Source: Prorocentrum cordatum (Eukaryota). From it: a DNA stretch of 53,789 nt. The position numbers and the translations under genes were made by a program. The first letter of the stretch is position 1, and every line of letters begins with the position of its first letter. A model generated the notes under the pieces. That model ran no database searches. It was not told the DNA's origin and was given only the letters and a program-made list of their open reading frames with translations. Positions 1-53,789 of this stretch are shown piece after piece. Where the stretch lies: positions 62,001 through 115,789 of the forward strand of contig CAUYUJ010000287.1 in the NCBI GenBank assembly GCA_963575745.1, written 5' to 3'.

Positions 1-1411
1 TGGGGGTGGGTTCAACGCAAGGCTTACAGAGGTGCCTGGGATCCGTGGACGCTGACATCCCGCACTTACTGCAATCAACGAGATTAGATTATCCCCACTA
101 CTGTAAGGCGTGGGACTCGTTTAAAACCTGCCCTCCTAGAACCCGCCTGCCACACGAGGGCGCGATTCCTGGGGGAGGGGCGACGTGGGCACACACCCTC
201 GGGACCACCTCGAGGAATCTCGAACGGTTCTCGAAAAAATTGCATCTCCTGCAGTGGAATTTCGAGCCGAGCCTAATTACGCCGATCGTGCTGGGAGGCT
301 TTCTTGGCCTGCTCAAGCTCTGGGATTCGAACGGGGCGGGGGGCCGAGGGTCTGGTTTCGGTCTACGGGTCGGCACGAATCGACTCCGCCAAGGCCCTTC
401 TCGCACGCAGTCGGATCATATAGGTCTCGGTGTCCGCCACGTCCGTGGCAGGGGCTCTCTGGACGAATTCAGACCAGCCGACGGACGCACCCCTGGAGGC
501 GAGTTCGTCAACGCATTCGTTGCCCACCGCCCACCACAAGTCCTGAGGCGTTCGGATGTCCTCGGGCTCGCGGTGGGAGGGGGTCCATTCAAGAAGGGGG
601 TCCGGGCCGCGAGCCCTCGAAGCTCGTCCACTCCTGAACCAGAGGTCGGCATTTCCACAACTGAACGACGGAGCCAGATGCCGACCTCTGCTCCAGCCAT
701 GTACGAGCGGGAGGTGGTCCGTTACGTACCGTAGCGGCCCTTGCGAGCGTTCGAGGGCCTCGATGAACGCCGTTGGCTCGGCCCCTGGGGACCGTCTGTC
801 GGGTGCCTCCCAGACTGCACGCTATTCGTGCGACAGGAGACCATCCACCTGCCCAGAAGGCTTGCAAGGCGCACGCTCCCGAGCCAACTCTCCTGCGACG
901 CGGGTCCGAGGAGTGCTGTCCCCCCGAGCCGTCCCCAGAGAGCGTGAGGAACCCGTCGGGGCCTCTGGGGGCTCGGGAGAAATTGCCGAGTTCGGAACGG
1001 TGGGAGGGAGGGAGGTCGAGGTCAAAGGTGGGGGTCGTATCCTCGACTCTTGGGAGGCTTCGCAGTCAATACGAAGGCCATGCCTCGTGGCCAGCGAGCT
1101 CACGAAGGAAGAGGTGGGCAGTGCCCAGTCTTTTCAGAGTCGGCGTGGCCAGCGTTGCACGTGCAGCTCCACATTCTGTGGTAGAGCGTGCCAGGCTCCA
1201 GGCCGCAGCGGGCACAGTGCGCAGGGGCGGCGTGGCTCGCCTCTGCGCGCCGCCGGCGGGTCCACTGGCCGCCTGAGACGACCGCCACGTCGAGCGCCCA
1301 GAGGTCGTCGTCCCCGCATTTCTGAAGCCGCTGCAGCTCGCGGTGCACCGTGAGCGCGTCGGCGCCGCCTACGATGTCCGCAGAGCCCTGGAGCAGCCTG
1401 CGCCTTCCGTC
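1..1411 (-). mobile_element. Decayed, 5'-truncated non-LTR retrotransposon fragment (zinc knuckle + RNase H + Cys-rich C-terminus)
   Basis: Minus strand gives GGQWTRRR...CARCGLEPGTLYHRMWSC (zf-RVT-like CCHC, 1100-1348). After frameshifts it reads RQTVPR/AEPTAFIEAL...YVTDHLPLVHGW...NADLW...WTPSH...GNECVDELA (RNase H motifs, ~490-800), then FHCRRC. The right side abuts a (GAG)n tract. Confidence 0.85.
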
Positions 1412-1505
1412 GAGGAGGAGGAGGGGGAGGAAAAGGAGGAGGAGGAGGAGGAGGAGGAGGGGGAGGAAAAGGAGGAGGAGGAGGAGGAGGAGGAGGAGGA
1501 GGAGG
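1412..1505. repeat. (GAG)n microsatellite
   Basis: Direct reading of the sequence. Confidence 0.95.
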
Positions 1506-1912
1506 CTGGATGGAGCATCATCAAAGAGGCCTTGGCGACTGTCTGCACTCAGACGACCGCCAGGGCCCCAGATGTCGAGTCACGAGCACCCATGGCCGCC
1601 CGCGCCATCCCTCCCCAAACATGGGATTGCAGGGGAGGTTAAGGGCCGTCCACCATGGGCCCTCTGCGCGCCGACGGTGAGCGTCGGGCAGGGGCACGCC
1701 TCGCAAGGCGGGGGGGTTCAGAGCACACCCCGAACTCCCAAGGCCCGCGCGCGCGGCGGCACCGGCGGCGCCGAGGGCTTCCCCGCCCTTACGGCGTGCC
1801 AGCGGCGCGTCCGCCCGCTCCTCGCCACCGCCCGCATCCAGGAGGGGCGGCAGGGGCCCTCTGGTGCGGCGGTGGCCCCGCGGGGCGCCGCGCTGGAGGA
1901 GGAGGAGGAGGA

Positions 1913-2826
1913 GGCATTAGGCATTAGGGCCTTAGACGATCGTCTCTCGCATCCAGCGACCCGATTACTTAGTAATCGGGCTCTTCGGGCTCTTCACTCC
2001 TGCCAGCCTGGAGCCGAGCCTCTTCTTCGAGACGCCTCTCAGCTCGGCAAAACACAACCGCCTCGTGGGGGTCGCTAAAGCCGTGCAACTGCACAACTCG
2101 GTACATATCAAGGGCCTCGGGGATAACCAACCCGTACACTGGGGCAGGGTCGCTACTCCGCACCGAGGCCTCTTGAGGGACTACCAGTCTCCCTTCCCAC
2201 AACGCTCGGACCTCCTCAGATAGATCCGAGGTCCCACCCACCCCCACCGAGTCCACGAACCCTCTATCATGGAGCCAGCTGTGCAATCTGCCGAGCCACT
2301 CCGCAGCCTGACAGACTCTACGCTCGCAGGCTTCAACAAAAAGCTCCTGCTCCGTGTCTATGGCCCACAGCTGGGCTCCCGCTTTGGCCCACTGGTCAGC
2401 TAACCTGTTGCCTTTGAGCACCCACAAATCCTCGAGAGAGGTCGCCTCTCGTATCGCTCTGTGAGCCTTTACTTTTACTACTCGCGCTGTGCCGCCTACT
2501 TTAGACCACCAAAGCCTCCACATGTGTCTCCGACTGTTCTCGGGCGACAAGGCAGTGGACGAGGAGGTGGCACAGGCAACAGATCCAGCACAGTCACTGA
2601 AGACTTCAAGAGGCACCCAGAGTCTCCCTCACACGGGGGCTCGCTAAATCTGGCCAGCATGTGAAATGCGTAATCTTCCCCATCCCGCGCCCACTGGTCA
2701 GGCCCCCACCCCCGAGGCACCACCCCATACATGCAAGCGACAAAATTGCCTCCATCATCTACTTGCACCGCTGACCAGCCTGCTCTCCTACAGGCTCCGA
2801 ACTTGGTGTGGTACGCTGAGCCATGG
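1913..2826 (-). mobile_element. 5'-truncated non-LTR retrotransposon fragment, RNase H domain to probable 3' end
   Basis: Minus strand gives GSAYHTKFGACRRAGWSAVQ...ARDGEDYA, a frameshift, then EVFSDCAGSV...VVKVKAH...GNRLADQWAKAGA. It ends in a short (TAATGCC)2 tail and has (GGA)n on both sides. Confidence 0.85.
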
Positions 2827-4935
<2,109 letters not shown>

Positions 4936-6130
4936 GATCGGGCAGGCGCCTCCGCCGATGTCGCCGACGACGCCGGACGGCGGAGGCAGCCTGGGGGGCG
5001 CTTTGCTCAACGACGTGCCCAGCACCCCGTCGTGCACTTCGACCAGGCAGCGGCCCCGCCTACCCCTTCGAGACTGGGCTCCGTGGTATAAGATCGAGGT
5101 CGGTTCGTGAAGGGTGCCCTGATGTTCTTCGTGTTTGTTGGATGTTCTTGTGCATCCTGGGAGAGCGTACCCTCGGATGTTCTGTGTGTTTTGGCCAGCG
5201 GAGTGTCTGACGTTCTTGAAGGATGTTCTTCTGTCCTAGGTCCGTCCGTAACCTTCTTCCGAGGCCTTTCGGATCAACCTTCGGGGACCTCGGCCCCGCG
5301 GCGGATGTGATTGCATAGTGGGGCCCTGTAGGGGAGGGCCAAATCGATTCATGTCAGCCGCCCTCCGAGGTCCCCGAAGATCGATCCACCAATCGGTGGT
5401 CATGGATGAATCCCCGCCTCGCGCCCTTACAGTAGTCACATTGCCAGCTATTACCCGACCGAATTTTCTGATGGATCCCGCGGAGGGGTAGTCACGGCGG
5501 GCCTCAACGGGGAAACGAGCATGCACAATTACGAGCCAGCGGTTTTCTTCGAGTAGTCTAGAGACGCTCTCGGGTTTGTCTCTGGGGTTGTCTCGGGGAT
5601 TTCTTTGGCATTCTTGGGCTTCTCCTGGGCCTCGGAAAGGTAGGTGGGCCGTCCCGGAGAGTTCCTGGGCTGTCTTAGAGCCCTCTTAGGGCCGTCTTGG
5701 AGGCTAGCTGCGGGCTTCGAGGCCATCTTGTGGCCATCTAGGGTCTCTTGTGCCGTCTGTGAGGTCTCCCACCCTCGAACCCGTCTTTGGAGCCATATGA
5801 GATCAGATCATGAGATTCCTTTCGCCCGTCTTGAGGGCCCTCAATGGGCGCGATATGCGTGAGAGGTGTGCCACATGCAGGATTCTTAGAGTTTTCTTCA
5901 TGGGCGAACTGAGGACTTCGAGGGGTTCATGCTGCACGAAGTGCGTGAGGAGCATGACGAATGAAGGATCCCTTGATCCGTCTGAAGTCTGGAGGACATT
6001 TTTTTTCGCTTCGCGAATCCCCGCCTGCCTATTCAGACGCCCTGCCCACGAGAGCTGACGGGACATGGGAAGCAGAGACGCACATACGTAGTGAAACAGA
6101 GCTGTCAAAGAGAGGAGGGGGAGGAACGCT

Positions 6131-6700
6131 TTGAGCCATGGTGAAGGCTATCTTGGAGCATCAGAGGCCTTCTTGGAACTATTGGGCTTTTGGGGGGCGT
6201 CTTGGGGTCCTCCTGGGGCTTTCTTGGGGCACCTTAGGGCCCTCTTGGGGCTCTTTGGGGGGTCTTGGGGTCCTTTTGGGGCTTTTTTGGGGCGCCTTGG
6301 GGCCCGCAAGAGGCCCTCTTAGGGCTCTTTGGGGGCTCTCTTGGGGTCCTCTTGGGAGCTATGGAGCGCCTCCTTGGGCCATCTTGGAGACCATCGATCA
6401 AAGGAGGGGTGGTCCTCGATGCTCGTCGCCCCTCCGGGGCCATCGAAATAGCCTCTTGGGCCATCTTGGGGCCATCTTGAGGCCTCAACAGCGCATCGGG
6501 CACGACAAGGCGAGACTGCCAAAATCATTTGGTTTCCTGAGGTTTTGAAGGATTTTGGCTTCTCAGGGAGGTCCTGAGGGGTCTCCAAAGTCACTTGGAT
6601 CAGTCTTGTGGCCCTCTTGGGGCCTCTTGAAGGCATGTTGTTAGCTATCTTGAGCCATGTTGGGCTATCTTGAACGATCTTGGAGGCCATCTTGGGCTAA
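6131..6700. repeat. Strand-biased degenerate repeat rich in TCTTGGGGCC-like words
   Basis: Recurrent ctcttgggg and ccatcttgg words. Similar tracts occur at ~5560-5790, 46210-46740 and 52740-52920. Confidence 0.6.
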
Positions 6701-6882
6701 GATCGCGGCCCCCCCGTCCAGGTCCAGGGGAGGGGGTACGGGGAGGGGTCAAGCTACCCACCCGCCCGCAAGCCGTCTAGCTCACTCCCACCCGCCCTCC
6801 CAACACATAAGTAACACCCGAGCCTGAGCATGTTCAGCGGTCGCCTTTGGATGGACAGCTACTGGGAGCCAAAGCTGACCCC

Positions 6883-7092
6883 AGGTGCGCGACGCTTGGG
6901 CGAGGTGCGCCCCGCGTGCCAGGGGCGCCACTCGCGCCAGGCACCCCTGGGGCCCGCGCGTGCCAGGCACGCCTGGTGCGCCAGATGCGCCACGTGCTCC
7001 GAGTGCGCCAGGTGTGCCGCACACTGTGGCCGCGCCAGGTGCGCCGCGTTCGGGGCATGTGCAGAGTGCGTCAGGTGCGCCTGCGCACGTGA
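6883..7092. repeat. Degenerate ~9-bp tandem repeat (GGTGCGCCA-like)
   Basis: Repeated gtgcgcca and gtgcgccg words with ~9-nt spacing. Confidence 0.65.
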
Positions 7093-7384
7093 CAGCACAC
7101 TTCGGGAAACGTGTCGGCCCCCGCCATCCGTGTCGAAAACCAATGCCCACCATTGTTTCTGGTGGGCCTGTGCACAGCAGGCCAAGCGCCACCACCCCCG
7201 CCGTCCCTGTCAAAAACCACTTGACAGTGATCGCGGGATGGCCGCGCATGATCCAGATTTAGCCGCGAGGTGCATGTTATATTTTTCCCCCAACCATCCT
7301 GTGTTGTCGGGTCCTCGTTTTGAAGAGACAGCGCCCCGCGTCCCACTCCCTCCTCCCTCCTCCTCCCTCCTCCATGCGTTTCAC

Positions 7385-7789
7385 CCACCCAGAACAGCGT
7401 TTCGTGGCCCCAAAGGGAGCTCCACCTAAGGCCCCAGTGGGGGGTACCACATGCGTCTGCCCCACCTAGTACAGCGTTTCGTGGCCCCATAGGGAGGTCC
7501 ACCTAAGGCCCCAGGGGGGGTACCACATGCGTCTGCCACACCCAGTATAGCGTTCCGTGGCCCCATAGGGAGCTCCACCGAATGCCCCAGGGGGGGGGGG
7601 TACCACATGCGTCTGCCACACCCAGTACAGCGTTTCGTGGCCCCATCGGGAGCTCCACCGAAGGCCCCAGGGGGGGTACCTTGTGTTCGCCACACCCAGT
7701 ATAGCGTTCCGTGGCCCCATAGGGAGCTCCATCGAAGGCCCCAGGGGGGGTACCACATGCGTCTGCCACACCCAGTACGGCGTTTCGTG
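7385..7789 (+). repeat. Complex satellite A (~70-bp units), left part
   Basis: Unit core CCCAGTACAGCGTTTCGTGGCCCCATAGGGAGCTCCACCGAAGGCCCCAG. Confidence 0.9.
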
Positions 7790-8075
7790 AGTAAGCGGAC
7801 CCATTTGAGACCTCACAGCTCCCTGAGGGCTGCGCAGCTGTCGCCACTTCCGTAGGCCCCTGGGAGGCACGGCGGAGTCGGGGAGTATCCCAAACCGGCC
7901 CAGGGATAAGACGAAGCTGGGACGAAGACAACATCGGGTGAGGATACATCGAGAATCTCTGAGAGCCAGCGGCTATGGAGGATGTCTCGGGCGCCAGAAC
8001 GTCCAGAACGTTCCGGAGTGCCCCGGAGGAGGAGGTGGAGAAGGAAGAGGAGGAGAAGGAGGAGGAGGAGGAGGA

Positions 8076-9243
8076 TTTTTTTTGCAGCAGCGCAAACAGC
8101 AGCCCATATGCTACCTCGAGGCAGGGCGAAGGCCTCGGGGCTGGAACAAACCGCACTCGTGCGCATTGGCAAGCCGACGCCAGCACCGCGAGGTATCCTG
8201 GCCAGCGGCGCATCAGCAACGAGCACGATCAAATGAAACTCGACCGCGATGCGCTCGCGCTCGCGGCCCCGAGCAAGCGCTGGGCCACAGATGCCCTGCG
8301 CAGCTCGCTTGCATCCTCCACCTCCGAGGACGAGGGAGGGGGAGGCTCAAACGAGGGAGCGGGGACCTCCTCCTCCTCCTCCTCCCTGCACCAGGGTCCC
8401 ACGGAGACGGTGACTCCGCTCCGCTTAGGGTGGGACCCTGCACAGATCAGCTTCCACGCGTAACGGCGGCCTTGGGCCCCGACGGCGGGAAGAGGCGCAC
8501 ACTGCTGGCGCAGACCACGCACTTGGCCTCCGCCCGTGTAATTCTTACACCGCAAACAGATGAAGACAAAACTACCATCGCTGGCGTCGAGAAACAGCAT
8601 TTTGTGCCCCAGGCTCGCGAAAGCAGGAGCATCCATGCCACGAATCCCGACACCTGGTCCTCCCTTACAGAGGCCAGCGGTTGGCTGGTCAGTAGACCGC
8701 GAACCACGAAAACAACACGAGCACTGCCAGAACCTGCCCGTCCACGCCCAAGCATGTCTCGGACCCAGCCCTTCGCTCCGCGCAGCTGGTACAGGGATCC
8801 GCTCCACACTGGGGCCGAGATCCAGGCGAGGCCACAGAGGCATCAACTTCGCTGCAAGGAGCCTCACAGCTCTTGCCACAGCCAAAGAACGCTCTAAATC
8901 TTCCACCTGCTACACACCGGGCTGGGAATGCGACAAGATCGTCTTCTTGGCCGACAAATCCACTGCGTGGTTACCTTCGCGCAGGTAGCGCTCCCAGCTA
9001 TCTTCGGCCCCGTCCACGTCGAGATGAGCCTTGACTTTGTGCACGGTGCACTGTTGGGAGAAAGCCCTGCAAAACTGTGCGATCCCAGCGTAAGCACGCT
9101 TGGGTGAGCACTGCTCGGCCCATGGCAGACCGTGGAAGTCTACGCAGGCCTTGCAATCCACAAACAACTCGCACGGACCCGTAGACCATTGCAGCGCAAT
9201 AGAATAAGCGTGAAACTCGGCCGCCTGAGAAGTCTGCGGGCTC
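8076..9243 (-). mobile_element. 5'-truncated non-LTR retrotransposon fragment with RNase H, Cys/His-rich C-terminus and short poly(A) tail
   Basis: Minus strand gives QTSQAAEFHA...ELFVDCKACV...VHKVKAH...GNHAVDLSAK, then WQCSCC...GHKM...FICLRC...C...GSHP. T8 at 8076-8083 is an A-tail on the minus strand. (GGA)n lies on both flanks. Confidence 0.85.
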
Positions 9244-9359
9244 GGAGGAGGAGGAGGAGGAGGCGGAGGAGCCCCCGCCGAAGCCCCCCTCGACAGCGCC
9301 GCGGCCTTCTCAGCGAGAGCTCCGGAGCGCTCTGGAACGGACCATCCTCGTCCTGGCCC

Positions 9360-12260
9360 CGGCCCCATAGGGAGCTCCACCGAAGGCCCCACATGGGGGG
9401 GGGGCACCACACGCGTCTGCAACACCCACTACAGCGTTTCGTGGCCCCCTGGGGAGCTCCACCGAAGGCCCCAGGGGGGGGGGGTACCACATGCGCCTGC
9501 CACACCCAGTACGGCGTTTCGTGGCCCCATAGGGAGCTCCACCTAAGGCCCCAGTGGGGGGTACCACATGCGTCCGCCACACCCACTACGGCGTTTCGTG
9601 GCCCCATAGGGAGCCCCACGCAAGGCCCCAGGGGGGGGGGTACCACATGCGTCCGCCATACCCAGTACAGCGTTTCGTGGTCCCATGGGGAGCTCCCCGT
9701 AAGGCCCCAGTGGGGGTTGCCACATACGTTCGCCACACCCAGTACGGCGTTTCGTGGCCCCAAAGGGAGCTCCACCTAAGGCCCCAGTGGGGGGTGGCCA
9801 CATGCGTCCGCGACACCCAGTACAGCGTTTCGTGGCCGCATAGGGAGCTCCACCAAAGGGCCCAGTGGTGGTGGCCACATGCGACCGCCACACCCAGTAC
9901 AGCGTTTCGTTGCCAGTGGGACTGTCCGCATGCGTCCCGCACGCCCAAGTTTGCATTCTCACCTACCCAATACAGCGCTTCGTGGCCCCATAGGGAGCTC
10001 CACCGAAGCCCCCAGAGGGACGTCCGCATGCGTCCCATCACACCCGATTTGGTATTTTCATCCATCCAGTACAACGTTTCGTGGCTCCAGTAGGGAGCTC
10101 CACCGAAGCTCCCAGTGGGACCGCCCACATGCGTCCCACACGCCCAATTTGGTAGTTTCACCCATCCAGTACAGCGTTTCGTGGCCCCACAGGGAGCTCC
10201 ACCGAAGCCCCCAGTTGGACCGTCCGCATGCGTCCCGCACATGCAATACAGCGTTCCGTGGCCCCATAGGAAGCTCCACCGAAACCCCCAGTGGGACCGT
10301 CCGCATGCGTCCCGCACACTTAATTTGGCATTTCCACTCACTCAGTATAACGTTTGGTGGCCCCATTAGGAGCTCCACCGAAACCCCCAGTGGTACCAGC
10401 TACATGCGTCCGGGAAGCCTAATGTAGCACTTTCAGTTTCCCAGTGCAGCGCTTCGTGGCTCCATAGGGAGCTCCACCGAAACCCCCAGTGAGGGTGGCC
10501 ACATGCGTCCGCCATACCCAGTGCAGCGCTTCGTGGCCGCATAGGGAGCTCCACCTAAGTGCCCAGTGGGGGTGGCCACATGCGCCCGCCACACCCACTA
10601 CAGCGTTTCGTGTCCCCGTAGGGAGCCCCACGTAAGACCCCAGTGGGGGTGGCCAAATGCGTCCGCCACACCCAGTACAGCGTTTCGTGGCCCATAGGGA
10701 GCTCCACCGAAGAACCCTGTGGGACCGTCCGCATGCGCCCCGGAAGCCCAAGTTGGCATTTTCACTTACCCAGTACAGCGTTTCGTGGCCCCATAGGGAG
10801 CTCCACCGAAGCCCCCAGTAGGACCGTCCGCGTGCGTCCAGCACACCCGATTTGGCATTTTCATCCATCCAGTACAGCGCTTCGTGGCCCCATAGGAAGC
10901 TCCACCGAAGCCCCCAGTGGGACCGTTCGCGTGCGTCCGGCACACTCAATTTGGCATTTTCACCCACCCAGTATAGCGTTTGGTGGCTTATTAGGAGCTC
11001 CACCGAAGCCCCCAGTGGGACCGCCCACATGCGTCCCGGAAACCTAATTTGGCAGTTTCTCCCGCCCAGGACACAGTTTCGTGGCCCCATCGGGGGCTCC
11101 ATCGAAGCCCCCCGTGGGGGTGTGACCACGTGTGTCCGCCACGCCTAGTACAGCGCTTCGTCGCCGCATAGGGAGTTCAACCTAATGCCCAGTGGGGGTG
11201 GCCACATGCGTCCGCCACATCCAGTACAGCGTTTCGTGGCCCCATATAGAGAGCTCCACGTAAGAGCCCAGTGCGGGTGGCCACATGCGTCCGCCACACC
11301 CAGTACAGCGCTTCGTGGCCCCAGCGGGGATTGGACCGCAGCTCCCAGTTGGACCGCCCACATGCGTCCCACACAACCAATTAGGCAGTTTCACACACTC
11401 AGTATAGCGTTTCGTGGCCCCATAGGAAGCTCCACCGAAGCCCCCAGTGGGACCGTCCGCATGCGTCCCGCACACCCAATTTGGCTTTTTCACCCACCCA
11501 GTACAGCGCTTCGTGGCCCCATAGGGAGCTCCACCGAAACCCCCAGTGGGACCGTCCGCGTGCGTCCCGCACACCCAATTTGGTATTCGCCCATCCAGTA
11601 CAGCGTTTCGTGGCCCCATAGGAAGCTCCACCGAAACTCCCAGTGGGACCGTCCGCATGCGTCCCGCACACCTAATTTGGCATTTCCACCCACTCAGTAT
11701 AACGTTTGGTGGCCCCATTATGAGCTCCACCGAAGCTCCCAGTGGGACCGCTCGCATGCGTCCCGCACACTTTATTTGGTATTTTCAGTTACCCAGTGCA
11801 GCGCTTCGTGGCCGCATAGGGAATTCCACGTAAGGGCCCAGTGGAGGTGGCCACGTGTGTCCGCCATACCCAGTGCAGCGCTTCATGGCCGCATCGGGAA
11901 TTCCACCTAAGGGCCCAGTGGGGGTGGCCACATGCGCCCGCCACACCCACTACAGCGTTTCGTGTCCCCGTAGGGAGCCCCACGTAAGACCCCAGTGGGG
12001 TGGCCAAATGCGTCCGCCACACCCAGTACAGCGTTTCGTGGCCCCATAGGGAACTCCACCGAAGCACCCTGTGGGACCGTCCGCATGCGCCCCAGGAGCC
12101 CAAGTTTGCATTTTCACATACCCAGTACAGCGTTTCGTGGCCCCCTAGGGAGCTCCACCGAAGCCCCCAGTGGGACCGTCCGCATGCGTCCCACACACCC
12201 GATTTGGCATTTTCATCCACCCAGTACTGCGCTTCGTTGCCCCATAGGGAGCTTCACCGA
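9360..12260 (+). repeat. Complex satellite A, main array (mixed ~70-bp and ~96-bp units)
   Basis: About 35 tandem units share CAGTACAGCGTTTCGTGGCCCCATAGGGAGCTCCACCGAA. The long unit adds GGGACCGTCCGCATGCGTCCCGCACACCCAATTTGGCATTTTCA. Confidence 0.95.
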
Positions 12261-12999
12261 AGAAGATATTCACAATCGGGGTATTCACAACTGCATATGG
12301 GTGGGTCTTTCGCCAGGATCATTTTTGTTAGGCGCCGGACTCACGAACATGACTCAAGACTTTGCCCCAAAGTGTATTTTGCATTGTTTTGGGGCAGGGA
12401 CGGTGTGGGGGGGCCGAATCGGGTTGGCCGCGCATGCTCCAAATGCGGAGGCAGAGTGCGGTTTGTATTGTTTTTTGACAGGGATGGTGGGGGGCGGGTC
12501 GGCCTGGTGTCGGCATGGTGCCGGCATGGGGTCGGGTTGGCCCCCGGTCGCCGGGGGGAGGGGGAACATGGATAAACCAGAAGAGGAAGAAGGGGTTATG
12601 GAAGAGGAAAGAAAAGTCATCATTAGACCGCCTGCCGCCCAGAAGGCTGGCGGGAATAGCCGAGGACCCCTGAAAAGCATCTGCGCGCGAAGGTGTTTTC
12701 TGCTGTTTTGTGTGTTATTGTCTTGTGCTGGTGTGTGTGTGTGCTCGTGTGTGTGTGTGTGTTCCCTGTAGCTTACTCTGCTCTTTTTTCCTCGCGCCCT
12801 CTTTGCCCGCTCGGGCCTCGGGTCGAGACACTCTCGCGTGGTGCACGCTCTGCCGCTGCCGCCCACCAGAGTGGGGGCGCTTCTCCCTTCGCGCACGCTC
12901 GCCCCTTCGCAGCTCGCCACCTGCAACGTCCGGTGGGGCTCACGATAGTTTGCGCTCCGCTCCATCGCTCGCTACGGTGACGCCGCTGAGCGACGAAGG

Positions 13000-13160
13000 A
13001 GAACGGGTTCGTCTTCACCGACACTGGTGCGTAAGCATCCCGCGTAGGGTCGCGCGTAAGCGCCCTCGCTTCGAGTGTAGCGCTCCTCGCTGGCAGCCCG
13101 CGTAAGCCACCGCGTGAGGCAGCTACGTCGTCTCGCGTGAGACTCGTTTCGTTTCGTCTC
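13000..13160 (+). repeat. Dispersed repeat with recurring CGCGTAAG motifs (second copy at ~38410-38570)
   Basis: The two tracts align colinearly by eye (gtc..c.ccgaca.tgg.gcgt...cccgcgta...cgccctcgcttc...ccgcgtaagcc...tctcgcgt.agac.cgttt). Confidence 0.7.
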
Positions 13161-13671
13161 TCACCTGGCTGGCGGAGGAGCGAGTGTGTGCGTGGCAGGG
13201 CTTGCTGGCGGATCTGCAGAGCAGGACGGGGCGCGGCTGGTGTCACCAGGCCTCCCAGACATTTGCTCCTCTTTTCTGGCTCCCCTTGCACACTTTTCTT
13301 TTGTTCTCCGCCAGGGGGGGTCCAGGAGGAGAATGAGGAATGGAGGAGGAGGAGGAAGAGTCGTGGGAGTACGAGTGGGAGTAGGGCGTGAAATCGGCTC
13401 TCGTCGTCCTCCGCCCCCCGTTTCTTATCCCCTCGTCCTCCTCCCTTTGTTCTCATCCCTTCGTTCACCTCCCCTTCCCCCTCCCCCTTCTCATCCTCCT
13501 GGCCCTCCTCTTCCTCCTCCTCCTGGCCCTCATCCTTCTCCTCTTCTTCTCAGACTCATGGCAGTGCTGACAATTACGACTGGCGCCAGCTCCTCCTCCT
13601 CCTCCTCCTCCTCCATTTCCTCCTCCTCATCCTCCTCATCTCTCCTTCTCCTCTCAGGAGTGGAAACACAA

Positions 13672-13810
13672 AGAGACAATTAATCATCGATCCCCCGGAA
13701 AATACAGGAAACTATGGGAAGTGGGGGGAATGCGAAAACCCAGAACATGTAGAAACATACGGGGACTCCTGGGATTTGTTTCTATTTATTTGTGTGCCCC
13801 TTGGCCCCTT
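13672..13810 (+). repeat. Dispersed repeat (diverged direct copy at ~34940-35085)
   Basis: Shared acaattaatc.tcga...ggaaaata...cgaaaacccag...cctgggatttg...tatttatttgtgtg.cc.ttgg.ccctt. Confidence 0.75.
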
Positions 13811-14008
13811 TATCCTCCTCCTCCTCCTCCTCCTCCTCCTCTCTCCCTCTCTTTTTCCCATTCTCCTCATTCTCCTCCTGTGCTTCCTCCTCTTCCTCTT
13901 TCTTCTTCTTCTCCTCCTCCTGTTCCCCCCTGCCTCCTCTTCCTCCTCCTCCTCCTCCTCCTCCTCCTTCTCATTGTCCTTCTCCTCCTCCTCCTCCTCC
14001 TCCTCCTC

Positions 14009-15772
14009 CATTCCTTTTCCTCATACATCGTTTCTCCCTGTCGCACCCCGAGGCCAGCAGTTTTAATGGGGAGTTTCGCCTGAGACTTCCTCATCAGTTA
14101 TGACCCTGAAGCTTAACCGCTGGCAGCAGTTTCACAGATGGAGGCCGTGCCGTTTTCAAAATGTGGCTCTCGCCTTAGCGCCGCGCACGTTCGCTTTAAA
14201 CATTTGTAAGGGTTTCACGGATTGAGGGCGGGCCGTTTTCAAAATGCGGCTCTCGCCTTAGCGCCGCGCATACTCGTTCTAACAAATTGCAAGAGTTTCA
14301 CCGATTGAGGGCGGGCCGTTTTCAAAATATGGCTCTCGCCTTAGCGCCGCGGCGCTCGTTTTCAAAATTTCAACAGTTTCACGGGTTGAGGGCGGTTCTT
14401 TTTCAAACTATGGTTTTCGCCTTAGCGCCGCGTGCACTCATGTTCAAACTTTGCAAGAGTTTCACGGGTTCCCATGATCAGCGTACCAGAATTCATTGGT
14501 CCGAAAGATACCCGTACCCGGGGCCAGCCAAGGTGAGATGAGCCGTCCGGGGGACTGGGCGCTTGCTATTGTGCCCGGTCAGCTTGCCCCGCGCGCGCCA
14601 GTGCAGCAGCCGCGCGTCAAGACGCATCGGTGCGCTCGATGGTTGGGTGTCTGATTGCAGCGACAAGCGCTGGTTTTTGTTAGGGACGTCTCGGGGCATC
14701 GTGGTGCGTGCGCGGTTCAAAGCCGCCATATGTGGCGGCGCCTGTCCTAATCGATCAAGAGTTGCATTTCCTCGCTATCCTGGCAACCAATGCGTCTGGG
14801 CCTGCCCTGAGGAACGACGTTGCAACGTCGCGCCCCCAGAGGGCCGCAGCGGCCACGTCGGGGACGGCTCTGGAGGGCATGATATGTGCTCGAGAGCGTT
14901 TTGGGCCTGCCGCCACCTCGGCAAGGTACGGGGACCTGCCTGAAACCACCGAAGCATACCCGGACCTAGCTGGGGTGAGCTGCGGCACCCCGGCTAGGTA
15001 CGGGTATGTTTTTTTGGGTTTTCATGGGGCAACCGTACCTAGCTGGGGTGATCCGCAGACGGCCGTCCAAGGGGGGCGGTTTCTGGAGACCTCGCCCATG
15101 GCACAGATTCGCAATGTCTCTGCGTCGAGCAATTCGCGATAAGGCGTTTGTCGCGCAATGGCGTTCGCGCCAGAGTTGTTCGCATGCGCCCCCGAGTGCG
15201 CGTTGACTCCTCAACGCCCGGATGTGTGTCTGGGGGCGCGCCTCCGCAGTAGCTGGTCTACATCGACAACAACCAACGCAGGGTCGGGCACTCCGCCGAT
15301 TCGGACGCACGTGCGATCGGTGCTAACGTGCGCCCCGAGAAGACAGCGGTCTGTAATGCTCGACCGGCTGTCGTTTCTACACTTGTGCAGCCGCCGTCAG
15401 CTGCGACGAAACGCCCCCCCGGCCGCTTGCCACCCTGTCTAGGTAAGGGTAGGGTATCTTTCGCGCTCGAGAAGAATTGGTGCTTCGGAAAGGGTTCAGG
15501 ATTATGGGTGCAACAGTAACGTTGATTCGCGGTGTTGAAGTCTCAGAAATGGCGCTCTGGCACGATTCGGATCGCCAAGACGCAACAGTCAGTTTGATCC
15601 GCGGCGTCGGGATCCCGAGAACAAGGTTTTGGCATGGCCCAGGGTCTTCAAACGGTTGTCTTCCAACAAGGCAGTTCCCTCAGTTGAAATGAGCCGTTGT
15701 AGGGGCCTATGGAGAGGGAGATTGGAGGGAGGGTTTATTCCAACATCGTTGATGCCTCTTGGGTTTACGCTG
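14009..15772 (+). mobile_element. Dispersed repeat family R, plus-strand copy (~0.8 kb, internal ~78-bp tandem units), interrupted by a 980-bp insertion
   Basis: 14010-14492 and 15473-15635 match the reverse complement of 32364-33043, and 15631-15772 matches the reverse complement of 20322-20462. The internal unit contains TTTTCAAAATGTGGCTCTCGCCTTAGCGCCGCGCA. Flanked by (CCT)n. Confidence 0.85.
14493..15472. mobile_element. Non-autonomous DNA transposon (980 bp) with TC...GA ends and 5-bp TSD AGAAT
   Basis: AGAAT at 14488-14492 and 15473-15477. The inverted repeat CGAAAGATACCC(G)TACCC begins at position 10 from both ends. The other R copy lacks this segment. Confidence 0.85.
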
Positions 15773-16255
15773 GTCCTCCTCCTCTTCCTCCTTCTTCTCT
15801 TCCTCCTCCTCCTTTTTGTTTCTTCTCCTTTTCCTTCTTCTCCTCCTCCTCCTCCTCATCCGCCTTCCTCTCTTTGTAATCCTCTTCCTCCTCCTCTTCC
15901 TCCTTCTTTTTCTTATTATTGTCTTCCTCCTCTTATCCTCTCCTCCTCCTTCTCTTCCCCCCCCACCTCCTCCTCCGCCTTCTCCTCCTAATTTTCCTAT
16001 CCCTCCTCCCCCTTGTCCTCGTCCTCCTCCTCGTCTCCCGGGCGGTGGACGGGTTGCCGCTTCGCGGCGCGTCACGCCTCAAAGTCCCCCTCGCCGGGCC
16101 CCAGGCGCGACGCCGCGGGCGTGTACGCCGACGAGGAGAGCGCCTCGTCGTCGTTGTCGTCGTTGTCGTCGTGGTCGTCGTGGTCGTCGTGGTCGTCGTG
16201 GTCGTCGTGGTCGTTGTGGCCGTCGTGGTCGTCGTCGTGGTCGTCGTCGTCGTCG

Positions 16256-16286
<31 letters not shown>

Positions 16287-16515
16287 TGTCCTTGTCCTGG
16301 TCGTCCTCGTGGTCGTCGTGGCCGTCGTCCTCGTCGTCGTCGTCGTTGTCGACGTTGTCCTTGTCCTCGTCGTCTTCGTCGTTTTTGTCGTCGTCCTCGT
16401 CGTCATCGTCGTCGTCGTCGTCCTTGTCGTCATCGTCGTCCTCGCTGCCGTCGTCGTCGTCGTCGTCGTCGTCTGCATCGTCGTCGTCGTGGTCGTCGTC
16501 GTCGTCGTCGTCGTC
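15773..16515. repeat. (CCT)n-rich and (GTC)n microsatellites
   Basis: Direct reading. Confidence 0.9.
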
Positions 16516-17220
16516 AGTCAAGGTATGTTGTGTTCCATTCATTGATCACAAGGGATGGATCCTCAAAAGCGATGGGGGTCATCCATTGCGGCGCTTAAGG
16601 AAGCTAGAGAAGCCTCGTGTGACCTCAATGTGTGAGTAGATGTTAGCCGGGTAGGTGAATCCCAAGCAAGTTTCGAAATCGAAAGGGCAAATAAGATATA
16701 AAACTCGAAAATTGGACATTACATAATGATTTGGACGACAAGTATACCATTGACTTCAGTTAAGAGCACGCGCTCATACTTTGACTAGTTGCTGACGCAT
16801 TGTCTCTCATTAACAAAGATGCGATCGACGCTGGTGGCAGTGCGGCCCACGAAAAGTGCCGAGGGCAGACATTCTTCAAAACGTTGCCCGGGGTTGGAGA
16901 ATGCATAATGTACCTGAAGACTCCGCCTAGAAAAGGATGCAACGACCACAAAGCAAGGTCGGGGAGGGGGAGTGGTGTATTCCTGGGGATACATGCGACA
17001 CGCCAATAGTTCATAGTTGGCACTCCAGAGGGCGTCATCAGGTCTCACGAGTTCAGGTTCAAAGGAGCGAGGGTGGGGAGTGGAATTTGATGGTTTACCA
17101 AAGAGAAGTAAGTCTTTACCTCGTCGACCAGACCCAAACGAGTTCGGAATGGAGGTCAAAGCCAAAATTAACTTACCGATGGCGGTACCCAGTCAAGGTT
17201 AAGCTACATATGCCCGGCCG

Positions 17221-17420
17221 TTAGTAAGGCGAGCATTTTCCCGCATGCGCGCGCCTCCACCTCCTCCTGTGCGATTTTTGCGAAGCACCTTCGCTGCAAA
17301 AGATAAGGCGGAACCCGGTCCATCCCCTCGGAGGCCCTCGTAACTCTCTTTCACTTCCAAATTTCCAATCGTCGGTTATATCCTCCATCTCGCAACTGGC
17401 CTTCATAGTTTACATGTGTT
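17221..17420 (-). pseudogene. Possible relic of a Copia-type LTR retrotransposon polyprotein
   Basis: EDITDDWKFGSERELRGPPRGWTGF resembles a DDW...WTG motif I recall from dinoflagellate Copia-like polyproteins. It is short, with no other domains seen. Confidence 0.3.
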
Positions 17421-17439
17421 TGTCCCTCATTGCTCAATC

Positions 17440-17590
17440 ACTGCGGGGCTGCGCTAAGGCGAGAACCATATTTTGAAAACCACCCGCCCTCCATCCGTGA
17501 TGCTGCCGCAATCTTCTTAAGACGAATGTGCGCGGCGCTAAAGCGAGAGCCACATTTTGAAAACGGCCCGCCCTCCATCCGTGTAGCCTT
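17440..17590 (-). repeat. Partial copy of repeat R (two internal units)
   Basis: GCGCTAAGGCGAGA.CCA.ATTTTGAAAAC..CCCGCCCTCCATCCGTG occurs twice. Confidence 0.85.
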
Positions 17591-17669
17591 TGCATTTCTC
17601 AATTTGAGGATCTTTCGACTGGTCTCGGGGTGCTACAGGGATGAGTGATTCACAGGGAAAAGGGTTGCA

Positions 17670-18086
17670 GGAGTAGGAGTAATAGGACGAGGAGGAGGAG
17701 GAGCTGAGGATGAGGAGGAGGCGGAGGAGGAGGAGGAGGAGAAAGAAGAGGAGGGGGAGGAGGATCAGGAGGAGGGGGAAAGGATGAGGAAGAGGAGAAG
17801 GAGGATGATGAGAAGGAGGAGGAAAAAGAGGAGGAAAATTATGATGATGAGGAGAAGGAGGAGGAGGAGGTGGAAGAGGAGAAGACGGAGAGGAGAAGAC
17901 GGAGAGGAGAAGACGGAGAGGAGGAGGAAGGATGGGGAGGAGGAGGACGAGGAGAACGAATCTAAGGAGGACGATGTGAGGAGGACCACGAGGAGCAGGA
18001 GGATAACGAACAGGAGCATGATGATCATGATGACGATGTTGATCATGGTGATGATGATGAATTTGATGATGATGATGATCATGATC

Positions 18087-18128
<42 letters not shown>

Positions 18129-18630
18129 CAGGTGATGACGAATGATGAGGACCAGGATGACGTTGATCATGGGGATGAGGATGACGAGTGGGATGCTGAT
18201 TTTGAAGATGATGATGATGATGATGATTATGATTCTGATTATGCCGACGATGGTCATGATGATACTGGTGGTGGTGCTGATAACGATGCTGCTGCTGCAA
18301 GTGGTTACGATGATCATGGTGACGATCGATGGCGGTTCACGACGGCGACGATGATGATGATGATGGTGGTGGTGGTGGTGATGACGATGTTGATAATGTT
18401 GCTGATCATGATGATGGTGCTGCTGATGATGAGGTGGGCTGTTTTTGTTGATGATGACGACGATGCTGATGATCCTGCCGATGAGGATGATGCTGATGAC
18501 GATGATGATGACGATGGACATGATGATAGTGGTTGTGGTGGTGGGGCTGCTTACGATGATGCTGGTGATGATGATGATGGTGATGATGCTGATGATGCTG
18601 ATGCTGAGGCCGATGATGATGAGGCTGACG

Positions 18631-18662
<32 letters not shown>

Positions 18663-19224
18663 GATGATGATTCACGGCGGCCCGATGATGCTGATGACGA
18701 CACGACGATGCTGTTGCTGATGTTGGTAGTGATGCTGATGGTAACGATGATGATGTTTGTGTTGATTCAATGTGCTGCTGATGATGATGCATATGATGCT
18801 GCGGCTGTTGATAAGAATGATAATGCTGATGCTGATGATGCTGATGTTCCCGGTGATGATGATGATGCTGATGCTGATGATGATGGTCATGATGGTGGTG
18901 ATGCTGCTGCTGATGAGGATGATGCTGATGCTGATGCTGCTGATGATGATGCTGCTGCTGCTGATGATGATGATGGTGATGATGATGAGCGTGATGATAA
19001 GGATGTTCATGCTGCTGATTATGGCGATGAGGGTGATGATGATTATGATTATGATGATGCAGACGACGATTAAGATGATGATGATGATGCCGCTGATGCT
19101 GATGATGACGATGATTATTGGGATGCTGATGATGCTGATGATGATGATGCTAATGCTGATGCTGATGATGATGATGATGATGCTGACGACGTTGATGATG
19201 ATGATGATGATGATGATGAGGATC

Positions 19225-19272
<48 letters not shown>

Positions 19273-19528
19273 TATGGTATGTTATTGCACGACACGGTCG
19301 GGTATGGCATGGTATGGTATGGTATAGGGTGGCATGGTATGGTATAGTCTGGTATCGGATAGTATAGTGTAGTGGTGTGGTCCGGTACGGTATGGTATTG
19401 TTTGGCATGGTGTTGTATGGCATGGCGTTGACGATGATGCTGCTGCGGTTGAGGAGGAGGAGGCGGCTGCTGAACAGGAGGAGGGGGAGGAGGAATAGGA
19501 TGATAATGGTGATGATGCTGATAATGAA

Positions 19529-19609
<81 letters not shown>

Positions 19610-19645
19610 GGTGGTGGTGATGATGATGATGATGATGATGATGAC

Positions 19646-19685
<40 letters not shown>

Positions 19686-19938
19686 TATGGTATGTGATTG
19701 CACGACACGGTCGGGTATGGCATGATATGGTATGGTATAGGGTGGCATGGTATGGTATAGTCTGGTATCGGATAGTATAGTGTAGTATGGTCCGGTACGG
19801 TATGGTATGGTTTGGCATGGTGTTGTATGGCATGGCGTTGACGATGATGCTGCTGCGGTTGGGGAGGAGGAGGCGGCGGCTGAACAGGAGGAGGGGGAGG
19901 AGGAATAGGATGATAATGGTGATGATGCTGATAATGAA

Positions 19939-20008
<70 letters not shown>

Positions 20009-20036
20009 GTGATGGTGATGGTGATGGTGATGGTGA

Positions 20037-20070
<34 letters not shown>

Positions 20071-20320
20071 GGTGGTGGTGGTGGTCGTGATGATGATGAT
20101 GCTGATGATGATGCTGCTGATGATAATGATGATGCTTATGATGATGATGATGATGATGATATTGATGTTGATTCTGATAATGTCGATGCCGATAATGGTG
20201 ATGATGGTGATGGTGATGATGATGCTTATGATGATGTTGATGGTATGATGCTGATGATGAGTCTGCTCCTCATGATGCTGATGATGCTGATGCTGCTGAT
20301 GATGCTGATGATGATGAGGA
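17670..20320. repeat. Compound (GAG)n/(GAT)n microsatellite block containing a ~415-bp tandem duplication (~19270-19685 and ~19685-20090) with (GTATG)n-like repeats
   Basis: GTATGGTATGT.ATTGCACGACACGGTCGGGTATGGCATG starts both copies. Confidence 0.9.
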
Positions 20321-20321
20321 T

Positions 20322-20462
20322 GGTGCAAACCCCGGGGTCATCAACTATGTTGGGACAAACCCTTCCTCCAAGTTCCTTCTTCACAGACCCCTGCAACGGT
20401 TCATCTCCATCGAGGGAACTGCCTCGTTGGAAGACAACCGTTTGAAGACCTTGCAGCATGCC
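20322..20462 (-). repeat. Repeat R, minus-strand copy, 3' part (left flank of the large transposon)
   Basis: The reverse complement matches 15631-15772. Confidence 0.9.
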
Positions 20463-20675
20463 TCTTCCACCCGCTGATGGGGGCAGCTTGGGGGGGGACA
20501 TGGGGTAACGTGATGCCAGGCTTGATCTCGTCAGCCCCCCGTGTGCGGTGCCTATGCGTTCGGTTTCAAACGTTTGCCAACACGCACAAACATACGCACG
20601 CACACACTCGTACCCATCACCATCATCAACATCATCTCTATCACGACTATCATCGTTGCCATTGTCGTTATCACC

Positions 20676-20699
20676 AACATAGCCAGTTTGGGCTCTCAG
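20676..20699 (+). promoter_or_regulatory. Degenerate spliced-leader-like motif upstream of accessory ORF1
   Basis: AACATAGCCAGTTTGGGCTC versus DCCGTAGCCATTTTGGCTC. Needs a gap; weakest of the four. Confidence 0.45.
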
Positions 20700-20734
20700 T
20701 TTTTTGAGTATGCGCTTTCCACGTGAAGCAACTA

Positions 20735-21406
20735 ATGCCTGCTGGTTCTGGGCGCCTTGGTAAAGGTGTCTCCCGCAATTTTCAGCCGAATATGTTGGGC
20801 CAGCACACGATCCCGTCACTCGTGGCGCCGCAGGGAGAGCCCGACCAAGACCCATTGAACCATGCCGTCGAATGTGAAGTCCAGCAGCAGGGCGCCCACC
20901 CCTTCGGAGCGCATCCAGACCGCTACGACAACCTCGTCCCCATCAGCAAGAGCAACTTCTACTTGGGCGCCAGCACCTTCCACAAGAACTGCCTCCCTGT
21001 GAAGTTCCGCAGGACCCTTCTCGAGGCGATGGCCTCAAACCTCTTCCCAATGCATCGCTCGTGCGAGACCCCGGAGATCGTCATCGACGCCCTGCTCTTC
21101 ATCGGCACGAGGTTGACGCCTCACTTCAAGATCAAGAACTTCGGCAATGACCTCAACAAAGGCCTCGTCCGCTCAAAGCTCCACGCGCAGTCCAAGCTCG
21201 TCCTCCAGCACGATGTGGAGCGCAAGAGCGCGTTGATGGGGCGCCTCGTGATGTTCACGGCGATCAGCAAGGCGCTGGACCTCGGCTACCCCGAGTGCTA
21301 CGGCGACGTCGCGCCACCGCTGCCGCCTCCAGCTCAGCCGCCACCGGTGGCAGCTGCTGAAGATGATGCTCCCGAGAGAATCAGTGATGATGACGGCTCT
21401 GACTGA
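20735..21406 (+). CDS. Transposon accessory protein 1, unknown function, paralog of accessory protein 2
   Basis: Open frame with strong C/G third-position bias and normal amino-acid complexity. Start uncertain (ATG 20735 or 20792). Shares S-x-S-xx-YLG, D-x-L-x-FI...L-x-P-xxx-IK-x-F, KG-xx-R and GYP motifs with ORF2. Confidence 0.75.
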   Translation: MPAGSGRLGKGVSRNFQPNMLGQHTIPSLVAPQGEPDQDPLNHAVECEVQQQGAHPFGAHPDRYDNLVPISKSNFYLGASTFHKNCLPVKFRRTLLEAMASNLFPMHRSCETPEIVIDALLFIGTRLTPHFKIKNFGNDLNKGLVRSKLHAQSKLVLQHDVERKSALMGRLVMFTAISKALDLGYPECYGDVAPPLPPPAQPPPVAAAEDDAPERISDDDGSD

Positions 21407-22641
21407 GCGGCCAGCTGCGCCCGCCTGTTTTGAGGCGCCACTTGCGCCTGTTGCCCTTCGGTGCTTTCTCGTGGGTCGGGCAGGCGTGGATCAGGGAATA
21501 GAGGGGAGGAGGAGCTTTACGCCCCGTTGCAGGAGTTCAAGCAGGAAGAGGAGTAGGAGGAGGACGACGACGACAATGGCGAACATAGGTGGAAGACGCG
21601 GAGGATGAGGAGCTGTGGCGCCCTCCTCCTCCTCCTCCTCTCCCTCCTCCTCCTCCTCCTCCTCCTCCCAATCCTCCTCCACTGGTGCCTCCTCCGTATC
21701 CTCCTCCACGTCTCCCCATCTTCTGCCAGGCGGTCTGAAATGGGCTCAGCCGACTCCGATTGAAGGGCCATGTGATTTCAAGGTGAATGGCGCCGCAGCC
21801 GCATTTTAAGATGCGCATGCTGACTCTCCCGAGTTTCGAGCAACAGGATTAGCAGCGACAGCGGTGACTAAACAAGAACATGATGTGTTTGGGCATAGGG
21901 GGGCGGTTTCAAGATCGCACCCCCCTTCATCACCACTCCCTTTCTTTTAGATCCTCCTCCATGCTCCCTCCCCCCTCCTCGTCTTCCACAGTGTTCCCTC
22001 ATCCAAGCTCCCTCCCCTCCTCGTCCTCCATGCTCCCTCCCCCCTCATCGGTGATCCCTCCATGCGACCTTTACCACGCCGCGCCTCCCAGGCAGGGTCG
22101 TTGGTGGGTCTGTTTTCGGGACCCCTCGGGCGCAGCGCCAACTCATTGAGAACAGACCCCCCGCCAAATAGACTTAGACCACAAGGAGTCCGACGTGCTC
22201 GTGTTGCTCAAATGGGGGGGCCGCGTGAGGAGTATAGAGAGCGGCCTTCTGGCCTTCTCCTTTCCGTCCCCCTCCTCGCCCCCCCGTCGCGTTCACGCGC
22301 CCCGTTCCGCCCCCCCCCCCCCCCCCCCCCCTCTGCGTCTGCCCATTAGGCTGGCCCCAGGTTGTGACGCCGAATGAGTATTTCATTGCGCCACTGGCTG
22401 AATGTGGGATGGCATGGTAGGAGGAGGAGCAGGGATATGAGATGAGTCTAGGTTGCCTGTATAACTGGTTGCCTGCGTCACAGGTTGTGTTCGTCACTGG
22501 GTGTCTGTGTTCACTGGTTGCCTGTGCCGCTGGTTGTCTGTGGGGCGTGGGATGACTGCAACCCCATTGCCATTCCCCCAAGACACAGGGAGTCTTTGCC
22601 CCTAGAAGGGGCGGGGGGCGGGGGGTCCGCCTGCAAGGCGT

Positions 22642-22675
<34 letters not shown>

Positions 22676-22799
22676 CACCCCACACAGCGTCTCATGCACT
22701 CCACGTTTCGATTTCGTTGCCAATGATTCGTCACCGTTGCGTCGTCAATATTTTCGGCACTGTTGAGTAACGTTTGGTTGCCAGTGGCGTTGCGTAGTG

Positions 22800-22821
22800 T
22801 CCGTAAGAATTTTGGCTCGAG
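22800..22821 (+). promoter_or_regulatory. Spliced-leader-like motif (relict DinoSL)
   Basis: TCCGTAAGAATTTTGGCTCGAG, 18/22 to DinoSL, 56 nt before ATG 22878. Confidence 0.7.
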
Positions 22822-22877
22822 ATCAGAGGCATCTTTCACTTTGAGTGGTTGGTTGGCCGACCTCGACCTTCTTGGGA

Positions 22878-24085
22878 TGGCTGCAAACGCCGATCTTGCC
22901 AGCGTCCTGCTCCGCGTCATGATGCAGCAGATGGCCCCATCGCAGCCACCAGCCCCCCAGCAGCCCACGTTCGGCCTTGGAGATTTGGCGGCGCTGGTTG
23001 CAGCTCAGCAGCCAGCGCAGGCCGCTTCCCATCAGCAACCAGCCCAGCGTGAACAGCCTGCCCCGCAACCAGTCTCCGTTCCTCCTCCCGCTGCCGTCGG
23101 CAAGTCGGTCGCGACGACGGCCAACCCAGACGCCGACAGCCCCATGAAGCTCCTCTTCGGCGACGAGAACCAGAGGGTCAGCACGAGCTACAGGTACCTC
23201 GGCGGAACGTGGAAGTTCAATGCTCGAGTCGCCCCCCCCAGGAAGATGAAGGTCCAGGCCTTGCAGAATTTCGACGCCAAGCGTTTCAGCCCCATCCTTC
23301 TCAGCGGCCTCTGCGACGACGCCGTGGACGAGCTGGTCTTCATTGCGAGCAGCCTAGGTCCCGAGAAACGGATCAAGGACTTCACAGCGAAGTCCAAGGG
23401 CGAGATGAGGGAGGCCATCGCCGCCGAGATCGCCCGAACTTTGGTCACCTACCCGACGCGGCTCAACGACCTCGCCGCCGACCTCTCGAACACTGCCTCC
23501 GCGGCGATCCGCCAGGGCTACCCCGTCAACATCATGCCCGCGAATCGGCGCCAGGCTGGAGGCGTTGACCTTCAGAGCCCGCGCCAGGCTACTGGAATGC
23601 CGGTGCCGCAAGCTGCAGCCCCGAACGCCCAGGCCGTCGTCCAGCACAAGAACCCCGAGAAGGCCGCCACGCCCAAGAAGGATGAGTTCACGAGCCAGCA
23701 TGACTTCGAGAAAGAGTTGTTCGGCGACGACGGGTTCGAGAAAGGTCCTTGCGGTGGGAACGGTGGCGCTTCCAGCAGCGCAGGTGGCAGTGCTACTAAG
23801 CCTGGCGTGGCCGCGCCCGAGGCTACAGCGACTTTCACCCCGTTCAAAGGCAAGGGCCTGAAGCTCACGCCTGAGGGCCGCTTGGAGTTAAGCCCTGAGG
23901 CCTTGCAGCAGCTTTCGCAATTGGCAGCAGCTCAGGGCACCATGCCACCGCAGCCTGAGCAGCCAGCCACCGCCGATGGCCCCGACCAGAAGAAGCAGAA
24001 GACTGGCGATGCCGAGGGGGACAATGACCATGAGCAAGGTGCTTCTAGGGCTGAGCCTATGTTGCTGGCAGGGATGACAATGTGA
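22878..24085 (+). CDS. Transposon accessory protein 2 (~400 aa), unknown function: Q/P/A-rich flanks around a ~125-aa globular domain
   Basis: Long intronless ORF with strong GC3 bias. First ATG after the SL-like motif gives MAANADLASVLL. Confidence 0.85.
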
Positions 24086-24960
24086 AACCGAAGTAGGGAT
24101 GAGCGCAACTTAGCACGCACATAGCAACATAACAATACATATCACATCACATACAATATCACCACGACCAACATTCAACACCCGCCAACTTTGTCATTCC
24201 GTCCTCGGCGACCGCTTGCATAGCCAGCTTGGTTGATCCTCCGTACGGGGGCGCAGAGGCATTCAATGATTGTCGTGCGAGGGGTTTTGCGTCTACGCCG
24301 TTGCGTCTCATAGCCAGCATTCTTATATAGCCAAGTTCGCTTACATCGGCCGCATGCGTCATCGCGCTGCCGAGGGGATCCCGCTGCGTGTCTTTCGCAC
24401 TTCCATTAGGCAGCCCCCCCCCCCCCATCTTCTCAGTCCCGATTTCGCCTCGGCCCTCGGACCACTGTGGTGTTTGAATCGGCGGCCCAAGATCGGCTGC
24501 CAATAACCAGCCACCGTGGAACATGGCCGTGGTTCGCCCCTCGCTTATTCCCCACAGTGCCGCGTGGAATCGCCGCGTGAGGTTTACAGAGCAAGCAGCA
24601 GCAGCATTGCGTGTATCGCCTTCTGGCCGTGCGTATCTCAGTCAGTGATTTGATTGCTAGCAAACGAGCAAACGTGAAACAATATGTAACCTCCAACACA
24701 GGCGCCAATCGGTCCCGTCCTCACCATGCCCTCCCCGCCCTCCCCCACGTCCAATCATTGCCCCCACCGCCCCAACCCCTTACACTGCCCCCCCTCCGAA
24801 CTGCTAACCAGCCTGGGAATCGGCAGATAACGAAATGCCAAGCACATATCAACACTCACAGCAAACGCGCACAGAAATCGCATACAGTCAAACACGCAAT
24901 AGAAACACACACGCCATCCCCATGTAGTCCCGTTCACCTCCTCGCATCATCGACCACCCC

Positions 24961-24982
24961 TCCTTAGCCATTTTGGCTCGAA
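24961..24982 (+). promoter_or_regulatory. Spliced-leader-like motif (relict DinoSL)
   Basis: TCCTTAGCCATTTTGGCTCGAA, 19/22 to DinoSL. A further GCTCAAG lies at 24995-25001. Confidence 0.8.
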
Positions 24983-25044
24983 TTCGAGGCGCATGCTCAA
25001 GGCATACGCCTTGAAGGCATGCTACGCGCTGGACTCTGCGCGCG

Positions 25045-28000
25045 ATGGATGCCCGCCCCCCTGGACGGGGGCAGAGGGGGCCCACGTCCTTGACATGGGA
25101 CCGAACAGTGGCATTAACGATCGATATCAGTGGGCTTACAGACGGCGGCTTTTCAGTATACCAAGTTGGCAATTCTAATTTGGGCGAGTCGCTGTACTGA
25201 CTAGAAGATCATTGGTTGGCTCTGCTCCACATCGGGGGGTTTGCTGCAGTGCACAAGTCGGAGAGGCGAAAGATGTTGTTCGAGAACCTTGGCTCCGCTT
25301 ACGGGCTGAGTGGCAACTGGTTTGACTACGGCGGCACTGGCGGCGTGCCGAGCGTCACGTTGAGGACGGACTTGCAGCTCGCATGGCTCTTGTACAAATA
25401 TCGACATAGCGTAGATGATAGCGGGCGCTCACCTCTCTCGCACAGAGTCAGGCACTGGCTCGAGCTATCCGTTCAAGGGTTGCAGTGTATTCCGACCCAG
25501 GGCGGCTTTGCAGTGACGGTTCACTTCGATGGCAGGGTATCTCCAGACTTACTTCAGCTGGACCGCGACGCAGGGGTGATCCATGGCTGGAGTGATGTCG
25601 TTGCTAGCCAATGCTTCTACAAGCGGTGGTCTGATTTCAATGATGGTGCGGGCAAGTACAGCGCTCTTAGACTACCTGGCGCTGCAAATGCAGTCCCGAA
25701 TGTGCTTCTGTTTCTCCTTGCATCTGTATCACGGGTTGGAGAGTCACGACAACGTTTTGAGCGATGTGCAAAAACTATGCTACAATTTTGTTGCCACGTC
25801 CTGGCCATGGGCATGGAGGCCTTCATCGTGCGCAAGCACGTGCCATCGATGAACCTGGAAGTGTCAGATCGGCTGCAAGAACTGAGATGCGAGAGCCGCC
25901 GACGGAAGCTCGACCCCCAAGCAATATTAGCTGCCATGCAGAGGACACGGGAAGTCGTTGGCTCGAGCAACACGACCGTGACCGCAATCATCAGCGACAA
26001 GAGTTTGGACAGCAGAATATCGTACACGATGGCTTTGTTGCACAGGCAGAAAATGAAACGTTCGTTCCAAGGTTCGGCGACCCTGGCAATGCGTTGGGAC
26101 CCTGGGGGGCATTCACGGAGGAGCTACAACATTGGCCTGGTCGCCCAGACTGTCGTGAAGGACGCCGTCGCAGGGGACATGCACCCAAAGGCAAGGGCGG
26201 CAGCAAATCTCGGTCGGCAACCCGAACGCCCCATGGCTGCTGGACGTCAGCCAATGGGGGCCAAAGCTCTCCAGCGGGGAATCGTTAGAAAAACGCGAGG
26301 GGGGGAGGGGGTTAGGTGTCTTGGGGTGCCAGGAAATATATGAAATAGGGAGGGGATTCCGCTTACAACCTTGATGTAAAAAATCTCCTAAACGTGATGA
26401 AAAAATCCCCCCAGGAATTTGCATCACGGTTTTGTTTGGGGTGAGGTGGGGTTTTGGCGACCTATCCTTGATCTCCCCTCAGCTTTCCCCTGCGGGGGAG
26501 GCACGCCTAGGCTCGACCCTCGGCGCTCCCCCCCTCAGCTTCCCCCCCAGGGGTCAGGCACGTCGGTGTAGGCCTTCGCAGTGAGTCGCCGTCGATCTCG
26601 TCGTAAGGGGTAGGTGCAGAGGGTTTCGTGCCCCTAACCCCCAGGGTCGCCTCGCACGAGATTTGCAGCCGCCCATGCGCCCAAGGCGATTCGCAAGAAG
26701 GTCGACTTGCAGTTCATCGCCGACGACCCCGAGCTGAACCAAGTGTGGATCTGCGACAGGATGGACAGGGAATCGGCCTTCCTCAACATGAGCGTGGTCT
26801 TGACCGAACTACACCAACTCACAGGGTTCAAGGTTGGAGAGTTCAAGGTCCCGCTCAGCCTGAGCCTTCGCCCGATCATGCAAGGCGAGACGCGGCTCGA
26901 GTGGAGCGACGGCATGCGTGTTCTTTTCCATGCCGATCGCGGCACAGCATCGGTGGGAAATACCCAGTGCGTGTTGGCAAGAGCCGTTCAATATAGTCTC
27001 TCACACGACGGATCGGAGCTCGATAAATTCATCTTTGTTGCACTTTCTCATCAACGAGAACTACTTGTTCGTTCCTTGGTTCGACACAATGCATGCGATG
27101 TGGAACGCGGTCAAGAACAGCGCCAGCAAAAAACATGGCCATGGTCTGGACGGAGCAAGGGGTACATGTGGAAAAAGGTGCTCGAGTTTGTCACGATCTG
27201 CAACATGAACACGGGCCCATATGGGTCGTGCCAATGGTTCGACTTGAAGAAGGACCGATGGGGGGGGGGGGGGGGGGGGCGAAACCAGGGCCCACGCGGA
27301 ATCGCTGCCTGGAAGTGAAGCTGGCCTGGGTTTAGTATGTTTTTGATGCGTAGAGCTGGGCACCATTCCACCTCCTGCTCGTCCTCCTCCACCTTCCCCT
27401 CCTCCTCCTCCGCTCTCCTGTCCCTCCCCCATCCGTCGCCCCTCTTTCATCCAGCAACCTGGCCCAGGGGGGTTGGAGGGCAGAGCTCACCCTCCTCTTC
27501 GGACTCTTATGATTTCCTCATCCACCTCCTCCCACCCCTCACACTTGTTTGTAACTTTGCATTACATTGCGCTCCTCAGGACGCGTGTCGTCGGTGTAGC
27601 CAGATGTACGACGAGAACTCCATGGAGTTCGTGGAGATCGCAGGTCTGTTCCGGGATGCGATCGGCATCGACTCAGCTTCATCTTCTGGTTTGAGCTCTA
27701 TATACAGCAGGATGGCCACACTCAGGAGTTGCAATGAGGTGGGGCCTCATCTGAAGCTGATGCGCTTTCTGTCCATCAACGACTGCTGGAAGTGGCACAA
27801 GCGTGAGATCTGGGGACTTCGGGCCATATTAAAGCTAATGGCAGCTGAGCATGGCAAAGGGAGCGCACTGTCTGCCATCGTGACGGCTGGCACGACACAC
27901 GGAGCAACTGACGGCGACGTGCAACAGGCGGCCGACAAGCAGGCAGGGACCATCAAGCGAGCATACACATTGATCAACGAACAGTTTGTCAACGCCCTCT

Positions 28001-30264
28001 CGATATTTTGTGTTACTTCTACTGCCCAGAGGGAACTATACAGCTACCGAGCGACGCACGTCAAAAGCATATCTGATGGACAACCCTTCGACTTCAAAAT
28101 GCAGATGGGTGCGTGGCGTGACGAATTCAAAGGTACCGTGGCAAATTGCATGAACAACGCGGATCTCATCCGCGAATTGGGGCTGCTGGGGGGGACTACA
28201 TCAGCAGAAAGCAAGTCGCACAGCATGGAGGCTTTCGAGTTTATGATGACGCTGATGAAGGAGAGGTTCGACTCCATCTCGCCAGATTTATTTTGCTACC
28301 CAGCCAAGTTCAGGACGGCGCTCGGAGAGACGATGTCAGCGGACGAGCAGAAGGTTGCGAGGCAACGCATCAACTGCGATTGGCAGGTCATTCTCTTGAC
28401 GGAGAAGCACGCCTTGACAATGCCTGATGCGAAGCAGCTCTTGGGGGATACCTTCTGGCTGAAGTGGCCGATCAACCGCTTGGCTTGGGGCCAGAACGAG
28501 CGGGAGTTGAATGCCAACCTCGACATCCAGGACGGTTTCATTCGCACGGCGAGTGCGGCTACACAGCATTGGCCAGACTCGAAGGGGCCAGAGGACGTTC
28601 ACCAGCACATCAGAGATGAGGGCAGGTCTACACGGAACCAACACATCGCCCCGAATCGAGTGTATAGGGCACAGCAGGAGTGCAACATCTCTGGCTCACG
28701 CGGCATGGCAACATTCCAGCTCAACGACATGGAGATTGCCACCAACATTTGCCATCATGACACTATGCACTCCCTGGGTCGCGAGTTCAGGGGGGATCCC
28801 GACTGTCTGCCACGTCGACTTCGGCGTATCTTAGACGGAGGCCACGAGTACAATTCCCCGAATGGACAGTCGTACGCGAAGGCAGGTTCGGCTTGGAAGT
28901 GGCTTTCGCACTGGTCTAAATTGCCCTCCCCAAAACCAAGTTTGCTAAGTTCGTGGCATGGTAGGATGGTGCCAGAGTGTTCCATATTGGTTCATGTCCC
29001 GTCGAAGTCGTACATGGTCGTCATTAGCCAACAGTTGTGGAGCCTCTTTGTGTGCGACCTCCAGAAGGGAAGCAAGGGCGACCTGCAGTATCTCAGGATG
29101 CGAACCGATAGGGCTGCGTTCCACGATTACTTCTTGACTAAGCCTTGGGAGCGCGAGGTCTTGAACATATCCGAGGTGCCCTACGTTGTTGGAGTTGGCA
29201 GGGTTCTCCTTGCGCTGGAGGCCCCCGTGGCACCGTTGGCTGCATCGCTGCTTTCGGGCTTGCCCCTGGCCCTGGACCACATGAACGGCATCGCAGACGA
29301 GATGGGCTTGGACCTCGGAGATGCGAAGACCAATATGATGAAGGCGCGCGGGAAGCTGATTGAACTCTTGTTTGGACTTACGCCTGATCTCGTCTCGAAG
29401 TGCCAGGCCGCCTTCAAGAAAACTAGTCAGGGCAACTCAGAAGCGGACGAGCTCGGCGAGGACTACCTCGACATGCTTGAGGAGATTATGGCCCACGGTG
29501 TTCAGAATTGCAGCGAGATCCAGGCCCTCCGGAAGGATTTGAGGACGAATCGGACGAGACATATGCATGAACAGCGTGCTGTTCGGCGAGCGGCTAAGCT
29601 GGCAGAGCAGCTAGAGAAGAAGAAGCTGAAGTCAGTCCTCAAAGGCAAGTTCGCCCAGGGGATGATGGTGAAGGTAGGTGCGAAAGCAAAGGCCAAGGCA
29701 GCTGCGAAGGCCGACGTTGCAGGCCATCATGTTGGTGGCTCTGGAGATGGTGTTGCTCCGCCAGTTCCAGAGGCAGGCCCTGCCGTTCCTCCACATGGCG
29801 CTGGCGGAGATCCTGGCGCGGCTGACGACGGGGTGATCCCCGAACCTCCCAAGAAGAAGGCGAAGGCTGGCAAGGTTGGCGTATCAAAAGACGGATCGCA
29901 CCCAGTTCCAGCGGTCAAGGTACCTCGTGCTGAACAGTTCGGCCCGTGGACGTTATCAGAGATATACGAGCATGGTGAGTGCGCTGGTTGGGAAGCGCGC
30001 TGCCTCGACCACGTGGACGGAACAGACCTCCGCTGCGTCAAGCACTGCACCATGGGAACGGGCAAGAACGCTTTGACCCACCACACGTGTAAGTTCAAAA
30101 TGAAACAGTGGTTGATCTACGGCCTTCGACCAGAGATCAAGACGAGAGTAGATCATGTGTATACGGATTGTCTCAGAGCAGATCTGCTTCCCAACACAGA
30201 GCCAGAGTTGGACACAATTGCTGAGGATGAGCTCAGGAGGCGGAATAGCAAGGACAAATCATGA
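25045..30264 (+). CDS. Putative DDE transposase, 3 exons (25045-26190, 26686-27252, 27580-30264), ~1465 codons with an in-frame TGA at 25198 (or ~1389 aa from ATG 25273)
   Basis: Three ORF blocks join in phase 0 at AAG|GC...AAG|GC and AAG|GA...CAG|GA. Motif order is LAMRWD (D, 26098), VLFHADRG (D, 26935), RHNACD (H), KLMRFLS, KGPEDVH (E, 28591), followed by a basic/coiled-coil region and a C-terminal C/H-rich module (WEARCLDH...CVKHC...KQWL...H). It lies inside a TSD/TIR-bounded element. Confidence 0.75.
26191..26685 (+). mobile_element. Putative GC-AG intron 1 that is a TIR-bounded (introner/MITE-like) insertion
   Basis: 26191-26212 GCAAGGGCGGCAGCAAATCTCG versus the reverse complement of 26657-26678 GCATGGGCGGCTGCAAATCTCG (20/22). 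Flanked by CCCAAAG and CCCAAG. Confidence 0.75.
27253..27579 (+). other. Putative GA-AG intron 2 of the transposase
   Basis: AAG|GAC donor and CTCCTCAG|GAC acceptor. The interior has a G-run, CCT tracts and an in-frame stop. Removal keeps the frame. Confidence 0.65.
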
Positions 30265-30320
30265 GTGAGTTTCGAGCCTTCTGACACGTTGCCCTGTATG
30301 TTTTTTCAGCACGTATATCC

Positions 30321-30345
30321 TTTTTTTTTTTTTTTTTTTTTTTTT
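30321..30345. repeat. T25 homopolymer followed by a CCT-rich tract
   Basis: Direct reading; 56 nt after the transposase stop. Confidence 0.9.
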
Positions 30346-31714
30346 CTCATCCTCCTCCTTTGCCAACTCCTCCTCCTCCTCCTCACTTTGCCCCCTGCTC
30401 CTCTCCGTCTTACTTGTCCTCGTTTCCTCCTCCTCCTCGCCCTTCTCCTCATCCTTATCTTCCTCACCCACTTCCGTCTGTGGCGCGCGGGCGGCTCCTT
30501 CGCCCGACTCTCGGAGCCGACCGACGCCCGGCGCACGGGCAGCGGCCGCGGGCTCCAGCGATCAGGGGGCGGAGGAGAGAGGGGGCGGATCAGGGGGGGG
30601 AGGAGGGGGCGGACCAGAGGGAGGAGGAAGGAGGAAGGTGGACTGAGCTGAGAGAGCGGCCCCTCCGCCTGTCTCCCGCCTCGCGCCCGCTCGTGAACGC
30701 TTGCTTCCACGAGTTGTGCAAGTTCGGCACTCGAGGAAATTCCACCCGCGACGCGGGGGGGGTGGGGGCGGCCTGGGGGGAGCAAGGAAGGGGCACGAGG
30801 GCACACGCGACGACGAACGACGAGCACGCGACCGCAAGCAGGGACGAATGAACGGGGCGGGGGCGAAGAGGGGGGATGGGCGATGACGAGAACGAGGAGG
30901 GAGAGGAGGGGGACTGACGGGAGGGAGGGAACGGCGATGGGAAGGACCGACGATGGGAGAAGGCGGGCTGTTGGGCAACATGAATACAACACTACCACCT
31001 CTCGTTAGTTAGCGTGGTCCAACACATGCAACTACCAACTCCCCATCACACGTGAGTACACATATGATACTACTGCCCTTAGCACTGAAGCACTGGTGGT
31101 CAGGAGGGGAGAACACGCGCCTAACCGTTACGTATAGACCCCCTTCTCTGGGTGTAATGTGTGTTGGGTCCTTGGGAACCTGGCGAGGGCGCTAAAAAAA
31201 CAGACCCCCCCCCTGGGTGTGTGTGGGGGGCTAGCGAGGTAGTCCGCATGCTACGCGCTCTGCACGTGCTGACGGGATGTGGCATTTCAGGAAGGTTGGG
31301 GAACAACAGAAGGCACGACGGCGACCACAGCGACGACGACGACGACGACTGGGCGACGATGACCACGGAGACGACGACGATTGTGATCATTACGAAGCGG
31401 CGACGGCTCGACTGAAAGTTCGATTACGCGACTTGCGCGAAAGCGACTGCGACGTACGCGACGACAACGAGGACGGCGAGCAGGACTACGGGACCGAAGC
31501 TTACGGCGAATGTGGGGCAGCCCAGGGGGAACACGGCGACTACGGCGACTGATGGGGTCGACCGCGACGACTGATGGGCAATCAAATTGGACGACGACGA
31601 CGACGGCGACGACCGCGACGGCTACGACGATTATGAGACGACTGCTAAGAGGGATATGAAAATAAAAGCAACGTGTTGTTCGGACGACGGCGGCGGCTGC
31701 GACGACGACGGCGA

Positions 31715-31754
<40 letters not shown>

Positions 31755-31873
31755 TACGACTACGACTACGACTACGACGGTGACGAGCACGACGACGATG
31801 ACGCTGACGCTGATGACGGTGGCGACGCCTCTCCCCGTCCCCTTCCTATGTTGCGTCCTCCCCACCATCCTCC

Positions 31874-31895
31874 TACGTCGCCATTTTGGCTCAAG
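31874..31895 (+). promoter_or_regulatory. Near-perfect dinoflagellate spliced-leader sequence
   Basis: TACGTCGCCATTTTGGCTCAAG, 20/22 to DinoSL, last 16 nt exact. Confidence 0.85.
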
Positions 31896-32363
31896 CCTCG
31901 AGGGCGCTACGCGCGCCCGTGGCATGGGCAACGCTACTGCGGTGCACGCCGTGGCCCGAGCTGTTTCGGCCAGTGACGCTGCCGAACGGATTAAAACCCA
32001 CGCTTGTGGGCCCGAGGGGAGTTCCCCGCCTGCGCGGCGGCAGTTGTGCATGGGCGGTTCGCACCTGCCCAGGGTATAGGGGAACGGGTCGTTGCCGCGG
32101 GCGCGCAGGGAAAGCGCGTCCGCCTCGACGCGCCGCCGGGGGTGATCTTGTCGCACAGCTCCCTGGCCAAGCCTGCGCTGTCCTCCGAATCCTGGTCATC
32201 CCCTCTACTTGTGTTATCGTCCTGATGATCTACCTTCAGCTTTTAGCAGTCTTTCTCCTTGCGGCGTTTCCTTTTCACATGCGCGCGTTTTTCTTTCCCC
32301 CGCTATCGTCTTTTGAACGATCCTCCCCCCCCTCCCATCCTGCCCCCAACAGCGGGCCCATGA

Positions 32364-33043
32364 ATGCCAAAACCTTATTCTCGGGATTTCAACGCCACGG
32401 ATCAACCTGACTGCTGCGTCTTGACGACCCTGAATCGTACGAGAGCGCCGCTTTTTGGGACTCCAACACCGCGATTCACCATAACTGTTGCGCCCGCATG
32501 ATCCTGAATCCTTCCAACACGCCAGTTTTGGTACGTTGATCATTCGAATCCGTGAAGCTCTTCCAAATTTTATGGGCGAATGTGCGCGGCGCTAAGGCGA
32601 GAACCACACTTTGAAAATAACAGCCCTCAGTCAGTGAACCTCTTGCACATTTCATAAACGACTGTGCGCGGCGCTAAGGCGAGAGCCACATTTTGACAAC
32701 GCCCCGTCCTCAATCCGTCAGGCTCTTGCAGTTTTCGGAACCCGCCCTCAATCCGTGAAGCTCTTGCAGATTTCCACAATGAATGTGCGCGGCGCTAAGG
32801 CGAGAGCCACATTTTGAAAGCCACCCGTGTTCAATCCATGAAACCCTTGCAAACTTTGAAACGGAATTTGCGCGGCGCTAAGGCGAGAGCCACATTAAAA
32901 ACACCCGCCCTCCGTCTGTGAAGCTGTTACCGCTTTTAAGCTTCAGAGTCATGGGTGGTGAGGAAGTATCAGGCGAAACGCTCTGCCCGCCCTGAACATT
33001 GGCCTCGGAATGCGACATGGAGAAGTTATTTATAAGGAAAAAG
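32364..33043 (-). repeat. Repeat R, minus-strand copy, 5' part (right flank of the large transposon)
   Basis: The reverse complement matches 14010-14492 plus 15478-15635. Confidence 0.9.
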
Positions 33044-33279
33044 GGTGGTGGACAAGGAGGAGGAAGAGGAGGTGGATGAGCAAGATCAGGGGTGAATGCT
33101 TGCAGCCTCGCAGGAGTATTTTGGCACCGCCGACGAAGACGACGCGCGGGTGGTACGCCCCCCCCCCCTACCATGCCCCTGGGCATTGAGAGGCGGATGA
33201 GACGGCGGATGGTGAGGAGGAGGGGCAGCAGGAATGCCGCAGGATGGGGTATTGGAACAGGAGGAAGGGGGATTGACGG

Positions 33280-34030
33280 GTGAGGGATTGGGTGATGGGG
33301 AGGAGGAGGAAGGGGGGGAGGAGGAGGCGGAAGAGGAGGAGGCATTGGACGAGAGGGAGGAGGCGGAGGAGGAGGAGGAGGAGGAGGAAGACGAGGAGTA
33401 GGAGGAGGTGGAGGAGGAGGAGGAGGTCTTGGATAAGGAGGAGGATGACTCGGAGGAAGGTGAGGAGGAGGACGAGCAGGAGGAGGAGGAGGAGGAGGAG
33501 GAGGGGGAGCAGGATGACGAGGAGGAGTAGGAGGATGAGGAGGAAGGAGGAGGAGGAGGAGGAGATGGAGGGGCGGGAGGGGGATAGAGGGAGGGATGAC
33601 TGTCGCAATGATGATGATGCTGGTGAGGATGGTGAGGAGGCTGAGGACGCGGATGCGGCTGAGCATAATGATGCAGGAGTGGCGACGATGAGGGGGATGA
33701 GCGTGAGATGATGCTGTTATTGACGATGGCGGCGACGACGACCACGATGCTGATGGTGCTGATGATGTTGATGCTGATGATGACGATTATGATGATGATG
33801 ATTATGATGATGATGATGCTGAGGATGCTGATGCTGATGCTGACCATGATGATGATGTTGATGGTGATGATAATGCTGCTGATGATGCTGATTGATATTG
33901 CTGCTGATGATGATGGTGATGATGTGGGTGGTCATGATGATGGTGACGACGATGATTCTGTTGATGATGATGCTGCTGCTCATGATGATGAGGATGGCGA
34001 TTCTGATACATATGACAATGATGATGCTAT
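33280..34030. repeat. (GAG)n then (GAT)n microsatellites
   Basis: Direct reading. Confidence 0.9.
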
Positions 34031-35754
34031 TGCCTTGCAGTATTATGCAGGTGGATGCCACAGCTGGGGTCGACGTCGCGTTTTCTGTTTGTTTCCTTAT
34101 GTACGTATCTGCTTACAGTTTGTAGTCATGCAGTCTTACGTGATTATATACCCGATGAAGCGTCTGTTACTTTGGATGGCAAGGATTATGTTGTTGATGG
34201 CGTTGCACTGCAGCGAGGAGGTGTATTACATTGACACTGCTGATGATGACAGGGGCATTGGTTGCAGTGTCACTCGGTGCGTTTGTACCCAAGTGGCCTT
34301 TGTTCTGATTGTCACGAGTTCCTTGAGGAACCTCGACATGTTTGTGCTTGGGTCGACCAGGACATGACTACTCTGGGGTTCTTAATAAGCATGGCCCCCC
34401 CCCGACGGGGGTCAACCTCGCCTCGTTGTCGCGCCGCGACGGGGGTCGGAGCACCTTCGGCGCGCGGTGGCTGCCCGCGACGGGGTCGATGTGGGGCTGT
34501 CGGAAGGAGTGACGCCTCCCCGACGCTTGTTAAGAAACTCGGAGTACCTTTGATCAGTGGCATTCGCATCCTTCAGACAAGCGACCTCCTGTTCGTCTCG
34601 TCTCAACATGGATGTGTATGTTACCCCGCCCACTGCGAGTTGACCCCTGAGCACCAGGAGAAGGTCGGCGCATGTGATACCTGTAGTGATGGTCATCACT
34701 CCCAGCCAGACTGGGTCGGGGGCCACTGGAGTGGGTGCTGACTTGACCCCCAGTCCAGTTCTGCGCCAGAACTGCAGAGCCCAATGCCATCAGGAATTGG
34801 CTGCTGAGCGGTGGACTCGCGCGTCCTTTCCCTTGTTCAGGAGCGCGGAAACGGGGTGGGGGGGCTCAGGCTGGGGGGAACATCGTCCACCACTCGCCAA
34901 GTCATCGCCGTCTGGGACATTCAGGAGGGTAAATACACACGGACACAATTAATCGTCGACTCCCAGGAAAATATGGGAGCATATGGCAAGGTCGGGGAAC
35001 ACGAAAACCCAGGAAATATGGGAAAATATAGGGGGATCCTGGGATTTGGGTGTATTTATTTGTGTGTCCTTGGGTCCCTTTGGGTGCTCCACCATGCACA
35101 GGAGTGTGCGGTCTTGACATCGGGGGCCGACCGCAGATCTGTCGGCTTCGACTCCAGGGCGAGGTTTCCCGTCTGTGAGTCAGTCCCCTCCCCCCCTGAT
35201 TCTCTTCGGACCTTCCGCCCTGGCCTTGCGCCTCTTTTCTGACAAGATCCATGGGCGTTTTCTTGAACTGCGTAAGGTTTCTCAGGAGCTCCGATGAACT
35301 CTTCCGCACCGTCTGCGGAGGTCGGATGGTATGGCGGGTGGATGTGGAGGGCCCCGCTGTTCGGAGCTCCTCGCTCCCTTGCCCTTCCGCACCCGCACGG
35401 CCAGAAAGCGCTGCCCTGCACTGCCGCCTCGACGGCCTCGGGCGAGCTGCTCTGCTACGTCCCCTCCGCGAAGTTCGTGGGCGTGCCCAGTGCCGCTCTC
35501 CGCCGTTTGCAGCGGCCGCCGCCCCGTCGCCGGCGCCGCCTCTCCGTCGATAGACGCTTCGCTGCCGCTGCTGCCGCTGCTCCTGATGTCACCGAGCGCG
35601 TTCCACCTCTCGCGAAGCGCCTACTCGCCGACCTCGGAAAAGCACAAAGTTGCCTCGACGCAGTGGGTCTTGAATCCCCGGCGGCGGATCCAGGCCACTT
35701 GCGAGTGGCTACTATTGCGAGTGGTGGAACGCACTTGTCTATGATGCTTCTCCT

Positions 35755-35855
35755 TTAACGGGCGAAGAACGGTATCACATAAACTTTTTCGCTGTCGGGG
35801 GCGCCTGCCCCTGGGCGGCTGGAAAGTTCATGTTATACCGTTCTTCGCCCGTTAA
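35755..35855. mobile_element. 101-bp hairpin MITE with 33-bp TIRs
   Basis: TTAACGGGCGAAGAACGGTATCACATAAACTTT versus the reverse-complemented right arm TTAACGGGCGAAGAACGGTATAACATGAACTTT (31/33). CTCCT lies directly outside both ends. Confidence 0.8.
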
Positions 35856-36514
35856 CTCCTAGCCCTGCTGCTCCTGCTCGGTCCAGAAGCAGAACTGTGG
35901 GCTGTCCTGACGAGAGCGGGAAAGCATGCAGCTTGGCACCACGAGCGTTGCCCCACCTGGCCCAGTGTGGTGCAGAGGCCCGTCCATCGGGGCTCAAGAG
36001 ACGGGGGTGAATGCAAACGGGATCCTGCAGAGCCAGGGTTGCACTGACCCAGGCTTGGGTGCAAGATCTTGCAGGATCCTGCCTGCAGGATACTGGCTGA
36101 CCCTGGCTTGGATGACCTGGATCAGTAGTCACCCGAGTTCAGTACGGACAGCGTCAATACCCTCGCCGTCCGTCATTTTTCGGTCTTCCTCCTCCTCCAT
36201 TTTCTCTCTCTCTCTCTCTCTCCCGCTCTCTCGGCCTCTGAGTTCTCTGAACGCGGCCATCCTCCACCCCTGGGGCCAGTCGGCCCTGGGGGGGTCGATG
36301 ATCACAACAGTACTGCACAAGAAAGAGTAAGTGACCGTGTGAGGGTCTGATGATCAAACCAGTACTGTGCTCTTCATCATGGCGTTCGCTGTGGGGGTGG
36401 CGCTGCTGGGCGTCGGCACGGTGTTACCCACCTGGCGAGTTGCGCCAGCAGGCAGGTGTCGTATGGCGTTGGAGGCCGTGGGGAGGACCCCCGAGGGTGG
36501 GGGGCAGCTTAGTC

Positions 36515-36695
36515 CCCGGGGGCACGGAGATGGCGGAGCGAGGGGGGGTGAGGGGGACCCTTGGGGGACGGCCGCGGAGATGGCGGAGCGAGGGGGGGTG
36601 AGGGGGACCCTTGGGGGACGGCCGCGGAGATGGCGGAGCGAGGGGGGTCAGGGGGACCCTCGGGGGACGGCCGCGGAGATGGCGGAGCCCGGGGG
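36515..36695 (+). repeat. ~50-bp minisatellite, ~3.5 copies
   Basis: GGGGACGGCCGCGGAGATGGCGGAGCGAGGGGGGGTGAGGGGGACCCTTG. Confidence 0.9.
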
Positions 36696-38204
36696 GAGGG
36701 AGACCGAGGATGATACATCAGTCCAGGGCGGCACAGAGGGGGGTGATGACTAGGGGGGGTGGATATCCTGGCGCGGGCCATGATATTTCCCCAGATTTCC
36801 TGGCGCCTCTTCTTATTTCATTACGTCCCTGGCCCCCCCGTTTGGCCGCGCACATGCCTCCAGCCATGATTTGCACCCCCCCCCTCCTGGACGCCCCCCC
36901 TCTTGGCCGCCCCCGAATCAGCGAAATCATAAGAAAACCCTAGTCCTAAAGAACAAGCTGAAGACGTAGCCCAACTTGGGTGCCCGTTCTCCACATTCTG
37001 GCATCAGGGATCACACATCTGTGCGGTCTGTCTGAGACATCTGCAGAACAGAGCCCTGTCCCTGACGCCTTGGGCCCCTTAATTTGGGTTCGTTTCCACA
37101 GGGGGGTCTTGGGGTCTGGGCATGGCCGCTACGGCCGCTTCCCGGGGTATGCCCCACACGGGCTCCCTCTCAGGTCATGCGGCCCTTCGGGGCGCGGCCA
37201 TCGTGGGGGGTTTTGAGCAGGGGTTCGAGGGGGCTGTTGGTGAGGGCAGGGGGTCGTGGGGTTCGTAGGGCAGGAGGTCGTGGGGCAGGGAGGGGTCGCG
37301 GGGCATGGGGCCGTAGTTCCCCTCACGAGAGGAGGGACGGCGAAGAGGGAGGACGAGGGGGGGGAGTTGTCGTGGGGTCCGCCGTGGGGGTCCGTCGCGG
37401 GGTCCGTCGGGGGCCGTCGTGGAGGGCGTCTTGGGAGGGCTCGGCTGTGCCTATGACCACTTCCCCGGGCATGCCCTCCGCGGGCTCCCTCTCAGGGCAT
37501 GCGGTCACTCGTGACTTGGAGTCCGCCGAGGGGCAGTCGGCGCCACTCGCAGTCTGGCCAGCGGCCCCGGGGGCGTGGCTGGGGAGTCGTGGGGTTCCTC
37601 GAGGGGGCCGTAGGGTAAGGGGTTGTGGGGATAGGCGTAGCAGGCGCACGCCGGGGTGTAGGGAGGCAGGCGGGGAGCCCCATCGTCGTCGTGAGTGTCG
37701 TCGGCGCTGCGATGGGTCCCGGCCCAGTTTCGCCCGAAACGCCGCGGAGCATTCAGGGCGCTCTGGTAAGTTGTCGGGGACCTCTATGACGATGTGTGTC
37801 ATCGGCGAGGCCAGGGTTGAAGTGGTTCCGGGGGGCTGCTTCCGGCGCCGCTGTCCGCCTGCGGCGAGCTGCTCTCCTGGCCGGGCTGGCCCGATGTCTA
37901 TGATCTGCCTGGCCCGGAGAGAGGTTGCTGAAAGGCTGGGGCTTGCTTCCGATGCATGCTTGGGCCGTCTCGCAGTCGGGCAGCCCCCTCCTCCTCCTCC
38001 TCCTCCTCCTCCTCCTCCTCCTCCTCCTCTTCCTCCTCCATCTCCCCCCAGAGCATTGCACACGTCGGCGTCGACCAGCGCCGCGGGCTCCTCGGCGATC
38101 GCCGGGCGCCGCGCTTGGCCTGTCGCCCGCTGCGGGGCCCCCTGCCCCAGCGTCGAGGGCCGGGCGGGGGGGTCTGCCTCCCCGAGTCGGGCAACGGTTT
38201 CCTC

Positions 38205-38235
<31 letters not shown>

Positions 38236-39309
38236 CCTCCTCCTCCTCCTCCTCCTCCTCCTCCTCCTCCTCCTCCTCCTCCTCCTCCTCCCCCACCTAC
38301 TCCTCCTCCACCTACTCTAGTTCTCCTCCTCCTCCTCCACCTCCTCCTCCTTCTCCATTCCTTTTCCTTGTGAGTAATTCCTCCCTGTCGCACCCCGAGG
38401 CCAGTGCAGAAAAAGGGGTCGTCTGCGCCGACATTGGCGCGTGGTCTGCCCGCGTAAGACTGCGCGTAGACGCCCTCGCTTCTGATGAGGCGTGCCGCGC
38501 CGGCGGTCCGCGTAAGCCGCGGCGAAGGGTCGATATGTCATCTCGCGTAAGACCCGTTTTGGATCGTCGGATGGGGTCAGAATAAATGGGGGGGGCGAGG
38601 ATCGCTCCGGGCTCGATGTGGAACCCAATTTTCTCCAACCCAACGTCGCCGATGCATCGCCGACATCGCCGACGTCGCAGATGCATCGGCGATGCATCGG
38701 CGACGCGGCGCGATCCCTTGACCCCATCTCAGACCCCATCTGGGAGGCCTCTCGTCAAGGTGCCAATGTCGGTGCCCTTGCCGCCTCGTTTCGCCTCTCC
38801 TCCTGGAAATTCCTCGTCGTCATGGCTGGATTCGCCTCGCAAATCTTATCAAAAAGCTTCGGGAGCAGCCCCGGGAGTAGCGGTGTCGGTCCTTTTTCGG
38901 GCTTCCCGGGCCACGGGGGGCTGCACAGGACGGCGGCGACCGCGGGGCCCCAGACGGTGACGAAGGGCCCTCCGGGCGGGGAGTGTGCACAGGGGTCGTC
39001 CCCGCCGCGCTGGATGGGCTCCTCCTCGACCCGAGCGGCCGCCGCCGGAACCGCGGGCCGTAGCAGCTGCGTCGCACCGCGGGGCCCACAAAGCGGATGG
39101 CGGGAGGCCTTCGCCGGCGGCGCCCGTCCTGGGTGAGTGCAGTCAGCGCACGCCCTGGTGCGCATCAGGGCGCCATGGCCATCAGCTGGGCGCGCGGGAG
39201 AAGCTGCGGAGGCCAGGCGCAGCTCCACTCCCGAAGGGCTTTGAGAGTCCACTTGGTCCGAGCCTCCTTGAGGCAAGGTGACTCGAGCCAGGTGGCCTGA
39301 GCCTCTTGG

Positions 39310-39500
39310 GGGCCCGCTGCTGCTGCTGCCGCTGCCGCGGCTCCTGCCGCTGCCGCTGGTGCTCCCGCTCCCGCTCTCGCTGCTCCCGCTCCCTTTGTCG
39401 CTGCTCCCGCTCCCACTCTCGTTGCTCCCGCTCTCACTCTCGCTGCTCCCGCTGCTCTCGCTGCCGCTCCAGCTCCTGCCGCTCCGGCTCCTTCTCCTGC
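39310..39500. repeat. Degenerate CTCGCTGCTCCCG-type short tandem repeat
   Basis: Direct reading. Confidence 0.7.
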
Positions 39501-40310
39501 GCCCCCCCCCAGTGCCGCTCCGGCTCCTGCCTTGGACTCGGCCGTGCGGACAAGCTCCGACGGGCACCACCTTTGCAGGGACCAGCGCGCCAGCGCCCCC
39601 ACTCTTGGGACGCTGGTGCGGCAGCGGAGGAGCCGAGCTGCCCCTGCTCCTGCTGGCCGCGGGCCCTGGGAAACGCCGGCGGCTCTCGTGGGGGGGAGCG
39701 GCCCCGCAGGGGTCCGCTCGCCCCCGCTGCTGCCCAAGAAGCTGGTTGTCGCTCCGGCCTGCTGCCGCCCCAGCGGCGCGGACGCGCAGCAGGGCGGTGG
39801 CGCTGCGTGGTCGCCGGGGGTCCCTTCCGGGGTGGCCTCTCGCGCAGGTCGCGCGGGGGGCCTCGCGCGGGCCTCTGGGGGCCGCGGGGGGGCCTGTCTG
39901 GGGGCCATCCTGGGGGGCCGCTGGGCCGTCACGAGAGCGTCCGTAGGCCGCTGGGGGCCAGTCTCGGGCCGGCTCCTCTTCCGAGGCCGCTTCGGGGCTG
40001 GGGAGCCTCGGAGAGCCCGCCAGGCCGCCGGAGTGCCGTCGGGGGGCCGCCTGCTGCTCTCTAAGGATGGCGGGGCTTCTCGGAGGTCTCGGAGGTGCGT
40101 TCCGGGTTGCTTTCGGTCGGCGCGAGAACCCCAGGAGGCCTTTCGTCATTGTCCCCCCCTGTTTCCCTCGGCGTGGAGAAATACTCGGCCCTCCTGCTGC
40201 TGCTGCTGCTTCTGCTTCTCCTCCTCCTCCGCCTTTCCCTCCTCTTCCTCCTCCTCCTCCTTCTCCTCGAAGTTTTCGTAGTCATAGTCGTCGTCGTCGT
40301 CGTCGTCGTT

Positions 40311-40350
<40 letters not shown>

Positions 40351-40962
40351 GTGTGCGGCGGGTGCCACGGAGAAATGTTTGTTTTTCACTATTGCTGGGA
40401 CCCCAGTCCGTCAATCAATGAGGTCGCCGAAAAGACAATCAATTATTGGGGGGTTCCAAAGACCTGCCGCGGTTACTGGAGCAGGAGAGGATCAGAAGGT
40501 TCGTTTTCTCCTTCGGTCAGCCTCCCACCAAGCCGCTCGGTGGGACTCTGCTTCAGGCTTCGCGGCCTGCTCGGCTACGGGCTCGGACCGACAGACGTTG
40601 TGGAACTGCTCTGTGCGCTGCTGGTTCAGAGCGGAGCCGCCCGTGGCAGCTCGTGCTCGGTCATCGCGTGGGGTCCCAGGGCGATCTCGGGCATGGGGTC
40701 CGGGGGGCAGGCGGGTGCGGCCAGCCAGGAGGCAGCCGCGCGCAGTCTTCGCTGCTTCTCGGGCTGCCGCCTGGGCCGTGCGGGGGCCGCTGGAGGACTC
40801 CTCCGGAAGGTTCCGCTCGGGGGGCCTCTTAGGTGTCCTCCCGCCTGGAGCAGGGCAAGGGAAAGGTCCCAAGCGCAGAGATTTGGTGCCACACGCATCT
40901 CTTTCCGACTGCCCTCCCCCGTGAGCACGCACCCGCGAGCCTCCCGAGGAGTACAGGCCGTT

Positions 40963-41030
<68 letters not shown>

Positions 41031-42175
41031 GGAAAAGGCGCGCGTGGGAGCCCCGGCCGCCCCCCCCCCCCCAGCAACCGAGCAACCGAGCAACCCTCTC
41101 TGGGGGTCTCCTGGGGGCGCCAAGGATTCCCTGATAGGAGTTCCTAGGAATTCTATAGGCTTCCACAGGAATTCTATAGACCTCCCTGGGAATTCTATAG
41201 GCCTCCATAGGAATTCTACAAGCCCCCATGGGAATTCTATAGGCCTCCATAGGAATTCGATTGGCCTCCATAGGAATTCTGTATGCCTCCATAGGAATTC
41301 TATATAAGCCCCCATAGGAATTTTATCGGCCTCCATAGGAATTCTATAGGCCTCCATAGGAATTCTATAGGCCTCCGTAGGAATTCTATAACCCCCATAG
41401 GAATTCTATAGGCCTCCATAAGAGTTCTATAGGTCTCCATAGGAATTCTACAAACCTCCATAGGAATTCTATAGGCAACCATCGGAATTCTATATAGGTC
41501 CCAATAGGAATTCTATTGGCCTCCATACGAATTCCATAGGCCTCCATAGGAGTTCTATAGGCCTCCATAGGAGTGCTATAGGCACCCAAACACATTCTAT
41601 AGGCGTCCATCGGAATTCTATAGCCCCCCGTAGGAATTCTATAGGCCTCCATGGGTATTAAATGTAGGTCTCCATCGGAAGTCTATAGCCCTCCATACGA
41701 ATTCTATATAGGCCCCCATCGGAATTCTATAGGCCTCCATAGGAACTCTATAGGCCCCCATAGGAATTCGATAGGCCTCCTTACGAATTCTATAGGCCCC
41801 CATCGGAATTCTATACGCCTCCATCGGAATTCGATAGACCTCTATCGGAATTCCATCGCCCTCCATACGATTCCTATATGGGCCTCCATCGGGATTCTAT
41901 ACGCTTCCATGGGAATTCTATAGGCCTCTATCTGAATTCGATAGGCCTCCATCGGAATTCTATAGGCACCCATTGGAATTCCGAAATTGGCTCAGCCGCT
42001 GGGGCCTTCGGCGGAGCTCCCCGAGGGGGGCCACGATCCTCGTGAGGGGTGTGCCGAAATGGGCGCAGCCGCTGGGGCCTTCGGCGGAGCTCCCCGATTG
42101 GGGGCCACGATCCACGTGAGGGGTGTGCCGAAATAGGCGCAGCCGCTGGGGCCTTCGGCGGAGCTCTCCGAGGAG
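40963..42175 (+). repeat. Composite repeat: (TTG)n, ~110-bp unique head, ~21-bp satellite (GGAATTCTATAGGCCTCCATA), ~75-bp units
   Basis: Head GGAAAAGGCGCGCGTGGGAGCCCCGGCCGCCCC; satellite ~41140-41980. Confidence 0.9.
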
Positions 42176-42207
42176 GGTGATCAAGAAGAGGATGATGATG
42201 GTGATGG

Positions 42208-42266
<59 letters not shown>

Positions 42267-42489
42267 GTGATGACTAGGATGATGATCAGGGCGAGGACAG
42301 GGTGGATGAGGAACAGTGTGCGAACCAAAAACTTCGGGCCCATTTCGGCGCATCCTTCACGCGGTTCGGGGCCTCACAAGGGGCGCAACCGAAAGCATCG
42401 GGTCCATTTCGGCGCGCCCCTCACACGGTTCGGGGCCGCACAGGAGGCGCAACCGAAGGCTTGGGGCCCATGTCGGCCCACTCCAAACA

Positions 42490-42707
42490 ATATTCGTGGA
42501 GGGGCATTGGCAGGACGCGGGGCGGAGGAGGTGGAGGAGGAGGAGGAAGTTGAGGACGAGGCCGCCGACGACGACAATGATGATGGTGATGATGACGACG
42601 ACGACGATGATGATGGTGATGATGAGGATGAGGATGATGGTGATGATGATGACGACGATGATGATGATGCGGATGAGGATGAGGATGAAGACGCTGATGA
42701 TGGTAAC

Positions 42708-42797
<90 letters not shown>

Positions 42798-43293
42798 AAT
42801 GATGATGATGATGCTGATGATGATGATGACGATGACGATGATGATGATGATGATGATGCTGATGATGATGATGATGATGATGATGAGGAGGAGGAGGAGG
42901 AGGAGGAGGAGGAGGATGAGGAGGAGGATGATGATGATGATGGCGATGCTGTGGAAGATGAGGTGGATGAGGATGCTGATAATGATGAGGAGGAGGACGA
43001 CGATGAGGGTGAGGAGGACCAGGATGACGAAGACGTCGATGCGGAGGACGAGGATGAAGAGGACGATGACACGGTGGATGAGGCTTGGGACGAGGACGGT
43101 CGTCGCCGTCGTCGCCGCCGTCGTCGTTCTCGTCGTCGCCGTCGTCGGTTTCGTCGCCCCGCCACCGCGCGCCACCTGGCGTGCCCGCCCGGTGGGAGGG
43201 GCAGGGAGATAGAGGGACATTGGCGGGGCGGAGGACGAGGCCGCCGACGACGACAATGACGATGATAATGATGGTAATGATGACGACGACGAC

Positions 43294-43325
<32 letters not shown>

Positions 43326-43502
43326 GAATGCGGATGAGGATGCTGATGATGACGATGATGAGGATGATGATGAGGCTGGTGATGATGAGGATGACGTGGA
43401 TGAGGATGATTATGACGATGATGATGATGATGATGATGACGACGACGACGACTACGACGATGATGATGATGATGATGATGCTGCTGCTGCTGATGCTCAT
43501 GA

Positions 43503-43534
<32 letters not shown>

Positions 43535-43566
43535 ATGATGATGATGATGATGGTGATGATGACGAC

Positions 43567-43603
<37 letters not shown>

Positions 43604-43842
43604 GGGATGGTGATGATGAGGACGACGTGGATGAGGATGATGATGATGACGTTGATGATGATGAGTAAGACGAGGTGGACGATGATGCTGATGATGCTGA
43701 GTAGGAAAATGAGGATGACGATGAGGGTGAGGACGACGAGGATCACGAAGACGTCTCTGCGGAGGACGAGGGTGAGGAGGACGAGGACAGGGTGGATGAG
43801 GAGAACGAGGACAGGGTGGATGAAGCTTGGGGCGAGGACGGG

Positions 43843-43917
<75 letters not shown>

Positions 43918-43920
43918 CAT
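42490..43920. repeat. (GAT)n/(GAG)n/(GTC)n block organised as a diverged ~720-bp tandem duplication
   Basis: Both halves start with CATTGGC...GAGGACGAGGCCGCCGACGACGACAATGA and end with GGTGGATGA.GCTTGGG.CGAGGACGG plus (GTC)n. Confidence 0.8.
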
Positions 43921-43937
43921 CGGTGCCGTCGCCCCGC

Positions 43938-45285
43938 GTATAAGATCCTATACAGTCTGTATCGAGTCTGTATAGGATCCTATACAGTCTGTTTCGGATC
44001 TGTGTAGAATCCTATACAGTCTGTATCGGATCTGTATAGGGTCCTGTACAGTCTGTCTCGGGTCTGTATAGGATCCTGTACAGTCTGTTTCGGATCTGTA
44101 CAGGATCGTATACAGTCTGTATCGGATCTGTGTAGGATCCTATACAGTCTGTTTCGGATCTGTGTAGGATCCTATACAGTCTGTATCGGATCTGTATAGG
44201 GTCTTATACAGTCTGTATCGGATATGTATAGGATCCCATACATTTTGTATCGGGTCTGTATAGGATCCCATACAGTCTGTTTCGGATGTGTAGGATCCTA
44301 TACAGTCGGTATCAGATCTCTACATGACCCCATGCAGTATGTATCGGATCTCAACAGGATCCCACACAGTCTGTATCGGATCTGTGTAGGATCCTATACA
44401 GACTGCATCGGATCTGTATAGGGTCCTCTACAGTCTGTATCGGATCTGTGTAGGATCCTATACAGTCTGTTTCGGATCTGTGTAGAATCCCGATGGGGGC
44501 TATAGAATTCCGATGGGGGGCTATAGAATTCGTAAGGGGGCCTATCGAATTCCTATGGGGGCCTATAGAGTTCCGATGGAGGCCTATAGAATTCCGGTAG
44601 AGGTTTATATAGAATTTGTATGGAGGGCTATAGAATTCCGATGGAGGCCTACATAGAATTCCCATGGAGGCCTATAGAATTCCTACGGGGGCCTATAGAA
44701 TTCCGATGGACGCCTATAGAATGTGTATGGATGCCTATAGCACTCCTATGGAGGCCGATCGAATTCGTATGGAGGCCTATGGGATTCGGATGGAGGCCAA
44801 TAGAATTCCAATGGGGACCTATATAGAATTCCAATTGAGGCCTATAGAATTCCTACGGGAGGCTATCGAATTCCTACGGAGGCCGATAAAATTCCGATGG
44901 AGGCCGATAGAATTCCGATGGAGGCCGACAGAACTCCTACGGGGGCTTATATAGAATTCCGATGGGGGCATCTAGAATTCCTATGGAGGCCAATCGAATT
45001 CCTATGGAGGCCTATGGAATTCCCATGGGGGCCCGTAGAATTCCTATGGATGCCGATCGAATTCCGATGGGGGCCTATAGAATTCCCAGGGAGGTCTATA
45101 GAATTCCAATGGAAGCCTATCGGATTCCTAGGATCTCCTATTAGGGAATCCTTGGCGCCCCCAGGAGACCCCCAGAGAGGGTTACTCGGTTGCTCGGTTG
45201 CTGGGGGGGGGCGGCCGGGGCTCCCACGCGCGCCTTTTCCAACAACAGCAACAACAACACCAACAACAACAACAATAACAGCAAT
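43938..45285 (-). repeat. Inverted copy of the composite repeat: 32-bp satellite, 21-bp satellite, unique head, (AAC)n
   Basis: 32-mer TATAGGATCCTATACAGTCTGTATCGGATCTG at 43938-44490. 45127-45245 is the reverse complement of ~41026-41150. Confidence 0.9.
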
Positions 45286-47338
45286 TACTAGCACGTGGGG
45301 ACACTCCGTTCTCACCAGTGCCAGGGTTTTCATAGGAGGCGGGCAATACCCCCACTTTGTGGGGGGGCCGGTTCAAGCTCTACCAAATTTCCAAACGACT
45401 CTTCGCCACCACCCACACCCAGCTTCCCGCCCTATGACGTTCGGACACTTCACTTCGTGGCATGCGGACGACCGTGGCTACTATTCAGGGCCCCGCGGCC
45501 GACGACGACGGCGTGCGCGCGCGAAGAAAAAACGAATGTGTCCCGCATGGTATTATTTGACAGGACGATGGCCCTGGCAGGTGCGCAACCGTTGTTGCAG
45601 AAGTTCGAAAAAGTTGCTCGCAAAAGCCCTGTCGCGCACCAGGGGCCCCAACAATAATTATTCTTAAGAAGAAATAATGTTCAACAACAACAACAAGAAC
45701 AACAACAACCACGACAAACATTTTACCCGAATGTTCAGTCACTCTACATGCCACATGCATCCATCATGATATCTCCCCCTAATGTGGGCTGTGCTACTGC
45801 ACAAGGGAATCCGAATTTAGCCCAGCTGCCACATCTTCTTCGCAATCGCCTTGCCCATGCTTTGATTCCGGGAGAGGCCCCACAAACTTTGGGAGAGCCC
45901 GCAGAGCACCTTGGACAACCCCTGGAACGCCTTAAAGCCCCCCGTGGAAAATTTGAGGGCCCCTTGCAGACGTTTCAAAGCTGAAACGGAGGGTTTCGGG
46001 GCCTCATAAAAGAAGCCTCAGGGCATTTTTTGGACAGGCCTGGATGGGAGGACTTTCTGGGCTTCGGCGAGAGGAGGAAGACGAGGAGAGAGCAGGAGAA
46101 GAAGAAGGATGGATGAGGGAAGGAGGAAGAGGAGGAGGAGGAGGAGGAGGAGGAGGAGGAGGAGGAGCGTACCACCACCGTGCCTGGGTTGTGGGAAGAG
46201 GCCCGTTGGATGCATGTTCGGTATTTGGGAATCCTCTGGGGAGCTCCTTGTAATCGGCGTTGAAGCCTCGTTGGCCTTCGAGGGGACGTTTAGGGGCCTC
46301 GTTGAGTTAAGTTAGATCGTTCTTGGGGCATCCTGGGGGCTTCCTGGGGACCTGCTGCAACTCTCCCGGGCCCCCTTTGTGGCGGAGAGCTTGAAATGTG
46401 AGGTCGAATCCTCTTTTGTGGCCGTCTTGGGCGCCTTCAACCTCTCTTGGGCAGCCTTGATGCCTCATGAGGGGCCTATTTGGCAGCCTTGATCGAGGCA
46501 GTCTTGGAGGAGCAGTTGGGCCGCCTTGGAGCTGTGAAGACCTAAATGGTGAATGTTCTAAAAAAACATGTTGGGGCTGATTTGGGCGTCTAGATGCCCT
46601 CTTCGGGGACTCTTGGAGCTCTCTTGGGCCTTCTGGGGAGCCTGTTGACCGTCTTGGAATCATCGTGAGCGGTCTTGGTGTACTCTTGGGGCGCACTCGG
46701 GTCGTCTCGTCTTGGAGGCCTCTGAGGCTGCCTGGAAGCCATCATGGGTGTGTGTGTGTGTTTGTGTTGCAAGAAGATTTGAGCGGAGGGTAGTTGCTCT
46801 CAGAATAGCTTCTACCATCCCGTTCAGCAAGCTAGCTGTTAAAAGCACATACTGCGGAGGCTGCAAGCCTTCGATCAGAAGAACCCCGATGGCTCAAACC
46901 ACAAGGGATGACTGAGGAGAGCCCCGATGATTCCGACCAGAGGAGGAAGTAGGAGCGGGGGCTCGAGCGGAAGGCCAGGCGAGCGCTCAACGAGAGGGCA
47001 CGGCTGCCCGTGCGCGAAGAGGCAAGCCCATGCTTGCTTCTCCTGAATGGTCGAGTCCCTCCCCCACATGCTGCCACCAGGGATGCAGCCATACAGGGAG
47101 GAGCACTGTTCAGAGGCCCTCGGCCATGCAGAAACCTCCATGGCAAATGCACCACATAGAGCCACACGCGGCCGAAGGCAAGATTCAAACATTTACTCAT
47201 GGGAGGCGCACTTCACCTTTTACACCCGCACTAAGCTTCCAATCTTAGACCAGCATGGCGAATCGATAGGGAAAACCGTGCAACATCACAAGGCATATGC
47301 GTCCAAATTCATTCTTCTCATCCTGCTCTGGCTGATTC

Positions 47339-48160
47339 CGGATTCCTGATGCCGGATGGCGAAAAGAAACCTCGATTGCCGCCCTCCGCCCCCCCCAAGG
47401 CTGGTCGTCCCTGGAGATTTTGATCAAACGAAAGCCAGGTGACACCTGGAGCACCGCTCCAGGGAAAACGGGGGAAGCAGGCAGGCAGACAGTCCAGAGG
47501 AGGATGGGAGGAGTGAGGAAGAAGACCTCAGGAAAGAGGGCAGAAATTAGTCAAGGCTTGCAGCGCCAGCTAACTACTCCGCGGGCTGCAGAAGACGTTA
47601 CGGCACTCTGAGAATTTACGCAGTGCCGACGCGGAGGGTGCAGGGTCAATCCCCGCCGCAGGCTTTAAACCACGGCGCGCGGGAAACCCTGCGCCACGCG
47701 CAGAGTGACGCGGCACAATGTCTCCAGTTGCATGCTGCATTACATCGAGGTGGGCATTCTGCGAGTGGCAGAACACGCTCGATGTCCCGTGCGCTGCCAG
47801 CGGATTCCTGATGCCGGATCAACAATCTCGATTGTCGCCCTTCCCCCCCCAAGGCTGGTCGTCCCTGGAGGTTTTGATCAAACGAAAGCCAGGTGACACC
47901 TGGAGCACCGCTCCAGGGAAAACGGGGGAAGCAGACAGACAGACAGTCCAGAGGAGGATGGGAGGAGTGAGGAAGAAGGCCTCGGGAAAGGGGGCAGAAA
48001 TTAGACAAGGCTTGCAGCGCCAGCGAACTACTCCGCGGGCTGCAGAAGACGTTACGGCACTCTGAGAATTTACGCAGTGCCGACGCGGAGGGTGCAGGGT
48101 CAATCCCCGCCGCAGGCTTCAAACCACGGCGCGCGGGAAACCCTACGCCCCGCGCAGACT
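47339..48160 (+). repeat. ~460-bp tandem duplication of complex sequence (47339-~47800; 47801-48160 partial)
   Basis: Both copies start CGGATTCCTGATGCCGGAT and share ~360 bp at high identity. Confidence 0.9.
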
Positions 48161-48983
48161 GACTGGCGCGCGGGGGCAGAGAGGTGCCCCATGGCTCAAG
48201 CCAAACAGATCCGTTTTTGTGTCGTTCCGTTTTTGTTTCGGTCCGCGAAATCGGACAAACGCTGATTAGCTCGAGCCTTGTGCTGCTGATCATCGATAGA
48301 CGAGCCCACGCCACATCGCTCGGCTCCAATGTCACAGGACAATCCAAAAAGAGGCAAATGCCGGCTGGACGAAAATTCGACACCATCTGCCTGTCTATGA
48401 GCTTCTTCATCCGACGCTGCATCCAGCGCCGCTGCGTCCGATTCGGCGAATCGAACGCCAGAGACGGGCGGTCCGGGCCGCCGCCGCTGCTCGTGTCCTC
48501 CGCCGGGAAGGAGGGCCATGGGATCTCAGCCTCGCGCCAAGCGCCAAGCGGGGTCTGCTCATCGAGCGGGGCACTGGCCCGTATCAGGCCCGCGAGCCAC
48601 GGGATCTCCTCGCAGGGCGGGACGGGCGCCCTGACCGGGTTCCGCTGCCACCCGCCCTCGATGCTCCTCGTGGCCACGGCGCGGGTCGAAGCTCTTCCGC
48701 GTCACGACAGCGGAGGCACACGCCTGCCTGGAAAGCATGGCGTCTGCTAAAGGCGGACCGCCTCGGTGCTCGCTGAAGGCGGCTGGGGGTGTAGGGGGGA
48801 ACGCATCACCAGGGATCGAGCGCTGGAGCGTCATGGCCCGAGCCAAGATGGTTACGGCAAAGCCATCATGGGTGTTTTTGGAGCGCCCTTCGCAGGGCCG
48901 AAAATGGGTCCAGGGGGCCACATTCGGTTGCCCAAGCGGTGGACCGATCTGTCATCCTGTCCCGCGGGAGGGCCGGGGGGGCA

Positions 48984-49930
48984 TATACATATACATGCAC
49001 CTATACTTTATACATACATACATACATACATACATCCATCCATCCATACATACATACACACATACATACATACATACATACATACATACATACACACATA
49101 CATACATACATACATACATACATGCATGCATGCATGCATACATACATACATACATACACACATATATACATACATACATACGCACACATACACACATACA
49201 TGCGTACATATATACATAATACATACATACATACACACATACATACATACATACATACATACATACTTACATACATACATACATGCATGCATGCATGCAT
49301 GCACACATACATACGCACATACACACATACATGCATGCATACATGCAAACATACACACACATACATACATACATATACACATACAAGCGTACATGTATGA
49401 ATACATGCCTGGCTGCTTGTCTACCTGCATTCATGTGTGCATGAATGTCTACAGACATACACACATACATACACGGCTGCATCGAGATGTATATCTAAAT
49501 ACATATACATATGTATGTATGCATGTATGTGTATGTATGTATGTATGAAACATTGGTGTATGTTTGTTTAGCTATTCATGCACGCATGCATCTACACATA
49601 CACATACATGCACGTATGCCCATGCATAGAAATGCACACATACAGTTTAACACATGCGCACACACATGCATACACACATGAAGCATGCAGGAGCATTCAT
49701 ACACAGTTACATATACGCATGCGCATACGCACGTACATACATATATGTATGTAGTTTTGCGTGTGCACACACCTAAACCTATACGTGCACATGTACACAA
49801 AAAAAACACATGCAACGGTATCTACAAACGTGTGCACGTAATCCCACGCACGATATATGCATCTATATATATACACACACTTATACATACATTTGTATAA
49901 AAAATGTATATATACATATGAACATGCGAA
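48984..49930. repeat. (TACA)n microsatellite and degenerate purine-pyrimidine alternating tract
   Basis: Direct reading. Confidence 0.9.
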
Positions 49931-50009
49931 TACACGGATGCAACTTTAGTCTGGCGAAAAACGGAAATGTATGCTATGGCGAATGCCGCAAATGTGGGTG
50001 TCGTTTTCC

Positions 50010-50745
50010 GTGGAGCTCCCTCTGGGGCCACGAAGCGCTGTATTGGGCGAGGGAACCGCATGCGGACTGCGCCATTGGGACCTTCGGTGGAGCTCCCTCT
50101 GGGGCCAAGAAGCGCTTCACTGCGCGGGTGAACCGCATGCGGACTGCGCCACTGGGGCTTTCGGTGGAGCTTCCTATGGGGCAACGAATCGTTGCACTGG
50201 GCGGGGGGATGCGCATGCGGGCTGCGCCATGGGGATCTTCGGTGGAGCTCCCTCTGGGGCCACGAAGCGCTTCACTGTGCGGGTGAACCGCATGCAGACT
50301 GCGCCACTGGGGCTTTCGGTGGAGCTTCCTATGGGGCAACGAATCGTTGCACTGGGCGGGGCGATGCGCATGCGGGCTGCGCCATTGGGACCTTCGGTGG
50401 GGTTCCCTCCGGGGCCACGAATCGCTGTACTGGGTGTGGTCCCACACGCGGACTGCGCCACTGGGATTTTCGGTGGGAGCCCCTCTGCGGCCACGAAACG
50501 CTGTACTGGGCGGGTGGACCGCATGCGGACTGCGCCACCGGGACTTTCGGTGGAGCTCTCTCTGGGGCCAAGAATCGCTGTACTGGGTGTGGTTTCCGCA
50601 TGCGGACTGCACCAGTGGGACCTTCAATGGAGTTCCCTCTCCCTCTGGGGTTACGAAGCGCTGTAGTGGGTGGGGTAGACGCGTGCGGACTGCGCCACTG
50701 GGACTTTCGGTGGAGCTCCCTCTGGGGCCACGAAGCGCCGTACTG
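50010..50745 (-). repeat. Satellite A variant (~80-bp units), inverted
   Basis: TTCGGTGGAGCTCCCTCTGGGGCCACGAAGCGCTGTA is the reverse complement of the satellite A core. Confidence 0.9.
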
Positions 50746-51435
50746 AGCGCTACGGAGGAGGGAGGAGAGGAGAGGGGAGGAGGACTTTAAAAGAGGCTGG
50801 GCACAAGGTGAGAAATAGCGAGCGTTTGTCCGCGGCCGTTTGTCCTCAAGCGGCTGGCGGCCGACATATGACTGCACCTCATCGCGAGGCGCACTATTTG
50901 CCATTGAGACCAAAAACATATTCGCTTGACATGGTTCGTCGCTCCCTCGTCTCTCTCCCGCTCTTGGGACTATCGCTACTATAGTATAACACAATTGGAT
51001 ACGGGCACCTTTTTAGGCGAAGCATCTGGTCGTTCCTCAGCCCCCTTCAAACTTGGTAGCGGAGCGGTCCTTTGGAGGACACCTATCGCTTGACTCCTCA
51101 CCATCCTCGGCACTATTTGGTGGACTACTGACATGGTGGAACATCAGAGTACAGTGGCTCTGCGCGGAAGAATGTACATATATACGCACAGTCACAAGGA
51201 CACTTGCAGTACAATCTCTGCTCACGCGGAGGTCTCCTGCATGAGTCCTACCTCCCCGCGGTACTACATTCCTGAAGTCCGCCCACGTACTTCAATTGGT
51301 ATTCTCCTCGAATATACGATGCATGATCTGACATGCGCCGCCTCCGCCACCACGCGAGCTGACGGCAACGTCACCTCATAAACAACAGCCACACACTACC
51401 GACTACGACATACGAGGCCCTTGGATTGACATTAC

Positions 51436-52670
51436 CACTGTATAGGATCCTGTAGAGATCCGATACAGACTGTATAGGATCCTATACAGATCCGATACAG
51501 ACTGTATAGGATCTTGCACATATCGGATACAGAGTGTAAAGGGTCCCGCACATATCCGATACAGACTGTATAGGATCCTACACAGATCCGATACAGACTG
51601 TATGGGGTCCTGTAGAGATCCGATACAGACCGTATAGGATCCTATACAGATCCGATATTGACTGTATCGGATCCTAAACAGATCCGAAGCAGACTGTATA
51701 GGATCCCACACAGATCCGATACTGACTGTATAGGATCCTATACATATCCGATACAGACTGTATAGAACCCTATACAGATCCGATACAGACTGTATAGGAT
51801 CTTGCACATATCGGATACAGAGTGTAAAGGGTCCCGCACATATCCGATACAGACTGTATAGGATCCTACACAGATCCGATACAGCTGTATAGGATCCTAA
51901 ACAGATCCGATACAGACTGTATGGGATCCTATGCTGATCCGATACAGACTGTATAGGATCCTGCACAGATCCGATACAGACTGTATAGGATCCCGCACAG
52001 ATCCGATGCAGGCTTTATAGGATCCTATACAGATCCGATACAGACTGTATGGGGTCCTATACAGATCCGACACTGACTGTATATGATCCTATACAGATCC
52101 GATACAGACTGTATAGGGTTCCATACATATCCAATACTGACTGTATCGGATCCTAAACAGATCCGATACAGACTGTATGGGGTCCTATACAGATCCGATA
52201 CAGACTGTTTAGGATCCTAGACAGATCCGATACAGACTGTATGGGATCCTATACAGATCCGATATAGACTGTATAGGATCGTATACAGAGCCAACACAGA
52301 CTGTATAGGATCCCGTAGGAATTCTATAGGCCTCCATCGGAACTCTATAGGCCCCCATAGGAATTCTATAGACCTCCTCACGAATTCTATAGCCCCCCAT
52401 AGGAATTCTATACGCCTCCATAGGAATTCTATAGGCCTCTATCGGAATTCCATAGCCCTCCATACGACTTCTATATAGGCCTCCATCGGGATTCTATACG
52501 CTTCCATGGGAATTCTATATACCTCTATCTGAATTCTATAGGCCTCCATCGGAATTCTATAGGCACCCATTGGAATTCCGAAATTGGCGCAGCCGCTGGG
52601 GCCTTCGGCGGAGCTCCCCGAGGGGGGCCACGATCCTCGTGAGGGGTGTGCCGAAATGGGCGCAGCCGCT
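51436..52670 (+). repeat. 32-bp satellite, then 21-bp satellite, then ~75-bp unit
   Basis: CAGATCCGATACAGACTGTATAGGATCCTATA to ~52315, then GGAATTCTATAGGCCTCC units. 52320-52670 parallels ~41720-42070. Confidence 0.9.
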
Positions 52671-53389
52671 CCTAGGGTATCCTCAGCCTTCCAGGGGCGT
52701 CCGCAGCGTTCTGGAACTTTTGGGTCGTTCAGGATAGGCCCGGAGCGTGATGGGGCCTCCTGGGGCCTTGTGGGACCTCGCGGGGCATCCTGGGACCTCC
52801 TGGAGCGTCCTGGAATCTCCTTAAGATTTCCACGGCCTCCGGGGACGTCCTGAAGCCTCCTGGAGCTTCCTGATGCCTCCTGAGACCTCCTGGGGCCTCT
52901 TGGCGGCTCTCTAAGAGGCCACGCGCGGGGCTTCAAAATTGGCGACAGTTTCAAGGATGGGAGCCTTCCCATTGAGAAAGAGGGCGCGGTGGACGTTGAA
53001 AAATGACGACAGTTACACACTTGAGGCCCAAAGCCATGCCGGGCGCCCTCCCCCGCCATTCCCGGTTCTGCATAGTAGGGTGCGATTTGCCCCCTCCCCG
53101 CTGTCCCGCCGGTCCCCGGGATGGTTCGTTTTCTGGTTTTCGCTGGTAAGAAACACTTCCCCCCCCCCTCTCGGCGGTGACGGAGGGCAGGCGGCGGGGG
53201 AGAGCGGGTTGGCAGGGTGGCTGGTTGGGCACGGAGAGCAGACGGAGGGGATCGGCTGGTTGGCGGGATGACGGGGTGGGCGGCTGGGCTGGTTGGCTGA
53301 CGGGTTGGCTACGTGGCGGGGTGGCCGGGTGGGCTGGCTGGCTGGTTGGACGGGTTGGCAGGTTGAGCTGGCTAGGGCAACTGGTTTCG

Positions 53390-53477
<88 letters not shown>

Positions 53478-53478
53478 A

Positions 53479-53576
<98 letters not shown>

Positions 53577-53582
53577 ACTACT

Positions 53583-53644
<62 letters not shown>

Positions 53645-53675
53645 GTACTACTACTACTACTACTGCTACGACTGT

Positions 53676-53721
<46 letters not shown>

Positions 53722-53789
53722 GCGACGACGACGACTACACCTACTACTGAACTACTACTACTACTACTACTACTACTGTACTACTACTA
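53390..53789. repeat. (TAC)n microsatellite
   Basis: Direct reading. Confidence 0.97.

What the first reader, a model, noticed from the sequence alone, without database searches (positions are those of the whole stretch)
25045..30264. Hidden ~1.4-1.5 kaa DDE-like transposase assembled from three ORF-track fragments
Seen: three ORFs join in frame across GC-AG and GA-AG introns with AG|G at all four boundaries. The product has a strand-ending Asp (LAMRWD), a second strand-ending Asp (VLFHAD), a His ~50 aa later, an RF-x-S word, a long helical-looking stretch and a late Glu (GPEDVH). Known: D...D...CxxH...RW...E with a helical insertion is the hAT-type RNase H-fold signature, and GC/GA donors are common in dinoflagellates. 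Inference: a very divergent, enlarged transposase with an extra ~550-aa C-terminal region ending in a likely Zn-binding C/H module. The motif assignment is by eye only.
Basis: partly seen in the sequence, partly recalled or inferred. Interest (0 to 1): 0.8.

Follow-up and report, generated by a model that had tools for sequence, protein, structure and literature searches.

The report
Broken copy of dinoflagellate transposase-like gene
This is a disabled, intron-containing copy of a roughly 1,465-residue gene from a large dinoflagellate protein family absent from domain databases, which by its conserved motifs is probably a cut-and-paste DNA transposase distantly like the hAT type, though its fold could not be tested.

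Summary
The three reading frames and both proposed introns are real, and homologues support them. The conceptual product is 1,465 codons. It is collinear with a 1,462-aa Prorocentrum cordatum protein at 53-55% identity. It belongs to a family of 484 clusters (E<=1e-3) found in dinoflagellates and unnamed contigs. No Pfam, NCBIfam or PDB sequence match was found.

It has an in-frame TGA at 25198, a +1 shift near 26956 and a -1 shift near 27139. The real second Asp (27011) and the D-x-x-H histidine (27092) therefore lie in frame 2.

The first Asp (26098), the R-[W/F]-x-S word and the Glu (28591) are conserved. With D-x-x-H they follow the order of the hAT/P/Kolobok/MuDR signature.

A relic spliced leader (19 of 22) lies 62 nt before the ATG, and no terminal repeats flank the gene. 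This copy therefore looks like an intron-retaining retrocopy. Intron 1 is itself an element with 22-nt inverted ends, like an introner.

The transposase reading rests on motifs at confidence about 0.6.

The parts
24961..24982 (+). Relic dinoflagellate spliced leader (DinoSL), 62 nt between it and the ATG
   Evidence: The core GCCATTTTGGCTC is exact at 24967-24979. There are 2 matches in the window against 0.07 expected. By eye, 19 of 22 positions match DCCGUAGCCAUUUUGGCUCAAG, as quoted in PMC6050394 (sequence).
25045..26190 (+). Exon 1: N-terminal domain plus the first strands of the putative catalytic core. In-frame TGA at 25198-25200.
   Evidence: tblastn of P0001 aa 8-380 maps to 25063-26175 at 55% identity, with '*' opposite Trp. 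Translation.
26098..26100 (+). Conserved Asp of h-x-h-x-W-D-P-(S/G), candidate first catalytic Asp
   Evidence: D in 14 of 15 rows that have this column. Alignment shown.
26191..26685 (+). Intron 1 (GC-AG), an element with inverted ends. Arms 26191-26212 and 26657-26678. Flanking direct repeat CCCAAAG (26184-26190) / CCCAAG (26680-26685).
   Evidence: The arms are 20 of 22 complementary. In 300 resamples the best was 14-17 of 22. The arm core occurs only at these two places in the window, against 0.14 expected. The termini pair in both the MFE and the centroid RNA fold, z -2.49. In 12 of 15 relatives with the WDP motif, conservation ends at ..PK followed by A, V or D, which is AAG|GC, GT or GA.
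26686..27252 (+). Exon 2, carrying two frameshifts. Frame 1 runs 26686-26955, with an extra base at about 26956. Frame 2 runs 26957-27139, with a base missing at about 27139. Frame 1 resumes 27139-27252.
   Evidence: An independent DNA contig (run X1, 26600-27166, 3 substitutions, 0 gaps) has the same lengths.
27011..27013 (+). Conserved Asp of (S/T)-D-(Q/R)-(G/S)..N, candidate second catalytic Asp, in frame 2
   Evidence: D in 31 of 32 rows.
27083..27094 (+). D-x-x-H motif (FDTMHAMWN), in frame 2
   Evidence: H in 32 of 32 rows. The following W is in 28, N in 30 and K in 30 of 32. Translation.
27253..27579 (+). Intron 2 (GA-AG), with a G run and a CT-rich simple repeat
   Evidence: The join 27252|27580 gives a gapless fit to relatives whose single ORF spans this point, such as P0006 and P0007. 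P0003 reads through an intervening stretch at the same place.
27580..30264 (+). Exon 3: presumed insertion domain, Glu motif, conserved C-terminal region, K/A/G/P-rich linker, C/H-rich tail and stop
   Evidence: Family HMM positions 198-988, E 3e-176. tblastn to P0001 aa 598-651 and 644-1462.
27754..27774 (+). K-L-M-R-F-L-S, the family's K..RW.S word (Phe in place of Trp here)
   Evidence: Family columns: K 30 of 30, R 30 of 30, W 29 of 30, S 28 of 30. The window residues were read. The automatic alignment left them unaligned.
28591..28626 (+). E-D-V-H-Q-H-I-R-D-E-G-R: candidate catalytic Glu, with His at +3, Arg at +7, Asp at +8 and Arg at +11
   Evidence: E 32 of 32. H 32 of 32. R or K at +7 in 31 of 32. 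D 30 of 32. R 31 of 32.
29956..30123 (+). C/H-rich C-terminal module (..ECAGWEARCLDH..CVKHC..HHTC..)
   Evidence: Shared with P0001, P0002, P0005 and P0006 only. Other members end in a different PPGC..DHRF..W.KW module. No PDB match.

Best explanation
The locus is a decayed copy of a gene for a protein of about 1,465 residues. That protein belongs to a large, deeply diverged family seen so far only in dinoflagellates and unnamed contigs.

The intact protein is most likely a DDE-type cut-and-paste transposase with an RNase H-like core. A hydrophobic strand ends in W-D-P (first Asp). A second strand ends in S-D-Q-G..N (second Asp). A D-x-x-H motif follows about 27-30 residues later. Then comes a stretch of about 350 residues that holds a K..R-W.S word. 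Last comes an invariant Glu with His at +3 and Arg/Lys at +7. In Hermes the equivalent residues (D180, D248, H268 of CxxH, R318-W319, E572) form the active site and help hairpin formation. By inference, the family would cut DNA in the same way.

The message needs two introns removed. Intron 1 (GC-AG) is old and shared by the subfamily. Intron 2 (GA-AG) is confined to the closest clade.

This copy carries a relic spliced leader in front of its ATG and has no terminal inverted repeats. It was therefore probably laid down by reverse transcription of a trans-spliced but not cis-spliced RNA, a known route in dinoflagellates. It has since acquired a stop codon and two frameshifts that scramble the second Asp and the D-x-x-H motif.

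Shown: the family, collinearity, the lesions, the junction fit, the leader relic and motif conservation. Inferred: the fold, the catalytic role, transposase activity and the retroposition route.
For: Collinear homologue P0001 (1,462 aa), aa 8-1462, 53-55% identity.

Family size: 484 representatives at E<=1e-3, 214 at <=1e-10 and 43 at <=1e-30. Named sources are Prorocentrum, Polarella, Fugacium and Cladocopium.

Conserved columns: D1 14 of 15, D2 31 of 32, H 32 of 32, R 30 of 30, W 29 of 30, E 32 of 32, H+3 32 of 32, R/K+7 31 of 32. The window copy keeps every one of the nearly invariant core columns that aligned. For the R-W word it has R-F.

Motif order matches the D-D-[C/D]xxH-E signature of hAT, Kolobok, P, MuDR, Dada and IS256 (PMC3706591 passage). 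It also matches Hermes' five key residues D180, D248, R318, W319 and E572 (PMC6027215 passage), and H268 in the active site (PMC4763223 passage).

A crude propensity profile on 32 sequences gives strand, strand, strand, long helix, then strand-Asp and strand-DxxH-helix (weak).

The nearest named clusters by language-model features are mostly hAT-type: FAM200-ZBED5_RNase-like, DUF659, ZBED1_RNase-like and Dimer_Tnp_hAT, at scores 0.80-0.83. This is a lead only.

Lesions. A DNA contig of another run spans both shift sites without a gap.

Decay among near-identical copies. There are 13 synonymous against 19 non-synonymous differences to run X1. A W-to-stop change occurs at 28458 in X3. A 17-nt deletion occurs at 29655 in X1.

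Leader relic. Intron-containing retrogenes are known in dinoflagellates (PMC6050394 passages).

Junctions. Coding-type GC3 of 0.63-0.80 against GC2 of 0.37-0.47 in all exon pieces, including the frame-2 piece.
Against: No sequence method ties the family to any transposase. Pfam found nothing on the three window pieces, nor on P0001 and P0002. It found nothing on 42 members at E<=0.01. On 39 members at E<=10 it gave only scattered unrelated weak hits. NCBIfam gave nothing relevant on 10 members. PDB profile searches with A1, A2 and A4 gave nothing or only low-complexity tail matches.

The atlas scores are below the level at which they count, and none of that was measured for parts of proteins.

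The fold was never modelled, so nothing shows that the acidic residues meet.

No terminal inverted repeats or target-site duplication flank this copy; the best match between the flanks is 11 nt. No DNA of relatives could be fetched to look for element ends.

hAT hallmarks are absent: no BED finger, no hAT C-terminal domain, and no Cys/His cluster in the N-terminal 340 aa.

A leader relic and introns are what an ordinary host gene would show as well.

No poly(A) tract follows the gene. A T26 run lies about 60 nt after the stop.
Confidence: 0.6

Rival explanations
1. The family is a lineage-specific dinoflagellate host protein of another fold and function. The D/D/H/E pattern is then a chance resemblance picked out by eye.
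For: There are zero Pfam, NCBIfam or PDB sequence links. No element ends were found. The gene has introns and a spliced-leader relic like host genes. Atlas scores are under 0.9.
Against: Five separate motifs stand in the order of the hAT/P/Kolobok/MuDR signature and with broadly comparable spacing. Each is invariant or nearly so across members that share only 15-25% identity. Nine of the ten best named atlas clusters share a family or clan with the best of them, and those listed are mostly hAT-type. The family is large, very diverse and full of fragments and dead copies, as transposon families are.
Confidence: 0.25
2. It is a DDE transposase of the D-x-x-H group, but its nearest kin is P/THAP9, Kolobok, MuDR or Dada, or it forms a superfamily of its own, rather than hAT.
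For: D-x-x-H (not C-x-x-H) followed by a basic residue is shared by several superfamilies (PMC3706591 passage). That P-type enzymes use the Asp form is recalled. The hAT C-terminal domain and BED finger are absent. An earlier case of this scan with the same ambiguity turned out to be P-type.
Against: The R-W word matches Hermes R318-W319. Named atlas neighbours are hAT-type, not P or MuDR. No THAP, FLYWCH or P-element Pfam hit was found.
Confidence: 0.25
3. The stop and the two frameshifts are assembly errors, and the locus is an intact, expressed gene.
For: Both shifts sit in short homopolymer runs (GGG and CC, next to an A6 run) and cancel each other. Two of the 7 differences of the X1 contig over 25136-25513 were not listed, so the state of the TGA in X1 is unknown.
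Against: A contig from another DNA run with 3 substitutions covers 26600-27166 without any gap. A TGG-to-TGA change is not a homopolymer error. Related copies carry other disabling changes: a stop at 28458 in X3 and a 17-nt deletion in X1. The ratio of 13 synonymous to 19 non-synonymous differences shows weak constraint. X1 may be the sample the window was assembled from, which would weaken this point.
Confidence: 0.1
4. The pieces are not spliced. The element encodes two or three separate proteins: a 370-aa ORF1 and a 1,050-aa ORF2, as many database entries show them.
For: Many relatives are recorded as separate proteins of about 370 aa and about 1,050 aa. P0003 carries an unspliced intron 2.
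Against: Thirteen long-type members run through the intron 1 position in one frame without a break. The break would fall just after the third strand of the putative core. ORF1-type pieces lose conservation exactly at AAG|G[C/T/A]. Those database proteins were called on raw contigs, probably by methods that do not model introns; this last point is inferred.
Confidence: 0.05

Closest known systems
hAT-superfamily transposases (Hermes, Ac, hobo; Hermes PDB 4D1Q as cited in PMC6027215)
   Same: Same order of conserved residues: Asp, Asp, [C/D]-x-x-H, R-W, then a distant Glu after a stretch of several hundred residues. Basic residues follow the Glu. The nearest named clusters by language-model features are hAT-type.
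   Different: No detectable sequence similarity to any hAT Pfam model or to Hermes. No BED finger and no hAT C-terminal domain. An extra N-terminal domain of about 340 aa, an insert of about 60 aa between the first helix and the second Asp, and a conserved region of about 300 aa after the Glu. The protein is two to three times longer. No 8-bp duplication or short inverted ends were seen. The Trp stands before the first Asp (W-D-P), not two residues after it as with W182 of Hermes.
Other D-x-x-H/C-x-x-H DDE superfamilies: P/THAP9, Kolobok, MuDR, Dada, bacterial IS256
   Same: D..D..DxxH..E signature (PMC3706591 passage).
   Different: No THAP, FLYWCH or other known DNA-binding head and no Pfam hit. 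The R-W word is a Hermes feature. I could not check whether the other superfamilies have it.
Dinoflagellate retrogenes tagged by relic DinoSL, including intron-containing ones (PMC6050394; listing and abstract of PMC5585692)
   Same: A 22-nt leader relic (19 of 22) lies just upstream of the ATG. Introns are retained. A second relic lies upstream at 31880 in the same window.
   Different: No poly(A) tract follows the gene. The parental copy is unknown.
Introner-like elements (ILEs) of dinoflagellates (preprint 10.1101/2020.10.14.339549; PMC12130899)
   Same: Intron 1 has 22-nt inverted ends that begin at the 5' splice site. It has a flanking direct repeat, and its removal restores the frame. 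Both introns show the gHNN...ag|GHNN pattern, with 3 of 4 letters each.
   Different: The right arm ends 7 nt before the 3' splice site. The direct repeat is 6-7 nt, not 4 or 8. No second copy of the element lies in the window. The intron position is shared by 12 of 15 diverged relatives, so the intron may be older than the element.

Membership tests
hAT superfamily transposase | DDE triad carried on an RNase H-like fold | tested here: inconclusive
   Asp, Asp and Glu are conserved in the right order, and a crude strand/helix profile is compatible. No structure model could be made.
hAT superfamily transposase | C-x-x-H (or D-x-x-H) motif shortly after the second Asp | tested here: met
   D-x-x-H, with H in 32 of 32 rows, 27 residues after the second Asp in P0001 (D501, H528). 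Window codons 27083-27094, in frame 2.
hAT superfamily transposase | R-W pair (Hermes R318-W319) between the second Asp and the Glu | tested here: met
   R in 30 of 30 rows and W in 29 of 30. The window, P0002, P0003 and P0007 have R-F. Equivalence to Hermes R318-W319 is by position in the motif order only.
hAT superfamily transposase | Large insertion domain separating the two Asp from the Glu | tested here: inconclusive
   There are 376 residues between D501 and E877 in P0001. Whether they form the helical insertion domain of hAT was not modelled.
hAT superfamily transposase | C-terminal hAT domain (Pfam Dimer_Tnp_hAT) and N-terminal BED zinc finger | tested here: not met
   No Pfam hit in 42 members at E<=0.01, and none of these families among 39 members at E<=10. 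No Cys/His cluster in the N-terminal alignment of 17 sequences.
hAT superfamily transposase | 8-bp target-site duplication and short terminal inverted repeats | tested here: not met
   The best inverted match between 22000-25100 and 30200-33500 is 11 nt. This copy may be a retrocopy, so the test says little about the family. Relatives' DNA could not be fetched.
DDE transposases with the D-D-[C/D]xxH-E signature (hAT, Kolobok, P, MuDR, Dada, IS256) | The four motifs in order, each conserved | tested here: met
   The definition comes from the PMC3706591 passage. This is a motif-level test only.
P element / THAP9 transposase | THAP finger, P-element transposase Pfam domains, GTP-binding insertion | tested here: not met
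   No Pfam hit. The list of defining features is recalled.
Dinoflagellate retrogene | DinoSL or its relic directly upstream of the coding region | tested here: met
   19 of 22 positions at 24961-24982. The exact 13-mer occurs twice in the window against 0.07 expected.
Introner-like element (for intron 1) | Inverted ends plus a target-site duplication that supply or abut the splice sites | tested here: met
   Arms 20 of 22 complementary, starting at the first intron base. Flanks CCCAAAG / CCCAAG. Shuffle control passed.
Introner-like element (for intron 1) | Many similar copies in other introns of the same genome | not testable with these tools
   No whole genome is held. No other copy lies in the 53.8-kb window.

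The most novel reading that the evidence does not exclude
The family is a so far unnamed, dinoflagellate-restricted superfamily of hAT-like DDE transposases. Its members are the missing autonomous partners of some of the inverted-repeat introner elements that have filled dinoflagellate genes with introns. The enzyme's own gene would then be split by such an element (intron 1), and the gene would additionally spread by retroposition of its trans-spliced RNA.
Probability: 0.08. Interest if true: 0.85.

Novelty: new variant of a known kind. Interest (0 to 1): 0.45.

Why it matters
Dinoflagellate genomes are huge, and most of their genes have no annotation. Here a family of at least 484 sequence clusters has no Pfam, NCBIfam or PDB sequence match, yet it carries the full motif set of the hAT/P/Kolobok/MuDR group of transposases.

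If the fold is confirmed, the family adds a deep branch, perhaps a superfamily, to eukaryotic cut-and-paste transposases. It would also give annotators a model for a common 'dark' gene. And it would give a candidate enzyme for DNA elements in these genomes, including the introners. According to the 2025 survey, most introners are non-autonomous and about 72% are unclassified (PMC12130899 passages).

The window's own copy is only a dead retrocopy. Still, it shows three dinoflagellate peculiarities at one locus: GC and GA donors, a transposon-like intron, and a leader-tagged retrocopy that kept its introns.

Tried and rejected
No fold search was therefore possible.

No RNA holder was listed for the locus, so the junctions are untested by reads. 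The contigs laid showed no joined form.

No whole genome is held.

Searches for relatives' DNA found nothing:
- Viral contigs with P0001, P0123, P0010 and A4;
- Metagenome contigs with P0123 and the window protein;
- Genome contigs with A4.
Alignments A1 and A3 were too diverse for that tool.

Word-indexed protein searches added only close relatives.

Pfam, NCBIfam and PDB searches were negative. The first atlas search gave only unnamed clusters at 0.86-0.87.

I tried to obtain hAT sequences for a profile-profile comparison by scanning viral contigs with a back-translated hAT motif. It gave 6 chance hits and no hAT. The comparison was dropped.

Yuan and Wessler 2011 (PMC3093488) is not held.

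HMM scoring of 69 candidate junction pairs for intron 1 did not separate them sharply. An alternative GT-AG pair, 26212|26645, would add 21 residues that resemble extra residues in the P. cordatum gene models. It remains possible.

Pfam on 39 other window ORFs and Rfam on the window gave nothing relevant.

Earlier findings of this scan hold nothing on this genome or on this family.

Full report
**What is at the locus.** The window is eukaryotic, and no whole genome is held for it. Between 25045 and 30264 on the + strand, frame 1 holds three long stop-free stretches: 25201-26343, 26638-27318 and 27319-30264. The last has 981 codons. In 30 shuffles of the window the longest run averaged 240 codons and never exceeded 340. 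All exon pieces show coding-type composition, with GC3 of 0.63-0.80 against GC2 of 0.37-0.47. The conceptual product has 1,465 codons.

**Relatives.** A word-indexed search with the third piece found three proteins. Two are from Prorocentrum cordatum (P0001, 1,462 aa, and P0002). The third (P0003) comes from a data set labelled Pyramimonas. tblastn of P0001 against the window gives one collinear copy:
- aa 8-380 map to 25063-26175 (55% identity);
- aa 380-581 map to 26644-27255;
- aa 598-651 map to 27577-27738;
- aa 644-1462 map to 27889-30258 (53% identity).

An exhaustive HMMER search with P0001 residues 1-1181 found 484 representatives at E<=1e-3, 214 at <=1e-10 and 43 at <=1e-30. Named sources are P. 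cordatum, Polarella glacialis, Fugacium kawagutii, Cladocopium sp. and C. goreaui. The rest are unnamed ENA, Logan and JGI contigs. In a quick tree of 33 rows the window copy pairs with P0001 (support 99), and both join P0006 and P0007 (support 100). No relatives were found in viral, metagenome or prokaryote contig collections.

- The codon at 25198-25200 is TGA where P0001 has Trp (LY*LEDHW against LHWLQDHW).
- Within the second piece the conserved reading changes frame twice. Family-HMM positions 8-109 match the frame-1 ORF 26638-27315. Positions 102-165 match the frame-2 ORF 26864-27205 (E 2.9e-20). Positions 164-200 match frame 1 again.
- The frame-2 stretch 26957-27139 reads EIPSACWQEPFNIVSHTTDRSSINSSLLHFLINENYLFVPWFDTMHAMWNAVKNSASKKHG. 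It is 69% identical to P0001 residues 483-540 (E 3e-28).
- From the DNA, one base too many sits in the G run at 26955-26957, and one base is missing at the CC at 27139-27140.
- A Logan contig of a DNA run (X1) covers 26600-27166 with three substitutions and no gap. The shifts are therefore unlikely to be assembly errors, unless X1 is the source sample.
- Whether X1 has the TGA is unknown. Only five of that contig's seven differences were listed.
- Near-identical copies carry further damage: a 17-nt deletion at 29655 in X1 and a Trp-to-stop change at 28458 in X3.
- Exon differences between the window and X1 are 13 synonymous to 19 non-synonymous. That indicates weak constraint.

**The junctions.** For intron 1, 15 of 18 N-terminal relatives examined carry the W-D-P motif. 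In 12 of those 15, conservation ends at ..D-(L/M)-x-P-K followed by Ala, Val or Asp, and unrelated residues follow. This is what read-through of AAG|GC, AAG|GT or AAG|GA gives. After the frame-1 stop at 26635-26637, the only in-frame AG acceptors before the conserved KKVDLQF are 26686 and 26698.

A GT-AG alternative, 26212|26645, would add 21 residues that resemble extra residues in the P. cordatum gene models. It cannot be excluded.

For intron 2, the join gives WFDLKK|DACRRCSQMY. This aligns gaplessly with P0006 and P0007, whose single ORFs span the point. P0003 reads through an intervening stretch at the same place. GC and GA donors are common in dinoflagellates: 25-74% of introns in Symbiodiniaceae (PMC11453091 passage). 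No RNA run was listed, so no junction is confirmed by reads.

**Intron 1 is a transposon-like element.** Its first 22 bases (26191-26212) and bases 26657-26678 are 20 of 22 complementary. In 300 resamples of the region the best arm pair had 14-17 of 22 matches. The arm core occurs nowhere else in the window. CCCAAAG precedes the left arm, and CCCAAG follows the right arm after one base. Removing 26191-26685 therefore takes out the element plus one repeat copy. The termini pair in the minimum-energy and centroid RNA folds (z -2.49).

This resembles the introner-like elements described for dinoflagellates: inverted repeats, a short duplication that supplies a splice site, and the pattern gact...agGACT (preprint 10.1101/2020.10.14.339549, passages). 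Intron 1 reads gcaa...ag|GCGA and intron 2 reads gacc...ag|GACG, matching at three of four letters each.

According to that preprint, GC donors mark older introns and GA donors younger ones. Here the GC intron is shared by 12 of 15 diverged relatives, while the GA intron is absent from P0006 and P0007. Because the intron 1 position is old while the arms are still 91% complementary, the element may have entered an existing intron, or the pairing may be maintained. I could not decide between these.

**How this copy arose.** At 24961-24982, with 62 nt between it and the ATG, lies TCCTTAGCCATTTTGGCTCGAA. It matches 19 of 22 positions of the dinoflagellate spliced leader DCCGUAGCCAUUUUGGCUCAAG (PMC6050394 passage). 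The exact 13-base core occurs twice in the window (24967 and 31880), against 0.07 expected. Such relics mark genes re-inserted from trans-spliced RNA, and intron-containing retrogenes are reported (PMC6050394 passages). No inverted repeats link the flanks; the best match is 11 nt. No poly(A) tract follows the gene; a T26 run lies about 60 nt after the stop. I read the copy as an intron-retaining retrocopy that has since decayed. This is an inference.

**What the protein is.** No library names it. Pfam found nothing for the window pieces, for P0001 and P0002, or for 42 members at E<=0.01. On 39 members at E<=10 it gave only scattered unrelated weak hits. NCBIfam gave nothing relevant on 10 members. 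PDB profile searches gave nothing, or only matches to the K/G/R-rich linker.

The alignment of 32 long members shows a few invariant positions. In P0001 numbering, with window codons in brackets:
- D352 in h-x-h-x-W-D-P-(S/G) [26098; 14 of 15 rows];
- D501 in S-D-Q-G..N [27011; 31 of 32];
- H528 in D-x-x-H-x-x-W-N..K [27092; 32 of 32];
- K..R-W.S [27754-27774; R 30 of 30, W 29 of 30; the window has R-F];
- E814 and R839 [32 of 32 each];
- G-D-S-K..E-D-x-H-Q-H-x-R-D..R, with E877 [28591; 32 of 32], H880 [32 of 32], R/K884 [31 of 32] and R888 [31 of 32].

This is the order of the D-D-[C/D]xxH-E signature shared by hAT, Kolobok, P, MuDR, Dada and IS256 (PMC3706591 passage). It is also the order of the five key Hermes residues D180, D248, R318, W319 and E572 (PMC6027215 passage). 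H268 of the C-x-x-H motif lies in the Hermes active site, and basic residues after the Glu contact the transposon ends (PMC4763223 passages). That an Arg or Lys seven residues after the Glu is a classical DDE feature is recalled, not looked up.

A crude propensity profile gives strand-Asp, strand, strand, long helix, an extra segment, strand-Asp, strand-DxxH and helix. This is weak evidence. The nearest named clusters by language-model features for P0123 residues 300-960 are mostly hAT-type, at scores of 0.80-0.83. That is below the level at which such hits count.

Its VLFHAD Asp (P0001 has VLFNES) and its His (frame 1) are not.

**Other domains.** The N-terminal 340 residues are homologous across the family and hold no Cys/His cluster. 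A region of about 300 residues after the Glu is conserved family-wide, up to P0001 residue 1183. The C/H-rich tail is confined to the window's subfamily. Most other members end in a different module.

**What could not be done.** I could not obtain hAT sequences through the tools for a profile-profile comparison.

**Verdict.** The locus is a dead retrocopy. Its family is most likely (about 0.6) a very divergent DDE transposase of the D-x-x-H group, with hAT as the nearest model. It fails two hAT membership features, the BED finger and the hAT C-terminal domain, and its fold is untested.

Noticed in passing
window 26184-26685: Intron 1 is bounded by 22-nt inverted ends (20 of 22 complementary) that start at the first intron base. 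It is flanked by CCCAAAG / CCCAAG, so it looks like an introner-type transposon insertion inside the transposase-like gene.
   Followed up: partly
window 31874-31896: A second, better preserved spliced-leader relic (..CGTCGCCATTTTGGCTCAAG) lies on the + strand, suggesting another leader-tagged retrocopy downstream.
   Followed up: no
window 30325-30350: A run of 26 T lies about 60 nt after the stop codon. No poly(A) follows the putative retrocopy. The T run could be the tail of a minus-strand insert.
   Followed up: no
window 27262-27283 and 27355-27545: Intron 2 begins with a G run of about 22 and continues with a CT-rich simple repeat. Thousands of unrelated contigs of the laid runs pile up on 27367-27411.
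   Followed up: no
window 22727-24085: Upstream + strand ORF of 452 codons, rich in Q/P/A, with no Pfam match. It may be a neighbouring gene in a one-directional array.
   Followed up: partly
window 20000-20350, 31300-31830, 33200-34050: Long triplet-type simple repeats (GAT/GGT, GAC, GAG) flank the locus. They create many spurious long ORFs on both strands.
   Followed up: no
window 22289-22331 and 22638-22680: Two C runs of 20-30 bases lie about 340 nt apart upstream of the 452-codon ORF.
   Followed up: no
proteins P0003, P0005, P0171: Close relatives of the P. cordatum proteins (P0005 is 84% identical to P0001) are filed under a green-alga data set, Pyramimonas sp. CCMP1952 in EukProt. This probably reflects dinoflagellate material in that data set.
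   Followed up: no
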